Assembly: GCF_964213995.1 (NCBI RefSeq)
Contig: NC_135810.1
Location: 12,152,001-12,216,000 of the forward strand
DNA from: Mustelus asterias
Taxonomy: Eukaryota
Reading direction: 5' to 3'
Length of the DNA: 64,000 nucleotides
The notes under the pieces were generated by a model. It did not search any database, was not told the origin of the DNA, and saw only the letters and a list, made by a program, of their open reading frames with translations. Position 1 is the first letter of the stretch. Each line of letters starts with the position of its first letter. The position numbers were made by a program, and so were the translations under genes. This document shows positions 1 to 64,000 of the stretch, piece after piece.

Positions 1-2140
1 GTGAAATGATAATTATTCATTTTTATAGGGTGTGGGCATCGCTGGCTAAACCATTTATTCCCCATCCCAAGTTGCCCATGAGAAGATTGTAGTGAGCTGC
101 CTACTTGAACCGCTGCAGTAGGTACACCCATAGTGCTGTTAGGGAGGGAGTTCCAAGATTTTGACCCAGTGATAGGGAAGGAACGACAATATTTCCAAGT
201 CAGGTTGGTGAGTGACTTGGAGGGGAATCTATAGGTGACGGTGTCCCCAAGTATCTGCTGCTCGTCATTCTAGATGGTAGTGATCATAAGTTTGGAATGT
301 GCTAAGGAACCTTGGCGAGTTCCTGCAGTGCATGTCGTAGATGGTACACACAGCTTCCACTGTTCATCAGTGGTAGAGGGGTTGAATGTTTGTGGAACAG
401 GAAGCAATCCAGCAGGCTACTGTATCCTGGATGATGTCGAGCCCGAGTGTTGTTGGAGCCACACTCATCCAGTCAAGTGTATTCCATTACACTTCTGACT
501 CGTGCCTTGTAGATGGTGGACAAGCTCTGGGGAGTCAGGAGGTAAGTCACTTGCCACAGGATTCCTCGCCTTTCACTTGCTCTGGTAGCCACAGTATTTA
601 TATGTTCAGTTCTGTTTCTCATCAATGGTAACCCCCCAAGATGTTGACAGTGGGGGGTTTCAGCGATGGTTATGCCATTGAATGTCAAGGGGCCATGGTT
701 AGATCCTCTCATGTAACCTGCTCTTGTAGCCCCAGTATTTACATGGCCAATGCTGTTCAATTTCTGGTCAGCTGGAATCCCCAAGATGTAGATAGTGGGA
801 GATTCAGTGATGGTAATGTTATTGAATGTCATGGGGAGATGGTTAGATCCTCTCTTGTTGGACTTGGTCACTGCCGGACACTTGTGTGGTGTGAATGTTA
901 CTTGTCAGCCCAAGCTTGGATATTGTTCAGGTCTTACTGCATTTGGATATGGTCTGCTTCAGTATCAGAGGAGTCATGAATGAGACTTTACATTGTGCAG
1001 TTATCAGTGAATATCCCCACCTCTAACCTCGAGATGGGAGGAAGGTAATTGATGAAGCAACTGAAAATGGTTGGGCCAAGACCTCCAACCACCATTACCA
1101 TCTTCCTTAGTGCCAGGTACAACTCCAAATAGCAGAGGGTTTTCCTCAATTTCCATTGACTCCAGTTTTGCTTGGGATCCTTAGTCGAATGCTGCTTGAT
1201 GTCCAGGGCAGTCACTCTCATCTCACCTCTTTTAGATGCTTGAACCAAGGCTGAAATGAGTTCAGGAGCTGAATGACTGGTGGAACCCAAACTGTGTGTC
1301 CGTGAGCAGGCTATTGGTGAGTAAGTGCTGCTTGATGACTCATTCATCAGTAAAATTATGAAGGGGTGTATACTGATGGGCAGTAATTGGCCAGGTTGGA
1401 TTTGTTATGTTTCTTGTGTATAGGAGATATCCGGGCAATATTCCACATTGCCAGGTAGATGTCAGTGTTGTAGCTATACTAGAACAGTTTAGCTAGGGAC
1501 GTGGTGCAAGTCTTCAGTACTATTGTTTATTTATTATCACAAATAGGCTTACATTAACACTGCAATGAAGTTACTGTGAAAATCCCCTAGTCGCCACATT
1601 CCGGTGCCTGTTTGGGTACACCGAGGGAGAATTTAGCATGGCTAATGCACCTAACCAGCATATCTTTCAGACTGTGGGAGGAAACCGGAGCACCCAGAGA
1701 AAACCCACAAAGACACAGGGGGAACGTGCAAACTCCGCACAGACAGTGACCCAACCGGAAATCGAACCTGGGTCCCTGGCACTGTGAAGCAGCAGTGCTA
1801 ACCACTGTGCCACCCCAGAATTTTAGGAGGACCCATAGCCTTTGCATTATCCAATGCCTTCAGCCATTTCTTGACATCACACGAAGTGAATCGAATTGGC
1901 TGAAGATTGGCATCGGTGATGCTGGGTACCTCTGGAGGAGGCCAAGATGATCATCCACTCCGCACTTTGGGTTGATGATCATTGCAAATGCTTCAGCCTT
2001 ATCTTTTGCACACATGTGCTGGATTCCTTGATCATTGAGGATGGAAATTTTTGTGAAGCCTCCTCCTCCCATAAGTTGTTTAACTATCCATCACCATTAA
2101 TGGCTGGATGTGCCCAGACTGCAAAACTCAGATCTTATTA
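1..2140 (-). mobile_element. Degenerate CR1/L2-group non-LTR retrotransposon, 3' portion, interrupted by a V-SINE at ~1525-1815
   Basis: Minus-strand ORF fragments with RT-like motifs (ALDIKQ, LGPTIFSCFINYLP, IFTDNCT, TIYKARVRSVMEY); homologous to the plus-strand copy at 55480-56960; 3' tail near position 15-120. Confidence 0.75.
1525..1815 (-). mobile_element. tRNA-derived V-SINE (HE1-like head) with tail type B
   Basis: tRNA-like head GGTGGCACAGTGGTTAGCACTGCTGCTTCACAG, V-domain GGGTTTTCTCTGGGTGCTCCGGTTTCCTCCCACAG, tail TTTTCACAGTAACTTCATTGCAGTGTTAATGTAAGCC. Confidence 0.8.
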
Positions 2141-2224
2141 GTTGATTCGTTGATTGTGGGATTGCTTAGCTCTTGTCTATTACTTGCCTATTAATTCCAC
2201 CATCCGCCATGGTGGGATTCAACC

Positions 2225-3870
2225 TAGGTGCCCAGAGCTGGAATTGGAGTAGATGGGAAGGACCCATTTCCCTTAGCAGCACAGTGGGTAATTTGGGAAC
2301 AGAGATTTAGAGTGATTGGTAGAAATATGTGGAGATGAAGTATATCTTTTTCATCAAGAGGATGGTAGGGGTCTGGAACTCGCTGCCTAAAAGGGTAGTG
2401 GAAGCAGAAACTCTCAATTCACTTAAAAGCTGACTGGTTATGCACTAAACTCCCGAATCTTCCAGAGTTACAGACCAAGTACTGAAAAACAGGAATAAGC
2501 TGGAGGGCTTGCTTTTCGATGGGACACGATGGGAGGGATGGCCTCCTTTTGCACTGTAATTTTTCCTGCATTTTTCTAAATATCTGAAAAAGGAGGAATG
2601 TGCACAGATATAGGGCGAGAGCAGGAAGGGTGACAGTACATGAATTGTTCCCTACGAAAGCTGATATGCACATGATCAGCTACAATGGCTTTGTCTGTGC
2701 TTTAACACCTCTATCCAATTAGACAAGATGGAATAAAATCAGAAAGTGCTGGAATACTCAGCGGATTTGGCAGCATCTGTGGAGAGAGATACAGAGTTAA
2801 TGTTCCCAGTTCCTCTAAGGATATTTCATCATGAAGTGGAAAGGAAATCAGAAAAAAGGTTCATGATTATGACTCAACATGGTTAACAGCAGCTCAGAAA
2901 GGCTCCTTTGACAGCACGTTCCAAATCCGTGACCACTACCATTGAGGACAAGGGCAGCAGATGCATGAGATCACCACTTGCAAATTCCCCTCCAAGCCAC
3001 ATGCCACCTTGATTTGGAAATATATCAACATGCCTTCACTGTCACTGGATCAGAATAAGACACGCAGACCATAAGGCACAGGAGCCAAAATGGGCAAAAT
3101 GGGCCATTCGGCACATTGAGTCTGCTCTCATCTAATCATCTAGTTATGATGAATTGGGGAATGTTACTTAAAGGGATGACAATGGATAGGCAATGGCAAA
3201 CATTCAGATGGTGGGAAGAGTCCAGAACCAGCGGCCACAGTCTCAGGATATGGGGGGTAACCATTTAGGGATGCGATGAGGAGAAATTTCTTCACCCAGA
3301 AAGTGGCGAGATGGTGAAATTCACTACCACGTAAAGCAGTTGAGGCCAAAACGTTGTATACTTTCCAGGAGGAAACATAACTCCACAGTTTGCACATTCT
3401 CTCCGGGTTCCCTCCCACAGTTCAAAGATGCGCAGGTTAGGTGGATTGGCCATGCTAAATTGCCTCTTAGTGTCAGGGGAACAGGGGGACTAGCTAGGGT
3501 AAATGAGTTATGGGGATAGACTCAATGGGCTGAATGGCCTCCTTCTGCCCTGTATGATTCCAAGTGATATCAGCCATGGTTGAATGTCAGAGCAGACTCA
3601 ATGGGCCAAATGGCCTAATTCTGCTCCTATATCTTATGGCCTACTCCTGATCCTATTTTCAATGTAATTCCACTTCACCATTCTATCTCCATACCCCCTG
3701 ATCACCTTACTGATTTGTCTAAACTCCAATGAGTACTGACCCTACCTCCTCATTGGAAGATCCTTCTATACTTGGGATGGACTTGGTGAATCTTCTCTGG
3801 ACTGCGACCAATGCCAGCCTGGTCTTTCCCGAGATAAGGGGACCAGAAGTGTTGACAGTATTCCTGCACG
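2225..3870. mobile_element. Cluster of CR1 3' fragments in both orientations, a partial HE1-like SINE (~3385-3560) and a Penelope-like fragment (~2735-2810)
   Basis: CR1-type motifs such as GAGGAGAAATTTCTTCACCCAGAAAGTGG and ATGGGCCAAATGGCCTAATTCTGCTCCTAT; V-SINE core at 3385-3560. Confidence 0.65.
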
Positions 3871-4041
3871 TCCTGCCCTGACAGCACAGTGTAGCCACAC
3901 CACAGGCAGCGGTTCAAGAAGGCAGCGCAGATCATCATCGTCACCTCCTCCTCCAGCTTTGAGGGATGGGCAATAAATGCTGGCCTTTATACCCACATCC
4001 CGGGAAAGATAAATAACGAGAAGAGAGACAGAGAGACTCAC

Positions 4042-4087
4042 CGTCCATCGTCTCCCTCACCGCGTTCAGATTGCCAGCATTCGCCAT
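4042..4087 (-). CDS. MZT1: MZT1 (mitotic spindle organizing protein 1) first coding exon; remaining exons lie left of the window
   Basis: Minus strand reads MANAGNLNAVRETMD+G followed by donor GTGAGT (4041-4036); NLNAVRETMD matches the human MZT1 N-terminus; head-to-head with BORA as in human. Confidence 0.9.
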
Positions 4088-4099
4088 TCCTCCCGCTTC

Positions 4100-4562
4100 T
4101 GGCCAGGATCACCCCGCCCACCCGGCCCGCTAAACAACTATTTTAGAATATTTTTTAAATACACCGGGACCTGCTTGAACAGTCGGACATTATCCCGCAG
4201 CGCGAGCTCCGCACGGTAATAAAGCCCCTCTCTTTATTAGCCTCGCCGCTCTTTGTTCGCTGTTTCGAACGGGAATCGGTGTCAATAAAGTTTATTGACG
4301 GAGCGACCGTTAGCATTTGAATCTGATTGGCTGCAGGCCGGGAACCGCCGCCTGATTGGGCGCTGCCAGCCGCCGACCCAGACCGCTGATTGGTCGGCGG
4401 CAAAGGACGCCGTTGATTGGTCGCGGGGCCGCCGGCAGTGATTGGTCACCGCAAAGCCTCAAGACTGATTGGCTAACGGCCGCCGACAGCTGAAGGCTCT
4501 GATTGGCTGCCGGATGCAGGAGGGATATTCAAGGCAACGAACTCGGAGAGAGGACGCGGAAG
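4100..4562. promoter_or_regulatory. CpG-rich bidirectional MZT1/BORA promoter with seven NF-Y CCAAT boxes and CHR-like elements
   Basis: ATTGG at 4326, 4355, 4389, 4416, 4441, 4468, 4502, all in TGATTGG context; TTTGAA at 4316-4321; TTCAAG at 4528-4533; high CpG density. Confidence 0.85.
4535..4562 (+). other. BORA: Probable non-coding exon 1 of BORA (5' end uncertain)
   Basis: Donor AG|GTAAAT at 4563 just downstream of the CCAAT array; the ATG-containing exon is preceded by a strong acceptor at 6291. Confidence 0.55.
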
Positions 4563-4927
4563 GTAAATTATCAAATATAAAATATAATCTATTTAATATA
4601 TAGAGACTGGGGTAAAATATAATCCATATAATATATAGAGACTGGGGTAAAATATAATCCATATAATATATAGAGACTGGGGTAAAATATAATCCATATA
4701 ATATAAAATATATAGAGACTGGGGTAAAATATACTCAATATAATATAAAATATAGAGAGACTGGGGTAAAATATACTCAATATAATATAAAATATATAGA
4801 GACTGGCGTAAAATATAATCCATATAATATAAAATATATAGAGACTGGGGTAAAATATAATCCATATATAAAATAGAGAGAGACTGGGGTAAAATATAAT
4901 CAATATAATATAAAATATAGAGAGACT

Positions 4928-5266
4928 GGCGGCACGGTAGCACAATGGTTAACACTGCTGCTTCACAGCTCCAGGGACCTGGATTCGAATCCCAGCTCGG
5001 GTCACTGTCTGTGTGGAGTTTGTACATTCTCCCTGTGTCTGCGTGGGTTTCCTCCGGGTGCTCCAGTTTCCTCCCACAGACCAAACATGTGCGGGTTAGG
5101 TTGATTGGCCATTCTAAATTGCCCCTTAATGTCCTGGGATGCATAGGTTAGAGGGATTAGTGGGCAAAATATGTAGGGATATGGGGATAGGGCCTGGGTG
5201 GGATTGTGGTTGGTGCAGACTCAATGGACCAAATGGCCTCTTTCTGCACAGTAGGATTCTGATTCT
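4928..5266 (+). mobile_element. Full-length HE1-like V-SINE with CR1-type tail (tail A)
   Basis: Head GGCGGCACGGTAGCACAATGGTTAACACTGCTGC, box B-like GGATTCGAATCCC, V-domain, tail ending GATTCTGATTCTG. Confidence 0.85.
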
Positions 5267-5365
5267 GAAAATATACTCAATATAATATAGAATATAGAGA
5301 GACTGGGGTAAAATATAATCTATATACTATAAATGTAGAGACTGGGGTAAAATATAATCAATATA

Positions 5366-5605
5366 GTCATAGACGTTTACAGCATGGAAACAGGCCCTTT
5401 GGCCCAACTTGTCCATGCTGCCCAGTTTTTTAGCATTAAGCTAGTCCCAATTGCCTGTGTTTGGCCCATGTCCCTCCATACCAATCTTATCCATGTAACT
5501 GTTTAAATGCTTTTTAAAAGATAAAATTGTACCTGTCTCTGCTACAGCCTCTGGCAGCCCGTTCCAGACACTTACCACCCTCTGTGCGAAAAAATTGCCC
5601 CACAT
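5366..5605 (-). mobile_element. CR1 LINE 3' fragment
   Basis: Minus-strand NFFAQRVVSVWNGLPEAVAE motif typical of the CR1 ORF2 C-terminus. Confidence 0.75.
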
Positions 5606-6356
5606 AATGTAAAGAGAGAGAGACTGGGGTAAAATATAATCAGTATAGAGACTAGGCTGAAGTATAATCAATATGGAGTAATATATAGAGATGGGTAATT
5701 TTACAGTAACCAGCAATGATGCAGTTCCTGGGGCACTACAGTTTGCACAACTTGCTTGGGCTAAGTAGTACTTCAAGGATATCTAATTAACAGGATGTAT
5801 AAAAAAAGATCGTTTACATCAATAAGGATCAACCTAAACAATTGACCAATAAAGAGCTGAACCTCTATGTGAGGAAATCAATTAAAATACTTGTTTCATT
5901 TATTTAACTGAAGTCTGCAAATATTTTATCCTTTATTTTTCCAAGCAAACATAAAATCCACAGGCTCCGTTACAAGCTTGTTTCCAAGCTCTCTCTTTGA
6001 GGATGTGCTCCACTTACACACTTCTAACTAAAGCCCTTTTTTTGCAACACTCTTCAATTGAAATTTTCCTTTGTCTATGTGTACTGAAGAACTTTAATTC
6101 AAAAATAGTTAATGTGAGCTGTAATGAAGGAAATCCTTTTTTAAAAAATCTTATTACCTATTATTAATGTAATGCTAATGGATTACTGGAGAAGAAGTGC
6201 TATCATTTATATGTGCATTTAAGTAGAAAAATGTCCCAAAGTGCTTCATAGAAGCAAAGAAAACTCATTTAAGTATTTTTTTTTCCTGTAGATTCTTGTA
6301 TCCCAATGATAACCAACTGGACGTGGAAAAGTATTGCATACTGTTAAGAAAGAGTA

Positions 6357-6521
6357 ATGGGAGATCTGAAAAGTGAGACCAGGTTACATGTAACGCCAGA
6401 CACACCTGGACGGCCTCCTGTCTCAAACCCTTTTGAGAGCCCCAGTGATTATGCAAGTTTGCATGAGCCAGTAGTTCCCAGTCCATCTGTCTTCAGATTG
6501 GTGAAAACACCCGACACACGG
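6357..6521 (+). CDS. BORA: BORA (Aurora kinase A activator) coding exon 1
   Basis: [32 protein letters not shown]...; acceptor at 6291, donor GTAAGT at 6522, phase 0. Confidence 0.95.
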
Positions 6522-6589
6522 GTAAGTTTGACACTCTTCAAAGGGAGAGTTATTTTCTCTTATCTTGCGCACACAATATTGTAATTTAG

Positions 6590-6820
6590 TATTGCTGAAA
6601 AATAGACTTTTTTATTGAAGCTTTTCATCTTGCTCACATCGGGAATACCAACATCAAGGGAAACAACAAGTTTAATCTGTATTAGAAGAGTGCTTGTTGG
6701 TTGGCAAATATTCTGATTGGTAGAGGCATTGTCATGGAGAATGCACAGCTGATGGTGACTGACAGTTAACTGCCAAGCATTGTTTGAAATTTAAATCAGG
6801 CAGCTTGACTCTGATTATTA
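6590..6820 (-). mobile_element. Penelope-like repeat (family 2) with decayed hammerhead motif
   Basis: Homologous to 49040-49300 and, inverted, to 49610-49865 and 7850-8140. Confidence 0.55.
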
Positions 6821-7385
6821 TATTTTGGGTTCTGCATATAACCCTAATTAGCAATGCTGTATATTAAGTTACGTTGTTTTAGAAGAAAGAATATATACCA
6901 TATAAAAGCTATTTTTGAAAGCTATCCCAGATTGGATTAGCCAGTAGCAAATTAAAGTTATTTGTAAATAGATGGATAGGAGGGAGAAGAAATATTTAAC
7001 AGCAAACAAGACACAGGCTATCATTTTCTCTTTAAATTTACACTCATTTGGGACGATTTAATATTTTGTCAGTTTGAAAATCGCTGGCAGAAATGCATAG
7101 TCTTCAGCTTAGTCCAGAATCTTCAGTACATAATCAAGGTTAGCAATGGCATGTAGCACTGAGGAACGCTGTATAGTTGGAGGTGTCATCTTTTGGTAAT
7201 TTCTTTTCATTGCCATTTTGGGACCGAAAGGTGACCAAATTGGTTGTTGTGTTTCTTACATTTCAACAGTGACAACAATTCAAAAAGCTTTGAGATGTCC
7301 TGAGCTCTTGGAAGTGATACATAAGTGTAAATTATGTTTTTACATCTGGTGGATAGCTTAAAAATGTACTACATTCCTTACTTAG

Positions 7386-7492
7386 ACACCTGGAAAATTC
7401 AAGTGGTCCATTGAAGAGCTAGCAATCTTGCATCCAATTGAAATTGACCCAGAAGATGTTCACCAGCAATCTACATACATGAGCTGCACCAG
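7386..7492 (+). CDS. BORA: BORA coding exon 2
   Basis: [35 protein letters not shown](R); TAG acceptor, GTTACC donor, 107 nt. Confidence 0.93.
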
Positions 7493-7849
7493 GTTACCAC
7501 TTTTATTCTCCTATGAGTTGTGTACAATGCAGTCATTCGATCAATGTGTGTGATATTTGATGCAATTTCTCATCTATTTAAATTTTTTTAAAGCGGTAGA
7601 AATTTATTTGCAATTCAGGAGGGGGAGGTTATGAAGAACTCTCACTTCAGAGCTTAATTTCAATTCAGAATGATTTAATAATATTAGCATGGTCTCAATT
7701 GGTTCAGTAAGTCACCCATCATATTTTCTCCATAACATTGTATTTTCTTGCATATATATATAGGACTGTTACTACATTTAGGATCATATGGTGGATGATA
7801 CTTCATTTGACCTGTATTGACTGTAATTTTAATTGCGCATTATAATGCA

Positions 7850-8140
7850 CCTTTGCCAGTATATCGCTTAAAAAGGACACATTGTCAAAGCTTTGTCAAA
7901 ACAACTTGGTTGTTCCCTTTACACTTGGTACTCTTGTGAGTTCTCCTGATAAGTGCAAGACAAAAAACTTCAACAACATGGCTGGGATTTTACAGCCCCA
8001 TCATAGTGGAACTTGCCACAGGAGACTTGGTGGCCCAGTCAAAAGTCATCAGGACCCGCCAATCCCGGTGGTTGGCGGGTCTGGAAAACGCAACTCCATG
8101 TTTCTTTTTTCAGCAATACTCAAGTTCTGACTACCCATTG
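7850..8140 (+). mobile_element. Penelope-like repeat (family 2) with a short TIR-type element inserted at ~7979-8088
   Basis: CCTGATAAGTGCAAGACAAAAAACTTC then, after the insert, TTTCAGCAATACTCAAGTTCTG, as at 49800-49850. Confidence 0.5.
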
Positions 8141-8501
8141 ACTACCAGTGTATCAATATTTATTTTGCTAATGAGACAGGTATTTGAAGTGTGGATCTTT
8201 CTAATTGTGGCTTGTGCAGATATAAACTGCAGTTCATTATCTGCATTAGTTGAAGGCTAAATCACAATATTGCCTGATTCTATTTTTAAGTATTAAGCTA
8301 CAACGATGAGCAAAACAATGTTTCGTAATTCAAAAATGTGGATAAAAAAATTAAGAGTTAAAAACATGCATAGGTATTCTTGTTAAATCGCCAGTAGGGA
8401 AAGATTATTTTTCTTTGTACAGTGCTAGGGGTTAGTTTCAAAGTCAATAGACTTGTGACGGTGATATTACTTTCTATTTTTTTTTTTGTTTATGCTTTCA
8501 G

Positions 8502-8547
8502 ATTAGACAATGATATTGAGGCAAGAAAACAAAAAGCTATTGAAGAA
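8502..8547 (+). CDS. BORA: BORA coding exon 3
   Basis: (R)LDNDIEARKQKAIEE; TTTCAG acceptor, GTAAGT donor, 46 nt. Confidence 0.93.
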
Positions 8548-8842
8548 GTAAGTGCTTAGACCAAGGTGAAGAAAATGTTTTGGTGTGACATTAATTTTGA
8601 GTAAAATCCGGCCAGCAAATCTCATTGACAAACTGGTTTAAAAAAAACTTCTTCTCAAGTGACTGATTTCTACGCATTTCTTAAAGTACAATTCATTCAT
8701 CTACGTATAATTGATCTTGGATATATAGGTTTTTAAGTTCACCAGTGCATGCCAAATATAGATACTGGGGAGAAAATTAAAAGATGTAATTCATTTTTTC
8801 AGATTTAGATCACCAGTGGATAGTTTGAATATTCAACCTTTT

Positions 8843-9540
8843 TTAATGATTTGATTTATTATTGTCACATGTATTAACATACAGTGAAAAGTATTGTTTC
8901 TTGCGCGCTATACAGACAAAACATACCGTTCATAGGGAAGAAAACGAGAGAGTGCAGAATGTAGTGTTACAGTCATAACTAGGGTGTACGGAAAGATCAA
9001 CTTAATGCAGGGTAAGTCCATTCAAAAGTCTGACAGCAGCAGGGAAGAAACCTTTCTTGAGTCGGTTATTACGTGACCTCAGACTTTTGTATCTTTTTCC
9101 CGACGGAAGAACGTGGAAGAGAGAATGTCCGGAGTGCGTGGGGTCCTTAATTATGCTGGCTGCTTTGCTGAGGATGGGAGGCTGGTTTGCGTGATGGATT
9201 GGGCGACATTTTGTAGTTCCTTGCAGTCATGGCAGAGCTTTGATACAACCAGAAAGACTGCTTTCTGTGGTACATCTGTAAAAGTTGGTGAGAGCCGTAG
9301 CTGACATGGCAAATTTCCTTAGTCTTCTGAGAAAGTAGAGGCGTTGGTGGGCTTTCTTAACTATAGTGTTGGCGTGGGGGGACCAGGACAGGTTGTTGGT
9401 GATCCAGACACCTAAAAACTTGAAGCTCTCGACCCTTTCTACTTCGTCCCCGTTGACGTAGACAGGGGCATGTTCTCCTTTACGCTTCCTGAAGTCGATG
9501 ACAATCTCCTTCGTTTTGTTGACATTGAGGGAGAGATTCC
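8843..9540 (-). mobile_element. Rex1/Babar-like LINE, 5'-truncated
   Basis: Close homology to 24905-26178 and 62477-63320; tail TGTGACAATAATAAATCAAATC. Confidence 0.8.
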
Positions 9541-9922
9541 CTCAATGTTCCACAATGGAGTGGTTTGCCATATGAACTTTCTATTACTGTTTCTTTTTTT
9601 AAATAAACGTTTTTTGAGGGTTTTTTCCTGGGTCACATGATCCCTACACTTGTTTTCTATCTGATAGCTGGTCACGATGATGAGATTTTTGCTTGACCCT
9701 GGATAATGCTGCTGTGAGAAATATTGTGCGGATAATTTCACTTGCTCATAGGGGAGGTGTTTAGCACAGTTCATGAGAGGAATGTCCGGTGAAATCCTAC
9801 AATTAGGATTCAAGCACTGATCCAATGCCATGTAATATACTTGAGTATTCACCTCGAGTTTAAGATTTAAACATGTAATGTACCCTAATATTCTGATTCA
9901 TCTGACTTTTGTTTATTTGCAG

Positions 9923-10004
9923 TTTTTCTTGAATAGTGTCATTGTCCCTTCTCCTTGGACTCAAACTGAGGGGAAACCAATTGCACAGTCCCTTCGAGTC
10001 AAAT
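9923..10004 (+). CDS. BORA: BORA coding exon 4
   Basis: [27 protein letters not shown], containing the conserved FF...IVPSPW Aurora-A-activating motif; GCAG acceptor, GTGAGT donor. Confidence 0.95.
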
Positions 10005-10944
10005 GTGAGTTCTTGAGAATTCCTGGGTCTTAGTGATTACTTGTTACTTTTATGTAAAGAGCAAAATTCTCACAAATGGATTTCCTTCCCAAAAGTAGAC
10101 TTTGGGTCTTAGATGAGGAGGGGGAATCTAAGGCCACAACTTATACCTCTCAATCAATTAATTTGCATGCTATTATTGCTATTATCAATATATTAGATTC
10201 TGACAACAGCAACAATTATGTAATAAGTGAAATATCTTCTTTGTATGCCAGCTATCTAAAATGGGCTCACAAAGGTGGAGGATTTCTTTGATGCAAGGTA
10301 TTGTACTGAGTGTACAAGATTTACATGTTCAGTAAACTTAGAAAGTAAATGATGCATAGTTCAGTTTAATTCAGCATGGCAAGTAAGAGATCTGCCTGAG
10401 TACAAGCATGTCCACTTTATTTATTTCATTGCAACAGCAATTATTTATGTGATTTAAAGCTCAGAACTTTGTTTTTATTAAATCAATAAATTGAACTTCC
10501 ACTTAATTTCCCAATGTAACACTTCTCTAGAAATTGGACCAAAGTTTGCTGAGTCATTGCCATTTTATCTAATAATTCTTAAGGAAGCGTTTTGATATCT
10601 GAGTGGATAAATATCATATAGACCAGGGTAGTCCCAAATTTGCTAAGCGTCCAAAGAGTAGGAAATGGAGGCAAAAGTACCCACAGTTCCTGTTGCTAAT
10701 CACAATACAGTGATACCTTTAGTCAGTTGTGTGTGGTTGTTTGGTCAGGCTCACCTTTGCTTGTGTGCATACACAATCACATACTTTGCTGATGCTGTCT
10801 AGACTTACATATGCTACACTTTAGGACGGCCAGTGCTTTGGGACACTATCCCGTCGTGAGCTTATAAGCAAAGTACTGTGGATGCTGGGGATCTGAAATG
10901 AAAACAAAACGTGGTGGTAAAAACTCAACAGATCTGACCGCATT

Positions 10945-11262
10945 TATACCGTGGCTATATTCATGGCCGGGTGTCTTTGGAGAGAGAGCATGTGATGTCC
11001 GAAGGCACTGATGACGCCTTTCGTGCCTGCCAGGCACCACAGGGACTGGGGTGCATTATCGACCCCTTTAATCACATTTTAGTTTTATGTTTTAAGTTTC
11101 ATTTCTACTTTTTTTGTGCTTCCCTTCTTTTTGGGGACTGCCCCTTTTGATTTGTCCCTCAGTTAATTTAATTTGGTTTAATTGTTTTGCCAAAAAGATT
11201 AACAGAATGTTTATTTGTCCCTCAGTTGATTTGATTAGTTTAATTGTTTTACCAAAAAGATT
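10945..11262 (+). mobile_element. Probable Tx1/L1-clade LINE 3' end inserted into a Penelope-like fragment
   Basis: Translates as GYIHGRVSLEREHVMSEGTDDAFRACQAPQGLGCIIDP, followed by a T-rich 3' UTR and AAAAAGA; flanks 10865-10945 and 11260-11290 are contiguous halves of one repeat. Confidence 0.5.
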
Positions 11263-11617
11263 GACAGCATCTGTGGAGAGAGAATCCCAGCACTTTGTTT
11301 TTTCTCACATTATGAGCTTGGCAGGTTCAAATTAAATTGGAGTGAGGTGGAGTAAGGGGTGGAGAATTCTTGTCCATCAAAATTACGCCAGATTTCCCTT
11401 GTTTGTACTGAGTGCCCCCAGTGTGTGTTTTTTTTTGTTTTCCTATTGGTTGCTACCTTTCCACCATTCCTGTTGTTGTTATGCTAAAGTATTCTGATGC
11501 AGTCGACATCTTTAGGTGAGATTAACTGGTTTAAAAAATGTGATTATGCCTAGAGCCTTAATTGAAGATGTCGTGCGTCTAAAGCAATTACACTTCTTTA
11601 TTTGCTGTTCCTTTCAG

Positions 11618-11686
11618 GTTCATCCTGGGATAGGGACTCTTCAGTTGTATCAAAAGAATCTGTTGAATTGCCTGGGATGCATAATG
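11618..11686 (+). CDS. BORA: BORA coding exon 5
   Basis: (C)SSWDRDSSVVSKESVELPGMHN; TTTCAG acceptor, GTTAGT donor; phase 1-1 joins the neighbouring exons. Confidence 0.8.
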
Positions 11687-12408
11687 GTTAGTAGTTTTAA
11701 GTAATCACCGCAAGGCATTCTGCCATTCTATTTATTGCAGTTTAGTGATTTATTTATCCTACTTGAATCTGGAGCAAGTGCCTATCTGAACTAAATTCAT
11801 TTGTTCTGTGGATTTCATAATTTAACTCATGTAATAGATCATCTACTTTACAGAACAATTTAATCCATAGGATGCTGTGTTCCAAAAGTAAAACACTTGT
11901 ACCCTGTATCACTTTAGTTTACTTTCTCACAAATGTTGATGTAATAAACAACTAAGTAGCTGTTTGATCCTGACGTACATTTTGCAAGTAAGGGGATCAC
12001 ATACGTGAGTATCTTTACCAGATTAATGGAGCTTGCCATATTTTGCTTTGATGGGAAGTTTGCATAATATAATTTGGTGCTAACTACTACTTGTGCAGTG
12101 CACGACAATATGAATTTGTAACAAACCAAACTTGCCTGTTCATTTTTTTGTTTTGGATCATGTGTCATTATTCGGTCTTCACTGACACTGCCCTAGGGAA
12201 AAAGATGCCATTTAATAATATTACTGCATACTCGCCCTTGATTTTGAAATAAGAATATTATTTGTTTGAAATTCTATCGGTCACAAATTGTCCTGGTGAT
12301 AAATGTTGTACCCAAATGTTGCTACTCCCTGTACATATGAAATAGTAAACACAATCTATATGAGTCTGAATTATCAAAAAATGTGTTTAAATTCTTGTTT
12401 TTGTGCAG

Positions 12409-12465
12409 CAGCTTGTCAGACCTTGTTGTCATTGCCTGTGGACTTTGATCTGGAAAAAATAATAG
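12409..12465 (+). CDS. BORA: BORA coding exon 6
   Basis: (A)ACQTLLSLPVDFDLEKII(G), nearly identical to human AACQTLLSLPVDFNLENILG. Confidence 0.95.
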
Positions 12466-12599
12466 GTAACGTAGAAAGCATTAATGTACTGTTTGAATGT
12501 AATAATTGAAACGGACAAAATAATGAGCTTGTGTCATACAACACTTTTTACTTTTAGAAGTTGCCTATGCCACTTCTCTCTCCCTCACTAAACAATAAA

Positions 12600-12845
12600 A
12601 TCACCATCAGGACATTTGTCACACTCGCATAGGAAGTCGTTTGTGACTTTGACAAGAGCTGTTTTGGTATTGTGACAGGAACAGAAAGCTGATTCGAGGG
12701 ATTCAAACATGGAGTTCCAGGAAATTTGGGAACGGATCTGGGAGGTGACAGTGCATTGAGGATTTTGGAAAGGAATGGGAGGTTGGAGATGGGACGGCAC
12801 ATTGCAAGGCTGGAGGGGTCAAAGATTGTTTTATTGGGGAGTTTT
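12600..12845 (-). mobile_element. L2 LINE fragment
   Basis: CRPISNLPFLSKIL and HNTKTALVKVTNDFL RT motifs in the minus-strand ORFs. Confidence 0.75.
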
Positions 12846-13885
12846 GCCACTTTAAGAATGTATATTTTTCTCTTTTGGTTCCTCATGGATGAATCTTCCT
12901 TAAGAGTCGTTTGACTTTTGGAATTTTGTCAATCTATTTATTTTAAAAATAAATCACAATGCTTTTGACTCTCTAAGCAGAGCAACCAAAATTGTGCACA
13001 GTGTTCCCCAGTGCTTTATTGATTCAATGTTATTTCCTTGTAATAATTGCCGGAAACCTCTGACCTTGTCTGTGGCTGGGCTTCTCCGGTACCGCTGCAG
13101 TGAATGGAGTTTTGGCTGAGCATCAAATTCTTGCTGGCAGAAGGACGGGAATGAACGAGATGGGAGAATCCCGCCCAATATCTTTTGTAGACCTATAACT
13201 GTCCCCTCTTGACTGGTTTGGTCACATCGCTTGGGGGAATTTAATGCATTATGCACTGGTACACTTAAATCCTTCTGCACTGGACAAATTGAGAGAATCT
13301 CAGAAATATTTGCTGTTCACATTGATGGGCATTTCCTTGCCTTTTCATGAAAGGCACTTGCCATTCGTCTATCATAATATCAACTATCTAATTCATGGAA
13401 TGCACAACTTCTAAACCCTCTGTTTAACTAACAAATTTTAAGATATTTGAAGTTGAACCTCTCTTTTATTAAGTAGACAGAATTCACACAACTATTCTGT
13501 CAAATAGTATGAGAGATGGTATGATGATTAGTGATTATTTTTAAAAATTCAGTACTAATTTTAAAAGGTTAATGTAATAATAGAAAATTTCAACTATCCG
13601 AAACCAGTTTTCAAAATCCAAAGGCTGCAACATGTTTGAGCTCAGATTACTTGTGAGTTAGCATTCCAGGAGTGGGATCTCACTTGATGCTAGTTAACTG
13701 CAGTTTAACCAACTAATTTGGATTTTGTTTGAAGTGTTTTTGGTGTCACTGGGCAATAAGGTATCCATTCCAAAAAACAAGAGCTGTCATCCAGGAAGCA
13801 AGGCAAGGGATGCGTATTCCCAGCCTGTAATATTGCTTCCCAAGATTCAGCAACTCTAGATAATTGCCAGTCCTGTCAGAAATTG

Positions 13886-14906
13886 TGGCCCCGATTCTCG
13901 CATCACGACCCGCAAATTTTCTGGTGGGTCAAGGTGGGAGATGCGGGTCGCTGGCCTTGAACCGGGATTTACGCATGTGCCAGGAGCACATGCGCATCTC
14001 CCAGAGCCAGTGAACAGTCGCTGGTCAGATCACGCTGGAAACCGGCGGGAAGGCGGGTAAGTAATTTAAATATTTTTTAAAATGTATTTTAAATATGTTT
14101 ATTAGTTCACTAGCAGGAGACCCCACCGGAATGAAGGGGGTGGGCAATCAGGGGGCCCCCCAGGGTGTCGGGCGGCAGGCGAGTGGTGTCCCCTGGGCAT
14201 GGGCACCCCGGCAGTGCCAGCCTGTGCCCCCTGGCACTGCCCATGGGGCAAAGTGCCCATGCCCAGCGGGCCCTTGGGCACCTTGGAACTGCCCATCGGG
14301 CATTGAGCAGTGCCAAAGGGCAGGGCCTATTGTGGGCAGGGCCTGGGGTGATCAGTGGGGGTGAGGGATTCTGCTGCCACTCTGCAGACAGGATCGGTCT
14401 GGGGTGAAGGGAGGGCAGCGATTGACGGGGGGGGGTAGTCTGTTGGGGTGTGAGGGGAGGGGGGGGCTGCCACCGGGAGTTGGGGGGGGGAGAGGGGGGA
14501 ATTGCCACTGTTGGGGGTGGGGGGGGGGGGAGGGCTGTACATCAGGCATCAGGGCGCTCTGGGATGGGGGCGGTCAGGGTTAACCCAGAAATTGTTGTGG
14601 GGGGCCGCGATTGGGCCGTGGAGGGGGCTGGAGGGGCAGCACTGCGGGAGTCTTGGGCTGGCCAGCAAATGGGGAGACTGACAGATCGGGGCCATTGTGC
14701 ATGCACAGATTTCCAGAGCTGTCAGACTCCGGTGCGAATGGACCCCGCCACCCCCCCCCCCCCCCCCCCGGTTTTAATGATATTCATGACTGGGACCTCT
14801 GCATTGCTCAGAGTGCGGAGATTCAGATGAGAAGCTGAACTGACAAAACAGTTGGGATTTAGAACAGTTTTCCCGCTGATTCAGCATTTTTGGGAGAATC
14901 GCCCCC
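13886..14906. mobile_element. GC-rich non-autonomous TIR element with long G/C runs
   Basis: Ends GGCCCCGATTCTCGC ... GGGAGAATCGCCCC are imperfect inverted repeats; sharp compositional boundary with the AT-rich intron. Confidence 0.55.
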
Positions 14907-15116
14907 TGTAGTTCTGGTATTTGCAGTGGAGCCACTGTGCAATGCACATGGACACTTGCTGTAAGTTATTGTCACTACAGTGGCCAAGGAGGAAGGGAAG
15001 CCCTGTTTGATTTTCTCAATGTTGCTGCAAGGTAAAATCTGTGCTACAAATATCTTTTTTCTTAGCTGTGCTGCAAATTTTAATATTACACCAATGAAGT
15101 TTATTTCTGTGTTCAG

Positions 15117-15346
15117 GTGAACATTATAAATTGGAAGACCCTGTTGACCAGTCACATGAAAGTTTGAGTGCATCTTCACTTCGAAGGAAACTATTTATCG
15201 ATGGTGAAAGAAGCTACTCTGATAGCTCCTCCCTTCCTTCTCCAGAGCAAAATCCATGTGCTGGCCCTGTTCAATCCCATAGAAATCTAAGCTCATTGGA
15301 GTCTCCTCCATTTCGCTGCAAGAGCCCCACAAAAACTCCCAGTTCT
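15117..15346 (+). CDS. BORA: BORA coding exon 7
   Basis: (G)[29 protein letters not shown]...KSPTKTPSS with the RRKLF cyclin-docking motif; TTCAG acceptor, GTAAGT donor. Confidence 0.95.
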
Positions 15347-15704
15347 GTAAGTACTATATATATAAAACTTCAAATATCATTTTTGGGATCCATGCTGTAG
15401 GTTATAAGGGTAAAGAGCTGGTAGAATGTGAGGTTCTAATGTGTTCTTTTGTAGATAGGTGAGAAGGGTTTTAATGCCTCCAATTCTCCACACAATGTTT
15501 CTGACTTCCGTTGATTTGCGGTAAAACAGCGAAGTGTTTGAATGCAAAATAAGTAAACAGAAGAATGACTAGAATAAGAGACCCATCATGTGGTTCCATT
15601 CCTTTCATCACTCTAGTATTCATACAAAAAGACATTGTACCAAAAATTTGTGGCAAGCCACACAACAGAATGTGATAATGTAAATCCATTGTTGTCAATT
15701 TTAG

Positions 15705-15858
15705 GGGCAATTTTCATCGAGTCCCATTCAAGATGCTGGAAGAGCATGCAGTTTGGGAAGCCTAACAAGCCCCATGTTTCCAGCAATGTCTTGTCCAAAT
15801 TCTGCGTCACCACCTTTGTCTCCGATTGGATTTCAATTTGACAAAATACCAGTTTCAG
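15705..15858 (+). CDS. BORA: BORA coding exon 8
   Basis: [23 protein letters not shown]...[15 protein letters not shown], containing the SSSP Plk1 polo-box docking site. Confidence 0.93.
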
Positions 15859-16247
15859 GTTTGAACTTAATCTTTTTTTAGAATTTAAAAATGGTATTTT
15901 TTCTGTTTTAAATGTTGACTTGTATTAAATGGAGAATTTGAGGCTTGATATTTGCTTTGGATTACTTCTTTCCCCTCTCCTCCCACATAAGGTTAACCAC
16001 ATTAAATCTATCTTGTACCTGGGTATGATCGTTCTCTAAGGACCTTGCAGCTTGGTGCTTATTTATGACACTACTTCTCTTGACATGAATTAATCTGACA
16101 TGAAACAAGCCAGATTGCTAAAACAGGCTGGTAAAAGCCTCAAAAATCTCCTGTCTTTACATTCATTATTAAGACATTGGTCGAATCAGAGCTATTGCTG
16201 TTATCATTACTGCAGCATTCAATGGTTATTTTTATCTCCTTGCTTGC

Positions 16248-17390
16248 TTTTATGATCTTGCTTGAGATCAGTAAAGTTTTTTTTGGAAACCCACTCAAAT
16301 ATCCACAAAGATTGAAACCATAAGTTCACTGTTTCAAACAAAATAATTTTACTCCAAAAATCAAAGAACATTAATACAAATAGTTACACTCTTTCTTTAA
16401 ATAATCAGTTCTTAAAAGATTTTAAGACGTACAATGAACACAGGTTATACTCTAAACCAAACTTCTTCACTTAAATTACTTTCTATACCCATCTGATTTA
16501 CACCTTGAAAAAACTCAAACCAGATACTTATCATAAATTGGGAGATTAAGCACTTGGTCTGAATACTGCTTCAAAGATTTGTATAAAGGTTAGGATTTCT
16601 GGGCCTTGTGCTTGCTTCCAATAAGATTGTCCATTCAAACTTCCTCTAACTGTCCCACATTTGTAGACTTTCGGTTCCATATAGTGTTTTAAATTTAACC
16701 ACCTCTGGTCAGAACTCCCAATCTTCCTTAACCCTGAAATCTTGTATCTAGGAGCTCTCTCTCTCTCTCTCTTTCTCTTCTCAGCTATCCCAGAAGTCTA
16801 ACTCATGGTTAGTAGATGCCTTCAGTTATCAAAGAATTTAAACACTTTTAGCCAGCATGCAGAATTTCAACTGAATTTGGTGTTAAAGAAATGTTCCCTT
16901 CAGCCAGCTTGAACTGCTTGAAAATCAGACCCAAACTTGGGAATCTCTTCCACCACTAATCATCTTTTTGTTTACCCTCTTTTTCTCTATTCTTTATCTC
17001 CCAGCAACTTTGTCATATGAACAGTTATTGGAAGCAGGTTATCTTTTACAAGAAATCATCTTCCAGAGAAACTTAGTTCTCAGTGGAACCCCATTCCAAC
17101 ACTAAATATAAGTTTTCTCTGAACTGCACGGACCATCACATCACATATTAAAAGAAAAATTATGGGATAAACGTTCATGACTATTCTGAGCACAAATACC
17201 ACTTGATGAATGTATAACTTGGAGAATTTTGAGGTTTGGCTACAATATGAAATTTCAAATATGTAGCTGACTGTCCATTCTTTGAACACTGACCACCTGT
17301 TTGAATTTGCCGGAGCTCCATAATGCTCCATTATTCTTTGAGAAACACCTTTCTTCCAATTAACGTCTCTTCATAGTAGTCTCATATTTT
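16248..17390 (-). mobile_element. Possible degenerate LTR-like insertion containing a (TC)n microsatellite at ~16755-16780
   Basis: Compositionally distinct block starting TTATGATC and ending TCTCATA; no coding similarity; boundaries uncertain. Confidence 0.25.
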
Positions 17391-17464
17391 GCTTCAATAT
17401 TCTGATAACTTTATTTGGAAAAGTCTATTCTTTGCATAATCTCTCTTTTGTTTTCTTTATACAG

Positions 17465-17997
17465 AAGAAAGGGACTTTACTTTCATGTCTCCTGTTGCTC
17501 CTTCTGCAGCAAACTTGGATGGGAATTTTGACCACTATACAGAATCTCCTTTAATAGAAGGATGTTCGCCAATTAAAACATACCCTCCTATGAATCTCAG
17601 ACTTTGTCACACTTCTCCGCAAAAGTTAACTCTGCAGCACGAACACAAAATTGAGGATAGACCCCGTTCTCCATCTCAAGCTAACTTGTATCCCGAAATG
17701 GATGCAGAAGTGTTCTCTCTATATCTAGGAACAGAAAGTGAAACAAATTGCATTCCACGACACAATCTCTCAGAAGCCAATGAAAATATGCTTCAGGATG
17801 GGAATGAGCACCACACTGTTGATATGGCTGACTTAGGAACAATTGACGGGGATGAAAGCACTTGGGTGAAGGAAACGGAAACCAACATTAGTATTCCAAT
17901 GAGTAGCTCAATAACTGGAAATGTGGATAGCCCTCGTATGTATATGTCACCTCTTGCAGAGAGCAGCGCTATTCCTCCTGAGAGCATTAGTATGCAG
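17465..17997 (+). CDS. BORA: BORA coding exon 9
   Basis: (E)ERDFTFMSP...SPLIEGCSPIK...TVDMAD...MYMSPLAESSAIPPESISMQ; matches the human motifs GCSPIK and MSPLAESS. Confidence 0.95.
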
Positions 17998-18115
17998 GTA
18001 AGGATCATGTTTGAGCAATTATAATTAAACTATCACTCCTATTGATTCTGAAGAAGTAAATAAGAAGTTTTGTTTTGCGATTTTTGACTGCATAAAATTA
18101 CCACCAATTACATAG

Positions 18116-18470
18116 GGGAGATGATGGCCTAGTCATATTATCACTCGACTATTAATCCAGAAACTCAACTAATATTCTGGGGACCCAGGTTCGAATCCCA
18201 CTACGGCAGATGGTGGAATTTGAATTCAATAAAAAATAACTGGAAATAAGAATCAACTGATGACCACGAAACCATTGTCGATTATCAGGAAAGCCCATTT
18301 GGTTCACTAATATCCTTTAGGGAAGGAAATCTGCCATCCTTACCTGGTCTGGCCTACATGTGACTCCAGAGCCATGTAGTTGATTCTTAACTGTCCTCCA
18401 AGGGCAACTAGGGACAGACAATAAATGCTGGCCAGCCAGTGATGCCCATGTCCCATGAATGAATAAAGAT
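18116..18470 (+). mobile_element. tRNA-derived SINE whose 3' tail matches the LINE at 55480-56960
   Basis: Box A-like TGGCCTAGTCATATT, box B GGTTCGAATCCC; tail CAAGGGCAACTAGGGACAGACAATAAATGCTGGCCAGCCAGTGATGCCCATGTCCCATGAATGAATAAA. Confidence 0.75.
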
Positions 18471-18578
18471 ATATATAGAATATGGTTTAGTTGCACATTA
18501 TTATTTAATTTTCAGTATGAGTGTTAATGCATGTGTCATGTTTTTATCATTGTTTGTATTGACTTTTTAAATTAATAG

Positions 18579-18725
18579 GCTGATAGTGGTTATAATACAC
18601 AAACCACTTCTGCGAGTAGCTTAATGGATGCTATTGGAACAGATAGCCAGCTTGGCAAAGAGAATTTGGAACTGCGAACTCTAGCTGGAACTTTACCTCC
18701 AAATAAGCTTAATTTAAAATCTAAG
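18579..18725 (+). CDS. BORA: BORA coding exon 10
   Basis: [20 protein letters not shown]...KSK with the DSGYNT beta-TrCP phosphodegron; TAG acceptor, GTAATG donor. Confidence 0.95.
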
Positions 18726-18731
18726 GTAATG

Positions 18732-19430
18732 CCCTCAAGCCTACTCTACCATTGAGTAAGAATGTCTGATTTGATTGTGGTCTCAACTTCACTTTCTACC
18801 ATCCCCTCCATAACTTTCAACCTGCTTGTATATCAAAAATCTACCTAACTCAGCCTTGAATATATTCAATGACCCAGGCATCACTGCTTTCTGGGGAAGA
18901 GAATTTCAAATACTAATGACGTCCCAATAGAGAAAAATTCTCCTTCCCTTTTTTAAGGGAAACTTCATTCTTAAACTGTGTCCCTGGATCTAATCTCCCT
19001 CCCAAATAGAAACAACCTCCTCATATCTACCCTATCAAGTCCTCTCAGGTTCTTGTATGTTTCAACAAGATCACTTATTCTTCTAAACTCCAATGGGTAT
19101 AGATAGGCCCAACTTGTTCAACATTTCTTCCTAACATAAGCCCTTCATCCCAGGAATGAGTCTAGTAAACCTTCTCTGAACTGCTTCAAACACAATTATA
19201 TATTTTTTCAAATAAAGAGATCAAAACTGTGCACGGTATTCCAGATGTGGTCTCATTGATGCCCTGTACAGCTGCAGTAAAATTTCCCTATTTTCATATT
19301 GCATCCCCCTTGCAATAAACACTACCATTTAATTTGTTTTCCTAATCATTTGCTGTATGTGCATACTAATTTTTTTGTGATTCATGTACCCAATCCCTCT
19401 GTACTCACCGAGTTTTCTCTATTTAAATAA
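18732..19430 (-). mobile_element. CR1 LINE 3' fragment
   Basis: CR1 3' signatures such as CAGCCTTGAATATATTCAATGACCCAG and CTTCTCTGAACTGCTTC on the plus strand. Confidence 0.7.
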
Positions 19431-20399
19431 TATACTGCTTTTCTATTCTAAAACTTTTGAATTCCATTCTTGGATCTGTTTCCTCTACATCTACTTCTCT
19501 CCCATTTACCTTGATTTGTCACTATTTCTGGTAATCTAAGATGTGCCATTGTTTGATGGGGTGGTTTGGAAGAGAGACAGTATTTACATCTGACAGTCAA
19601 TGTTGCAGTGAATGAGGTTAACTACTTTAACTTGGTATTCTATCCCAGTGGTTCATTGGACTTGCTGGCCACCTCCTCATCAACCAGGTTTAGAACATTT
19701 AGAACACCCACAGAAATCTAATATAGTACATTAACATATTTTCAATTCCCTAATGAGTTTCTACCGTTCCCTGTAGTCAAAAAGGTCAGTGATAGGCCAG
19801 TGTCTTAACATAAAATGCTAAATGAATAAAGGGCATTTCCATTTCACTGTTTAGCCATCCAAAGGGCAAAGTAAAGATCATTTCACCTTTTTTACAGTTG
19901 CTTTTTGGAACATCTCTCTGAGTATAGATTGATAGCATTTTGCAGGAGTAACATGAAGCAACTCACGCACATTTTCTAAACTCAAATCATCAGTCTGGTG
20001 ACCGCACAGAATGTTTACCAGAGATAACTTGGCAGATGACAAGAATGTATTTTGGGAGTTCCCTTTCTAACTTGTGTCGCTTTAGCATGCTCTTACACAT
20101 GTTGAAAATACGGAATGAGAAAAATATAGATTATCTTGCACATGTCCTCTGATGACAACATTCTTTGATCACCATCATCATCACACAGCCTTTCCCGTAG
20201 GTCCTACAGAACATCAAAGCATCTAAAATTTGAGGAATTTCAAGTAGTTGGTTCCTGATGCTTGTGTCAAAATGCAGACATGACAAGCAAACTCAAACTT
20301 TAGTGGCTAAGCATTCATTCCTAAGGAATACACAAAAGGAATCCAAACTCTTGTGTGTGATTTTGATTGAAGAATGAAACCAAACCTACCAGGCTAGAT

Positions 20400-21290
20400 C
20401 ATTTAACATGACACAGCAATAGCAGCCTATTACTTCCAGCTATACCTTTGCATAAATGACTTTGACTCAAGAATTGGAAGTACAATTTCAAAATTAGCAG
20501 ACGACACCTAATTGTGAGTGTAGTTAATAAAATGGACGACTGCAAAAAATACAGGAAGACAAATTAATAAACTTGCAGAATGTGCATACTTGGCCAATGA
20601 GTGACTATATCAATGTGTTTTGATTGGAAGAATGAGCAGGCTGCATATTTCTCGGAAATAAGTGTCTAAATGAGACAGAGGTATGGGCCACTGATCATTA
20701 AAAATAGTGAAAGGGCTTACTGCAGCCCTGAGAACAAAAGCAAATAAAGCATTGGAGTTCATTTCTAGAAGAATAGAATTGAAAAGCAAAGAAATTATTT
20801 TAATCCTTGGTCACACCATACTTGGGTTACTGCAAACCATTCTGACCTCCATATTATAAATAGGATATACAGGCACTGGAGAAAGTGTGAAACCGGAACA
20901 GAGAGGTTAGCCGGAATTTTACCGCCTCGCCCACCCTAGAATCGGGGCGGGCGAGGCTTGCAGAACAGCATTCTCCGTTGGCCTCGGATGGGATCTTACA
21001 AGCCTTGGGTGGGTGAGGCGGTAAAATTCTGGCAGTTAAGTCTGTGTGAAACATTGAAGAGGCTGGGGCTCTATTCTCCAGAAATATGAGGTCTGAGAAG
21101 TAACCTGATAGTTATTTTGATCAGGTTAATATGGAGGAAGTGTTTCAACTTGTAAGGGAGACACATTGAAGGGAAAGATGAATATGTACTTGAGAAAAGA
21201 ATAGAAGGATGTGTAAATGGGGTTATCTTTGGAAGGGTGGGTTGATGTATAAATATGGACCTGTTGGGCCTGTTTCTGTTGTGTAATGTA
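20400..21290 (+). mobile_element. Degenerate CR1 LINE with a ~125-bp TIR element inserted at 20910-21035
   Basis: ISKLADDT-like motif (ATTTCAAAATTAGCAGACGACACC); inserted element has TIRs GCCGGAATTTTACCGCCTCGCCCACC / GGTGGGTGAGGCGGTAAAATTCTGGC and GTTA on both sides. Confidence 0.7.
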
Positions 21291-21410
21291 TGAAAGGCAA
21301 TGTATTGTCTGCGAATCAACTTATCCATTTTGTTATCAAAAGAACATTCGTTCCTAATCAGAATTGGCTTTTTTGGGGGGGAAAAATAACGTGCATTTCT
21401 TTACTTCCAG

Positions 21411-21603
21411 GATTTCCTTTGTTCGGAGTGTAAAGAGAACAAAGAAGCATTGGGAATGAACTCAGCTTCTCGTTTAAATAAGCCTTTTCACAACAGTAGG
21501 CCGCGTTCAACGCACAACGTGGTGCTAAGCCAGAACATATGCTACCTGAATGCTTGGAAGAATCCCTGTGAACAAACACTGAATAGAATGTTTACAAAGA
21601 ATG
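21411..21603 (+). CDS. BORA: Probable BORA coding exon 11 (reads through to TAG at 21615-21617 if unspliced)
   Basis: Strong acceptor TTTCTTTACTTCCAG, phase 0, 64 open codons ([18 protein letters not shown]...RMFTKN), donor G|GTATGG; no recognisable human homology. Confidence 0.6.
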
Positions 21604-23059
21604 GTATGGAATCCTAGTAGAAGCCATCTTAGTAGCTGCAAACTGTAAAGAGAATATGAAATTGCAAGGTGCTGGGCTATAGCTAATCTGTTAATCGAGG
21701 CTACTATTTAGAAAATAAGGAGATTGCGCACAAGTTCTGGAAAGTTCTACTTGTTGCCTTCACAAGCACTGATTAATATTGAATTGGAATTGGCTTCAAT
21801 GCAAATGGCCATGTCACCCCTACATACATGAACCCAGTTTATGATTTCAAAGTTTAGAATTGCCTGCTGCTACGTGTGATGTAGTATGAAATGTAAAACT
21901 TTGTTCTTTATCGGCTTTCTTTAATCATGCAGGCTCGTGTTATATTAGGATTCAGGAGAAAAATTGTCTTGCCTCTGTAAAACTCCATATGAGATCAGAA
22001 CATCATAATACATTATCAACCTATCCTGAGTCATGGTCATTTCAGTACAGAAGGTGGCCAGTTGGTCCATCATGCTTGTGTTGGTGTTGGCTCCTTGTCA
22101 ATAATACCCAGTTTAATCTTATTTCTGTATTCTTTTTCCAGACTTAATATTATTCTTCATATTTTTCTAATTCTCTCTTAAATGCTGTGTTTGACCTGAC
22201 TTCAGTAGCCCCTTGTGGCAAAACATCTAACATTCTAATGCCCTTTTGCTTATTTGGAAAATATTCTTTAAAGTTCTATTCTTCTGATACAAATAGTAAA
22301 TTTATACCAAGTCACCAATAAGTTCTTCCTGCACCTTTATGACAAGTACAATATTACTGGAGGAGAGAATGAAGTGAGTAATATCTGAGTTTGCTGAGTT
22401 CATTCTCAGTGTGAGACATTGTCCTGTTTCCAATTTGTTCATTTGGATTCCTCTGTTAATTTGGCTTCAGATGCAGCAAAATAATTCAGTTATGGTCGTG
22501 CTTAAGATGTTTGTATCAAAATTCATAGAAACAATAACAATCGGCAGTAGGATACTGGTTTATGGGTATGAATAGTTTGTCTTTTGGACTTGGTTAAATA
22601 CTGTGATCACCATCAATCAGGTTGCATTGATTATCCACATGTTTGCAATTCTGTTCTCTGTAGCATTAGCATTATGCAAGAGGCTATTTTCTTTAACCTA
22701 GCTTTACTTGTGATAAATTGTCTGAAGTATAAAAAATGCATTGTGGTGTAAATTGGACCAAAATTCCTTTATCTATGCATGGTGACTGATCAGCATGTGC
22801 TGAATAATCATAAGCAAACCCATTAGGATTTCTGTCCTTTTACGTTCAAATAGTGGGTCAAACCAGCAAGTAGTGGGTCAAACACATGTAACATTTGCCA
22901 CTGTCAATGTTGCTTCATGCTGGATTGTAATAATACTTAATGCAATGAAAACAAATAATTTCATTGCTCTGACGACCATATATATCTTGCGGGCTAGTTT
23001 TTATTTAAAATCTAATATTTGTATTGTACTTTTGGCATTGGAAAATGTCCCTAGCATTA

Positions 23060-23845
23060 GAAAGTAGGAGAAGGATATGAATGGTATTAATGTAAAGGAT
23101 GGGACTGGCCAGAAGAGCTTTAGAATAATCAAATTAAGGTATCAAAAGTTATAGATGAATGCTTCAGTAGTAGATAAGTGAGACAGGCAATATTATAAAG
23201 GTGAAAGTAGGCGGAACCTTTGGTGGAGAACGCAGGGTTGGAAATGGAATCAGTTAGCTTAGTTATGAAGTTTGATATTGAGGTCACGGTTGATGGCTTC
23301 AATCCTTCTGATAGTTAACTGGAGGAAATTGCTGCCTATGCAGGACCTGATGTCAGGCAAACAGTCTGACAACACAGAGGCAATAGAGGGGCTAGTGAGA
23401 TATATAGGAATTCGTCCAGGACAAGTCCCTGGTGTCAGACGAGCAATAGAGGGGTTAGTGAGATGTATGGAATGGGAATTCGTCCAGGACAAGTCCCTGG
23501 TGGACTCCAAAGGTAATGGTGCTGCGATGGAAAGAGGAGCCATTGATGGAGATGCTTTAGCTATGATTGGGCAGGTGAGAGTGGAGCCAAGCACAGGTAA
23601 ATCTATTTGGACAATCAATGGAGGAGAGGTTGGAGGAGGAGGAAAGGCTACGGCGAAGATGAGATGGGAGAAATAATGTACCACAGCCACAGAGCACATA
23701 ATTTGTGATTTAGGTTGGGGGCCATTTTATTGTTGTGGCAGGGGAGAACGCTGATTAGAAACATTCAAATGTGGGACTATGGAGCAGATGGACAACACAT
23801 TGAAGGAATTTGCAAATGAAAGGAAGCTTAGAACTGGGACAATGG
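23060..23845 (-). mobile_element. Degenerate L2-like LINE fragment with an internal ~50-bp direct duplication (23383-23500)
   Basis: LSDCLPDIRSCIGSNFLQL, an L2-type LSACLxDIxxWMxxNFLQL motif; repeated GCAATAGAGGGG...GGAATTCGTCCAGGACAAGTCCCTGGT. Confidence 0.6.
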
Positions 23846-24250
23846 CTTGCAAATTTTTTTTATTCATTCATGGGATGTGGATGTCACTGGTCAGTGACCA
23901 GCATTTATTGTCCATCACTAATTGTCCTCGAGATAGTGGTATTGTTGCCGCCGCCTTGAACCAAAAAGGTTGAAGAAACACCTACAATGCTGTTAGGGAA
24001 TTCCAGGATTTTGATCTGATGACAGTAAAGGAAAAGCAATATATTTCCAAGTGAGGATGGTGAGGAGCTTGGAGGGGAATTTGCAGGTGGTGGTTTTCCC
24101 ATGCACCTGCTGTCCTTGTTCTTAGCTAGACATCAAGGTGCTGTCGAAGGAGCCTTGGCGAGTTTTTGTAGTGCATCTTGTAGGTGGTACACACTTCTGC
24201 CACTGTGCATCAGGGTGGATGGGGTGCCAATCACCCTGCTTTGTTTGAAT
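23845..24250 (-). mobile_element. 3' fragment of the same LINE family as 1-2140
   Basis: Shared tail TTATTCATTCATGGGATGTGGATGTCACTGG and body homology with positions 15-400. Confidence 0.7.
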
Positions 24251-24564
24251 TACAAGACGAGTGACGTTACCACTATGCCACTGCCTCCTTAAATATAGAT
24301 GCATTGAGGTTTATTTTAAAGCAGAGATGATGAGGCAATGGCTATATATTTACAATATCATCCTAGGATGAGTGTTTGCTAGTATGATTGGGGTTGGTTT
24401 AAAATAGAATGGCAGAGGGATGGGAACCTAAGCTGGGTGACAAGGAAAGAAACAAGGACAGTTATAGACGAGAGAATATTAAAATTTTAAAATGGTAGAC
24501 AAGGTAATCAAGGGCGATTAGGGCCATAGTCCAAAGAAAAGTTGGGATGATTAAAACTAGCAAA

Positions 24565-27500
24565 ATAGCAAGCTGAAAGGCTTTGTATCTTAATGCATGA
24601 AGCAATCAGAACAAGGTAGACAAACTGATGGCGCAAATCACGGTAAATGGATATGATCTCATGACATGGTTAAAAGGCGATCAAAACTGGGAACTTAATA
24701 TTCAGGGATAGATCATTAAGACAGGAGGGAATGAAAAGGTGGTGGGGTAGCAGCACTGTTAATGAGATGAAATTAGGACCGTTGTGAGCAATGATCTAGA
24801 CTCGGATGATGCATAGTCCATTTGGGTGGAAGTAAAAAAACAGCAAGGGAAAGAAGACATTGGTAGTGGTATCTAGACTCCCAAACAGTAGCCACACTCT
24901 AGGATTTTGATTTTATTTTGATTTGATTTATTATTGTCACATGTATTAACATACAGTGAAAAGTATTGTTTCTTGCGCGCTACACAGACAAAACATACCA
25001 TTCATAGAGAAGGAAACGAGAGAGTGCAGAATGTAGTGTTACAGTCATAGCTAGAGTGTAGAGAAAGATCAACTTAATGCAAGGTAAGTCCATTCAAAAG
25101 TCTGACAGCAGCAGGGAAGAAGCTGTTCTTGAGTCAGTTGGTACATGACCTCAGACTTTTGTATCTTTTTCCTGAAGGAAGAAGGTGGAAGAGAGAATGT
25201 CCGGGGTGCGTGGGGTCCTTAATTATGCTGGCTGCTTTGTTGAGGCAGCGGGAAGTGTAGACAGAGTCAATGGATGGGAGGCTGGTTTGCATGATGAATT
25301 GGGCTATATTCACGATCTTTTGTAGTTCCTTGTGGTCTTGGGCAGAGTAGGAGCTATACCAAGCTGTGATACAACCAGAAAGAATGCTTTCTATGGTGCA
25401 TCTGTAAAAGTTGGTGAGAGTCGTAGCTGACATGCCAAATTTCCTTAGTCTTCTGAGAAAGCAGAGGCGTTGGTGGGCTTTCTTAACTGTAGTGTCGGCA
25501 TGGGGGTGTCCAGGAGAGGTTGTTGGTGATCTGAACACCTAAAAACTTGAAGCTCTCGACGCTTTCTACTTCGTCCCCTTTGATGTAGACAGGAGCATGT
25601 TCTCCTTTACTGAAATCGATGACAATCTCCTTCATTTTGTTGACATTAAGGGAGAGATTATTGTTGCCGCACCAGTTCACCAGATTCTTTGTCTCATTCC
25701 TGTACTCTGTCTCGTCACTGTTTGAGATCCGACCCACGACGGTGGTGTCGTCAACAAACTTGAAAATCAAATTGGAGGGGAATTTGGCCGCACAGTCACA
25801 GGTGTATAAGGAGTATAGTAGGAGGCTGAGAACACAGCCTTGTGGGGCACCGGTGTTGAGGATGATCATGGAGGAGGTGTTGTTGCCTATTCTTACTGAT
25901 TATGGTCTGAGAGATAGGAAGTTCAGGATCCAGTTGCAGAGGGAGGTGCCAAGACCCAAGCCACGGAGTTTGGAGATGAGTTTCATGGGAATAATAGTGT
26001 TGAAGGCTGGGCTGTAGTCAATAAATAGGAGTCTGACATAGGTGTCCTTGTTATCTAGGTGTTCCAGGGTTGAGTGCAGGGCCAGGGAAATGGCGGTAGG
26101 CAAACTATAGTGGATCCAGGTGGTCCAGGAAGCTGGAATTGATTCGTGCCATGACTAACCTTTTGAAGCACTTCATAAGGAAAGTGTATAAATCAACAAA
26201 TAATAGGAGTATGTAAAAGGGATGGAGTAATAATAATGGGTAACTTTAATTTTCATATTGATAGGGTTAATCAGATTGGAACGGTTAGCTATGGCATAAT
26301 TCAGAGAGAGCATTAAGGATAGTTTCCTAAAGCAATATGTCATGGAGCCAACAAGGGAACTGGCTATTTTAGATCTGGGAATAAATGACCGAGCAGAGTT
26401 AACATGGCTTCATGAAAGGGAAATCCTGTCTAATTTAGAGTTTTTTGAGGTAGTCTCGACCAGAATGGATAGAGGGGAACCAGTAAATGTATTGTATGTG
26501 GACTTCCAGAAGGTGTTCAACAAGGTACTTCACAAAAGGTTAAGTCATAAGAGCCCATGGTGTTGGAGGTAGTATATTGGCATGGATAGATAATTGGCTA
26601 CTGGGCAAGAAACAGCAAGTGGAGATAAGGGGTTGTTTTTCAGGTTGGTGACCAGTGAGGTTCCACAGATCAGTGTTGGGACCGCAACTGTAATGACTTA
26701 GAGGAAGGAAGCGAATGTACTTTAGTTAAATTTGCAGACATGACAAAAATAAGTGGAAAGTTGCGCGACGGATACTAGCAGTTTACAAAGAAATATTGAT
26801 AGGTTAAGTAAGTGGGCATAAAGTTGGCAAATGGAGTATAATGTGGAAAATGTGAAGTTCATTTTGGATGGGAGAACAAAAGAGTAGTATTTAAATGGAG
26901 AAAAACTGCAAAAAGCTGTAACACAAAGGGACTTGGTGGGGTGGGGGGGCAGTACTTGTGCATGCACACAGGTAATCAGGAAGGTTAATGGAACGGTGGC
27001 CCTTATTTTAAGGGGGTTGGAGTATAAGAGTAGGGAAGTCTTGCTGCAACTGTACAAGATACTGGAATACTAAGAGCAGTTTGCTCCTGTCACTTGAGGA
27101 AAGATATTGCATTGGAGGCAGTTCAGAGAAGATTCACTCGGATGATCCCTGGTAAGGAGGGATTATCTTATGAGCAAAGGTTAAACAGGTTGGGACTCTA
27201 CTCATTGGAATTTAGAAGAATGAGAGGTGATCTCATTGAAACATAAGATTCTTAAGGAGCTTTATAGGGTAAATGCTGAGAGCATGTTTCCCTTAATGGA
27301 CAAGTCTAAGACCAGAGGGCATGGTCTCAGAATAAAGGGATGCCAAATTTTAAGACTCAGATGAGGAGGAATTTCTTCTGAGGGTTCAGAGTCTTTGGGA
27401 GTCCTTGCCACAGAGAGCTGTGGAGGCAGAGTCCTTGTGTTTGTTTAAGGCTTAGATAGATTCTTGATCAGTAAGGGAATCAAGGGCATGAGGAATGTTG

Positions 27501-27580
27501 GATCAGCATGATCCTATTGAATGGTGGACCAGGCTTGAGGGGCCAAACAGCCTGCTTCTGTACCTATTTTTTCATGATCT
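24565..27580 (+). mobile_element. Internally deleted CR1 LINE (EN and RT remnants) hosting a nested Rex/Babar element
   Basis: EN start LKGFVLNA/RNKVD-like, EPTRELAILDL, RT motif VLYVDFQKVFNKVLHKRL and a CR1 3' tail. Confidence 0.75.
24905..26178 (-). mobile_element. Rex1/Babar-like LINE, 5'-truncated, frameshifted RT
   Basis: [76 protein letters not shown]; (AAATC)n tail. Confidence 0.85.
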
Positions 27581-28156
27581 CGCATCAGGAACAAGGAGGG
27601 GAGTTTTGTTGTCAGTAGTTGTCGGAATGGAGTGTGGGTGAGCAGGAGGTGGGTCTCGCTGAAAAAAGGCAATTACAGAAGATGGGAGAGCAATTAGAGT
27701 TCATCAGTTCATGATTAGGACATATGGGATTCATGATTAGGATATAAAGAGAACCTGGGGGTGGGCAGGGAAGAGGTTCAGCTTGTTGGAAAAGGGGAAA
27801 TTGGCAATTGAACAATGGTCTGTACCTCAGTGATGAATAAATCCTCAGAGGAGATCTCCATTTGAACTATATTGAACAGGAAGATTTGTTTTCAGGTTGC
27901 TAATATTAAATGGTCTTAACTGGGATAGTTAAGGGTGCTGGAGTTTGCAGCAGTGGCCCTTGATTAAATATTGACTCCGGCTGAAAGTACACATGTGGAT
28001 TGCAAATGAAGATCAGATCAGGTTTAGCTGCAATTATTTGTTGAAGCTGATGCTTAAGTGGGGTGGGGTGGACGTTTGCTTTAAAATTGAAATGTTAATG
28101 TGGATTTGGGACCATGCAAAACTAGTTTCCTCTAAATCTTTATTCTTTCCTTGCAG

Positions 28157-28182
28157 TAAAATATTCTCCACCTCGACTGTGA
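28157..28182 (+). CDS. BORA: Candidate BORA terminal coding exon
   Basis: Strong acceptor TTCTTTCCTTGCAG; phase 1 gives (V)KYSPPRL-TGA; followed by ~770 nt of repeat-free AT-rich UTR and AATAAA. Confidence 0.55.
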
Positions 28183-28943
28183 TGAGAAGTCGCCTTGTTT
28201 TATGTAACAACCTCTTGAAATGACCGTGGAGAACCAGAGCCCACTGGGGATAACTGTCTTTCTTTTAACTGAGTTATGGCTGCACAATTCAGTCTTAATC
28301 GCTAGAACCATTGTTGACTGTGAATGGATTTAAAATTCATGCCACAATTGGCAACTAGGATGAAAGTCAAACAAAAATCTCAATCAGCACTTATAAAAAT
28401 ATTAATTGCATGTAGTTAAAGAGAAACTATTTATAAAGTATCTGAATTTACTGATCTGTTAGCCATAAAATCATGAATTTAAAGCAACAACTTTAGTCTA
28501 TGTGTTGTTTTTCATTCAAATTTATGCATAAGCAAATATCCCCATGAATCAGGCTTGATTGTCAATGTTTTTATGCCGTGGCATGTATTGTCATTTATTT
28601 TATTATGTAAGAAAATAGATGGAATTAATAACTTTTTAAAGAAAATTTAAAATCAATGGCAGTTTACCATCTTTTCAATGACTTGCCACTTGGCTCTTCA
28701 TCTGGGGACATCGAAATCAGGATCCTGGATGCAGAATGGCTGGTACAATCAAGTTTAAATTTGAAATGAAAAATATACTCCTAAAATATTCCCCTTTTAA
28801 AAGATTTTGCTTTTGATTTCAGTAGTTAAATATTTTAAATAGCAAAAAAAACTAATGTTTACAATTTAGGCCTAAATGCTTAATTACAATTGTCCGTCCA
28901 GTAGCAATATTTTTATATTTGTGCCTTTTAAAAATCGATATTT

Positions 28944-28949
28944 AATAAA
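28944..28949 (+). terminator. Candidate BORA polyadenylation signal
   Basis: AATAAA followed by GT/T-rich TGTGTTTCTTTTTGT about 15-30 nt downstream. Confidence 0.55.
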
Positions 28950-29259
28950 AGTTTCCAAATCCTGTGTTTCTTTTTGTCCTTGCACTAGAACATATCATTA
29001 TTTCTGAACACTGCAACAAAGGTACATTCCAAAATGTGTTTTATATATTCCTCTACACTTTTCATTGCAGAAATTTAAATGGTTTACAGAAAGCACATTT
29101 GAGGACCCATTGCAAACAAGTATTTCCCAGAAGTTCTTAAAACATTTCTAGTTTAATGTTTGTCTCCTGAACACTTTAGATTTATTTATTTAGTCGCTTT
29201 TTGCATGAGCAGCTCGTCTGTGGTGTTGTAGCCATTCTATGATTCAATGCTGTTTAAAG

Positions 29260-29914
29260 GGAATAATCAAGTTTGTAAACCACAAACATGATGTTTTCAG
29301 GTAGTAGAGGTGGACAGTGTTATGAGGCTACATATACTATTATTCCCAGGGAGAATGGAGAAGATAGGGTAAATTCTTGAATCAATTGTACCTGGAGACT
29401 ACCGTACGTGATTTTACACAAATTGTATGTTCTCCACTCACTGCATTTTGCTGAAGAAATCTGCTTTACACAGTTCAAATAAATTGTTTTCTGCAATTCA
29501 TATTGTAAGTCCCACTCAACTCCATCTCATTGACTAACAGTGGTGTTGTCAATAGTCTGGTATCGAGATGAAAATAAATGGATAGAATGTGGGATTTAAA
29601 GCTCAACTCGGGGTTAAACACTATTGAGGTTCTGCACCACTATGCTCAGCTTAAAGGAATGACGGAGGATATAAAGGCAAGAGTAGTTTTCATGGTGGGA
29701 AGTTGAAAATAACTTTGATCTTCCTAGTGTTATAGCTCATTTATGACAAAATCAAGTTCGGACCAACAATCTAAACGGTAACTAAACTGAGCTTTATTTG
29801 GTGTTTGTCTTAAAGGGACAAGGTTTTAACTGAGCATTGTAAAATAGTCTATCAAACAAATTACACCCCTTCCCTTTAAACATCATGTTTGTGGTTTACA
29901 AACTTGATTATTCC
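29260..29914. repeat. Perfect 37-bp inverted repeat pair (29260-29296 and 29878-29914)
   Basis: GGAATAATCAAGTTTGTAAACCACAAACATGATGTTT and its exact reverse complement. Confidence 0.9.
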
Positions 29915-30708
29915 AACCTTTGCAGGCCTTCTAGAAATTTCAACCTTCAACAGGTACTTGGGTCCCGTGTACAAGAATCTAACCCGGTATACAAAAGGAA
30001 TGACAATTTTTTTTAAATTGCAAACTCTTGAGCCTCATGTATGATTTTTTTCTCTTCCTGGTTTGTTCCACTCACCTCTGCATGTTATTCTACAACCAAG
30101 CCTGACCACCCCTGACTGCACCCTACAGTTCATGAGAAGGGAGCTATCCTCTTTAAATTAGCTGGGGTTGGAAGCTGCTTCTATATTGCAAAATAACTGC
30201 TCTATTTTGGATGCAGAAGTGACAGTTGGTCAGAAAACAATGCTCCAACAAGCAATTGGAATCTATTGCTTTGGAAACTTTATTGAAAGTTAAATGTTAG
30301 AAGTTTAATTCTTCTCCCAACTGCAATCATTGAAAATAATGTTGAGAAGTGGATGCACTAGCAATGCCACATTTATTATCCATCCTTATTTGCAATAAAT
30401 GCAATGAGTAAAGCATAAGTGTAGGTCAGGAGTCACATAGGGAAGATCAAGGAGAAAACCATGTTTTATGACTGGCAATACTCAGTTATTTTATGTTAGT
30501 GCTGGCTCTCAAATCACCAGCTTTAATAGATTCACTTTCCAAATTTTGTCAAGATGGTATCTGAACAGAACCTGGCTTGTTGGTTGGGTCCCTGACCTAC
30601 TGGCTACCATACCCTGATGTGGAGATGCCGGCGTTGGACTGGGGTAAACACAGTAAGAGTTTTAACAACAACAGGTTAAAGTCCAACAGGTTTATTTGGT
30701 AGCAAATG

Positions 30709-30745
30709 CCATTAGCTTTCGGAGCGCTGCTCCTTCGTCAGATGG
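30709..30745 (-). ncRNA. Minimal type I hammerhead ribozyme motif with intact core
   Basis: CCAU-CUGACGA-A-GGAGC(AGC)GCUCC-GAA-AGCU-A-AUGG: stem I, core, stem II, palindromic stem III. Confidence 0.75.
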
Positions 30746-30770
30746 AATGGATATCTGGCAGATATTCATT

Positions 30771-30807
30771 CCATCTGACAAAGGAGCAGCACTCCGAAAG
30801 CTAATGG
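30771..30807 (+). ncRNA. Mutated hammerhead motif (G8 to A, stem II mismatch)
   Basis: CCAT-CTGACAA-A-GGAGCAGCACTCC-GAA-AGCT-A-ATGG; two CG to CA changes relative to the minus-strand copy. Confidence 0.6.
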
Positions 30808-32194
30808 CATTTACTACCAAATGTTGGACTTTAACCTGGTGCTGTTAAAATTCTTACTGTGTTTACCATACCCTGTCCATAATGATTGTTCTCACAGGAA
30901 TGAAGGCACACTGAGTATTAATGTAACTGAAAACAACACGTTTACACAAATTGTAGCAGGCAGGAAAGGTCGCTAGGCATGGACTGGGGTATGATATTCA
31001 GAAGTGGGTGCTTGACAGCCTTGCTGATGAAGGGGTGAAGGATGCAGATGCCAGGATTAGAAGAGATACAAGACTAGCAAACTCAGAGCTGGATGAGATT
31101 CCAAATTTGGGAGGGTAAAAGTTGTGGATGACTTGTGAATCAGGATTTTGAATTCAACGCACTGACAAACAAGGAGCAATTGGTCAAGGTAGAGGTATTG
31201 GCAGATTTGGACAGGATATCAGTGATTGCCCCTTTTACTATGATTGTTTTGGAGTTTATAGTGAGGAGTGTTGGAAAAGTTCAAACTGATGACAACAAAG
31301 GCTTATGCAGTAAGAGTGACTAGTGCCACACAGGATGTGTGGTTCGAATGCCAAACAGCACAAGATTGCACACTGAGAAATGGGTTCAGAAATCACCAAA
31401 GTTTCTTTCCAGGGGTCAGTTTTTGAAGACCTAGAGATAAGGAATTTATGAGAATTTGTAGAAAATTAACATCTCTGCTTTATAGCCGAAGCACTGTACA
31501 GCCAATGAAGTACCTTTGAAGTCTAGTCATTATAACTTAGGAAGTATAATATGTGTGTGTGTGTTCGGAAAGCTAAGGTTATCATGTATGCAAATTGAGA
31601 TTCCCCCAAGCTACAGGATTATCTAAACCAGTAAATGTAGAAACAGCATATTTGAGTAGTCTGAAGTGTTCCACAGCCAGAGAGAGATTGTTCCTGTTGG
31701 GATATTTTTTCTAATACAAAATGATCAGAGATCTTGCCCTGCACTTGCAAACCAAGTCCCACTCTCCCTCCCCAGACAACAACTATTGTGGCTGGGAAAT
31801 TGGCTGAGACAGATCTACATCCAGGTGGCAATTCATACAATCCTTTAATTTGTGTACTCCACCCCCACCTATAAACTACCACAAATGTTTGGAAAACTTT
31901 TCAGACTGCATACTGAAGTACTACACTACTAAAGGAAAACAAAGACATTTTGTGAAAGAATGATTAAAGTCAGTTTTCATTGCTATTTTAACAAATTGAT
32001 TTTTCCACATATAGTATTTTTCAAAGGAGAAACAAGTGGAAAACTGGGCTTGAACTTGAGCCAAATGCTCCGCTTACATTGTCGAACATTAAGTATTGAG
32101 AGACAGTTGAAACTCTGCTTTTAGTAAATAATACTTTTGAAGTGTGTCCAGCACTAGCTTTTGATCAATGACTTTAGCCATCAAGGGACTGACA

Positions 32195-32945
32195 ATGTCA
32201 GAGAGATATACAGCATGGAAACAGGTCCATGCTGTCCTAAACTGAACTAGTCCCATTTGGCTGTCTTTAGCCAATATCCCTCTAAACCTGTCCTATCCAT
32301 GTACCTGTCCAAATGTCTTTTAAATGTGATTGACCTGCCTCTGGCACCTCATTCCACCTTCAGTGTGAGAAGTTGCTCTAGTTTTGGACTCCCCTACCGA
32401 CTATTCATCTTATCTATGCCCCTCATGATTTTATAAACCTTTGTAAGGTCACCCCTCATCCTTCTATGTTCCAGGGACAAAAGTCCCAGCCTATCCAGTC
32501 TCTCCTTATAATTTAAGTCTTCCAGTCCCAGTAACATCCTTGTAAAATCCAAAGATGTGCGAGTTAGGTTGATTGGCCTTGTTAAATTAACCCTAGTGTC
32601 AGGGGGATTAACAGGGTAAATATGAGTGGTTATGTGAATAGGGCCTAGGTGGAATTGTAGTCGATGCAGACTCGATGGGCCGAATGGCCTCCTTCTGCAC
32701 GGTAGGGATTCTATGATTCTAAATCTTTTTTTGTGCCCTTTCCAGTTTAATAACATCCTTCCTATAGCAAGGTGACCTGAATTGTATGCAATGCTCCAAA
32801 TGTGGACTTACCAATGTCTAGTACAGTTGTAACATATTGTCCCAACTCCTGTACTCAATACTCTGACCGATGAAGAAAAGTGCCAAACACTTTACCACCC
32901 TGTCCACCTGTGATGCCACTTTGAAGGAACTATGTACCTGCACTA
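32195..32945 (-). mobile_element. CR1 LINE 3' fragment with an inserted HE1-like SINE 3' half (~32548-32720, +)
   Basis: FTRMLLGLEDLNYKERLDRLGLLSLEHRRMRGDLTKVYKIMRGIDK, a CR1 C-terminal motif. Confidence 0.8.
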
Positions 32946-33019
32946 TTAGGTATGATAACAGTCAATGTACTACTATCCTTGCTGCAGTATAAAGACCAAT
33001 CTACAGATAATCCAAGCCC

Positions 33020-33250
33020 CCATCCTATACAATCCTGGAAGATCAACTCTTCTGTTATTCTCCTGCCTTTCACCTTGTCACCGACTTTCATTCTGTCGTT
33101 GTCTCATCCACCCATTCCCATTGCTCAAAACCTATTTCTAACTATTCCCAGTTCTGATGAAAGGTCACAGACCCGAAACATTAATTCTTATTTCTCTCCG
33201 CAGATGCTGTCATAACCTGCTGAGTATTTCCAGTATTTTTGTTTGTTAGA
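33020..33250 (+). mobile_element. Penelope-like terminal fragment with hammerhead motif at 33150-33186
   Basis: AGTT-CTGATGA-A-AGGTC(ACA)GACCC-GAA-ACAT-T-AATT followed by TTTCTCTCCGCAGATGCTG...CCTGCTGAGTATTTCCAG; inverse homologs at 2735-2810, 10865-10945 and 59274-59347. Confidence 0.65.
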
Positions 33251-33306
33251 ATATAGTCTTGAATTAGTTTTAAAAATACAAAGTGATGTATAAAAAAAGT
33301 CAGCAT

Positions 33307-33312
33307 TTTATT
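33307..33312 (-). terminator. Candidate DIS3 polyadenylation signal
   Basis: AATAAA on the minus strand ~160 nt after the stop codon. Confidence 0.55.
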
Positions 33313-33470
33313 CAAAAAAGATGGCATTTCTCTTATAAAAATGTGTAAATCATACAAATGATTTTCCATATTATCCACATATAATTATCTCTGCTTAAAA
33401 CAGACATTTCACACTAAATCAGCTAGAACAAATACTAGCCAAAGTAATAGTCGAACAGAGTGGGACTTTT

Positions 33471-33557
33471 CTAGCTTAGCTTAGTTTTCTTCATCTGAGG
33501 TTCTTCAATAATGGCATTTTTCAGTGATGAACTTCTTGGAACACTGACTCCAGGAAT
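33471..33557 (-). CDS. DIS3: DIS3 exon 21 (terminal)
   Basis: IPGVSVPRSSSLKNAIIEEPQMKKTKLS-TAG; CAG acceptor; basic C-terminal NLS-like tail. Confidence 0.9.
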   Translation of the reverse strand: MPGVSVPRSSSLKNAIIEEPQMKKTKLS

Positions 33558-34119
33558 CTGTCAGGAGAAACAAACATATAGAACAAATTTACAAAACTTA
33601 TATATTGAGACATTTCAAAAGAAGGATGGGTGGAGAGGATAGAAGCTATAAGTGGAAACAAAGGAAAACTAAATTCCAACATCTGATTGCGAAATGCATC
33701 GTTCACCTTGAAGCAAAATTGCTAATTGGTGAAAGACTGAAAGTTTTAATCATCTCTAAAAAGGCCATCTGTTGTAAGCAAATATAAGGGAGTCATTTAG
33801 TGTTGAATGAGCAGGCAATAGTAAACTACCAATAAGCTGATGAACCTGAGGCATAAACAACACAACGGTTTGGTTTATAGAGTGTGTGATTTGTGTATTC
33901 TGACTAGCAAGCGTACTAATTGGAACATAGTAAAATACAACATTCAATTTAATGCTCTTCAAATCTTCAAGAAAACCCAGTTCACCACCACAACACTACT
34001 TGCTAATAAATCAAGCAAACAAAGGACTAGGGCTGTAAAAATTTCAGTTACAAAGCAAGGAAAGTTACTCTTTGGATCTCAATCTTTAAACAAGGTTTTG
34101 AAGTAAAGTTTTTAAAATT

Positions 34120-34408
34120 TTATTTATTAGTCACAATTAAGGCTTACATTAACACTGCAATGAAGTTACTGTGAAAATCCCCTAGTCGCCTGTTCGGGGA
34201 CACTGAGGGAGAATTTAGCATAGCCAATGCACCTAACCAGCACGTCTTTCGGACTGTGGGAGGAAACCGGAGCACCCGGAGGAAACCCACACAGACACAG
34301 AGACAAGATGCAAACTCCACACAGACAGTGACCCAAGCCGGGATTCGAACCCGGGTTCCTGGCGCTGTGAGGCAGCAGCGCTAACCACTGTGCCACCATG
34401 CTGCCATT
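34120..34408 (-). mobile_element. V-SINE, tail type B
   Basis: Same head and V-domain as 4928-5266; tail TTTTCACAGTAACTTCATTGCAGTGTTAATGTAAGCC. Confidence 0.85.
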
Positions 34409-34531
34409 CAGGTAGAGAATCAACAGGAAGTGACCTAATTGTCCTCATGTTTTTATCCTCCAGGGATAGACCGTGATGAATGAGCATGGCTTCCTTCCAC
34501 TTTACAGAAAATGAGGGAGGAATATAAAACC

Positions 34532-35425
34532 TAGGCCTGAATTTTCTGTCGGTCACGTGCACTCATCAGGCCTGGAAGTGGGTGCAAAACATGCTTCCCT
34601 CTGTGGTTGGCCCCCACCAGTGTGATTTCAATTAATGGCGTCCAACATGAAATATGTGCTGGGAAAGGTACAGCGCTGCCAGAGAGGGCGGACACTGAGA
34701 AAAAGGAGGGTGCAGACTGGTGCTTCTAATGTGCTACCTCAGGAGGATAGCCGTTGTGGAGCTGCTGGAAAAACAATGCAAGAAGTGTCTAGGCAGCACA
34801 TTCAAACGCAAAGCTCAGTCCCCAGGCACATTTTTAATTTTTTTAAGTTTTAAAAGTTTATCTATTAGTGTCACGAGTAGACTTAAATTAACACTGCAGT
34901 AAAGTTACTGTGAAAATCTCCTGGTTGCCATACTCCAGCACCTGTTCGGGTACACTGAGGGAAAATGTAGGATGGCCAATGCACCTAACCAGCATGTCTT
35001 TCGGACTGTGGGAGGAAACTATGCTGACACAGGGAGAATGTGCAGACTCCACACGGACTGTGACCCAAGCTGGGAATCAAACTTGGGTCCCTGGTGCTGA
35101 GACAGCAGTACTAACCACTGTGCCATCATGCCGCCCACATTTATTTCAGCACGGGGACAGTTCATCCGGCCCTGGATCGAGGTTGAAGTTGAAACGTAAA
35201 GGCTGCCTGGGCCATTGACCCACCCATCAACCGTAAAAGCAGGCGAGCTGCATAAAATTGTGCTCAATTGGCCCCTTAATGGGCTAAGTTGCCTGTTTGA
35301 TTGTTGGCAGGCACACTTCCAACTCTTGAATGTCTACCAACAATTTACCGTGTGCGAGTGCACGATGGCGTCAGAATGTGTGCCCTATGTCTTTTCACGT
35401 GCTTCCATGTTTGGTCCACTACAAA
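34532..35425. mobile_element. TIR element of the same family as 43272-43930, interrupted by a tail-B V-SINE (34858-35135, -)
   Basis: Starts TAGGCCTGAATTTT; 35250-35410 is homologous in reverse complement to 43330-43470. Confidence 0.55.
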
Positions 35426-35431
35426 TTAAAG

Positions 35432-35735
35432 ATAGAATCACTACAGTGCAGAAGGAGGCCATTTGGCCCATCAAGTCTGCACTGACCCAATCCCACCCAG
35501 GCCCTATCCCCTTAACCCCATCTATTTACCCTGCTAGTCCCGATAACACTAAGTGGCAATTTAGCATGGCAAATCAACCTAACCTGCACATCTTTGGAGT
35601 GTGGGAGGAAACCGGAGCACCCCCCACGCAGACATGGGGAGAACGTGCAAACTCCACGCACACAGTGACCTGAGGCCGGAATTGAACCCGAGTCCCTGAC
35701 GCTGTGAGGCAGCAGTGCTAACCACCGTGCCACAC
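35432..35735 (-). mobile_element. HE1-like V-SINE, tail A
   Basis: V-domain plus CR1-type tail (CTACAGTGCAGAAGGAGGCCATTTGGCCCATC on the plus strand). Confidence 0.85.
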
Positions 35736-35911
35736 AAAGATACAGCATTCCTGTCAGGGAGGGGTAGGAAAGCTAAATTTTTGATATAGATATTGCAGTT
35801 TAAAAATGACAAACACTAATATAAACATTCAAAATAAACATGTGTCTAATAGTTTACATATTAAACAACTAGACTCCAACGATGAAAGTTTAAATAAAAC
35901 TGAACTCTTAC

Positions 35912-36034
35912 CACTGGCTCAACCAGTGACATTCTAATCTTCTGGTGCTGGATATTTGATGCATCCAAAGTGATTGTCACGGTTACCTTGTCAAACATGT
36001 TGAAGATTGTGTTTTCTACAGTTAAAGATGGGTT
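35912..36034 (-). CDS. DIS3: DIS3 exon 20
   Basis: NPSLTVENTIFNMFDKVTVTITLDASNIQHQKIRMSLVEPV; 123 nt; GT-AG. Confidence 0.95.
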
Positions 36035-36152
36035 CTGAAAAAGTAACAAAGATATTGGCTGTATATTCTAAACCTATACGCACAATTCAACCTACTATTT
36101 GGAAGATGCCACATATATCAGTTGTAAAAGAAATGGAAAGAAAGTTCTCTAC

Positions 36153-36311
36153 CTCTTCATTGTAGCGCAATTTTGGAGGTTGTTTGCCTTTCTCTTCAAA
36201 CAAGACAGTGCCCTCCAAACCAAACTTCGGAATAAGCACCACAATGGCATTCTTTTTCACAAACAGAATATAACCGACTTCATCAACAAATCCTTTGTTT
36301 TTAAAGAATAA
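36153..36311 (-). CDS. DIS3: DIS3 exon 19 (S1 domain)
   Basis: LFFKNKGFVDEVGYILFVKKNAIVVLIPKFGLEGTV...YNEE; 159 nt. Confidence 0.95.
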
Positions 36312-36817
36312 CTGCAATAACATCGGACAGAAAGAATTTAGAATCGAATGGCAAACACACAAAGGAAGTGTGAACAAACAAGCTGACTTGGTCTATTAAC
36401 TGAACGTTCAATAAAAATCACTTCCACTCAAAATCAAATTGTCGCTTCAAAAGATTGAAGGACTTTTTACTGTGTCTGTACAGCTGTAACATGCCAACAT
36501 AAGCCCTTTGATGGACATGTTCCACATATTACTAATTTAAACTACAACAGCCAAAAGCTTCATTGTGTAGTTATATTACAGTTTTTGTGATGATTTGGGA
36601 CGGATTGGAAGAAGAGAAAACAACAAGAAAAAAGTATTAACACTGAGACTTTGGTTAACCTGGTTGCAAAATATCTTTCTTACTAATAATCATCAGCAAA
36701 CTTACAATCATTGGAGTGAACATCTGAAGCTAAAAACAGCTTTTTCCATGAAGTTAAGCTTTTATGAGGAATGGAGTAATAACTGAAATATTCACAAATA
36801 AATATTTTGCTGTTTAC

Positions 36818-36986
36818 CTGAGTATGGAATGCCACAGAAGCTCGCTGGGAATACTGTGCCATTTTGTGACGATAGTTGAGATTATTACACAGAGCCTGTT
36901 GTTTGTGCTTGTCCATGATATCTGGGTAGGTAGTGTCAGCATTGATTGCCACAGCCAACAAACGATGTACTATTACATCAGAATAT
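36818..36986 (-). CDS. DIS3: DIS3 exon 18
   Basis: (R)YSDVIVHRLLAVAINAD...AQYSQRASVAFHTQ; 169 nt. Confidence 0.95.
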
Positions 36987-37204
36987 CTACAAAAAGGCAA
37001 GACCCAGACATCACAAGTGAGCAAATGATCAAAGTAATATCTATTACTATACAGGTAAAAAACAAAATGGTGAACTCTACAAATGCTCTAACAAAATATA
37101 CTGAATATTTGATCAGATCATATAATAAGATTGAAATTATATTTGACCTTAATAGTAAGAAATTAAATGCATCCAACTGTTACTCTGGCCATGAAGATTG
37201 TTTA

Positions 37205-37552
37205 GACCGGAATTCACTCCAGCGGGACCTTCTGGTCCCACCAACAACGCACTCCTGCCATGGGTTTCCCAGTGCCATAGGGTGGAATCAATGGGAAATT
37301 TGATAGCAGTGGGACCAGCAGATCCAGCCAGCGGCACACTGCAGCCCATTGTGAGAAAGACACGTGGGAAGGCCAGAGAATCCCGCCCTTATTTTTTAAA
37401 TTATGAAACTTCCATGTGGTCTATATAATTAAGTCAATTTGAGAGAGAAAAAAACTGGCTGGAATTTCCCAGTTCCACGCCGCTGATGTGAACGATTGAA
37501 GATTTCAATTACATGCTGCCCCTCTGCAGGGGGACTGAAAAATTCCAGCCAG
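37205..37552. mobile_element. Two short TIR elements (37205-37389 and 37455-37552)
   Basis: Ends CTGGCTGGAATTT / AAATTCCAGCCAG and GACCGGAATTC / GAGAATCCCGCCC. Confidence 0.55.
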
Positions 37553-37756
37553 CATCTCTATCAGAGACTTGTGTATGGAACTCCTTTTCAAGACCACATG
37601 AGAATTTCTCGCACAGCAAATGGTTAATTAATTGAGGTTACATAAAACACCCAAGCATCAGCGATGAGACCACCCTTCATCCAGGTGGAATGCCACGTGG
37701 ACATTCATTTTACTCATGTGCTAAAGACTTAAAAACACTTAATAGAAGATTCCCAC

Positions 37757-37971
37757 CTTCTGATTGGTGATGTGAAATGAGTATAGATAGGTGAAGCCAG
37801 ACCAAAGTGATGAAAATCAGTGTCCATTCCTGAGCAAAAGTAGACAGCCTGCATCATACAACGGGTTGTCAGGATTCGCAACAGTGTATTCAAATATGGG
37901 GAGTCAGGAACTTCAGCTTTGTCCAGAGAGTCTGCCAGGGCTTTGGCTGAATCAATTCGGACCTCTAAATT
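37757..37971 (-). CDS. DIS3: DIS3 exon 17
   Basis: NLEVRIDSAKALADSLD...GLASPIYTHFTSPIR(R), RNB signature; 215 nt. Confidence 0.96.
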
Positions 37972-38658
37972 CTGAGGAACAGAAAACAAATTAAGCACCC
38001 TCGGTATTTTGTTGAACCTTCAGTTTAGCTTTAAAAAAATGTTATACCCTAAGACATGTTAATTCTGTGTCCATTTAACATTTTGGTCCTCGCTGTACCT
38101 TTTGTCGGATTTCACTAAGCAGACTTTGTTCTAACCATCGCGTGAAAAAATGTGTTATAGGTTTTTGTGAATGATTTGATAGCTGGGATTCATGGTCTGG
38201 TGACCTGCCCAGTTTGATCAACAGATTTGTGAACTATTTTATAAGAAATTGCAAAAACTACACCAATTCATTTTTAAAATAATCTCTAAATATTTAAATT
38301 TTGTTCTGTGCTACTTCTCTATTAAAAACAATAGAATCCATAAAATGAACACACTTTAAAGTCCCCCCCCACCCCATCTCTTCACAACACTTACTAAAGG
38401 CTAACCACACAAAAACAATGTCAAAAACGATCTGAGATTTATTCAGTAACCATACGGGATTTCTTTACAGGTTAAATTATGTACTATTTCATTAAAAGTG
38501 CAGACTTTGCACAACTGAAGTAACTTTTTTTTAAACATTATTTACTCCGATTAACTTCAATAAATCAACATCCCACAGCACCACCTTATTTGAATCTTAT
38601 ACAATTAAGAGAACATTGCAATCAGCACACTGCCGTAAAGTGTGGCTTATTTACTCAC

Positions 38659-38815
38659 CTGGGATTTTGCTGCTTTGACAAGGATGTCATAGTTTGACGG
38701 TGGAGGTGCTGGGTGCTTTCTGAGTAATGCACACTCGGAAAACTCCTCATAAATTTTCTGTGCAACCGAGATATTAGCCAGCAACATGAACTCTTCTACC
38801 ATTGAATTTGTTTCT
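38659..38815 (-). CDS. DIS3: DIS3 exon 16
   Basis: [52 protein letters not shown]; 157 nt. Confidence 0.96.
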
Positions 38816-39204
38816 CTGTAAATGAAGATAGAACAATGTTACAAATGCTTTAACTAGGATTAAATGTCAGCTGTAGAACCTATCATACTGGGTAGTGATC
38901 TAGTAAGCCATTTCAAATGCTTCAGATTTTGCACGCACACTAACTATTGGCCATTAGTTGCCACATGGAAACAAAGAAATAACTAGCAATAAAGGAGGGA
39001 ACCAAAGAATTGACGTATAACCAACAGACCTGTATTAAAATATCACTGATATATAAAAAGTTTGCACTGCAGTATTCTGAATTACACCAAAATGATAGTG
39101 GTACAAGCTCTGAAGAATTGAGACTACATTTTTTTAAACAAATTAAATAATTCAACTAACAGTGGCTCAAAGCTGCAAATTCATTATAAAACAATTTGCA
39201 ATTA

Positions 39205-39595
39205 TATAACACCTTTCATGGCCTCAGGACATCACAAAGCATTTTACAGCCAATGAAGGAGTTGCTATTATAATGTAAGAAACACTTGAGCCAATTTGCA
39301 TGCAGAAAGCTTTCACAAACAGCAATGTGATAAAGGTCAGATAATCTGTTTATTAGGATGCTGATTGATGGATAAATATTGGCTGGGATACTCCAGATAA
39401 TTTTTCTGATGGCCTTCAAAATAATGTCATGGATTCTTTTTCGCCCACCTGAGATTGATGATGGGCCTCAGTTTAATGTTTTCTTTGAAAGGCAGCACCT
39501 CCGACAATGCAGCGAATCTAATGCACTGTGCGGGGACCGTCAGCCTAGATTTTTGTGCTCAAGTCCTGGAGGGAGACTTGAACCTAAAACACATT
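39205..39595 (-). mobile_element. DeuSINE (SacSINE1/AmnSINE-like); more decayed copies near 7120-7330 (+), 40570-40790 (-) and 59140-59260 (+)
   Basis: Recalled Deu-domain motifs CCTCAGTTTAATG...GAAAGGCAGCACCTCCGACAATGCAGC...CAGCCTAGATTTTTGTGCTCAAGTCCTGGAG...GACTTGAACC. Confidence 0.65.
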
Positions 39596-40003
39596 CTCAT
39601 TCAAATAATAAATGAAATGTTAAGAATAAACATGTTGTGATAGAGGAAACAGTTCAAGTCTTGAATGCTCTTTTCACTTTATATCCGAAAAACACCGGAT
39701 ATAATTAAAGTTTTAGTGCCTGTCATACAGAAGTACAAGGACAAAAACAAATTCTGTTCACATTATGGTTTGAAAATCAATTTTAGCACATCATTAAAAA
39801 TCATGTACTGTAATCACTGAATAAATTGCTCTAATGCATCATATCTCAAAATTAACTGGCTAAAAATAAATAAAATCTAAAACAGAATTCTATTTTTATC
39901 TGTATCTTTAGAGTTTGATTAGGCTTAACCCGTTACCATAAAGAAGCAAATAATTTTACAAAATTTTCAAAGCTACCCAATATTCAAATTCTGCAGCACT
40001 TAC

Positions 40004-40090
40004 TTTAATTCTTTGGTTTGCAGGTCGATAGGATCATGGGTTTCGCTGTCTATGTGGAACCGCACTTCAGGAGAAGACAGCGTGAGAGCA
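40004..40090 (-). CDS. DIS3: DIS3 exon 15
   Basis: ALTLSSPEVRFHIDSETHDPIDLQTKEL; 87 nt. Confidence 0.96.
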
Positions 40091-40869
40091 CTAAAAACAA
40101 GAACAGCTTTCAGCTCAACAACATTCAGATTCTCAGAGCAATCAAGGCTCAAGGTTCAAGAGTGTATCCAGCACTGAGTGAATTATCTAGACAGCCTCAG
40201 TAATGCTCAATATCCTTTCTCAAATGGCCCGATAATTTTCTGTACTATAGGCAAGCTAGCTTTCTGCCCATAAAGAGACCTGGCCTCAAAATGCACTGGG
40301 CCTCCCACCTGGATTATAAAACAAACTGCTGGCATGTGCTGCTACCTCCACTTGTGAGGGAAATCTATACCTATACATCTGAGAGACATTTACGGGATAA
40401 AAACTGATTTTTTTAAAAATTCACCGATACCAAGTCAGACATGCCAAAATTTTGAACACAAATTTAGATTTCAAGTGTACTCTAGTGCAAGACCAAGCTT
40501 GAATTTAAATACCTTTTGCTTAACATGATCAGAAAATTATGTATATGTTTCTAAAAAAAAAATGCTGATCATCTGTTTTTAACTAGTTTTAGTTGATTAA
40601 TTTGGTCAGGGCACTGAGACAACAGATCTGCTTTTCTTTGAATAGTGTCACAATATGTTACACACCATATGAGAGAGCAGACATAGACTCAGTTTTATGC
40701 CCAACATAATGTACTGAACTGGAGTAACATTTTTATTTCGTTCTCAATCCTGGAGTGGGACTTGAACCTATGACTCAGAAGCAAAAGTCCATATCAGAAA
40801 CAATCCTGGGTCATAGATTCCATTTTAGGAAGAAAAAGGTTTACATTGATAAAAGCTTCAAAATCTCAC

Positions 40870-40997
40870 CCATTGTCAATCCTCTTCTTTTTCAGAATCT
40901 TTGCCAGCTTATTTAGACGGCGAAGTCCTAACGTAACATCATCATTCATGCTTTCATCATCGATTCTCATCTGTGCTTCAGCATATGTAAGTGATGC
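40870..40997 (-). CDS. DIS3: DIS3 exon 14
   Basis: ASLTYAEAQMRIDDESMNDDVTLGLRRLNKLAKILKKKRIDN(G); 128 nt. Confidence 0.96.
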
Positions 40998-42307
40998 CTA
41001 TTACACAAATGTGCAAGCCCAAAAGAAACAGATAGAAGTACAAACGTCAAATTTGTACATAATTGCTTCCTGCAGCCTGCAGAATATGTCCTTAGGATTC
41101 AGAATGATGTTGCAATGTTATAACTAGCTAACTGTCAATTAACTACTCTTAATGAAAACCAATTATTTCTTCACTTAGTCTGCTTGGACAAACTATACTT
41201 TGCTTTAATATGTAGGGGCTAAGATTATCAGATGTTAAATTTCAAATCACATTAGAGCTGTGTTGATAGTTTTGTTGCTGATCTTTTTTATTAAATAGGA
41301 TAATGCTTCAAAAATATTAGATTCTGCCGTGATAACATTTGTATTCAAAAACTCATGTGACAGCGTTCCTTTACCACGCTCAATGTTCACAGCCTGCTTT
41401 CTAGCTCAAACACACAGCAAATAAATAACAGACTATTGCATCTAAATACATAATACAACAAAGCACAGAGGTGTCATAGAACAATACTACGGAATACTGT
41501 ACATATTGAGCACAACAATAGATACCAAGGTATGGTTAAAAGGCTGCAATCTAATCTTTCAGATTTTATTAGCAGTTCTATACTACAAAATTAAGTTCGT
41601 ACCATATAACTAAAAAAAGGCTTTTTAAAATATATATATACATTATAGAAAACATGGGGTTATTTAGTTTACTTCTGGTTGGGAAGGAGCTTTTCTCTGA
41701 ATCCGATGATTGCCAGAATAATTATGTCAATATTGAATAAGCAACATACAGAATGAAGGATATACCATGGCTGTGATATTCACAGTTGCAAATTTATCCA
41801 GCAATAACTGCCAACTGATTATCTGACATTTTTGAACCGTATATGTCACATGGTGTCTCATAAATCAAGATATTCAGGTAAGGTACTGGCAAGAAGTATA
41901 AAAGATTTTAATAAAAAACATTGAATGATGTGCGCAGTGGCATCAGACATATATCTAAGCTGATATGTCGTACAAAGTTTGTAATAATCAAGTTTATATA
42001 ACAGATTCCTTTTTTCACGTGTTAAAAAAAGGAACACAAAGGTTAAAATAGGTTAGGTTCAAAATTATTTGTGTTCATACAAATTTATTCCAAAGGAAAT
42101 TGAATATGAGCTATTGGACAAATGGAATTGTTCGTTATATTATATTTTAACTAAAGCTTCGCAGTCAGCCCTCAACATTCTCTTCATCTGCCCTGTTTTC
42201 AGTTTCCAGATATACAACCAAAATATTAAGCAAGCTACATCAAGGAATGTGGTGTGAATGAACAAAATTATTTTTCCTGGGTTCAAGGCATACAAATATT
42301 ACTTTAC

Positions 42308-42392
42308 CTTAGAATCAATAATACTTTTTGTAAACATGGTATGTAGGATTTCAGCATTGTGTGTCATTTCCCAAATGCAAGAAAATGCAAAC
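42308..42392 (-). CDS. DIS3: DIS3 exon 13
   Basis: FAFSCIWEMTHNAEILHTMFTKSIIDSK; 85 nt. Confidence 0.95.
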
Positions 42393-42685
42393 CTATAAAA
42401 TAATTGAACACGAGTTAAGTGATTGTCAAAATCTTCCAAGTTAAAAAAAGGAACTGACTTATCAAATTACTGTAAATTTAATATGTTGTTATCCTTAGTT
42501 TTAGGTTTAAAGGAGGTGACAACCTCTTCCCATTCTGTAGTGAATGTTTAATATCATCTAATTTACTTATTGTGAGCAAAGGGGTGGGATGGAAGGAGGA
42601 AGAAAGGACAATGTACTTGTCATTCAATCAGTACCTTTCATTGCTATAGTTAAGATTAAGAAACATGCACAGAAAACTAAGTTAC

Positions 42686-42750
42686 CTCTCCACGTTGGAT
42701 CGTAAGGAGCAAAGGTTAGAGCTGAGTAGTTCTGGAACCATGTCAATTCT
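42686..42750 (-). CDS. DIS3: DIS3 exon 12
   Basis: RIDMVPELLSSNLCSLRSNVE(R); 65 nt. Confidence 0.95.
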
Positions 42751-42972
42751 CTATTACAAATCAAAAATACCAGTATTATTGCTCTTGTGACATTCTCTTT
42801 TATTGTGCATGTACCGAAATTAAACAATACGTTCCCCAGAGCTACTAGTTTCTTGACCAAAACATATGCCTGCATTGTCATATTTAACATGTATGGTTAT
42901 GCACCAAACAAGTCCAATTAAATATAACGTTACAAAATTATTTGATTAAAATTAGAATTGTAGGATCTTTAC

Positions 42973-43074
42973 CTTGTCACAAAGATATACAGTGGTCCCT
43001 CGATTTGCTGACTCCTGATCCAGAGCATTACCAGGTCGGATGAAATGGCTTACATCAGCTATATGTACTCCAAC
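42973..43074 (-). CDS. DIS3: DIS3 exon 11
   Basis: [34 protein letters not shown]; 102 nt. Confidence 0.96.
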
Positions 43075-43271
43075 CTGTTTGGAACATTCAAATAATATTA
43101 TTCCTAAAGTGCACAGACAGCAAGCAAAATTTCATTCAAATTAAGGAATTAAACAAAATTATCATTCGTGATCATACATTGGACTGTAGAGCTAGAAACA
43201 TACAACCTCTGACCGTTACCAGAATTAGAACATGTTATGCTTTAGTTTACCATACAAACATGTCATAAACA

Positions 43272-43930
43272 TGGGCCAGAATTTTACGTACAAGGTTTGA
43301 GCATGTGCCTGACCCAGAAATTTCTAAAACCATGCGTGGGGACACATCCCGACTACATCAGGCACTCGCACAGTATTTCAGTCAGCGGGCAGGCATGAGT
43401 GTCGGAGGCGTGCCAGTCAACAATTAAGGACCCAATTTAAATTAATTAAAGCTAACTGACCAGACTTTTACGTTGCCTGTCTGCCTTTACAATTGATGAG
43501 CAGACTGATTGGCATGGCAGTCTATATATTTAAGCTGCAACCTCAATCCAGGGTGGGATGGACCGTCAGGGCACAAATAAAATGAACAAATTGTGTCTGG
43601 GGACTAAGGTCTATCTATGATTGTGCTGTCCAGTCACTTGGGGCATAGGTTTTCTGTCAATATTTATTTTTCACAGGTCAGATGCTCCTTGAGACAGCTC
43701 GCAGTGAGCTCACCTTGAGGAAGCACACTGCCCGTACCCTCCCTTTTCTCGGTGTCTGACCTCTTTCCACTCTCCCCAGCAGTGCTCAGCCTTTCACAGC
43801 ACACATTCCATGCTAGTTGTCTGTTGATTGGTCAGCCAATGTAAAATCGCGCTCCGGGGCCAACCGCCCATGGGAACTCGTTTTGCACCCGCTTCTGGAC
43901 ACGCTTTGTACATGCGAAAAATTCAGGCTA
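43272..43930. mobile_element. ~660-bp non-autonomous TIR element
   Basis: Ends TGGGCCAGAATTTTACG ... CGAAAAATTCAGGCTA; homolog at 34532-35425. Confidence 0.6.
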
Positions 43931-45164
43931 TTAACTAGTAGTGGAAGAGTGCAAAATTATTTGGAGCATTAAGAAACCTATTAACTGTCAGAAGTCCAGC
44001 TGTCTTCCCAACATTTCTCAGTAAATTATTTTGCCACAGCTTACAATTCAAAAGTTGTTCTGTTATCAGAAGTAGAAACAAAGTAAATTAAATCACAGCC
44101 AATACTCAGATTTGTTGACTGTTTAAACTTCCTAATTTAACAAATGGTTCCAATTTAACATTGGTGTAATTGGCAATTCAAGAATAAGCTACTTCATTTG
44201 CCAGTTCTGACAAAGATAGGGGCATGCGGGTTGTGTTGAGCCATCTGCCCCCTGTAAAATGCATTTCACTGCTCAACAACAAATCTTTATGATGCATATG
44301 TTACAGGAAAACCAATGTATTTTGATTAAATATTTTTATTACTTGGCAACCATGGTATTTTTAAATTGTTTTGCAGGGATTGAGTTTCACAAAACTGTCC
44401 ATTTTCCTCCTCCTGTATAAATATTTAGGCCTCATTGCAGACCCTTCTTGCTCTTTGATCCTAACTAATTTTCGGCAACATTAAACTGACAAGCTGCAAT
44501 GAAGGAATTGCTCGATGCCCACAACTTGTCTGAACCTAAAAAACAGCTCAGACCTTCCAAATGACACATTGGGCCGATGCCTCATCAATATTGTACCAAT
44601 TTTGGGCCCAACTTGAACATATACTTAAGGTACTTGAATGCAGGAACATTATGAAGTATAACAGGGGTTTCAGTGTTGCTTTTCACTGAGGGCAATGGCA
44701 CTGGGATGAGCTTTGGGTAGAGGTGTTGTGGGATATCTAACTCTTTTTTAGGCATCGTATTACATTACAAACTTCATTGAGCCCTTAATTGGGGAAATAA
44801 AATAGTTGACAATTGTTTTCAATAAAGCTTTTTAATAGTTTGATTGGCTTACTTTCAACTTTGCAAGAAAATTGCACATTACTAAATTTAAACTTTTGTA
44901 TCAGCCAATCAACTGCAAGAAATGTGGATGTTATTAACTTTTGCGAAGTTTGATGCTCACAGGGCAAGAATTGTCCAAAGAGGTATCATTTTTAATAAGA
45001 GGTGGGTAGACACCGAGCAAACCTGCTGGCAAGTTTGTGGCATAAAACTTCAGCAAAACCAGATAATATAACTTTAAAAACTGTTACTACAATCTCTTTC
45101 TCAGATGCAATCTAAATTTTTGTTTGTATCCAGATCCAAATGTATACTTTATATCAGATCTTAC

Positions 45165-45281
45165 CTCCAGATTTCCATTTTCTAACTCTCGACAATGCAG
45201 AGCATCATCAATATCTGTACATCCAGGAGGGTCCACACTGCAGATAGAGAGGTGTCTTAGGTCCATCCTCTTTTTCAAGTC
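45165..45281 (-). CDS. DIS3: DIS3 exon 10 (RNB catalytic motif)
   Basis: [39 protein letters not shown]; 117 nt. Confidence 0.97.
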
Positions 45282-45667
45282 CTGCAATAAAATGGAACAG
45301 TTATTTCATTAATGCATCACGTGAGTTATGCCTGCTCAGACAAAAACATCCATTTTAAATGTTGCTATTTGTCAATGATTTTTTTTTAAAATTGGCAAAC
45401 ACATACAAATGCAAAGTTCACTGTTAAAGTCTCATGAATTTGGTGAAATTTATCTATAACATCAACTCTGAAAAGTCATTAGACTACAGAGGTTGTGCCA
45501 AAGATGTTATTACTTCTTTATCTGAAAATTTACCTCGTGGGGTTAATGTCTGATTTTCTGCTCTTACGTTTTCCAAGAAGTAGAAAAGTACAGTAATATG
45601 AAAACTGTGGTACCCTGTACCTCAATATCCACTCAAGACTGATTGAATAATTTGATATTTACTATAC

Positions 45668-45814
45668 CTGTTCTGTGATTAGCCATGGCATCTTAGGTAG
45701 AAAACTAAGAACAGCCTGTGAGAAAGGCTGATGAGGGACGTCATGCTCCAGCAGGAGAACTTCAGTTTCTGTTTCTTTATCCCCAGCATTTCCGAGGCTT
45801 CTGACAAAGTGACC
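45668..45814 (-). CDS. DIS3: DIS3 exon 9
   Basis: [49 protein letters not shown]; 147 nt. Confidence 0.96.
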
Positions 45815-47326
45815 CTGAAAAATTCAAATGTAACACATCCAATTTGTGCTTACCTTGTTGCCTATTTTCCCCTTTCTTTCCACAAGATGACTACAAGATT
45901 GGAACTAGTTTTTATTTTCATATTTATCTCCTGCCATTCCACATTTTCAAACTGGAAATACCAAAATGGTTTCGGAGCGAAAAAAAAAGGCAATCTTGAA
46001 ATAACTGCCAATGCTAAAAATACGACGAGTCATCCAAAGTGAAGACGATTACTCAAATGTACTTTAAATCACAAAAAAGGCCAATTAGTTTGCTTTTGTC
46101 TTCCTTATAAATTGTCTTGCAAGTGAATTTTCAATTTGCATTGAGAATAAAGATGAGGCTAATAGAGTTAATCATTATTATAGAGTAAATTAGGTAGTGA
46201 CGTTCAGAGTACACACCTGTACAATTAAATGCAGAAATCTGGAAACTGCTGTCCAGGTTACCCTGCTCTTCCACAGACTGCATTATAACAGTATCTCCCC
46301 CATCGGCTCAACATTAAAATCCATACAAGGTTGTGAAATTAGGGTACTTTCCAATAAGCACCCAGGAAAATATTACGGCTGGTACAGTCAGGAGTATATA
46401 AATTTTTCTCAGTCTGTCAAAATTACTGTCACATGACCTACCTAGCATAGAAAATATAATTTTACCAATGTGGAGTCCCATTCCTTCAGAATTTAGTTAG
46501 TGTTGGGGACTTTTTTTCCACGTTTTTGCTTTGTATCTCTTACTCCCATCTTTTTCCCTGTCTTTATTTCACTTTCTGTAGATGACTTAAATCGAATTCC
46601 TAAATTAAACTGTCTCAATGAGGATTCTTCAATCTGATTGGCTCAAGACATCACAGACCCCCTGTAGAGGAAGTAACACTGGATCAGATGTCTAGGGATA
46701 GTGAGCCTCCACTCAAAGGTACGTAAACAACTTTGTGAGGTAGCTGAATGCATAGCAACAGCACTTGCCATTTACTTCGTCACTGACTACATAATCCGGT
46801 CCATAGGATTTCTCTCCTAAACCAATTGAAACTATCTACACATTGCTTTTTTAAACTTAGTTGCATATTCATTTTTTTCCACTGCTTTACCCAAATCAAC
46901 TCAAATTAAATTGCTTTTTGAGAATGAAGTAGAAAAGAGCATACTCCAGACCATCTACAATTAAATAGCTTTTCCAAGATTTGGGGGCAAAAGTTAATGA
47001 ATTATGTATATTTAGAAATTGTTCCAATAAACTTGCATTGATTACAATGTAGCTGTTGATTCTTTGCTGTGGAAGCCATCAGGTACCAATAACTGTTAGT
47101 TGTCTTTAATAGCTTTTGTGAGCAAGAAATAAAAAACTGAAAATAAACACCAGTATATACTATACTTAAAATGACAGATGCCCTTGAGTAATTTATTTCA
47201 ATCTTCAAACTCAGATATTGTCACAAACTATTTGAGTTTCCTTTTCAAATGTTATGTTGTTTGAATACTCTTGCTCATGATCTTTCCCAGGCAAATTTAA
47301 CAAGCATGTTTAATTGATATACTTAC

Positions 47327-47464
47327 ATTGGGATAGCGAGAATTTCTGGGCCAACCGTCAATTACAACAATTATTCTCTGGTTCTCAAGTGCAGAGGACT
47401 GCCGCGTTTCTATTCGAATCCTAGGAATCCTGCGGTCTGCTGGTGTGAACAAGTGTCTCGTTGA
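47327..47464 (-). CDS. DIS3: DIS3 exon 8
   Basis: STRHLFTPADRRIPRIRIETRQ...DGWPRNSRYPN; 138 nt; AAG acceptor. Confidence 0.95.
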
Positions 47465-47579
47465 CTTGAAATGCAGATAAAAACACAGATACCAGTAGTA
47501 CAAATACAAATTTTCATTTAAGAATCACTCATTACATTACTTAAAGGAAAGCAATATCTCTTTCCTATTATAAGCTCAC

Positions 47580-47693
47580 CTCTTTAATTTGTGACTTTGA
47601 AATCATGCCACAGTACGATCTCCAGTTTCTTTTAATTATCCCAACTACTTTTCCAGTTGGCTTTGAAAATTTTTTGGCTGTAATGTTCTTCAG
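47580..47693 (-). CDS. DIS3: DIS3 exon 7
   Basis: LKNITAKKFSKPTGKVVGIIKRNWRSYCGMISKSQIKE; 114 nt; AAG acceptor. Confidence 0.93.
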
Positions 47694-48215
47694 CTTAGAG
47701 AAAATTTTAAAAAGCATGTTATCAACTTTTATAAATGCATTCTTGATCTGAACAACATGATAACAGTTCAATCAAATTTCTCAATTTTTTTTGCATAACC
47801 ATTATTAATGCAGATGAACTTATCCTTCATTTTAAGTATACAAAAGCAGGTCACTTGCTATCTATATAGTGCCCTTGCATAAAATAATGTGCAGAAGTCA
47901 TGTAGCAAGGGGTGGATTATGAATAGTTAAATCTGATCTGGCTGAATATAAATCAGATGCCAATTGGTTTGTAGGTAACGGTAAGTACAATCAAAACAGA
48001 GCCTGCAGTCACGTTCTTCCACACTTTTTATCCTTTTAATACTTGGCAGCCAGCAAGATCATTGTTGCAGTTCCTGGCGTGATTAAGTCTATCGTTTTTA
48101 ACTTTCAAATACTGGAATGGAGAGTTTGGTGAAAATAATTTATTTTCATTACTGCATGGTTTTATTAATGAATATTTATGAAAACATTGTGCATGCACAG
48201 TATTAAATCTCTTAC

Positions 48216-48374
48216 AAGGTCTTCTTTTTCATCCTCTTCATCAGCCTCAACCTGTCCTTCATCCTGAAGTACAACAGCTGACGGTGCCACCCACTTCTCT
48301 TTGGGGAGCAATTCTACTGCCACTATATCTTCATGTACAGCACGATTGAGATTCTTCAGCCCTTGTACAAGGAC
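48216..48374 (-). CDS. DIS3: DIS3 exon 6
   Basis: VLVQGLKNLNRAVHEDIVAVELLPKEKWVAPSAVVLQDEG...EDL; 159 nt. Confidence 0.95.
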
Positions 48375-48802
48375 CTGTCAAATCACAAAAATAAATTCAA
48401 ACTTCATTTGTATTACCAAGATTCTGAAAACCACATTTTGTGATTCCCAATTAATTTATGCAGGACAAAAATTCTGCATAATTTAGAAAGGAAACAAAGC
48501 ATTATTGATACCCTGTGACCTCTCCAGTACAGAATGTTTGCGATCAAGTCATTTCTGGATTTTGGAATTTGCTGGATTATAGAATGACATTAGAATACCT
48601 AACCAGAAGTGTGTGACCTGGAAAACATTGTGGGTATGAATATTTACCAGAAATATAAAAATGGGATAAAACATCATAAAGCAATTATGAAAGTTGTTTT
48701 ACTTATCCAAATATAACATCATTTATGTTTCTGCTTCTACAATACTGTACTAAAATGCAAGTTTGAGTTCTTTGTTTCTGTTCAAAACATTTCCAGACAA
48801 CT

Positions 48803-48930
48803 GGGGAGGAATTTTCCCGTTCCGCCTGCCACGGGAATCGTAGCGGGCAAAGGGCTGACCATGGGAAGTTCTGTAGACCTGGGGTGGAATTTTCCAGTCT
48901 TGGGGCGAGTGCAGCCAGAAAATCCTGCCC
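48803..48930. mobile_element. Short TIR element
   Basis: GGGGAGGAATTTTC ... GAAAATCCTGCCC; same family as 20910-21035. Confidence 0.6.
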
Positions 48931-49039
48931 TTGGACAACGGTTCCCAGATTGGAGAGGTTACAGTGCATTAACAAGTTACTTTCTTCATTGAAGCAGAGG
49001 AAAGCTTAGGGGGAGTATTAATAGTACAAGGAGAATCTT

Positions 49040-49865
49040 CACATATTATATATGGCTGAAAAAAGAAACATGCTCTAGAACCTTTTTGTCTTGACCTCAA
49101 CAGGATAGATGCAAGAATGCCAAATTTAAAAGGGAGCAACAATTTATATTGCTTGAAAAAAGGGCGCTGATTTGTTGGTAAGTCGAGTCTGATTGGTCGA
49201 GGCATTGTCATGGAGAATACACCATGGAAACTATTGCTCCCAATGCTTCTGTTGAATTCAAAAAAGCCATCAAACCAAAAAGACATTCTGCCTGAGTAAC
49301 GTGGTATATGAATTCAGTGCCAGTGTGTTGCCAGGTACGTAGACCATGCTTTCCAAAAACTGATAGAGTTTAACAACACACACCTTTGGTTGTTAACAAC
49401 AGACATATCAGTGACCATAATCAACCAGCTAATGGTTGCTAAGTCAGCACATAATGTCTGACATTAGGTATGACTCCTTGATTGGACAGCACTTGCTGAA
49501 CAATGTCGGGTGTGCTAAGAATCATACAAAAAACAATTTAAGATTATCAATGTGGCTCACTAACACTTGCTAGAAGCTACATATGTTACTACATAGGGAT
49601 CTGTCCTCTGCACCAAAGGGAACATTGTCCGGCCATTGCACCTTTTTTGAAGTAAACAAACGCATGGGGAACAATAGTTTCCCTGGTGCATTTTCAATGC
49701 AACACCCCGACAAATCAATATCAACTTGTCAACCAATCAGCACCCTTTTCTTAGGTAGCATAAATTGTTGCGCCCTTTGAAATTTGACATTCTTTTCTCT
49801 GACCTGATGAGTGAAAAGCTTCCTTTCAGAAATACCTCAAGTTCTATATGACTAAGTAACTATAT
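49040..49865. mobile_element. Penelope-like element (family 2) with ~250-bp diverged inverted arms
   Basis: 49060-49290 is homologous in reverse complement to 49610-49850; both outer ends carry hammerhead relics. Confidence 0.6.
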
Positions 49866-50752
49866 ATTAATTATAAAACCAGTGGAGATATCTATAGCGA
49901 GGTCTAACGAATTGAGCATTTCATAACATTGGCCCACTAAAACCTGCTATCAATACCTCTCCCACTTCCAATAGAGTTCAAACGCTCCTCTCCACAACAA
50001 AAATCATAGAAGTCCACAAGTTCAAATCAAAAATGTACTCCAATTATATTCAAGGCACATGTGCAGATTATGTAGCAATAAGAGAATAAGCTAAGGAATG
50101 GAATTCCTGTAGCACAAAATAGATCTTACATTTAATAAATTGGCAGGCTTGAAATGACTGCCAACTATGAGGAGTGACTCTGAGATAGACGCCGGCATTA
50201 TACCACTCCGCACAAGAATCGGAGCGAACAACGCAAAGGTCTGTTGACCTCAGGCTGGATTTTCCGGTCTCGAGTCGAGCTAAGCCGTAAAATCCCACCC
50301 ACTGTGTGGAAGGTACAACTGCTGTCTAGCCTATTTTTAAAAAAAATAAGTTCAATAGGATACTATCTGACAAATTCACAAAACAGACAGAATTCAGAAT
50401 CAAATTCTTTGCAACTCCTAATGCAAAAGACTTTGTCTTTTTCCACTTGAGTCATTCATCTCCACAGAGCATCTGTATTGCCCTGATTTGACCCTCACGT
50501 GTCTTGAAATCAAGGCAGACAATTTAGACTATTGGTAGTAAAATGGACTAACACTATGCAAACTCATTTGGTGCAAGACCCTTACCACCAGAGGCAATAG
50601 ATTTCCACTGCTCAGTTTGGATTGATTCCAAGTTTGAAACGTGGAAATCACCAAATGCCAAACCCCTGCTATTTCCAATAGCCAGACTTCCACTCCATTT
50701 TTCTAAAAACATGGCAATACCATGTAGTAAATCAAAGAAAAACCAGAATTAC

Positions 50753-50920
50753 CTCTTTGTTTTGTCCTTCTTCTCCATGGATCCAGACTGTGGCTTCCAA
50801 ATAGTTGTCCCTGTTGGATCGGAAGGTCCCTTGGAAGTAATGATTAGATTTTATGCCTTGGTGTATTCTGGACAAAGGCAGATGTTCTGCGAAGATCAGT
50901 CTACCACACTCTATTTCATT
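50753..50920 (-). CDS. DIS3: DIS3 exon 5
   Basis: NEIECGRLIFAEHLPLSRIHQGIKSNHYFQGTFRSNRDNYLEATVWIHGEEGQNKE; 168 nt. Confidence 0.96.
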
Positions 50921-51181
50921 CTACAGTGGAACAAAATTTTACTTTTGGTTACATTATGCATACCCAGTTAACCGTATTTCAGCAAAACAACTTAAGATTC
51001 ATACAGCTGAATAGGAGTATTGCATGTTAGGTGATATTTCTATTAATTTTCTACTGCAATTGAGAAAATCTGAGTCCACATTCTTTATTATGGTGCAGCA
51101 CAATGTACCTGGAATCATAGAATCGTACAGTGCAGGAGGCCATTCGGCCCATTGAGTTTGCACCGACCACAATCTTACCCA

Positions 51182-52201
51182 TTTATGACAAACTGTTCTG
51201 ATAACTTCACGTATGGTAACTTCTAACAGCATCGTTGATTAATATCCCTCAGACATAGATCTCCTCTAGGTCAATTTCTTGAAATGTTCGACTGCAACAT
51301 CACTGCGAGAGCATAATAACGACAAAGGCTGCAGCAGGCAAGGAAAAGACCCAATAAGCAGCTTCTCAGGGTATTGCTGCGAAGCTGGGTAGAGTAATTG
51401 TAGATTGGTGTTTGTAAAATGCTAGGGAGAAAGCATTGCATGGTCCCTTTAAAAGGTGGTGCTTTTTCTGTGCTTAGAGAGTTAAAAAAATGCAAGTACA
51501 TAAGGAGCTCCAAACTGAAACTGAAAGGCCAAGCAGCAATTCTTAAACAAGACAACAGGCTTTTGAATTTAGCCAATCAATTTGAATTAGGCACTTAGAT
51601 ACCAAGAACCTATTAAATTTAAATCTGATGGTCTTGACAATCTAGGTCTAATCCTATTGTGGGAAATATTGAAAAGTCATCACAGGTATAAAAGAAGGGG
51701 GCAGTGGGACAAAAAGGAGAGAGCAACTGCCAGCTGCCACAGCTCTCAGCTGAAAACACCATCTAGACAGCAATGGTAACAAAGAAGAAAGAAGTTCCAG
51801 ACAGAAGAATCAACAGAGACGGCCCAGAATATTCCGGAAGACACAAACCCTGGTTGTAATTTAGAGAGTGACTAAATTCATTTTTTTGTTAGAGTGGGAA
51901 TTGTATTTATTTGAACAGCACACCATTAGAATCTTGTGTTATTTGGGAATAGTTAATAGTTAGAAGGGACTTATTTGGTTTGTTAATAGTTCAGTAAATT
52001 TGTTCACTGTTAGTTAAATAAATAAATTGTTATGTGTTGATTTTAGAATGAGTGTCGGGGATTTATTTTGTATTTAACTACTAGGAGTTGCTAAAGAGCA
52101 GGTCACACCACTTCACACACTTTTTAAACAGATTATGAGGCAAGGTAGTCTCTCTTTGGTTGTTAGTTTTCAGAGGGGGGATCAACCTCTGCTTTATAAC
52201 A
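51182..52201 (+). mobile_element. Probable solo LTR, antisense to DIS3
   Basis: TTTATGA...TTATAACA ends; CCAAT at ~51574, TATAAAA at ~51687, AATAAA at ~52017; abuts a truncated SINE tail at 51112-51180. Confidence 0.5.
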
Positions 52202-52730
52202 GTATGTAGCTGGGCAAATGTTTTGCCAGCCTACCCATGCCCAAGAACCTTTTTTAAAAATACAAAAAATTGATATTAGGACAATTGGATATGATAAAGT
52301 TCCTACTTTATTAGCAAGAGCAATTTGCATTCTTCTGTGAAGGTCTCAAACCAAAATCTCAAATCACGGACATCATGTTGACCTTTGTGTTGTTCTAACG
52401 TTTTTAAATATTCTTTTCTATATTATTAGGATTATATACACAAGATAACAGCTACTGTGCCAATTAATTGTAGATTCTATCTTTACATTTCAATCAACCA
52501 ATGGTGCATCAATACAAAATAAAGGATATATTATGGTCATGCACTCAGGCTGCATATCAGCAAAGGTTTGTGCGTGAGATCTTGACAAACAAATACAGAA
52601 AATTACTCAATCCAAAAACTGACATCACTACAATTTTCCTTGTAAAATAACACAAGACAAAATGAAACATTAGAACCTCTCAGCTTCCCCACACCCTGAC
52701 CCATAGAGCAATCTTGAGAAGGGTACTTAC

Positions 52731-52804
52731 AAATGCATCTGAAATACAAGCTAGCCGATCAACAAGTTCAGGATTCGCAACCAAACTCTTGATATATTCA
52801 TCAC
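52731..52804 (-). CDS. DIS3: DIS3 exon 4
   Basis: (C)DEYIKSLVANPELVDRLACISDAF; 74 nt. Confidence 0.95.
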
Positions 52805-53467
52805 CTAAAAGCAAGGGGTGGAGGGATGAAATGGTCACCATTGAACAGTACAAAATCTAAATCACTCCATTGGAAGAATAGTACGATCAATATTACATGA
52901 ATGAAAATAGCTAAACAAAATCAGCCAAGGACTGTGTTGTAAAATTGTGACCTAATGAAATATTCACATTTCAATCATATCTGCTTTATATTAGCATCCA
53001 TTCCAGTAATTCACAAGAATGACTGTTAATCCATCACTAACTTTCATATTTTTAATACGTAACAGAAATCTTGCAAATTTATTTATTATTGGCTGCAGGA
53101 TGCTCTGAAATTGGTTCTGAACGAGTCGGTTTTGCTCAAAACCAAACACTCAAAGATTATGAGTTATTGAAAGCTTGTACATTTACCCTTGCTAATTCAA
53201 TTTCAGCTGTTAATGCTTGTTCAATTATTCTTAGATTTCACATCTTATCATGTTAAAATTGACTATGTTACGTGATTTCTTTTTTTTAAGCCACACTAAT
53301 TTCGAATTTAGGAAGCAACTCGTGATAACTTTGGAAAATTTATTTTTAGAATGAAAATGGCACCAAAGATACTAGCACTTGTCTTATTGCATAGCTAATG
53401 GAAAGTCGAAGGATGAGCAGGCTCTACCTTTTGGTACTGACAAGACCCGGTTTATATTTATTAACAA

Positions 53468-53920
53468 TTCATAGAAATCATAGGATCCCTACAGTGCGCA
53501 AAGAGGCCATTTGGCCTATCTAGTCTGCACCGACCCTCTGAAGCATATTCACCATAGCTAATCCACCTAACCTACACACTAGGGGCAATTTACCACGGCC
53601 AATTCATAGAATCCTACTGTGGAGAAGGAAGAGTATTCAGCCCATTGAGTCTGCACTGACTACAATCCCACCGAGGCCCTATGCCCACGTCTCAATGCAC
53701 CCTAGCTAGTCCCCCTGACACTAAGGAGCAATGTAGCATGGCCAATCCACCTAACCCGCGCATCTTTGGACTGTGGGAGGAAACCAGAGCACCCAGAGGA
53801 AACCCACATAGACACGGGGAGAATGTGCAAACTCCACACAGACGTGACACAAGCCGGGAATCGAACCCAGGTCTCTGGCACTGTGAGACAGCAGTGTTAA
53901 CCATTGTACCACCGTGCCGC
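53468..53920 (-). mobile_element. Two tandem or nested HE1-like V-SINEs (tail A)
   Basis: Tail copies start at ~53468 and ~53604; full head at ~53920. Confidence 0.8.
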
Positions 53921-54619
53921 CTAATTGTATCAAAGGGCGGAATTCTCCCATATTGACTAAGTGCTGTGGCAGGGAGGGAATGTTGATTGTTTCCTGCTGC
54001 AGAGGCCAGTGGAAAAACATGCCATATTTCTGGACCCAACCTCAATAATTAAGCACCCAGGTGTTTTGTGCCATTTTCCAAAGCAGGGCAAGCCTGCCGG
54101 TGCCTAACATCACTGACAACTTGATCTTCAGGAACAGTGAGGCTGGATGATGGACCTTCTCAATGACACTGAATCTGGAAGATCCACCTATAGATGCTCC
54201 CCCAACCCATTGCTGCAGTGTCCCAGGCGCCATGATTGCTGGCAGCCTCCATTCCAAACTCTGGAAGCAGCCCCCGGCATTGTTTAGATGAGTCCCGACA
54301 TCTGGAGGCCACATTGCTCCAAGAGTGCTTTGGAGCGGTGTGTTTTATTGCCGGCGTCGCAAAGAATCAGGAGTGGGTGGAAGATTCCGACTGGGCCTTC
54401 TTCTACATCCCATGAGCAGGTTGAAAATTAGTTTGATGGTGTTTTTCGACACCAGCGGAGGATCCAGCAGGAAATTCACGCTGGCATGAAATTGATTTCT
54501 GAACCTCTCGTCATATTGTCTTCCCAGACCCGTCATCAAATCCACCAAAGTCTTCTTTCTTCTTAACCATTCCTTCCGGATTGAGGATGACTTACTTTCA
54601 CTCCGGTTCAAAGGGTTCT

Positions 54620-55150
54620 ATCTAATGCATGATCTGAAGACTCTGCCACATTTGTGGCAGATGGTACTTAGAGCACTGGGATGTTTATGTGCTCTCTCCA
54701 ACTTCTCCTTTAGCTGCTCCCAACTCTCCTGATGTGTTCAGTGCCTTCCCAAATGACCCTTCTCCATTTTGGTCAGGCACAAGCCAGGGACTCCCATGAT
54801 TCAGTGAGAATGTTTGACCTGCTCAGGGATGCATTTCCTTTGTCCTCCTGGGAGTCTCCTTTCTCAACTAAGTTCAGAGCAGAGATGTTGTTTTGGGATC
54901 TGGTGTCAGGTATACGAATGACATGAGCTACCCAGCAGTCATTAGCACCTCGATGCCAGGCATGTTGATTTTGGAGAGGATGCTGCTGTTGGAGCCTCTT
55001 TCTTGCCACCAGATTTGCAGGATCTTGCAAAGGTACCACTGGTGGTAACTTCTCCAGTACTTTGATGTGTCTGCTATAGGTTGATATCATCATGTCAAAA
55101 TGCCATCTAGAGACATGACTGAATTGGACAGAGTGGGCATTTTTGCCATT
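54620..55150 (-). mobile_element. RTE (BovB-like) LINE 3' fragment
   Basis: WVAHVIRIPDTR, WESLACA.PKWRRVIWEG and terminal CHKCGRVFRS zinc-finger-like motif, typical of the RTE ORF C-terminus. Confidence 0.7.
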
Positions 55151-55479
55151 TTTAATGGGGTACACACTCCACACAAACATTTTATACAAATTTCGCTACA
55201 CATTCTTTAAACCTGCTTAAAACAAATATAACTGGTGACAAACCTGTTTACTTCATAAATTACTCCACTTAGCAATAGCAAAGAACAAACTTTCACATGC
55301 ATTAATATTGCTCACTACAAGAGACTAATTATTAACCCTAATCCTTTGTGTCCTGTTGGTAATGGTTTATGCTGGGTTAGAATTCCATGAACGGCAAGAG
55401 CCCTATGGATCATTTTTCACACGTGGGACTATATTCAGCAATGTTAACACGTTATTTGATCATGAGAGTCAATGTCCCT

Positions 55480-56960
55480 AATAGAATAAATGACTGAACG
55501 CCATGGGATCCAGTACCACACCAAACATCCTAACTGTTCCAGGATAGCTAATACACTGGCATCTACCCAGCAATGTAGAAAATGGCACGATACATTCTGT
55601 TTGCAAAAAGCAGGATAAATCCAACCCAACTAATTACACTCATCGCCATTGTTCTGCTCCCGATCATCAAAGTAATGGTAGCACTGTCATTGACATCTTC
55701 CAAGTGGCATTTAATCAACAGTAACCTGCCCAATGACACTCTGTGTTCCACCAGGCCCATTCAGTTCCTGACCTAATTTACAGCCTTATTCCAAAACAGC
55801 TGGACTCAAGAGGGGATGCGAGTGTGATTATCCTATATTTCAGGACAGCATCCGACCAAGTGTAGTATCAAGGAACCGTAGCAAAGCTGAAGTCAATGGG
55901 GATCTGGGGTGAACTCGCCACTGGTTGGAGTCATAATTAATACAAAGGGAGATGGCTGTGGTTATTGCAGGTCAATCATCTCAGCACCAGGTCATCACTG
56001 CAGGAATTCCTTGGATAGTGTCCTAGGCCCAATCACCTTCAGCTGCTTCATCAATAACTTTCCCTTCTCCAGTAGGTCAGAAATTAGGATGTTTGCAAAT
56101 TACTGCACAATGTTCAGCACCATTTGTGATTCCGCATATGCTTAAACAGTCCATATCCACATGCAGCAAGATCAAGACAATATTCAGGTTTGGGCTAATA
56201 AGTGGTACATTTGCACATCACAGAAGTACCAGGCAATAACCATCCCAACAGTGAGAATCCTTCCATCTCCCCCTGACATTCAATGGCATTACCATAGCTG
56301 AATCCCTGACCATAAACATCTTGGGGATTTACGACTGATCAGAAACTGAACTGGACCAACTATTTAAACACCATGACGACAAGAACAGGTCAGAGACTGG
56401 AAATTATATGGTAGGAAACTCACCTCCTGACTCCCAAAAGCACAAATCAGGATGATGATGGAATACTTTCCACTTGCCTGGATGATTGCAGCTCCAATAA
56501 CACTCAAGAAACTCAAAACCACCCAGAACAAAGCAGTCTACATGATTAGCACCCCTATCCACCAACCTAAGAATTCACTCCCTCTATCACCAATGCTCCA
56601 TGGCAGCAATGTATACAAGGTACACAGCTGCAACTTACCAAGGCTCCTTCATACAGCACTTTCCAAACCCATAACCTCTACCACCTAGGAGGACAGTAGA
56701 TGCATGCAAACATCACCACCTACAATTTCCGCTCCTACCGATACACTATTTTGGCTTGGAACTAAATTGGTGTTCCTTCACTGTTGCTGGGTCAAATTCC
56801 TGGAGCTCCCTTCCTAATGTACTATGGGTGTACTACAGTACATGGTCTGCAGCAGTTCAAAAAGGCAACTCACCACCACTTTCTCAAGGGTCATTAGGGA
56901 TGGACAATAATTGCTGGCTTAGCCAGTGATGCCCACATCTCATGAAATATGAATATTTTT
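55480..56960 (+). mobile_element. CR1/L2-group LINE, same family as 1-2140
   Basis: SVLGPITFSCFINNFP, MFANYCT, MMEYFPLAWM; tail GGACAATAATTGCTGGCTTAGCCAGTGATGCCCACATCTCATGAAA. Confidence 0.75.
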
Positions 56961-57256
56961 ATTGAACCATTACAAGAGCCTCAGGAGGATGTAACTGGTA
57001 AGAGAACCATGTTAATTTCATCATATGCTTGTCAATTACTGATATCTGGAGTATAGCTCGATATTTACTGTTCTCTGCCCATTTTATATAATCAGAAAAT
57101 CACCCACTTCTACTGTTGCCTTTTCCAGAGAATAAATCACACTTTTCAAGCAGTATATTATAAAGAATTTTACTAATACCCCAGAAGGGCTTGTGAACAA
57201 ATTTTCCACAGATAAAGAAATATATCTTGAATTCTACAAACCCCCCCAATACTTAC

Positions 57257-57453
57257 ATGTAAATGCCACCAGACCATCTTCCACAGCACGCTCTTTGTTT
57301 TTTCTGTCATTTGTTATTAAGATAACCTGAGGTTGAACAGTGTTGTTTTGCGATTTTTTAAGATGTTCGTTGTACCATTTTACCGCTATCCGTATTGCTC
57401 GGTCGTTTCTGTCATTTGCACTTTCACCTTGTTCTTGTTCTATATAGGTGTCT
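57257..57453 (-). CDS. DIS3: DIS3 exon 3 (PIN domain)
   Basis: DTYIEQEQGESANDRNDRAIRIAVKWYNEHLKK...ILITNDRKNKE...AFT; 197 nt. Confidence 0.96.
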
Positions 57454-58814
57454 CTGAGGAGGCAGCACGCGTCACAAGTTACAAACTTCTTTTAAAGTGA
57501 ATTCACCTTGATTTCTCATTTACTGATAGGTAAATCTATAATGAGGTCACAATATATTCTCGGCTACATAGTGGCTTTTTGAAAACTGAGCACAGACCTT
57601 TTCACTGAACATATTACAATGAGAATAACATAATTTCTAGCTATGAGGTGGATCATCAATAAGTTCAGATACTGGCAAACAGTTTATAAAATGTCACTTC
57701 AACTATGGGATGAGTCAGTAGTTTCAACACTCCTAGGTACCTTTTTTATACTTTAAATCATGACTCAAGAATTTGCGGGTTGCTGGGATTGTTTTATTCT
57801 GTCTGTTGACAGTGGGCATCACTGTGTGAATAATCTTGGTCAGAGCATTGAATCCTGTTGCTACATGATGGTATCAACACTAAAGAAATATGATTGTAAT
57901 ATGTTGCACAGATTTGTTAATATGAACTAATTATTTAAAGAACAATTGTCATTACATAATATTCATTTAATTGATATAGATCTTTTAATGCAATAAAATG
58001 TTTCAAGGCATTCGCAGGAGAGTTAAAGTCTTTTCTGTTCAAAAGGCCACGAGTCAGAGAAGTGCAGTAACTTCAGAGGGTTTCAACAAAGGACTTCACC
58101 AATCCAATTTTATTTGAAAAATCTCTCTTGGAAACATGTTTAGGTCATGACAGCTGTGATACTCTACAACTATAAACACCTTTTCTAAAAATCTCACTGT
58201 GATATTCCTAGATATAAAAACAGATGGAGCGAAGGAAAGGATGAGAGGGGACAAGTTGGGAAATTCAGGATCGGAAATTGTGGTGGTCTTGCATTTCCTT
58301 ATCACCACATGCCACCCATTCATTGGTTTCAACAAACAGAAACACACAATGATTTTCATTCTCCCAGCTAAGGGCATTTGTAACAATTAGATTGTTGCCC
58401 CGAGTGAGATTGGCTATCAACCTGTTTTTTCTGCCCAGCAACCCATCTGATTAAGAGGATAGGACTGCAATTCAACACTTGCTATAATTACCAATAAATA
58501 AGAGTACTTTATCTAATTTTATTCAGTAAAGGCAAAAAACTGGAGAGCAACCTGCCATTCCTTCATGTCTAAATCAGAAAAAACATTTGTAATTTCCCAC
58601 CAAGGAACAAAATTCAGATTTCAATAGCATCAGATGGTTAACTCAACACAATAATGCCTTCATCCAGAACAGAGCTTCACTCTCTCACATTACAGAGGAA
58701 ACTACCACATGTTGAGAGTTAGGCAAGGAGTTGGAAGAAACATCAGCATGTTTTCTGAGCAAGATTGAATGCTAAGCACTAAATCCTAAATGTTCATGTT
58801 TTATCTTCTCTTAC

Positions 58815-58972
58815 TTGTGATGTTCGTTGGTGAAAGTGTAAAAATGTTTTTCAGCGTTGTTAATCACGTCCTTAATTCTTTTGTATACGGGAGCACTTCG
58901 ATGCCTGACCTCTTGCAGTACTGTCTGCAGGATCACCACATTCTGAATCGCAGGATCCTCAAGGATATCAAT
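58815..58972 (-). CDS. DIS3: DIS3 exon 2 (PIN domain)
   Basis: IDILEDPAIQNVVILQTVLQEVRHRSAPVYKRIKDVINNAEKHFYTFTNEHH(K); 158 nt. Confidence 0.96.
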
Positions 58973-59273
58973 CTAATTTTTTAAAAAGTAACGCCCAAAA
59001 GAATTACAATAATCACAAAACTATTTCAAATCTATGTTTGTATTCAATCAGAATCATCGTTTCTTTAAACATTTGCAGGAATCTCATGCACTCATAATTA
59101 ATTACAATTTAAAACAGGAGGACAATTGGCACCAATAGGGAGTGAGAAAGTCACAGCAGCTCAATGAGTGGTATTCCACCTCCTGCATTAGAAAGTTGTG
59201 GGTTCAAGTTCTACTTCAGACACTGGATCTCACAAATCTGGGGCACTCCAGTGCAGTAGAACTGGTAAGCATT

Positions 59274-59490
59274 AAAATTAGAAAGTGATGCGAAAAACTC
59301 AGCAGGTGTGACAGTTTCTATGAAGAGAGAAACAGATAATATTTCAAATGCAATATTCAACAAAACAATTCCAAAGTCTTATTGGACTCAAAACATTAAC
59401 TACATTTCTCGCTGCCAGTCCTGCTCAGTTTTTTCCAACATTTTCTGATTTTATTACATCTCCAGAATCAGCAGCATTTTGTTTTCATTT
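59274..59490. mobile_element. Decayed inverted pair of Penelope-like termini
   Basis: AAAAACTCAGCAGG...GAGAGAAACAG versus CATTTCTC...CCTGCTCAGTTTTTTCC; relic GACTCAAAACATTAACT. Confidence 0.5.
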
Positions 59491-60009
59491 TAGGTTCCTC
59501 TTTTTGGGAACCACCTGCCATAGTGGATTGTGGACTCCAGTATTAGATACTATATGTAACACACCGTGCTACACGTGGGGTCACCTGATCTGGTGGTTGA
59601 AGGTCAGATAGCATACATTAGAAATGCATTGTAGATGTGCGTTTATGATGGGAAAATGTGTTATCAATAAAGTTAGTTCAACAGCAATGATGTTGGTCGA
59701 CATGCATTATTAAAAAAGACACCAGGCATAAAAAAAATGGAAGCTGCCTGTCTGGCTGGAAAAGGTGATGATAGGTGATATATAAATGTAAATCTTTACA
59801 AATTGTGGGATGTGTGAATGGACATCCTTGTCAACACACACGCGGCTTCAAAAAGTGGCCTGACGCGATACGTAACTGAAATTATTTTCAAAATTGTTTG
59901 TAGGGGAGGGGTGGATGGATGAACAAATATCCTTGCTCCCAATCCGTTCCCCATTTTTTTTAAGGGACCAGAATGAAAAAACAGAAAATGTTTGTTTGGC
60001 TTTAAATTA

Positions 60010-60228
60010 GGCCACTGGACCCAACGAGTCTGCTCTGCCATTCAATCATGGCTGATATTTTTCTAATCCCCATTCTCCTGCCTTTTCCCTATAATCCCTG
60101 ATCCTCTTGTTAATCAAGAATCTATCTCTGTCTTAAAGACACTCAATGACCTGGCCTCCACAGCCTTCTGAGGCAAAGAGTTCCACAGATTCACCACCCT
60201 CTGGCTGAAGAAATTCCTCCTCATTTCA
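60010..60228 (-). mobile_element. CR1 LINE 3' fragment in DIS3 intron 1
   Basis: EMRRNFFSQRVVNLWNSLPQKAVEARSLSVFKTEID. Confidence 0.85.
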
Positions 60229-60322
60229 AAGGCGGCGGTATATAAATGCAGACTTTTCCCAAAGGAGGCGAAAGGCGATATGTAAATGCAGCACATGGTC
60301 ACATTACCCGCCCCCCCTTTAC

Positions 60323-60598
60323 CTGGTGAAGCACCACGTTGGTGTCCGGCAGCACATAGTGAGGCTCCGGACACAGCTGGCTGGAGGTGTGGGGCTGGTC
60401 AGTGAGGCGGCCGCAGCCGGGCCTGGGCCTGGAGTTGGGGCTGAGCTCCGCTCCCGGTGCTCCCCCGGCCGCCGAGCCCCTGCACTCCTCGCACGGAGCC
60501 CAGCCGCACAAGATGTCGTCCCGCAGGTAATGCTCCCTCACCACCTTCAGCACGCCGCCCGAGCGCGTCTTCTTGATGAAACTCTTGGACTTTAACAT
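60323..60598 (-). CDS. DIS3: DIS3 (exosome catalytic subunit RRP44) exon 1
   Basis: MLKSKSFIKKTRSGGVLKVVREHYLRDDILCGWAPCEEC...HYVLPDTNVVLHQ with CR3 cysteines and the PIN PDTN motif; donor GTAAAG; the 21 exons join in frame to 2925 nt (974 aa). Confidence 0.97.
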
Positions 60599-60790
60599 CC
60601 CTCCCCCGCCGCCTCTCCCGCCTTCCCAACCGAAACAAAATTCAAAACTTTAAATCCAACCGCCGCCAACTGCACCGGCCCCGGGAGAGGAAAGACTGTC
60701 AACCCGGGTGGCCGACTGAAAGCCTACAGTTCACCCCCTCCCTTACTGTCAAACACCCAAACAACACTCAACTCAGAACTAAGTAAATCC
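60599..60790. promoter_or_regulatory. CpG-rich DIS3 5' UTR and promoter, possibly bidirectional with PIBF1
   Basis: GC/CpG-rich sequence upstream of the ATG; human DIS3 is head-to-head with PIBF1, but no PIBF1 coding exon is seen in this window. Confidence 0.5.
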
Positions 60791-61020
60791 CCTTTCTCCC
60801 CATCATTTCCCCCCAAGCGTGCAAAAATACATTTTTAAAAAGCGGGAAAACCAGCTCAAATTGGTCAAAAGACCTAGTTTTTTCTTAAATCAGGAAGACT
60901 GGAGTCCCATTAAGGTTTACAAGCCCATTTCGGATAACTTTTACTGGTATCCCTTAAGTCAGATAGGTTTTACTCGTATCACTTAAGTTTTGGACCATTT
61001 TGGATAAGTTTTCCTGGTAT

Positions 61021-61346
61021 TCCCTACAGTGCAGAAGGAGGCCATTCGCCACATTGAATCTGCACCGACAACAATCCCACCCAGGCCCTATCTCCACAAC
61101 CCCACACATTTACCAAGGCGAATCCCTCTAACCTACACATTCTGGGACACTAAGGGGCAATTTAGCATAGCCAATCAACCTAAGCTGCACATCTTTGGAG
61201 TGTGGGAGGAAACCGGAGCACCCGGAGGAAACCCACACAAAGGGAGAATGTGCAAACTCCACACAGACAGTGACCCTAGCCGGGAATCGAACCCAGGTCC
61301 CTGGAGCTGTGAGGTAGCAGTACTAACCACTGTGCTACCATGCAGC
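61021..61346 (-). mobile_element. HE1-like V-SINE in the left palindrome arm
   Basis: Head, V-domain and tail A. Confidence 0.88.
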
Positions 61347-61627
61347 CCAGGTTCCTTAGGTTTTAGACCATTTCAGTTAAGTTTTACCAGTATGCCTTAA
61401 GCTTTAGACCATTCCGGATAGATTTTACCATGATTCCTAAAGTTTTAGCCCATTTTGGATGCATTCTACCAGTATTCCTTAAACCTAAAACTTAAGGAAT
61501 ACTGGTAAAATGCATCCAAAATGGTCTAAAACTTTAGGAATCACGGTAAAATCTATCCGGAATGGTCTAAAGCTTAAGGCATACTGGTAAAACTTAACTG
61601 AAATGGTCTAAAACCTAAGGAACCTGG

Positions 61628-61960
61628 GCTGCATGGTAGCACAGTGGTTAGTACTGCTACCTCACAGCTTCAGGGAGGGACCTGGGTTCGATTCCCGGCT
61701 TGGGTCACTGTCTGTGTGGAGTTTGTACATTCTCCCTTTGTCTGCGTGGGTTTCCTCCAGGTGCTCTGGTTTCCTCCCACACTCCAAAGATGTGCAGCTT
61801 AGGTTGATTGGCTATGCTAAATTGCCCCTTAGTGTCCCAGAATGTGTAGGTTAGAGGGATTCGCCTTGGTAAATGTGTGGGGTTGTGGAGATAGGGCCTG
61901 AGTGGGATTGTTGTCGGTGCAGATTCAATGTGGCGAATGGCCTCCTTCTGCACTGTAGGG
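61628..61960 (+). mobile_element. HE1-like V-SINE in the right arm (inverted duplicate of 61021-61346)
   Basis: Shares flanking satellite sequence and private variants with the left copy. Confidence 0.88.
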
Positions 61961-62476
61961 ATTTCATGAATACCAGGAAAACTTATCCAAAATGGTCCAA
62001 AACTTAAGTGATACGAGTAAAACCTATCCAAAATGGTCTAAGACATAAACGATACAAGTAAAATTTATCCAAAATGGTCTTTAGGGGAAAGAGGTAAACC
62101 CATCCTAAATGGTTTAAAACTTACTTCTTTCCCCTAAGACCATTTTGGATAAATTTTACTTGTATCGTTTATGTCTTAGACCATTTTGGATAGGTTTTAC
62201 TAGTATCGCTTAAGTTTTGGACCATTTTGGATACGTTTTACCAATATGCCTTAAGTTATAGACCATTTCAGGTAAGTTTTACTGGCATCCCTTAAGTTTT
62301 GCTGCCCTCCCTGAGAAGATAATAGACGATAGCCAGAAAAATGTTGTTGAATTGGATCAGCTATGCTCTTATTGAATGGCGGAGCAGGCTCACAGTGTGA
62401 AATGGATGCTGTTAATTCATATTGTTGCATGTATGGCCCCTTTTGACAGCTTATCTCAACAAACAGCATGGCATTA

Positions 62477-63320
62477 TGATGATACCACCGCAGTGGGTTG
62501 GATCTCAAACAACGATGAAACAGAGTACAGAAAGGGAAAGAGAATCTGGTGAAAAAAATGCAACGACAATAATCTCTCCCACAATGTCAATACGATGAAG
62601 GAGATGGTCATCGACTTCAGGAAGCGTAGTGGAGAACAGGCCCCTGTTTACATCAACAGGGATGAAGTAGAAATGGCCAGGAGAGCTTCAAGTTTCTAGG
62701 TGTCCAGATCACCAACAATTTGTCCTGGTCCCTCCGTGCTGATGCCATCATTAAGAAGCCCACCAATGCCTCTACTTTCTCAGAAGGCTTAGGAAATTCG
62801 GCATGTCCACTGTGCCTCTCACCAATTTTTACAGATGCACCACAGAAAGCATCCTTTCCGGATGTATCACAGCTTGGTATGGCTCCTGCTCCAACCAAGA
62901 CCGCAGGAAACCACAAAAGATTTAAACGAAGTCCAGTCCATCACACAAACCAGCCTCCCATCCATTGACTCTGTCTACACTTCCCGCTGCCTCAGAAAAG
63001 CAGCCAGCATAATCAAGAATCCCAGATATACTCCTTTTCACCTTCTTCTGTCGGGAAAAAGATACTAAAGTCTGAGGTCATGTACCAACCGACTCGAGAA
63101 CAGCTTCTTCCCTGCTGCCATCAGACTTTTGAATGGACCTACCTTATATTAAGTTGATCTTTCTCTACATACTAGCTATGACTGTAACACTACATTCTAC
63201 ACTCTCTCCTTTCCTTCAACCCTATCTACTCTATGAATGGTAGGCTTTGTATAGCGCACAAGAAATAATACTTTTCACTGTGTATCATTACATGTGACAA
63301 TAAATCAAATCAAAAAAAGA
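62477..63320 (+). mobile_element. Rex1/Babar-like LINE, 5'-truncated
   Basis: Homologous to 24905-25750; TQTSLPSIDSVYTSRCLRKAASIIK; tail CAATAAATCAAATCAAAAAAA. Confidence 0.82.
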
Positions 63321-63431
63321 GTTCAAATTGGTCAAAAGCCCTAGTATTTTTTTAATTAGTAAGACTGGAGTTCCATTTTAATGTTTACGTGAACATTTCA
63401 ATGCAGAAGTCATTGATAGTGGCAGGACAGA

Positions 63432-63718
63432 TCATAGAATCCCTACAGTGCAGAAGGAGGCCGTTCAACCCATCAAGTCTGCACCGATCACAATCCCACA
63501 TGTTGACCCTGTTAATCCCCTAACACTAGGGTCAATTTAGCATAGCCAATCAACTTAACCCAAGCATCTTTGGATTGTGGGAGGAAACCGGAGCACCCGG
63601 AGGAAACCCACACAGACACATGGAGAACGTGCAAACTCCACACAGGGACCCAAAGCCGGAATTGAACCCAGGTCCCTAGAGCTGTGAGGCAGCAGTGCTA
63701 ACCACTGTGCCGCCATGC
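63432..63718 (-). mobile_element. HE1-like V-SINE, tail A
   Basis: Head, V-domain and CR1-type tail. Confidence 0.85.
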
Positions 63719-63719
63719 A

Positions 63720-64000
63720 GAGTGGTTTAGAAAAGCATAAAGTATTCTAGGCTTTATTAATAGGGGCATGGAGTTCAAGAGCAAGGAGGTTGTATAAGAC
63801 TTTCGTTCAGCCTAAGCTGGAGTATTGTGTCCAGTTCTGGACTGTGCACTTTTTGAAGGATGTGAAGGCACCAGAGTGAGTGCAGAAAAGATTCCAAGGA
63901 TGAGGAACTTCAGTTTATGTAGAGAGATTTGGGAAATGGGATATTTTCCTTGGAGAAGAGTAGATTGAGATACGATTTGACGAAGGTATTCAAAATCCTC
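63720..64000 (+). mobile_element. CR1 LINE fragment continuing beyond the window
   Basis: YKTFVQPKLEYCVQFW-like motif. Confidence 0.7.

Follow-up and report, generated by a model that had tools for sequence, protein, structure and literature searches.

A hammerhead-bearing palindrome between BORA and DIS3 of Mustelus asterias as a truncated, head-to-head Penelope-like insertion

The convergent genes BORA (plus strand, with the Pfam domain BORA_N) and DIS3 (minus strand) of Mustelus asterias are separated by a region that contains a palindromic insert with two opposed hammerhead motifs. This arrangement raised the question of how such a structure came about and whether its hammerheads are likely to act where they now lie. 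The insert spans positions 30605 to 30875 of the window, by which we mean the whole 64,000-nucleotide stretch analysed. On the plus strand, it is bounded by two 12-bp copies of a target-site duplication (TSD) at 30605-30616, whose last base is shared with the element, and at 30864-30875. Arm 1 (30616-30757, minus strand) represents the last 142 nt of an element's pLTR, tail included. It meets arm 2 (30758-30867, plus strand) head to head at 30757-30758, where the arms end at most 1 nt apart on the template; arm 2 is inverted and tail-less and stops 26-27 nt before the tail end. The original prediction had described a discrete insert between convergent genes with inverted arms, a 3-nt loop and a flanking duplication, and the repeat search, the fold and an empty site all bear this out. 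In the repeat search, 30643-30757 and 30759-30867 were 93-94% complementary; arm 2 carries six substitutions and one 6-bp deletion and overlaps the TSD by its final 4 nt. At the left, 26-27 bp (30616-30642, minus strand), overlooked previously, have no inverted partner: They are the 3' extension called the Penelope tail, also seen in family copies, and here they occur on arm 1 only. Folding of the minus strand yields a hairpin of -181.5 kcal/mol whose loop is 3 nt long; its z-score is -24.8, and none of 200 shuffles did as well. A contig from organism B, about 96% identical to the window (X4 record 11), joins 30604 directly to 30864. Because this contig shows the empty site, the 12-bp repeat is a genuine TSD, and the organism B lineage lacks the 259-bp insertion.

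The minus strand was said to hold a complete type I hammerhead core with a palindromic AGCU stem III, and its sequence reads exactly so. From 30745 to 30709 we find a 4-bp stem I, an intact core, an extra A after A9, a 5-bp stem II and AGCU, with the predicted cut between 30713 and 30712. The extra nucleotide at 9/10.1, the G10.1-C11.1 pair and the palindromic stem III complete the features of a minimal, dimer-type hammerhead, the class to which the motif had been attributed. The plus copy (30771-30807) falls short of this set through the loss of G8 (G8>A at 30780), which was already recognized, and carries a further G>A at 30791 that breaks stem II and had gone unmentioned. An Rfam scan of the insert, put forward earlier as a check on the hammerhead, matched no hammerhead family and returned only sub-threshold hairpin matches of microRNA type; in the microRNA precursor test no Rfam family reached its gathering score (best 54 bits against a threshold of 100). 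Covariation in stems I and II, whose absence had been listed among the refuting conditions, was seen among family copies. The core is intact in 174 of 190 sufficiently long family arms. Among these 174 arms, the first pair of stem I is C-G in 101 and U-A in 71, as counts of copies rather than of independent events, and the third pair of stem II is A-U in 82, G-U in 54 and G-C in 38, again as copy counts that possibly reflect few events; N7 and H17 vary as well. Such covariation would fit a genuine ribozyme in the parent element.

We traced this parent in the species' own 3.68-Gb assembly. The insert itself gave 4,353 candidates, of which the best 40 were scored, and exact matches numbered 9,604 for a 33-nt hammerhead stretch and 30,552 for a 42-nt tail stretch. 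Among 30 hammerhead-anchored loci, the longer copies L048, L050 and L056 extend upstream into an endonuclease frame. The endonuclease protein in turn had 73,595 candidates in the genome, with open frames of up to 939 aa among the best 150. Sixteen chosen regions contained pLTR-ORF-pLTR copies with the ATG directly behind the tail, as well as head-to-head pairs of kilobase length in which a single arm bears the tail. The pLTR-ORF-pLTR partial tandem is present in L072, L073, L074 and L213; the ORF of full-length copies is about 892 aa long, and in L072 and L074 Pfam places RVT_1 above its cut-off (E 5e-9 and 4e-10). For the ORF's C-terminus, the nearest Atlas clusters are GIY-YIG (score 0.96; PF01541 on 31-34% of members). 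By reading, we recognized cysteines inside the GIY-YIG motif together with the R, H, E and N residues, and a CX4CX2C linker before the endonuclease that meets the CX2-5CxxC definition of Neptune/Nematis given in PMC8557442. Pfam did not detect GIY-YIG in the ORF, and its endonuclease and N-terminal pieces gave nothing significant; a PDB sequence search with the ORF had 0 matches, and a single-sequence fold of the C-terminus reached a pLDDT of only 32. The full-length copy L213 has a 3' end 97% identical to arm 1, and its ORF survives as frameshifted pieces of 88-95% identity. No match in the genome was obtained for an upstream extension that had been guessed for the subfamily; the true upstream sequence came from the longer copies and L213. 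The suspected Penelope-like origin is therefore right, as both arms match the 3' end of full-length RT + GIY-YIG copies. Judged by sequence, the insert consists of two 3' ends, both 5'-truncated, of a Penelope-like element (PLE) with RT and GIY-YIG, placed head to head, and the element is of the Neptune/Nematis type, as assigned by linker and endonuclease motifs rather than by a tree.

From its sequences, this family looks recently active. L072, L073 and L074 are full-length copies with unbroken ORFs of about 892 aa, and L072 and L073 (G000:C10:119.506-119.530 Mb), which are nearly identical to each other, point in opposite directions at a distance of about 16 kb. A young subfamily (L091, L099, L102, L117, L148, L154, L155 and L161) carries an insertion of about 60-80 nt near the ORF stop, some 350 nt from the tail end.

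The arrangement of arms was examined in 90 of 100 listed matches to the tail stretch, all from the first 9 Mb of contig C1, with 3 close neighbours and the last 7 left out. Arm extents were read by hand from BLAST alignments against one real reference copy, nested second insertions were handled apart, and the tail-anchored sample favours young copies. An inverted partner was present in 73 of these 90 copies and absent in 17, two of which run beyond the retrieved DNA. Wherever the end of the partner arm was visible (69 of 69), it was tail-less and fell 19-48 nt short, with a median of 34.

TSDs were recovered at 84 sites (56 of 63 tail-anchored copies and 28 of 30 best matches); 63 measured 11-13 bp, with a family mode of 12-13 bp. 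Once the empty sites were rebuilt, a TG-N16-CA motif centred on the TSD appeared in 55 of 84, or 52 of 80 without near-duplicates, while spacings of 10-15 and 17-22 gave 1-11 sites and the background was 2.8%. A second set of 32 new sites, which are 102 minus those already used, had the motif in 24, with 0-4 sites at other spacings and a background of 3.0%. Altogether, 79 of 116 sites carry the motif against a background of 3%, and the full motif is absent in 37; a half-site-only count gives 115 of 116, by a criterion too permissive to carry meaning. In 50 and 45 of the 79 cases, the respective TSD edge falls 2 nt inside its half-site, and CA is followed by G in 102 of 158 half-sites. The site in the window fits: The left half-site CTG (30600-30602, plus strand) and the right half-site CAT (30878-30880, plus strand) both lie 2 nt outside the TSD and are 16 nt apart in the empty site. 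To judge from these sites, the symmetric motif likely reflects a two-sided cut by the endonuclease of the family. Furthermore, the tailed arm reads as cDNA immediately behind the left TSD, which would imply 3' overhangs of about 12 nt. In the published literature searched, Repbase, Dfam and supplements being outside its scope, we found no palindromic target motif for a PLE; target preferences in the published passages concern AT-rich DNA, ATT or microsatellites. Elsewhere in the window, many contigs join a SINE-type position, 32716-32721, to the family tail, which suggests an insertion hot spot within the SINE that is hit repeatedly. L172 shares this SINE target, which fits TG-N16-CA.

Taken as a whole, we consider it highly probable that the insert is a 5'-truncated head-to-head Penelope-like insertion, likely made by cutting both strands at TG-N16-CA and priming at both ends, and that its hammerheads are likely inert. 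The arm identity to full-length 3' ends, the one-sided tail, the 12-bp TSD with its empty site, the target motif and the variable centre are read directly from the DNA, and the four steps of insertion that we propose draw on junction statistics. First, the protein, probably as a dimer, would nick each strand about 2 nt 5' of CA(G) and leave the overhangs of about 12 nt. Second, each overhang would pair over 1-2 nt and prime, one at the tail end by the ORF start and the other some 34 nt upstream; junction overlaps of at least 1 nt were found both at tail-less ends (36 of 48) and at tail ends (30 of 48). Third, both cDNAs would stop early, here 142 nt from the tail end, and often at almost the same template position. 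Fourth, the 3' ends of the cDNAs would be joined and the gaps filled, giving the palindrome and the TSD. The inserted copy would afterwards decay neutrally, and a read-through transcript of it would form a hairpin of about 110 bp instead of a ribozyme. LINE-1 twin priming offers a parallel, in which both target nicks prime cDNA and an inversion inside the TSD results. There, each piece is copied from a different part of the RNA; here, a palindrome results because both pieces copy the same 3' end.

The strongest competitor keeps the same element and lets the palindrome form through self-priming of a cDNA or antisense RNA that folds over and is then copied (Arkhipova et al. 2013, PMC3846280). 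Arm lengths are indeed coupled: The two arms agree within 5 nt in 25 of 73 copies, where 3.5 were expected and 20,000 shuffles reached 15 at most, with a Spearman coefficient of 0.84; in long copies, they agree within 20 nt in 7 of 28 against 1.9 expected. Equal arm lengths and turns at natural hairpins would fit fold-back priming as well as two-sided priming, and some turns fall on self-complementary stretches (L113, L117 and L161). The hammerhead variant of the subfamily is the same in both arms in 24 of 27 copies, so that templates are not drawn at random, which counts against our explanation, as do the 17 copies without an inverted partner and the 37 sites without the full motif. Yet a copy cannot exceed its template, and in 27 copies the tail-less arm is the longer one by more than 10 nt, as against 12 copies in which it is the shorter (p = 0.024). 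Nor could the copying of a tail-less arm add a tail, the junction in the window has no obvious seed, and in 3 of 27 copies the arms belong to different variants. Since the tail-less arm is often the longer one and these mixed pairs exist, two priming events fit better than arm-from-arm copying. We thus regard fold-back as an unlikely origin of the insert, although it may account for some copies. As individual cases, the turning points of L117 and L161, both at 622 nt, and of L113 at 161 nt are recurrent or hairpin-centred and make these copies candidates for fold-back priming. L126, L145 and L174 are inverted insertions whose arms differ in the stem II variant, suggesting that two templates may have served in one event.

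To return to two-sided priming, the target motif and the arm coupling together suggest that a dimer would prime from both sides of the target, mostly on one RNA or one tandem transcript. A more specific version, whose chances we rate as evenly balanced, is a two-fold symmetric dimer complex that would read TG-N16-CA, cut it to leave 3' overhangs of about 12 nt, start its RTs at the two sites bounding the tail, usually on one RNA, and stop them together. If true, this scheme alone would account for why the copy is inverted, why only one side has a tail, how long the TSD is and why arm lengths are coupled; it would also provide a PLE endonuclease with a sequence-specific target, of which the literature searched yielded no example.

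Several of these features have precedents in the published descriptions we consulted. An inverted 5'-truncated copy and a 30-40-bp tail are known in PLEs (PMC8557442, PMC3846280), and opposed minimal hammerheads 100-700 bp apart in truncated PLEs were already noted by Cervera and de la Pena (2014, PMC4209133). Neptune/Nematis EN+ PLEs share with the window family an inverted truncated copy and a tail at one end (Craig et al. 2021, PMC8557442; PMC3846280). However, their targets in these accounts are microsatellites or AT-rich, whereas the window family prefers the bipartite palindromic TG-N16-CA, and inverted forms dominate in it (73 of 90). With the minimal hammerhead of metazoan PLEs, as set out in PMC4209133, the motif shares a short stem I, the extra nucleotide at 9/10.1, G10.1-C11.1, the palindromic 15.2-16.2 and opposed pairs in truncated copies, and nothing in that account differs substantially. 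Another comparable system is the Poseidon element PAc of Anolis (Frangieh et al. 2024, PMC11167929), in which, as found or proposed here, two RT start sites near the ORF start bound the tail, both target strands are cut and extended, a dimer is predicted and the hammerhead lies in the pLTR. Unlike the window family, the PAc protein preferred AT-rich ATT sites in vitro and used both start sites on both strands, while the arms here always differ in start site, a contrast that counts against our explanation; moreover, the PAc ORF starts inside the hammerhead, whereas the ATG of the window family lies about 100 nt behind the predicted cut (PMC11167929).

What the inserted copy does now is a separate matter. 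A stem of about 110 bp that is nearly perfect could serve, on DIS3 or BORA read-through RNA, as the hairpin source of endogenous siRNA for the whole family, which would be a consequence compatible with two-sided priming rather than another origin. By analogy with transgenic Drosophila, where siRNAs matched inverted Penelope regions (PMC3681739), dsRNA or siRNA from the hairpin is plausible. Nevertheless, we think such a role for this copy improbable: Thousands of similar hairpins in the genome leave the locus without special standing, and spliced-looking DIS3 and BORA contigs stop short of the insert, which is a weak hint as the runs are not recorded as RNA. Specifically, such BORA contigs end at or before 29882, and X3, X8 and X9 contigs break at the boundary of the last DIS3 exon and reach no further than 33291-33322, weakly hinting at the DIS3 mRNA end there. 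X3 contigs on both flanks of the insert have a depth of 2.8-6.4 against 91.7 on the last DIS3 exon, in a strandless run not recorded as RNA.

Other repeats in the window were noted in passing. In the likely BORA 3' UTR, a 37-bp perfect inverted repeat (29260-29296 and 29878-29914) encloses a segment that runs the other way round in contigs of X8 (a further sample of organism A), X9 and X4 (organism B). Either an assembly error or a polymorphic inversion is therefore present in the window at 29260-29914. Two SINE-type copies, inverted relative to each other, lie in a DIS3 intron at 60921-62301 (about 61021-61347 and 61627-61971), where short repeats separate and flank them. A different LINE-type RT fragment is present in three decayed copies, at 8838-9538, 24911-25753 and 62477-63319, which are 76-85% alike.

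The insert had been proposed to be a non-coding ribozyme mini-element rather than a one-off rearrangement. The second half of this proposal stands; the family has over 30,000 exact tail matches. The first, a non-autonomous 250-bp palindrome amplified as a unit, is already largely refuted and in our view hardly credible. Its appeal is that the best 40 of the 4,353 matches (39 besides the window's own) span nearly the whole 250 bp at 88-93%, and that both arms measure 125-160 nt, as in the window, in 11 of 73 inverted copies. Those near-full-length matches, however, were picked by similarity, and the 30 that were aligned have many different centres, while the unselected tail-bearing arms range from 56 to 1,504 nt. 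Exact genome matches number 6 for the centre of the window copy and 10,421 for the subfamily arm, two counts from which mutated copies, the window's own among the latter, are missing, and an autonomous element stands behind the arms. To judge from these copies, inverted, truncated insertions form a length continuum in which the 250-bp form is one member and not a replicating unit. A MITE-like fixed non-autonomous element was also considered and rejected, as the copies have neither uniform length nor a fixed internal junction. Non-LTR retrozymes, described in a preprint (Li et al. 2026, 10.64898/2026.07.22.740005), are likewise PLE-derived and non-coding with a type I hammerhead, but they are head-to-tail tandems with hammerheads on the same strand, whereas the insert is a head-to-head pair of variable length. 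This identity was rejected too: The window copy is one inverted pair only and has no head-to-tail units with at least two same-strand hammerheads, a point that also speaks against the mini-element.

As for the hammerheads, cleavage at this locus is unlikely, because the window holds no same-strand dimer partner and, in the predicted folds, the hairpin wins by about 67 kcal/mol. No further copy of the Penelope-like family lies within the 64-kb window, and on the minus strand of this copy the hammerhead-containing fold is worse than the hairpin by that amount, which agrees with the earlier expectation that the long hairpin would compete with ribozyme folding. In the schistosome case of PMC4209133, a minimal hammerhead had no activity as a monomer and low activity as a dimer. 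The dimer requirement is also stated in a review (PMC6765202, citing Lunse et al.), and hammerhead cleavage was dispensable for insertion in vitro (PMC11167929). A pair of opposed hammerheads arises as a matter of course once both arms exceed about 125 nt, as in 43 of 73 inverted copies. Arms that end at the hammerhead cut would reveal that template RNA is cleaved in vivo; of 163 arms, 14 have their end 0-5 nt inside the cut and 11 in the next 10 nt, and other clusters are equally large. The hammerheads here are likely passive passengers of a copied terminal repeat. Least credible of all is the idea that the minus hammerhead was co-opted to cut DIS3 read-through RNA: It does lie on the DIS3 strand, with an intact core and a motif that covaries in the family, and the first AATAAA after the DIS3 stop (33312) is about 2.55 kb away, close to the roughly 2.5 kb first estimated, but an intact core is the family norm, the required dimer partner is missing from the window, the hairpin is favoured with its complementary arm transcribed first on the DIS3 strand, monomers were inactive in the case tested in PMC4209133, and the insertion is absent in the closely similar organism B.

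In conclusion, the flagged insert is real, was correctly described and is an ordinary product of a known class of retroelement with thousands of copies. Its inverted architecture and opposed hammerheads are already in print, and the TG-N16-CA target and the coupled arm lengths are what we did not find there; these two are solid side results of the family analysis. The origin of inverted repeats and tails in PLEs is described as unresolved in the accounts of PMC8557442 and PMC11167929. With its intact ORFs, its tens of thousands of junctions and a defined target for which nick positions are predicted, this family makes the insertion mechanism of PLEs testable in vitro and by genome-wide counting.

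Follow-up and report, generated by a model that had tools for sequence, protein, structure and literature searches.

The question raised by this locus is how a near-perfect palindrome of more than one kilobase came to lie, and to persist, just upstream of the start codon of DIS3 in the shark Mustelus asterias. We addressed it in a window of 64,000 nucleotides of contig NC_135810.1; positions beyond its end are given as window-equivalents. The two arms of the palindrome (60962-61482, plus strand, 521 nt, and 61492-62028, minus strand, 537 nt) are reverse complements around ACCTAAAAC (61483-61491, 9 nt), with 512 of 521 aligned positions identical. The nine substitutions between the arms comprise seven transitions, and three of the nine lie at CpG (the third by inference); three indels of 8, 4 and 4 nt complete the differences. 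The left arm consists of 41-bp units interrupted by a SINE, and it begins 364 bp from the ATG (60598-60596) of DIS3 coding exon 1 (60323-60598, minus strand; phmmer to human RRP44/DIS3, E 3.8e-20; donor score 8.4). The original prediction, made from the sequence alone, had described the arms and their 9-nt spacer, a position about 360 bp upstream of the DIS3 start, the same SINE at the same place within a 41-bp unit in both arms, and scattered substitutions (several at CpG) with small indels, and in all these respects it was accurate. Folded as single-stranded DNA, 60921-62310 as a whole has a predicted energy of −733 kcal/mol, a value that stands without a shuffle control at that length, and forms one long hairpin and a second hairpin.

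The second hairpin corresponds to a further fold-back that had gone unnoticed, 620 bp to the right of the main one, and the main palindrome is one half of a larger direct/inverted/direct structure. Specifically, a left arm (61978-62097, minus strand) and a right arm (62121-62239, plus strand) pair at 115 of 119 positions across a 23-nt loop (62098-62120), with the centre near 62109. The 41-bp units run in direct order up to 61482, are inverted from 61483 to 62120, a middle segment that includes the right arm of the main palindrome, and are direct again from 62121 to 62300. Each inversion junction is bounded by a 4-nt microhomology, TTAA/TTAA around the 9 nt of the first and GTAA/TTAC around the 23 nt of the second, and TTAA occupies the same unit position in five of the seven units examined. 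The unit sequence of the middle segment runs on, in register, through both loops (through the first when read on the minus strand), so both flanking arms look like copies of that segment. The copies are unequal: 521 and 120 bp flank a middle of about 640 bp, and only 50 bp are triplicated, this core being present three times (identities 50/50 and 47/50; third copy at 62189-62238). The divergences at the two junctions (9/521 versus 4/119) make their ages indistinguishable (Fisher p 0.28).

The origin of the units themselves can be traced. Together they form a local minisatellite with about 16-18 units, full and partial ones counted alike. Among the matches listed for a 271-bp array query against the 3.68-Gb genome, this locus was the only one (a lower bound), and a 22-nt unit pattern with two mismatches allowed gave 23 matches versus 12 in the control, 10 of the 23 at this locus. 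The genome-wide search for the unit thus yielded one local array, and not the long or numerous arrays across the genome that define satellite DNA, the class to which the unit had been assigned. Eight of the ten outside matches inspected are single units within a dispersed element of about 140 bp, whose core motif has 298 genome matches against none in the control (two subfamilies together). Among 20 element copies (of 22 picked by their 5' end), 18 carry a 3' terminal repeat (CCCAGAAGG...CCTTCTGGG), and 11 of these 18 are flanked by a 2-bp target-site duplication (p 1e-9 against 1/16); nearly all of the copies with these features belong to the sister subfamily. Judged by these sequence features, the dispersed element is a non-autonomous DNA transposon with terminal inverted repeats.

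A decayed copy of this transposon frames the array. Its 5' part lies at 60844-60960 on the plus strand (nhmmer E 2.9e-10 with a profile built from 18 other copies; alignment score 85 versus a shuffle maximum of 36), and the interior of the element is the source of the 41-bp unit. The last direct units and the decayed 3' part follow at 62240-62310, also on the plus strand (alignment score 44-47 versus a shuffle maximum of 27-33), with a terminal repeat that is no longer recognisable. The two parts flank the array, 5' on the left and 3' on the right, and share one orientation, which places all of the units within a single decayed copy; neither of its termini is still intact. Tandem expansion of the element interior was seen at 2 of 56 other element loci. 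A second decayed copy of the 5' part (63314-63400, plus strand) shares private features with the copy at 60844, a probable sign of an older local duplication. No head-to-head fold-back of this transposon family was matched elsewhere by the exact junction pattern, a search that gives a lower bound; one of 56 element loci has both motif orientations within 300 bp and was discounted, as it sits inside a palindrome of the Penelope type discussed below. As a separate observation, the genome holds a family of tiny non-autonomous transposons of 54-190 bp with CCCAGAAGG termini, a 2-bp target duplication and a variable count of 63-bp internal units. The CCC ends and 2-bp duplication seem to us reminiscent of animal EnSpm elements, a resemblance that we take as a lead only. 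EnSpm/CMC elements are described as having mostly CA..TG ends and 2-5-bp duplications (PMC12730594). No paper on elements with CCC ends and 2-bp duplications was found in the literature searched.

The SINE dates the fold-back relative to the other events. The copy in the right arm (61626-61970, plus strand) is of tRNA type, with A- and B-box-like motifs at its 5' end, and is presumably HE1-like; the copy in the left arm (61021-61348, minus strand) lacks the 8-nt tail and four internal nucleotides. In the loci sampled, the right-arm SINE has 61 other matches. At 18 positions the SINEs of both arms agree with each other and differ from 55 other aligned copies, the best of which is 88% identical. 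The two copies have a single origin, and these 18 shared diagnostic positions support the earlier proposal that the fold-back duplication followed the SINE insertion. Both arms have since changed: of the six SINE substitutions between them, the right copy has the derived state at five and the left copy at one; of the three unit substitutions, two arose on the left, as the third probably did; and the left arm lost 8 and 4 nt while the right arm gained 4 nt by duplication. This independent decay argues for an old duplication and not a chimeric read, as had been suggested from the differences between the arms. The arm divergence of 1.7% (CI 0.8-3.3%) would correspond to about 12 million generations at a rate of 7e-10 (range 6-62 million); because that rate comes from another species and CpG sites change faster, we claim only that the structure is old.

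Two other accounts of the near-identical arms must be weighed here. The junctions come from the assembly, in which an artefact is unlikely on several grounds. A chimeric fold-back read would give identical arms, whereas these differ by nine substitutions and three indels of 4-8 nt that are polarised to both arms. Two haplotypes joined head to head would need to diverge by 1.7%, above the shark values found (0.2%, PMC10587355, and 0.63%, PMC10468316, both from other species); the 9/521 differences have p 1.5e-6 at a diversity of 0.002 and p 0.0065 at 0.0063. Furthermore, the locus has two microhomology junctions, 124 kb of sequence hold no N, and DIS3 and PIBF1 exons lie on either side within a 128-Mb contig. 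Words sampled from the locus (n=162) were compared with sequencing read runs: the best two runs, possibly from the sample used for the assembly, contain 0.71 of them, a value that we do not use as evidence, and among the remaining runs (23 in all) a second organism reaches 0.31-0.32 and the others at most 0.30, probably mostly SINE words. Overall, a chimeric read or a fusion of haplotypes appears very improbable.

Alternatively, the minisatellite could have held an older inversion, whose arms became alike later, through conversion between them or through quasi-palindrome correction. The SINE would have been transferred in that step, and the inversion would pre-date it. Quasi-palindrome conversion has been described (PMC7954356), the register of both loops looks as if the flanks had been overwritten from the middle segment, and the right-block units past the 120-bp arm still match the middle at about 82%. 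This value, however, is also the ordinary unit-to-unit identity. The differences are spread along the arm with no significant patchiness (KS p 0.12), and the numbers of private changes are similar on the two arms, so one copying event suffices. We therefore regard later conversion as a doubtful alternative to a fold-back after the SINE insertion.

The account that we favour, and consider probable, is that template switching during replication left this scar inside a dead transposon long ago, and that the scar is most likely neutral. The order of events, rebuilt from one sequence, would be as follows. A small non-autonomous DNA transposon, to which homology is evident, would have landed upstream of DIS3, and its interior would have grown by slippage into the 41-bp minisatellite, one unit of which received the SINE. 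A nascent strand may then have folded back on 4-nt self-complementary words (TTAA/TTAA and GTAA/TTAC) and copied itself backwards; acting at both ends of one segment of about 640 bp, such switching would generate the direct/inverted/direct order with arms of 521 and 120 bp, either as two events or as one inverted triplication that was later trimmed. The arms would subsequently have decayed independently, with mismatches near the centre lowering cruciform extrusion. Perfect inverted repeats are a known product of template switches (PMC7954356). For inverted Alus, one centre-proximal mismatch has been reported to lower instability (PMC10164571), and by analogy the mismatches at 17, 34 and 53 bp from the centre of the main palindrome should reduce extrusion.

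Known rearrangements offer close parallels to this template-switching account. The two inversion junctions in direct-inverted-direct order, the sub-kilobase scale and the retention of the original flanks recall small inverted triplications (DUP/IN/DUP; PMC13334657), for which spacers of about 30 bp and 6-bp junctions are reported (PMC13334657 and bioRxiv 2025.01.14.632981). The loops here are 9 and 23 nt versus a median of 30, and the junction microhomology is 4 nt versus a median of 6. Those triplications are balanced (148/160/148 median), whereas the flanks here cover 521 and 120 of about 640 bp; moreover, they are somatic or fresh, unlike this germline, aged example within a transposon-derived minisatellite. 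The locus also resembles the inverted repeats produced by short-range template switches (PMC7954356). Because its flanks are unbalanced, we file it as a template-switch fold-back and not as a canonical single-event triplication. An inverted triplication of the ODIRA type likewise has two fold-back junctions at interrupted short inverted repeats. As we read the ODIRA model, one loop is in register with the direct copy, whereas both loops here follow the middle, so ODIRA would need a later flip of a spacer or two separate events. Inverted Alu pairs and PATRRs share the near-identical, SINE-bearing inverted arms and a spacer of less than 12 nt, a configuration that extrudes and breaks in yeast and mammals (PMC7999016 and PMC10164571). 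By contrast, a single SINE was copied here by fold-back, the GC content is moderate and not AT-rich, and three mismatches lie near the centre.

Mobile elements can also build such structures, and the palindrome had been suggested to be a foldback-type element. Foldback transposons (FB, Galileo, Tetris; PMC4079207) resemble this locus in their long inverted arms, which contain tandem units of DNA-transposon origin, and Penelope-like elements make head-to-head palindromes in this very genome. Foldback elements, however, have 8-10-bp target-site duplications, and their copies are dispersed with arm ends that are element ends. The longest duplication flanking the present structure is a shared word of 5 nt, no copy was found elsewhere (lower-bound searches), and the arms end inside 41-bp units beside the parent array and not at transposon termini. 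Without a target-site duplication or other copies, the suggestion of a foldback-type element finds no support. Inverted pLTR insertions of Penelope-like elements (PMC3846280) are likewise head-to-head and near-perfect, with arms of 250-560 bp and short spacers, but blastn returned no Penelope match at E 0.01 in 60601-63400, and the 10-15-nt duplication flanking 9 of 15 Penelope palindromes is missing. The structure evidently arose in place, and an origin as a mobile foldback transposon, or as an inverted insertion driven by Penelope, is extremely unlikely.

The Penelope-derived palindromes bear directly on the matter of persistence. In 40 evenly picked 10-kb stretches we counted 21 palindromes with arms of at least 40 bp and a gap of at most 100, 13 of which match one retroelement with a GIY-YIG domain and with the inverted layout known from Penelope-like elements (PMC3846280). 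One narrow class of these palindromes, defined by one exact pattern and a 15-nt range of centre positions, has 256 genome sites against none in the control. Among the first 15 of these sites (all on one contig), ten have arms of at least 250 bp and six also combine a spacer of at most 20 nt with at least 97% identity, two with mis-measured spacers being scored as misses. A further palindrome met by chance has arms of 325 bp, 98.5% identity and an 11-nt spacer. Because many similar Penelope-derived palindromes exist in the genome, the persistence of the present one, which the original prediction had called unexpected, is unsurprising. Conversely, palindromes of any kind with arms of at least 300 bp, at least 93% identity and a gap of at most 100 were absent from the 400-kb even sample, and about 670 kb scanned yielded no second non-Penelope palindrome of that arm length and identity. 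This kind is thus rarer than the background suggests, and the palindrome studied here lies at the long end of the size range. Some Penelope palindromes have identical arms and 13-15-bp flanking duplications, and their junctions frequently contain short internal repeats, suggesting several template jumps. Within the window, a short palindrome at 30643-30867 (112-bp arms, 88%) has ends resembling the Penelope-type repeat. The literature searched, with most subscription journals outside its scope, yielded no reports about this locus, nor any about palindromes in sharks.

Whether the palindrome acts on its neighbours depends first on where it lies relative to their transcripts. The CpG island at the DIS3 start (60401-60800) ends short of the palindrome, whose own CpG content is low (o/e about 0.2-0.6). 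PIBF1 has its first coding exon past the window end (window-equivalent 67487-67738, plus strand); the proteins closest to this exon are shark and ray PIBF1, and searches of Pfam, PDB and Atlas returned no PIBF1 name for it. The original prediction had placed the palindrome within the first intron of PIBF1. The best splice donor left of the element, however, scores 5.3 bits versus 8.1 and 8.4 for real donors here, and a non-repetitive GC- and CpG-rich region at window-equivalent 64401-65200 contains a donor of 10.5 bits at 65067, which is 2.4 kb short of the first coding exon, together with half an X-box-like motif (a loose X-box scan was uninformative). This region is a candidate for a separate PIBF1 promoter and non-coding first exon ending at donor 65067, and DIS3 and PIBF1, which are divergent, appear to start from promoters of their own, some 4.4 kb from each other. 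The weak left donor and the strong donor at 65067 suggest that the palindrome is probably intergenic, between the promoters and outside PIBF1 intron 1, and not a pre-mRNA hairpin. The top score of all belongs to a donor at 62272 (12.9 bits) inside one of the 41-bp units; we discounted it as part of the repeat, although it may still be a used site.

For the regulatory hairpin and the fragile site proposed in the original prediction, the sequence spoke neither for nor against. Had it been retained for a function, the palindrome might form a cruciform, to take up negative supercoils or to insulate the promoters of DIS3 and PIBF1 from each other, or upstream antisense transcription might turn it into long dsRNA. 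Its location between two divergent genes, 364 bp away from the ATG of DIS3, and the very stable single-strand hairpin are in keeping with such a role, as is the occurrence of three of the nine substitutions at most 55 bp from the centre (p 0.06, post hoc), a clustering that is absent from the 15 Penelope palindromes (2 of 46 mismatches in the inner fifth, in a search that forced exact inner words) and that we do not claim. Against this, the sequence is wholly transposon-derived, CpG-poor and outside the island, its arms are decaying, and similar palindromes occupy many ordinary sites; a functional element therefore seems to us hardly probable. Just as improbable is a stronger version, in which the genome would tolerate thousands of near-perfect short-spacer palindromes, a kind that breaks chromosomes in yeast and mammals, and the main one, sited where two divergent promoters build negative supercoils, would have been kept, and tuned by its centre-proximal mismatches, as a cruciform sink or insulator separating the two promoters. 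Neutrality, 360 bp from a start codon, is argued from the absence of evidence for function and is the most likely state.

The locus thus most likely adds one more case to a known kind of rearrangement, so far without any sign of function: the fossil of a mutational process in which a transposon, a minisatellite and a SINE were followed by fold-back at self-complementary words. It can serve to illustrate that process, and it marks a candidate fragile or polymorphic site next to DIS3, but it is not a new system. The wider point may matter more, namely this genome's wealth of near-perfect, Penelope-derived palindromes with arms of 250-560 bp, which makes sharks suited to testing how far vertebrate genomes tolerate such structures. 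One of them, about 35 kb to the right of the main palindrome, has 559-bp arms at 98.0% identity and a 42-nt spacer, with an apparent 12-bp flanking duplication that was seen by eye and that the script did not recover; should it lie in an intron of PIBF1, whose exons could be traced to window-equivalent 91.5 kb, it would be a better candidate for long dsRNA than the main palindrome.

Other repeats and islands were observed in passing. The candidate PIBF1 promoter island contains, by eye, a GC-rich tandem repeat of about 40 bp (window-equivalent 64540-64950). Between the array and the second transposon copy lies a fragment of a dispersed LINE-like repeat (about 62440-63312; 79% over 436 bp to another locus), and a third, independent SINE copy follows at 63432-63720. 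Farther to the left, 4578-5678 consists of AT-rich tandem repeats with periods of 28-42 bp, and 14001-15000 is a GC-rich island (GC 0.60), possibly another promoter.
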